Source of the DNA: Catajapyx aquilonaris
Lineage: Eukaryota
DNA: 20,000 nt
Direction: 5' to 3'
Assembly: GCA_000934665.2 (NCBI GenBank)
Contig: KZ538445.1
Coordinates: forward strand, 49,713-69,712
The translations under genes and the position numbers were made by a program. This document shows, piece by piece, positions 1 to 20,000 of the stretch (positions within the stretch are counted from its first letter, which is position 1; every line of letters starts with the position of its first letter). The notes beneath the pieces are model-generated. The model ran no database searches. It was given only the letters and a program-made list of their open reading frames with translations, and was not told where the DNA came from.

Positions 1-284
1 TGGTCCCGGACTCGTTCCCGGTTTTAGCCAAAACCGGATTATCGTCACGTCACATTAATGCGTTTTTCTCCCACCAATTAAATGGACGTCCGATCTGCGA
101 AAAAGGGTTGCCAGGATTTTGCTCCGAATTATGTGGACTTTTTTTTTTTGGGGGGGGGGCTATGGCCTAGGAGTATCGGGAAAATTTATAAGCGTCAGAC
201 TCGATATTGATTTGTGATAGTGCACTACACGAAGTGGTTAAGGACATAATGGGGTTCTTGCACGGTAGGGTGAACAACGGGAAA

Positions 285-295
285 TGCGCATGCGC
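285..295. promoter_or_regulatory. NRF1/EWG-type palindromic motif TGCGCATGCGC in a CpG-rich region upstream of SRPK
   Basis: TGCGCATGCGC at 285-295 matches the NRF1/Erect wing consensus and lies in a CpG-rich 5' region. Function is inferred only. Confidence 0.3.
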
Positions 296-476
296 CCGGT
301 GCTAGTTAAGTCCGTCACTGGTTTTTAAATTGAATTAAAAGTCACCTCTTGCCATTTTGCAGTTTGGCAGAGGTAATTAGTATATGGGGTGCAAAGTCGT
401 TGCTCTCCGGTGGCTATTTTAGTACCTATTAATTAAGGGATAGCCTGGGGATTATACAGTATTGTTAGTACAGTGT

Positions 477-891
477 TGGACATTAATCGTGTCATACTGC
501 TAGCGACATTTCCCGAAGCGGCAGTGGAAATTGAAGTGATAGAGTGCGAGCCGTGCGAGTAAGAAATGGTAGCCCTTGGGTAGCCCAGCCGGTGACGTCA
601 CTCAAGGCCTACCTCTTCTTACTCGCACGTAGGGTGTGCGATATCCGAAATTACATATCGACTTTCGATACTTAAAAAAATATCAAATCGAAGTCGATAT
701 ATCGAAAATCGAAAAATCTAGATATTCGATGCATCACAAGCGTCGGATATAGCAACTTCGATATTAGGAAAATATCGTATCGACAGTCCATGTATCGAAA
801 TATCGCACAGCCCTACTCGCACGGCTCGCTTCGATTTGCACTTCTGCCGCCACTGAAAATGTCGCAAGCAGTACGACGCGATTAATGTCCA
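477..891. mobile_element. Degenerate foldback/MITE-like inverted-repeat element interrupted by a younger hAT MITE
   Basis: Left arm GGACATTAATCGTGTCATACTGCTAGCGACATTT (from 478) pairs with AAATGTCGCAAGCAGTACGACGCGATTAATGTCC (to 890) with 3 mismatches. GCGAGCCGTGCGAGTAAGAA (~546-565) pairs with TTCTTACTCGCACG/GCTCGC once the 630-815 insert and one TSD copy are removed. The loop is ~566-615. Confidence 0.7.
630..815. mobile_element. Non-autonomous hAT-superfamily MITE (186 bp)
   Basis: TIRs TAGGGTGTGCGATAT (630-644) and ATATCGCACAGCCCTA (800-815), differing by a 1-nt indel. Exact 8-bp TSD CTCGCACG at 622-629 and 816-823. Interior packed with ATATCG/CGATA repeats. 8-bp TSD plus TAGGG termini is typical of hAT elements. 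Confidence 0.88.
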
Positions 892-1281
892 TATGGTGAC
901 ATACTGTTCAGGTGCTACTTGTTGCACTTATCGGTTCAATTTTTATATACAAAAAGCGACAATTACCTGATATTGTGGATGGTACCGCCATTGATCTTCG
1001 GCGTTGCCCGTGGCCCATTTGAAATTTGCTTCTGAAGGCAAGTCACGGGCGGATACTAATTTCATTAGGCGGCTCGAGTTTTGTTTGAGTAATCCATTTG
1101 AGTGGGTCTGTTAAAGTGCCCGATTGATGTGTACCGGTATGTCGCAATGTAAGTTCCGTCAAATGATCGTGAGGGGCTAAAAATATGTCCCATGCGGCCT
1201 AGTAGTGACCTCGGGCGTCGTTTTTAAAGTCAGTCCGAGACAGTCTGTGAGACGGGGAGGTCTTGCGATGCGGCGGTTCCG

Positions 1282-6248
<4,967 letters not shown>

Positions 6249-8283
6249 ACAACTGCCGACCCTATCTCTCTATATCTTGGCTACCCAAACCACACCACTG
6301 TACCCCTCCCCTTTTATTGAAATCCTATAGTACTCAACAGTGATGCAAAAAAAAAAAATTTAATTAAAAATTGATAGGATCTGATAGGTTTTTCCTGTAT
6401 CTCCTTTCCCTCCTCCCCCTTCCTTCAATCGGCTGCCTGTCATTATTTATGAGTAGGGGATCATGACTCGAGTGTGCAGGACCCTTCTAATGGAAGTCTT
6501 TTCTTTTTATAAGAACAAAAAAAAAATGGTGGATGAGGAACTAGTGTAGTGTGCATGATTAATAGGACCATAGACCATAGGGCTGTACATGAAAGTACAT
6601 GTTTCGTTCTACAAGTAAGTGGAAATAAAATGAATATGCAGAAGAGAGACGTGACAACATGCGGAAATGGAGTGGCAAAGTGACAGTGTGAAACCAGGAG
6701 CCGACTTTTTTGTGTTTTGTCTTAATTTTGGTTCACCAGGCTCTACTACTTTTGCGTTGTACTTGTAACGGGTGGAAAAGGTTGTCTGGTTGCTTTTTGC
6801 CGGTGTGAACTGTTGAGAAGGGTATTTTTGTAACGGAGCTGGGCAACTCCCGTGCAAATATTGTGATTTTTTTCTATTCTTCTGTCCTGAAGTCTCTTTT
6901 ATACGAGGGCGGGGTAATAGCAGGAAGTAGTGGTCTCTGGCTTTTTATTTATCCTGCTGTTTGTGACACATTTTCGAACTTGGCCTGCCTGGCATTTTCA
7001 AAACTCAATATAGCTTACCACTAGCAGCAGCAATTCAGGCAACATTTTCAGCAAATCCGTAGGGTTATGAAGTTGAGTAGAGCTGTGAACTACCCCTCCC
7101 CCTCCTATTCCCCACATTCCCTCTTTATTTTTAAATTTGTTTGTTGAAGAGTGCATAAACAATGTGAAGAGAATAGTAATGAAGCATAATATCACCCCCC
7201 ATGTTCCTCCCACCACCATTTGAGTTAAAAACGGACAGTCGTAAATAAAGGATCGCTGATTCCATGATGTACAGATTTGTTACACAGCACAATAGGCAAG
7301 CAGTGAGACGGGGAAGTTTTCAAGACGCCCTCAGTTCTGCCCTCCTCCTTTTGCGCTGAGCCACTACGCTCTGCCTCCACCTGAAGCTCATTAGTGACGG
7401 TATCATATTTATAAAAATTCACTATAATTTAAGCATTTTCTCGACTAGAAAAAAAAATAAAGAAGGTAGAGTTGTACATTGTTTCCTTTTTTTTTTAGTT
7501 AGCAGTACCTGTAGCTTGGAAAAATTGTCGGCCAATTCCTTGCTCTAGATAAGTTAGTGCGCGACATGCTGACGTGTACTGTACCGACCAGGCCTGAATC
7601 TTGGACGTCTCGCACAAACTTGCAGAAGGGGCCATAATCTTCTGGAGAAACTTTCCAATGGCGTTAATCCTTGACTGGGAAGGAACCCCAGAAGCAGTTA
7701 ATTTTGTTACTCTCAAATGTGATGATTTTTATTCTCGCTAGCCTCACCCTGTAAATTCCCCTCTGCGAGCACCTCCCGCAAGTTTGCGCAAGACATTGAA
7801 GATTCGGGCTGTAACCTCCGACGTGCCAAGTTCTGCTCTCTGCATTTGAAAGAAAAATTGCATTACAGGTACAGGGTGCCCCTACATGTTGCAATTATGA
7901 TGCATGAGAAGGATTTTGCAGAACATTGCAATACGAAGGCCTGAATGTGACAAATTCATTCAGTAACACCCTGTCCAGCAAATAAGTTTTTGTCTGGGCA
8001 TACACATCTCAAATGTTAAAGAGTAGTAATCAAGAGGTACAGTACCGGTTGGGGCTTGATTCTCTATTGATAGGTCATGGCGGATCATGCACTTTGAGAA
8101 AGCAAGCTACACGTTTCTCTCACACAAGCATTAATCACCGACTGGTGATGTGCCTGATACATCTGTGGGGTTCTGAGCGTCAGTCACTGATGACGGGGCC
8201 CATCCCACGAGTATTGCAACTTAATGATTCACCAGTGTCCAGAGGGCAAGACATCAGAGGCCATTGGCCCTCTTTCAAGTTTG

Positions 8284-8462
8284 AATATGGCGCTTGTGAC
8301 TTGAACAAATATGGCCTCCACGTGTATGGCAGCGACTAATTTATATCAGGTTACATCATATTTATCATTAACGGTACATACTTTTTACACACTGGTAAGG
8401 AGCCCCATGAATTTAGGCGTGATTTGTGACACCGATGGTGACAAGGGTGATGTCACCACGTG
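8284..8462 (+). promoter_or_regulatory. Putative housekeeping promoter upstream of POLR3K: two CACGTG E-boxes and YY1/Pho-like ATGGC motifs
   Basis: CACGTG at 8319-8324 and 8457-8462. AATATGGCG at 8284-8292 and AAATATGGCC at ~8307-8316. These lie 130-310 bp upstream of the POLR3K ATG. Confidence 0.4.
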
Positions 8463-8591
8463 ATTAGATCATCACTGCACCCTCATCATTTGGTGGTCCT
8501 CCTGCTGCACCGTTGCGATTCGGACCTCCTGGCAGTGGACAGTGTCCGCCGCATTGTCTTAATCCCTGCCCGTGGGGGCGAGAGTGTGGTG

Positions 8592-8988
8592 ATGCTCCTG
8601 TTCTGCCCTACCTGCGCCAACATCCTCGGGGTGGAGGAAGGGGCCCACCGAGGGCAGAGCTGCCTCCGATTCGCCTGCAACACGTGTCCGTACGTCCACA
8701 ACGTCACACACAAGATCAGCAGCAGGGTCTATCCCAAGCTCAAGGTATGCAACTGGGCACACATTCGCCCTCTTGCCTTTCGAGTAACACATGCTTTTGC
8801 AGGAGGTGGACGACGTGCTGGGTGGCTCGGCCGCCTGGGAGAACGTGGACTCCACCACGGAGACCTGCCCCAAGTGCAGCCACCACCGTGCCTACTTCAT
8901 GCAGATACAGACCCGATCCGCTGACGAGCCCATGACCACCTTCTACAAGTGCTGCAGTCCTCAGTGCGGACACCGCTGGAGGGACTAA
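8592..8988 (+). CDS. POLR3K: DNA-directed RNA polymerase III subunit RPC10/RPC11 (TFIIS-like zinc ribbons), 112 aa
   Basis: Exons 8592-8744 and 8803-8988, with a 58-nt intron GTATGC...TTTGCAG in phase 0. Product MLLFCPTC...RFACNTCPY...YPKLKEVDDVLGGSAAWENVDST..CPKC....AYFMQIQTRSADEPMTTFYKCC....CGHRWRD closely matches the eukaryotic C11 sequence. Confidence 0.97.
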
Positions 8989-8999
8989 TAGACAGCACC

Positions 9000-9019
9000 T
9001 GTGTGTGTGTGTGTGTGTG
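9000..9019 (+). repeat. (TG)10 microsatellite in the POLR3K-YRDC spacer
   Basis: TGTGTGTGTGTGTGTGTGTG directly visible. Confidence 0.9.
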
Positions 9020-9051
9020 GACGGGTGGTCTTTTGAACAGACTGTTTTTCG

Positions 9052-9741
9052 ATGAATAAACTGGCAGCACTGATGACTGATGTGCTGCGGCTTGTCCCAC
9101 CAAATGGTGTGACTGCTGGTAACTTGGAGGCTCTGGCCAGGCGCGCTGCAGAGGCCCTGCTGAAAGGACACGTCATAGCTATTCCCACTGATACTGTGTA
9201 TGGTATTGCGGCCTTGGCACAAGACACTGGTGCAGTGCAAAGCCTGTACGACATAAAAGGCCGCAACGGAAAGAAGCCAGTTGCGATCTGCGTTGGTAGC
9301 ATCCCAGAAGTAGGCCGTTGGGGCACTGTTAACGTCCCAAATCAGGTCTTGCATGAGCTTTTGCCAGGACCTGTGACCCTTGTATTCAAACGCACTCCAG
9401 AACTCAATCCCGGCTTGAATCCAGACACTGATCTGGTTGGTATTCGCATTCCGGACCACGAGTTTGTGCATCGTGTTGCAGTCCTCTGTGGCAGCCCTCT
9501 TGCCCTCACCAGTGCCAATCCAAGTGCATCGCAAAGTACTCTGAGTGCAGACGAGTTTAAGGAACTGTGGCCCAAGTTGAGGTGTGTATTTGATGGGGGA
9601 AGACTAGGGGATGCACGGGAGGGGTCTACAGTGGTAGACCTGTCCACCCCAGGAACTTACAGAGTCATACGAGACGGGAGTGCACTTGGACCTACCAAGT
9701 GTGTGCTGGACATATACCTACGCTGTGAGAATAACATGTAA
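9052..9741 (+). CDS. YRDC: Threonylcarbamoyl-AMP synthase (YrdC/Sua5/TsaC; tRNA t6A biosynthesis), 229 aa, intronless
   Basis: YrdC motifs IAIPTDTVYGI, YDIKGRNGKKP, LLPGPVTLV, VGIRIP, PLALTSAN, GSTVVDL in a single uninterrupted ORF. Confidence 0.95.
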   Translation: MNKLAALMTDVLRLVPPNGVTAGNLEALARRAAEALLKGHVIAIPTDTVYGIAALAQDTGAVQSLYDIKGRNGKKPVAICVGSIPEVGRWGTVNVPNQVLHELLPGPVTLVFKRTPELNPGLNPDTDLVGIRIPDHEFVHRVAVLCGSPLALTSANPSASQSTLSADEFKELWPKLRCVFDGGRLGDAREGSTVVDLSTPGTYRVIRDGSALGPTKCVLDIYLRCENNM

Positions 9742-9747
9742 CAGGAG

Positions 9748-9813
9748 GTGAGTGTCACAATCCATGCCCCACGGCAGGTGATCTAAAGATATAAATTTCC
9801 AAGCCCCATACAG
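9748..9813 (+). other. Putative 66-nt intron in the YRDC-PLEKHM1 spacer
   Basis: Consensus donor GAG|GTGAGT at 9748, branch-like CTAAA at 9783-9787, acceptor CATACAG| at 9813. The length matches the window's short introns. Confidence 0.65.
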
Positions 9814-9818
9814 GGATC

Positions 9819-12569
9819 ATGGCGCTTCGTAGTCGAGCATCAAGCCGTGAGGCTGCTGTCAAGGCCTCGCTGACTGCCAACCTGATCGAGTACATCAAGG
9901 AGGTTCAGCTGAAGCATGCCAACCTCGGAGGAAAACTCACAACGGAGGAGGAGACGAACGAGCTGTGCACAGTGCTGGAGGCCATCTTCGTCCATGGCCT
10001 CAAGGACACACTCATGAAACGTGTTTCTTCAGCCCTGGGTGGGGACCATCCTGACAGGCGCATGCCAGAACCCGACTTCTGGAGCCCTCTCATGGTGTTC
10101 TCACACAAGGATGTCATGGAGCAAATTGCATGTTACACTAGAATTGTTACTGACATTGGACGTTGCAGGGCATGGCTTCGTTTAGCATTAAACGAAGGGT
10201 TGATGAGTAGTTACTTGGCAGCAATGCATAAAGATAAGTCGACCCTGAAGGATTATTACTCGAAGCATGCGTACTTGCGAGACTCTGAACATTTTGATAT
10301 CATGCGGACGTATTTAGTGGGAGTTGAGGAGTACGAGTTTCAACTCGCCTGCAATTCAAGTGTGTTGAATTCTTGGACAAGCTCGCCACTTGCTCTGGCA
10401 GGACTGTGGATTCCGCCAATGGCAAGGCCTGCTGCTGTGGTGCAGGGTGTGGATGCAATTGAGGTCCTAGGTGAGGAGGTGCCTGCCTTTCCAAGTTTCG
10501 TGAGGCCAGAGCCCATGCCGTATGTCGCTAGAACACCAGTTCTCAATGAAGACGAGGCCTTGAGGGTGATTCTGGCCCCACGGCAGGAAGAGGAGGAGGA
10601 TCCAGAGCCAGCAGCCATGAAAGGAGCTAGGAGGAAGGTGCGGCGCCGGAAAATAGTGCTAAAGGAACCACCTGATGATGTCAATGTTCCTAAGCCAGAA
10701 ACTGTAGCCAAAACTGTAGAAGAATTGCCTAAGCTTGTAGTGGATGACGTTGCGCTTAAAAGCAATACAGAATCAGAACTGGAAGGTGACCCAGAGCCAA
10801 AGCTCGAAGAAACTAAACCGACTGACATAACCTCATCAAATGGGGTTGTGTCAGATGGCACAGATGTATCTCCAAATGAGCCCAAGGATGAGTCGGAAGA
10901 ATCAGGTGTGGGAAATTCTCTTGGAGGTCGCCTGGGATGGTCGTCGTCTTTTGAAGAAGACCAAGAGGAATGTTCGGAGCTCTCAACGTCTACTATTTCG
11001 AGGCAGTCTTCCGAACCTGAGAGCTTCCAGAGCCTGCTACAAAACTATAGCCCACTAACAAAGCCCATTCCCAGGTCAGCCAATCCAGATTTTGAGGTCG
11101 TGTGTCCGGCAGCCAACGACACTCCTGCGGCCCACTCGAAGGAGGAGGAGGAGGAAATTATCAGGGTGTGTATTTGGGCCAAGTTGAAGGTGACAATCTA
11201 ATTTTCAGTCACAGTTGCCATTCCATGCAACTTGATGGGTTGTCAACTTTCCAGATATCAGTAGTTAAAAGCTCATGCTGAGACACCTTTCCTAACGAAT
11301 TTTCTCTCCCGGGTTTCTCTCCTGTTTTTTTCTCTCTGCCTTGCGAAGAGTCCGACAAGCCCCGGATCAGACTTTGAGATCATCCGTCATGCACACCTGG
11401 TCAGTATAGTCTGAGCGTCACTGGGCACCTCTCGGATTGCATGCGTATATCTTGTGGGTTTGTTAGTTGTAGTTTCTCGGGTGCTTTCGACACACTTTTT
11501 TGTTTCATTTCTGCACAGAAAAGTCCTGTGTTGAGTGACTGCGGATTTACTTACAAATACTTACTGCTTTTTTGTCTCGCTTCATGCTAGTTGTCATCAC
11601 CACAGCACATTTCAACTTATTTTCTACTTCACTGGGGTACTAATGCACTAGTGGTTGTGACAACATTGTGATTGAATGCGTACTCGAATTCTGAACTTTC
11701 CTGCAGGAGTACAACATGTCACAGCTTCGTCGAATCGCCACCGAGCAAGGACTTGACTCGCAGAACTATGAGTGCAAGAGCTGTGGACGACCCATAGGCA
11801 TGATATATGGGAAGCCCCGCGTCTGCTCCTTCAGTGGGCACTATTTCTGTTACGAGTGCCATGAGAATGAGGAGTCGGAGATTCCGGCTCGGATTGTGCA
11901 CAACTGGGACTTCCAGAGGCATCCTGTCTCCCGAGGAGCCTTACGCTTCCTCTCCCAGGTGGAACACGAGCCTCTGCTCAACATCATGGAGATCAACCCA
12001 ATCCTGTACCATGTCATCGAAGAGATGAACGAACTGCAGTCGCTGAGGACGCAGCTCAACTTTCTGCGAGCATACCTGTACACCTGTAGGGAACCAGTCA
12101 TCGAGGAGCTCAGGCACAGGGTGTGGCCCAGGGAATACCTTTGCGAGCATGTGCACCTGTACTCGCTGTCGGTGAGTCCCATTACTTTTGGGGGATCAGT
12201 ATCGACATTAATTTCGTCCCTTTTCCACAGGATTTACTGACCGCACCGACACGTGAACTGGCCCACAAGCTTCAGAAGGTCGTTGCATTTGCACGGTCAC
12301 ATGTGGCCAGCTGCTGCACATGCAATCCCAAGGGCTTCATCTGCGAAGTCTGCGACAACCCACAAATTATCTACCCTTTTGATTTGAGCACCACATATCG
12401 GGTATGTGCAGCAACCTCGATTGTGATGCTGATTAGTGACCTAACCGCTTCCATTTTCCAGTGCCCCACCTGCTGTGCCGTGTTCCACAGGAATTGCCTG
12501 GATTCGGCCAAGCCTTGCCCCAAGTGCGAGAGGCGGAAGAAGCGCCAGGACCCACTGGAGCTGCCGTAA
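9819..12569 (+). CDS. PLEKHM1: RUN domain + Rubicon-homology (zinc-binding RH) domain protein, PLEKHM1-like Rab7/lysosome adaptor, ~696 aa (713 aa with cassette exon)
   Basis: Exons 9819-11165, [11349-11399], 11707-12171, 12231-12401, 12462-12569, all junctions phase 0. RUN motifs LCTVLEAIFVHGLK, FW, GRCRAWLRLALNE, YSKHAYLRD. RH motifs GLDSQNYECKSC, YFCYECH, IPARIVHNWDF, HVASCCTCNPKGFICEVC, IIYPF, CCAVFHRNC, CPKCER. No PH domain recognised. Confidence 0.85.
11349..11399 (+). CDS. Putative 51-nt symmetric cassette exon of the PLEKHM1-like gene (SPTSPGSDFEIIRHAHL)
   Basis: Preceded by a long pyrimidine tract and AAG acceptor (11348) and followed by a GTCAGT donor (11400). Phase 0/0 with no stop codon. 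Confidence 0.7.
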
Positions 12570-12999
12570 TCCTCGCTTCCAAAACTGTCTGCGATACAGA
12601 AAGCATAATAAGTCAAGACCACTGTGATGCCTATATTTCCCTATAAATGTTGTACACCACCCGCGTTGAAGATGTGCCTATGCTGCGTTGGCTTCCTTGC
12701 GAGCATTGATATAATTATGTTTCAGGGGGATTTGAAATCATGTTGGGGGTTTTGCTATTTTATTCAGTCAATTTAAATACATGCAAATTTTTGTAAAACT
12801 GATTCAAAATGCAAATTTCAGGACCAAATCATGCGATGTAACACGATTGTGCATAATAAATTTTTTTGAAGTGTTGCACATTTTTTGGCCTTTTTTTTTT
12901 AGGGGGGCGGGGTTGATTTGGGCGCCATCTGTCGGATGGTTGTGATTGGCTGTGCATCTGGCCACACTGCTTCTGGTGGCGCCAAAGGTGCCTCTAGTG

Positions 13000-13452
13000 C
13001 AGTGTTACCAGATGTACCATAATTATGGTATTCATACCATAATTTCGGGTTCCGTACCATGTACCATAATGGTACGCAAAAAGTACCATTATTTTGTCAA
13101 GTCCAATGTTACTCTGCAATTCCACTTCCATGAAAAGCGTGATACCAATTTAACCACATATACACCTATTCAAATCTCCCAGTAGGTTACATTCACCAAA
13201 ACTTGTGTGACCTTGAACCAAAAGAAAATTTTCGCCTGCGGCGCGCTTTTCCCTCCCCGCCAGTACTTTACTACTTTCCCCGGTTTCGACTACTTTATCA
13301 TGGTTAACTTTTTAATTACGGCTATTTAAATTTAAATTGTCTTTAATTAACATTAATTACGCCATTTTTGAAATGTACCATCTTTTCCGGAAAAGTACCA
13401 TTTATTTCGAGGGTTGGTACCATTTACTCGATCTCACGATCTGGCAACTCTG
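13000..13452. mobile_element. Non-autonomous hAT-type MITE (453 bp) immediately upstream of TRIP13/pch2
   Basis: TIRs CAGTGTTACCAGAT (13000-13013) and ATCTGGCAACTCTG (13439-13452), 12/14 match. Exact 8-bp TSD CTCTAGTG at 12992-12999 and 13453-13460. Multiple subterminal (G)TACCAT repeats at both ends. Confidence 0.9.
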
Positions 13453-13511
13453 CTCTAGTGCCAGTTGGTAGGACAAAAGGACCGGGTCAGGTCAGTCGGG
13501 TCAAGGGTCGC

Positions 13512-15025
13512 ATGCAGACATTGCGGAGAGAGATGGAGACGGATAAGGGTGAGGGGAGCGTGGTGGTGCATGTGGAGGTGAGGCTCAAAACGGCAGGGTT
13601 CAAGGCACAGCTGCAGCCCCACCTGGAGGAGATGGTGTCCCGCCTGGATGGGGTCACTTCAGGTCAGGTGGTGACCCAGTTCGAGGAAGGTCAGCTGAGG
13701 GACAACCTGGAGGAGGTCAGCTTCCACTTTGATGGGGAGGAGGAGGAGGTGCGACCTGCACATTGCCTGGTGGCGTACCACGTGTACAGGCTGGACGACA
13801 GCGGGCCTGAGCTGGAGGAGATGGACGAGGAGGGCGGCTTGGCCGCAGCCACCCACTGGGTCCTGCCCTCCAAGGAGCTCAAGGACCTCTGGAGCACGCT
13901 CATCTACGATACAGATGTCAAGGGAAAGGTAACGATCATGGAGCACCAGTTGGGCTCGGTAACCACAACTTTTGCGTAATCTGCAGCTGATTAGGTATAT
14001 GGAAACCTGCCTGCTGTTTGCAGAGAAGAAGGTGAACCAGGATATTGTGAGCAACAATCAGCTGGTGCTGTTGTATGGACCGCCAGGGACGGGGAAGACC
14101 TCGCTTTGCAAAGCGCTGGCTCAGAAGCTGACCATTCGTCTGGGCCACAAGTATGCATATGGACAGCTGATTGAGATCAACAGCCACAGCCTGTTTTCAA
14201 AGTGGTTCTCAGAGGTAGGATATTGATCGGAATTTAGCATTGTGTTAGCATCCTGTTATGATTGCAATTTTTTAAACCACCAGAGCGGAAAGCTGGTGAT
14301 GAAGATGTTCCAGAAGATCCAGGAGATCATCGATGACCCATCCGCACTGGTTTTTGTCCTGATCGACGAAGTTGAGAGTCTGACCCGCTCAAGACAGGCA
14401 TCTCTGGGCAACAACGAGCCAGCCGATTCAGTCCGTGTGGTCAATGCCCTGCTGACCCAATTAGACCAGATAAAGCGCTACCCAAATGTCCTCCTCCTGA
14501 CCACCTCCAATCTGTCCGACTGCTTGGATGCAGCCTTTGTCGACAGGGCGGACATCAAGCAGTTTATTGGACTCCCATCGCTCGGAGCGGTCTTTGAGAT
14601 ATACAAGTCATGCCTGGAAGAACTCATGGAAAGAGGAGTAGTCCAGCCTAAGGAAAGGCTTTGGAGGCTAGGCCACCTGCAGAAGGTGCAGTTTGAAGAA
14701 AGTGAAGACACCCGCAACAGCCTTGCCTTGCTGCAGATCGCAGAGTAAGACAGCTTGGCATTCTTCCCCTTTTCTCTATTACCTCTCCTTCTACTGTGTG
14801 CTTGGTTTTACTATTCAGGTGCACAGTAATGCTGTGAAATTAAATGCTAATGCCAACTATCTTTCCAGACTCAGTGTTGGCCAAAGTGCGAGGTTGCTGC
14901 GCAAAATTCCGTTCTTGGCTCACGCCAACCACGTCTCCTGCTCCACGGACACGTCGCTTCTCTTCTTTCTCAAGGCAGTTGAGAAGGTGGTGCGGGCACC
15001 AAGGGAAGACAATGCCAGCATGTGA
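13512..15025 (+). CDS. TRIP13: Pachytene checkpoint protein 2 / TRIP13 AAA+ ATPase, ~420 aa
   Basis: Exons 13512(or 13533)-13928, 13987-14214, 14284-14744, 14869-15025 (1263 nt). Motifs [21 protein letters not shown], Walker [38 protein letters not shown], Walker [45 protein letters not shown]. Confidence 0.96.
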
Positions 15026-15439
15026 CGTAAGCATGTTTTTTATGGGCTACCTAGTTCATGATTGCAGCAGAAGTTTGGACATTACCATGATAACTTGCTG
15101 TTTCAACGAATCATAAGAGGTTGAAATAAGTTACTGTGGTAATGGCCAATCATTTGCTGCAATATTGGACAGGCAGACCATAGGTAGCGTGCAAATTGCT
15201 CAATCAATTATGAAGATAAGCACTGCCAAGTGAATGTGATTACTTACAAGCCATGAACTTGAGTCAAGCGGCCAAGGTTACTGTGAAAGATTACCATTTT
15301 CCAGGTTTTAGACTATTTTTTGACAATTGCAATTTGCATTAATCATGTACCAAGTATGTTATTGATAATACATACGCTTATTGATGAACTGAAGGATGTA
15401 GCTTGTTTTTTACCATCATGTTGGTATTTTTATTGGCGA

Positions 15440-15579
15440 GTTATTTTTGGTTCAATGGGCTCCAGATACAAAATTATGACCTTTGCCTCATGACAAGCTG
15501 CAAGGCATTTTTAGCATTCCGCTTTGTCATTTATGCTCTTTTTTATGCTCACGTGCTTTGAGACTGAACCAAAAATAAC
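15440..15579. repeat. Inverted repeat (perfect 15-bp arms) between the convergent TRIP13 and MAPKAPK2 3' ends
   Basis: GTTATTTTTGGTTCA (15440-15454) and TGAACCAAAAATAAC (15565-15579), with weaker pairing outward and inward. Confidence 0.6.
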
Positions 15580-16477
15580 GATTGCTCAGCTCTTCAAAAA
15601 TACTACAAATGGCCAGTCCCATGACATGTTTTTATTTTCATATCTGATCAAAAAACGAGTTAAACATTTTAAATAGGTCTTTCATGTACTCCAATTAATA
15701 CAAACACAATTAAGGAACATACCTGACCAAAAACAATAAGGCACAATAAGCAACACTTGCACTAACAAGAACAAAAACATTCTCAGATTTCAAAACATCC
15801 CATTGCATTATACGTAGTGCATAGTCAAGTATTACTAGTAAAAATTAATTGCGGGATGTTTTAAATCTAAGGTCAACATATTTTAAACTTACAGCAGAGA
15901 AAACATCATGCAGTTTAACCGCATGAATATGTACCACACACCTTTCAAACTAGTTATAAAATTAATTGCATTGCTTGTGACAGCAACCATCAGGGGATAG
16001 GCAGCAGATACTGGACGTATCTACGTAATTGGAAGCGATCAATTTTTTAAAATTTGCAAGGCTTGCTAGACCCGAGTCACTTAGCACCGTTTAATCAAGG
16101 TCTGATTTGTGCATATACAGGATTATTTCTCACTACGGCCTAGGTTAGTCACTGTCTTAAAACCGGGCATCTCTAACCAATCGTCCTAAACCAACTACCG
16201 TTACCGAGCCATTAAAAATCCTGAAATTGGATCAAGCTACCTCCAGCCAACTGCCCCGAGATAAATCAGTTCAGTTGCCAATCAAGTTCCATCTAAAACT
16301 ACCTAAGTGTAGCTTCGAACGTTTAAAAAAAAAAGAAGAATCTAGCTCATTTGGCAACCTCCATTGGCCTGAACTCTCAGCGCTCTAAAAAGCTTCCTAT
16401 CAGCTTGTACGAAGGCTGTGAAGCCAGAAGATGATGAGACCCTTTTTCTGTATAAACAAAAAATGGAGTGTAACTGT

Positions 16478-18953
<2,476 letters not shown>

Positions 18954-20000
18954 CCCTAAAGGTCAGAGCATGTGGCCAACCTGTGATCAACTGCCACAGT
19001 TGCCAAGCATCCCTCTCCCTCCCCCCTCTCCCCTTTCCCTGGCATGCCGATATATTTCATAAGAGTGGCGAAATATCCTTGTTCTTACGCTCTCCTGATA
19101 CTCCTCTTGCTAATGAGTCCTGGTGGAGGGATGGGCAATGTGGAGTCGCCTTCCTTCTGCCTGAGGCTCCAACCCTGTGGCACTGCCAGGCACAGCAGCA
19201 AGCAGCCTACTCTTCAGCGTCCGCTCTCCTCCTTATTTTTCCCGGAAGCCATTGCTTTAGATCATGACTCACTCACGCCTCCTTTTTCCAACCGTAACCA
19301 GTCCATAATTACATGAAAAGAGGTCTGGCTGGCCGCCTGCATGGCGGGCATTTTGCATCCCCCGCCAACTCCGATAGCTGCTACTTTGGGGAAGCTGCGA
19401 TTCAGCGATAGCGGTCAACTGACTTTTCAATTGAATTTATCCGCCACACTGTTTCTTCCAGAGTTCGCCCCGGTATGGCGCTCAAAAAGGAAAATAATTG
19501 TACGCCAAAATCCTGGACGCTTTCGTCGCGAATGTGCACCGGTTGGGCGGGAAAATCCTGTGCGGTCCCGAAAATACGCACCGGTCGGGCCCGAAAAATG
19601 TTGCACGGGAAAAAGCTGTACGACAGGAAGAACTAATCCATCGTCTAGCGCCGGCCTTGCTCCCGCGCTGTTGCCAGATTGTGCGGGGATGTGGCGGGGG
19701 TGGCCGGGTTGGGGGGGNCCACGGTAGCCGCCATATTGGCTCCCCATGGGGGACGGACTTCGCTGCTATTGATAATCACCCGTTACCGGGCAATAACAGC
19801 TCCGAGAATCGCGGTAGCGCTCCCGACGACTCCTTAGTCCTTAGACGTCGTCGCTGGCAGGCAGCGCGACGGAGGGCAGGCTCGACAGTAGCACAAGTGG
19901 CCGGCCGGGATCCATTAGGGGCTAGGAGCCCATGCGGAATGCCTTTATCCGATAATTCGGCGATATGTCGTTTGCGTTTTGGACATGAGAGCGCTAGGGG

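Follow-up and report, generated by a model that had tools for sequence, protein, structure and literature searches.

A conserved pancrustacean POLR3K–YRDC–Plekhm1 gene cluster with RNA continuity from YRDC into Plekhm1

Introduction

The closest described counterpart of the locus analyzed here is the Drosophila pair CG33785/CG33786, which is among the dicistronic pairs of Misra et al. and is given in FlyBase File S1 as "all di/polycistronic", with coding sequences overlapping by 1 nt. The upstream ORF of this pair has 108 codons, and its conservation extends to a Bombyx EST. Because this ORF of 108 codons is assigned to "transcription" and CG33786 is Tcs2, CG33785 is probably the POLR3K member of the pair. 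The first-pass annotation of our locus had pointed to the fly pair, and according to FlyBase curation it is real.

Larger units have also been described. FlyBase contains seven tricistronic and two tetracistronic loci, hence arthropod mRNAs with three or more ORFs, and shorter alternative forms are common there. The uENF1-uENF2-PP tricistronic mRNA of moths is reported to be translated by context-dependent leaky scanning. Two further types of arrangement resemble our locus: spliced-leader operons, known from nematodes, tunicates and others, with unrelated head-to-tail genes, spacers of at most ~100 nt and an AG acceptor directly ahead of each downstream ATG, and read-through (conjoined) transcripts, with splicing over an intergenic region.

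Here, we describe three adjacent genes within a window of 20,000 nt, by which we mean the whole stretch of DNA analyzed. The first two belong to the same two families as the fly pair, in the same order and on one strand, again too close together for a promoter to fit in. In contrast to the overlapping fly coding sequences, they are separated by 63 nt that include a (TG)10 repeat, and the window has a third gene behind YRDC that is joined to it by RNA. The two-gene messenger is known in fruit flies; the link to the third gene is an extension.

Results

Gene arrangement

POLR3K (8592–8988), YRDC (9052–9741) and a Plekhm1-type gene with RUN and Rubicon-homology (RH) domains (9819–12569) follow each other head to tail on the plus strand. 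The spacers measure exactly 63 nt (8989–9051) and 77 nt (9742–9818), which leaves no room for a promoter or terminator between the ORFs. ORF coordinates and Pfam families bear out the earlier description of three unrelated ORFs with spacers of these lengths. The features, all on the plus strand, are as follows.

8446..8591, +, POLR3K 5′ leader; RNA contig record 1 (8446–8745), the extent being the reach of the contig
8592..8744, +, POLR3K (RPC10/RPC11) coding exon 1, 51 codons; Pfam Zn_ribbon_RPB9 6.1e-06, RNA contig
8745..8802, +, POLR3K intron, 58 nt, GT..AG; predicted from splice sites and reading frame
8803..8988, +, POLR3K coding exon 2; Pfam Zn_ribbon_TFIIS 7.2e-21
8989..9051, +, spacer 1, 63 nt, with (TG)10 at 9000–9019; sequence
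9052..9741, +, YRDC (threonylcarbamoyl-AMP synthase, Tcs2/Sua5 family), single exon; Pfam PF01300, RNA contig 9267–9747
9055..9060, +, AATAAA over YRDC codons 2–3; hexamer scan
9742..9818, +, spacer 2, 77 nt, from the YRDC stop to the Plekhm1 ATG; sequence
9748..9803, +, spacer-2 intron, 56 nt, GT..AG, donor GAG/GTGAGT; RNA joint
9819..11165, +, Plekhm1-type coding exon 1, 449 codons; Pfam RUN 2.2e-25, RNA contigs
11349..11399, +, cassette exon, 17 codons, with LIR-like FEII motif; RNA joints
11707..12171, +, RH domain, first part; Pfam RH_dom 2.8e-37, Rubicon RH domain 6wcw 4.6e-24, RNA contig
12231..12401, +, RH domain, middle part; Pfam RH_dom 3.1e-15, joint 12170 to 12230
12462..12569, +, last coding exon, stop TAA; Pfam RH_dom 0.002, joint 12400 to 12461
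12570..12880, +, 3′ UTR; AATAAA 12855–12860, RNA contig as far as 12835

Because the remaining intergenic gaps within the window are ~0.9–2.3 kb and the same gene order is found on an unrelated insect contig (L009, see below), the tight spacing of the three genes is, on comparative sequence grounds, more than chance.

A hexamer scan found neither AATAAA nor ATTAAA in spacer 1 or spacer 2, and the first clear AATAAA past the third gene begins at 12855, in agreement with the first-pass annotation. Beyond that account, the scan gave AATAAA at 9055–9060, 3 nt past spacer 1, which could serve as the poly(A) signal of a POLR3K-only mRNA, as well as TATAAA at 9790 and AATAGA at 8987. Rfam and tRNA scans of the window gave no match. 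Two antisense ORFs (8743–9603 and 10343–11044) belong to no Pfam family and were rejected as genes; we read them as shadow ORFs.

The RNA evidence consists of contigs from a single public run containing the locus. We took this run to be RNA, given that GT..AG introns are missing from its contigs, and as nine of the 12 placed contigs are at least 99% alike, it comes from the window's organism. RNA contigs drop rare variants, and a contig that spans two genes may derive from more than one molecule. Record 1 covers 8446–8745, and record 2 starts at 9267; the bare stretch 8746–9266 is a hole in coverage and weighs neither way. The (TG)10 repeat of spacer 1 was skipped when placing the contigs.

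The three genes

The POLR3K product has 112 amino acids and ends at tandem in-frame stops, TAA TAG. Both Pfam ribbons were found, and the closest solved structure is the human Pol III subunit RPC10 (1.4e-36), followed by RPB9 (2e-11) and RPA12 (1.6e-06), identifying the upstream ORF as the Pol III RPC10/RPC11 subunit. Its leader contains one short uORF (ATG at 8450, 5 codons) and an E-box, CACGTG, at 8457–8462. RNA record 1 stops at 8745 with three extra letters not matching the genome, and no joint was seen over the POLR3K intron.

YRDC follows on the same strand 63 nt after POLR3K, as an ortholog of the downstream member of the fly pair, Tcs2. The protein of 229 amino acids matches Sua5_yciO_yrdC (PF01300) at 2.7e-41 over profile positions 1–178 of 178, thus over the full-length domain. 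It is 55–62% identical to animal YRDC among the matches listed and matches solved TC-AMP synthases down to 3.5e-21. We also considered an intron within spacer 1 and rejected it: the sole GT..AG pair, 9001–9040, spans 40 nt, which we judged too short.

The Plekhm1-type gene extends from the ATG at 9819 to the stop at 12567–12569 in five coding exons and encodes 713 amino acids. In exon 1, the RUN domain is followed by a low-complexity linker with an FEVV motif at its end, and the exon is 52–54% identical to insect and collembolan Plekhm1-named proteins. The cassette exon is included by the joints 11164 to 11348 and 11398 to 11706 and skipped by the joint 11164 to 11706. At least three of the four introns were seen as GT..AG joints in RNA contigs.

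The N-terminal RUN domain and the C-terminal RH domain are both those of PLEKHM1, and the RUN domain is nearest to Plekhm1/PLEKHM1-named proteins, including fish PLEKHM1 at 34–41%. Neither of the two PH domains of PLEKHM1 was found in any exon at Pfam E ≤ 0.01, and the PH family is absent from the precomputed Pfam domains of all 70 relatives compared. A protein atlas query returned generic RUN clusters only. Judged by its domains and nearest relatives, the third gene is therefore a member of the arthropod Plekhm1 orthologue group (CG6613 in the fly), without a recognizable PH domain. The original identification as PLEKHM1 stands for the RUN and RH domains, but not for a PH domain detectable by Pfam, and the name is one of orthology only.

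RNA across spacer 2

The spacer between YRDC and Plekhm1 contains an intron whose donor lies 6 nt past the YRDC stop; TATAAA (9790–9795) is located inside it. One bridging contig (record 2) of 655 nt, with 0 other letters, joins 9267–9747 to 9804–9977. The joint, recorded as 9745 to 9802 (cut +2), is carried by this one contig, with 176 letters on the shorter side and a word depth of 5.6. After splicing, the Plekhm1 ATG follows the YRDC stop at a distance of 21 nt. No unspliced form of the spacer was present among the RNA contigs of the one run.

This RNA begins at least 475 nt ahead of the YRDC stop, crosses the stop and enters the Plekhm1 ORF, and the YRDC ORF is only partly included. Since the RNA is continuous from YRDC to the third gene across the spliced intron, spacer 2 is transcribed through and holds no Plekhm1 promoter, and the Plekhm1 mRNA starts upstream of the spacer. 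The polycistronic mRNA or overlapping units proposed at the outset are thereby partly supported: the RNA continuity from YRDC to the third gene is borne out, and two complete ORFs on one RNA are putative, as the bridging contig starts at 9267. The acceptor singled out earlier at 9813 is not the one in use; that is 9803, spliced in cis to the 9748 donor.

An in-frame fusion of YRDC and Plekhm1 by splicing was rejected, as a join from the donor-like GTGAGA at 9725 to acceptor 9803 would break the frame and the donor seen in the RNA is 9748. Unlike in read-through transcripts, the whole intron falls after the YRDC stop and before the Plekhm1 start codon, and both ORFs are intact and unfused.

Start codons

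The start contexts at −3/+4 are G/C for POLR3K, T/A for YRDC and A/G for Plekhm1, the last being the best of the three. From the POLR3K ATG to the YRDC ATG there are only two ATGs, both in the POLR3K frame. Out-of-frame ATGs in POLR3K number 0 against 5.1 expected under pooled codon usage (P = 0.003), but against the gene's own codons the expected mean is 1.0, and the difference is not significant (P = 0.28). For comparison, exon 2 on contig L009 has nine out-of-frame ATGs. We therefore rejected the depletion as proof of leaky scanning, as it vanishes under own codon usage. YRDC is not depleted, with six out-of-frame ATGs against 6.7 expected, and therefore scanning ribosomes would struggle to reach the third cistron.

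Conservation of the cluster

On L009, a cockroach- or termite-like contig, POLR3K, YRDC and Plekhm1 lie on one strand in the same order as in the window. Its Plekhm1 exon 1 is 83–86% identical to termite and cockroach Plekhm1. The YRDC ATG either lies in a 25-nt overlap with the POLR3K end or 5 nt past it, and YRDC and Plekhm1 are separated by 148 nt. ATTAAA occurs in the L009 spacer; together with the hexamers at 9055 and 9790 of the window it permits separate 3′ ends, which we counted against a reading as one unit.

Among 31 long YRDC relatives, three gene models, one from an ostracod and two from beetles, fuse YRDC with RUN and RH domains. Of 2290 near-length YRDC relatives, 120 were listed, and none of these is a POLR3K+YRDC fusion. 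The ant contigs L002, L003, L005 and L006 as well as L007, L021 and L024 have 2–6 kb 5′ of Plekhm1 without YRDC. The polycistronic loci of FlyBase do not include fly Plekhm1 (CG6613), which we counted against a three-gene unit. In a tree of RUN domains, the window's organism is a pancrustacean outside the winged insects.

The suggestion that the first gene pair may be an ancient arrangement holds, and it reaches the third gene, with all three genes in L009 and the YRDC+Plekhm1 models of the ostracod and two beetles. POLR3K–YRDC–Plekhm1 is a conserved pancrustacean cluster and very probably forms a shared or overlapping transcription unit. We found no paper linking YRDC with Plekhm1; among the papers listed, both are named together only in human gene-list studies. 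YRDC, POLR3K and "bicistronic" occur together in no paper among the matches listed.

Discussion

The explanation that we consider probable is a conserved pancrustacean POLR3K–YRDC–Plekhm1 cluster that is transcribed either as a single unit or as units with deep overlap. Transcription would start at or before 8446, end past the AATAAA at 12855 and yield both di- and tricistronic mRNAs. The signal-like hexamers at 9055 and 9790, the second inside the spacer intron, could release shorter forms, and splicing of this intron would then compete with 3′-end formation. YRDC might be reached by leaky scanning or by reinitiation after POLR3K, and Plekhm1 by reinitiation 21 nt past the YRDC stop or from a shorter transcript.

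A more far-reaching version, which appears rather improbable to us, is an ancient pan-crustacean messenger of three cistrons in which the tiny intercistronic intron acts as a switch. The sole poly(A)-signal-like hexamer of the YRDC–Plekhm1 spacer sits in the intron: with the intron retained, a POLR3K–YRDC "tRNA" mRNA would end there, and with the intron removed, the ribosome would be brought within 21 nt of the Plekhm1 start. In that case, transcription and translation of both tRNA-biogenesis genes would determine how much of a lysosome/autophagy adaptor is made. Functional coupling of tRNA biogenesis to lysosomes, as suggested in the first-pass annotation, is purely conjectural.

Overlapping but separate genes form an alternative that we regard as possible, though on balance doubtful. 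A dicistronic (or two-mRNA) POLR3K–YRDC unit would end at ~9800–9830 or beyond, and Plekhm1 would start inside the YRDC/POLR3K coding region with a non-coding first exon ending at the 9747 donor. The overlap with YRDC would then be limited to the Plekhm1 5′ UTR, and two complete ORFs would not occur together on any mRNA. The start of the bridging contig at 9267, inside YRDC, is in line with this, with no RNA contig on 8746–9266, and a leader from 9267 has only four ATGs, with uORFs of 1–8 codons that ribosomes could scan past. YRDC transcripts could be ended by TATAAA at 9790 and by the ATTAAA of the L009 spacer, and FlyBase does not link Plekhm1 to the fly pair. However, contig ends at a word depth of 4–6 are most simply assembly gaps, and the order kept in L009, the ostracod and the two beetles is more readily accounted for by a shared transcript, even if an embedded promoter would constrain the order as well.

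Spliced leaders are used by some crustacean groups, and a polycistronic precursor could be trans-spliced into single-gene mRNAs at acceptors just 5′ of the downstream ATGs. The short intercistronic gaps and the pyrimidine-rich tracts followed by AG at 9039–9040, 9802–9803 and 9812–9813 would fit such an operon. We nevertheless consider it very unlikely: no leader was seen in the RNA contigs, and acceptor 9803 is used in cis with donor 9748. The loose contig ends listed lie at 13021–13242, with none at 9041, 9804 or 9814, which is weak evidence with low-depth contigs, and the fly pair is, as curated, translated from a dicistronic mRNA. Just as little credence is given to an artefact, in which the bridging contig is an assembly chimera or a functionless rare read-through and the tight spacing a by-product of a compact region. 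There is one run, one contig and a word depth of 5.6, but the joint is a canonical GT..AG joint with 176 matching letters on its shorter side and no mismatch, it is the sole spacer form seen, and the cluster was found again in distant arthropods.

In comparison with the FlyBase tri- and tetracistronic loci and the moth uENF1-uENF2-PP mRNA, which mostly have small or related ORFs, the window has unrelated ORFs of 112, 229 and 713 codons and a middle ORF that is not ATG-depleted, and its tricistronic RNA and translation are putative. For annotators, the locus holds a warning, as YRDC and Plekhm1 are fused in three public gene models, probably owing to this arrangement. If all three ORFs are on one mRNA, animals would offer a natural example of a 713-codon protein made after two long upstream ORFs, which scanning models handle poorly and which reporters and ribosome profiling could probe. 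Conservation of the order also provides a concrete reason for microsynteny lasting several hundred million years.

Gene content and arrangement of the cluster

The window is animal DNA and carries three consecutive genes on the + strand, all of them intact and conserved. They are listed below together with their neighbors.

Genes in the window
Upstream of the cluster, gap of ~2.3 kb: protein kinase gene, which we take to be SRPK-like
8592–8744 and 8803–8988, + strand: gene 1 (POLR3K), 112 aa, 58-nt GT..AG intron, stop codon TAA followed by an in-frame TAG
9052–9741, + strand: gene 2 (YRDC), single ORF, 229 aa
9819–11165, 11349–11399, 11707–12171, 12231–12401 and 12462–12569, + strand: gene 3 (Plekhm1-type), 713 aa
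13512–14750, + strand: TRIP13, with N-terminal, AAA and lid domains, ~0.9 kb downstream of gene 3
16700–19000, − strand: second protein kinase gene, presumably MAPKAPK-like

Gene 1 is assigned to POLR3K by sequence because Pfam recognizes an N-terminal RPB9-type zinc ribbon and a C-terminal TFIIS-type ribbon, and exon 2 matches human Pol III subunit RPC10 (1.4e-36) far above RPB9 (2e-11) and RPA12 (1.6e-06). Gene 2 contains a complete Sua5/YciO/YrdC domain (Pfam, 2.7e-41) and is 55–62% identical to animal YRDC. For gene 3, Pfam predicts a RUN domain at the N terminus, a Rubicon-homology (RH) domain at the C terminus and no PH domain, and a PH family is annotated in none of 70 relatives. These are arthropod proteins of ~650–770 aa, named Plekhm1 by most sources. 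The top matches are from a cricket (54% identity) and a springtail (52%), with fish PLEKHM1 at 34–41%. The fly member, CG6613, is described as a PLEKHM1 orthologue and Rab7 effector in the accessible part of PMC6176938.

The first-pass annotation described three head-to-tail ORFs with tight spacers free of AATAAA, which is correct. The spacers are exactly 63 nt (8989–9051) and 77 nt (9742–9818), a hexamer scan found neither AATAAA nor ATTAAA in them, and the next AATAAA beyond gene 3 is at 12855. The annotation missed an AATAAA at 9055 within YRDC codons 2–3, a TATAAA at 9790 inside spacer 2 and a (TG)10 tract at 9000–9019 in spacer 1.

Across the window, Rfam and tRNA scans returned no families or tRNAs, and the long antisense ORFs match no Pfam family. 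The AT-rich segment 12900–13350, which separates the Plekhm1-type gene from TRIP13 and contains repeated ‘taccataat’-like units, resembles a dispersed repeat; loose RNA contig ends fall there at 13021, 13186, 13206 and 13242, along with one 2-nt deletion variant. A single N occurs near 19.7 kb.

RNA runs from YRDC into the Plekhm1-type gene

RNA evidence came from the contigs of the one public run that contains the locus, whose kind is not on record; we treat it as RNA because its contigs skip GT..AG introns. Nine of 12 contigs are at least 99% alike. One of 655 nt, without mismatches, joins 9267–9745 to 9802–9977. Shifting the cut by 2 removes 9748–9803, a 56-nt intron with the donor GAG|GTGAGT that begins 6 nt past the YRDC stop codon and ends 15 nt short of the gene 3 ATG, leaving 21 nt between the two in the spliced RNA. 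RNA therefore runs unbroken into gene 3 from a point in YRDC at least 475 nt before its stop codon, and spacer 2 does not hold the promoter for gene 3. Among the contigs listed for the run, none contains unspliced spacer 2.

Another contig (8446–8745) covers the POLR3K leader and exon 1. The next begins only at 9267, the spacer 1 repeat being skipped and the word depth being only 4–6. An E-box, CACGTG, lies at 8457–8462 (CCACGTGAT), within the leader or promoter region of POLR3K and 11 nt from the contig’s 5′ end. Such sites are of the type bound by Myc or Mitf/TFEB-type factors and would suit tRNA-synthesis or lysosomal genes alike.

Three of the four gene 3 introns are confirmed by the run, and the 17-codon exon 11349–11399 is both included and skipped. 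This cassette exon encodes a core F-E-I-I preceded by acidic and serine residues, which we take to be LIR-like. A constitutive F-E-V-V is encoded at 11080–11100 near the end of exon 1; the orthologues from cricket and springtail have F-E-V-V and F-E-L-L motifs close to this position. Because the F-E-I-I exon is optional and F-E-V-V constitutive, alternative splicing may toggle a second putative Atg8-binding motif.

The shared unit proposed in the first-pass annotation is supported in part, by this continuous RNA and by the dicistronic fly pair CG33785/CG33786. The main rival, that Plekhm1 transcription starts inside YRDC or POLR3K and its 5′ UTR simply overlaps YRDC, we judge unlikely while taking it seriously, as the bridging contig holds only part of the YRDC ORF and one contig does not prove one molecule. 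A spliced-leader operon is highly improbable: none of the loose contig ends listed for the run falls at 9041, 9804 or 9814, and the spacer 2 acceptor is used in cis. We give equally little credence to an artefact, given that the joint is clean and canonical and the gene order conserved.

Probable mode of expression

For a shared unit, transcription would have a single start at or before 8446 and a single main end past 12855, and the hexamers at 9055 and 9790 may give rise to shorter RNAs. With the latter inside the spacer 2 intron, splicing and 3′-end formation there would be mutually exclusive.

Between 8446 and the YRDC ATG, the mature leader contains four ATGs: one opens a 5-codon uORF, one starts POLR3K and two are methionine codons in the POLR3K frame. 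POLR3K has no out-of-frame ATGs, which is unusual when codon usage is pooled across all three genes (mean 5.1, P = 0.003) and not unusual when its own GC-rich codons are used (mean 1.0, P = 0.28). The cockroach/termite-like metagenome locus L009 has nine in POLR3K exon 2. In the window, ribosomes could thus reach YRDC by leaky scanning, but this is not a conserved design; the abutting or overlapping ORFs of L009 and the fly suggest reinitiation. Since YRDC has six out-of-frame ATGs, the number expected, Plekhm1 would have to be translated through reinitiation 21 nt past the YRDC stop codon, through internal entry or from a shorter transcript. Of the three start contexts, that of Plekhm1 is strongest (A at −3, G at +4).

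Conservation in other arthropods

Three of 31 longer YRDC relatives combine YRDC, RUN and RH in one gene model (P0121, P0128 and P0145); their sources are an ostracod (921 aa) and two beetles (888 and 884 aa). In the alignment, each model comprises a complete YRDC and, behind it, a complete Plekhm1, short of a few residues where they meet; the two genes are therefore close neighbors on the same strand in these species. The models are probably mis-joined annotations due to the tight spacing and are worth flagging to annotators.

Scanning metagenome contigs with a RUN-domain alignment yielded 31 loci, only one of which, L009, also has POLR3K and YRDC by tblastn.

Features of L009 (all on one strand)
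744–830: POLR3K exon
2525–2713: POLR3K exon 2
3447: end of YRDC
3596: Plekhm1 ATG

The YRDC ATG of L009 lies either 25 nt inside or 5 nt past the POLR3K end, spacer 2 is 148 nt long with an ATTAAA, and Plekhm1 exon 1 shares 83–86% identity with proteins of termites and cockroaches. Five distinct sequences (L009, L002/3/5/6, L007, L021 and L024) extend 2 kb or more upstream of the Plekhm1 start. YRDC is absent upstream of Plekhm1 in all except L009, so the cluster is kept in one of five. L002/3/5/6 have identical RUN regions and group with ants in the RUN-domain tree. L007 (4.4 kb) carries a DP transcription-factor ORF (44–1483; Pfam DP, 1.3e-55) and, on the same strand and ~0.5 kb further downstream, an intron-free Plekhm1-like ORF (2020–4282), which may be another two-gene RNA in a marine relative.

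The RUN-domain tree (51 rows) places the window protein as sister to the winged-insect clade with weak support (85/78); it left out hits spanning ≤150 residues of 1–215 and loci whose match contained a stop, hence L009. The cluster is therefore old, of at least Pancrustacea age with the ostracod model at face value, and has undergone repeated loss.

Relation to known polycistronic genes

The Drosophila pair named in the first-pass annotation is indeed dicistronic. According to the accessible part of PMC2276209, CG33786/CG33785 is among the dicistronic pairs of Misra et al., with a conserved 108-codon upstream ORF (‘transcription’), a main ORF (‘translation’) and conservation that reaches as far as a Bombyx EST. 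Both are given as one locus in File S1 of PMC4528330, ‘all di/polycistronic’, with a CDS overlap of 1 nt; CG6613 is absent from that list. CG33786 is Tcs2 in the accessible part of PMC5372737, and FlyBase totals, as excerpted, are 159 dicistronic, 7 tricistronic and 2 tetracistronic loci. The literature, as far as accessible, did not yield YRDC and Plekhm1 as neighbors, their names co-occurring in human gene lists only. Already known are thus the dicistronic POLR3K-YRDC pair of flies and tricistronic mRNAs in arthropods. New are the attachment of Plekhm1 to this pair, the intron within an intercistronic spacer and a three-gene order conserved widely but patchily.
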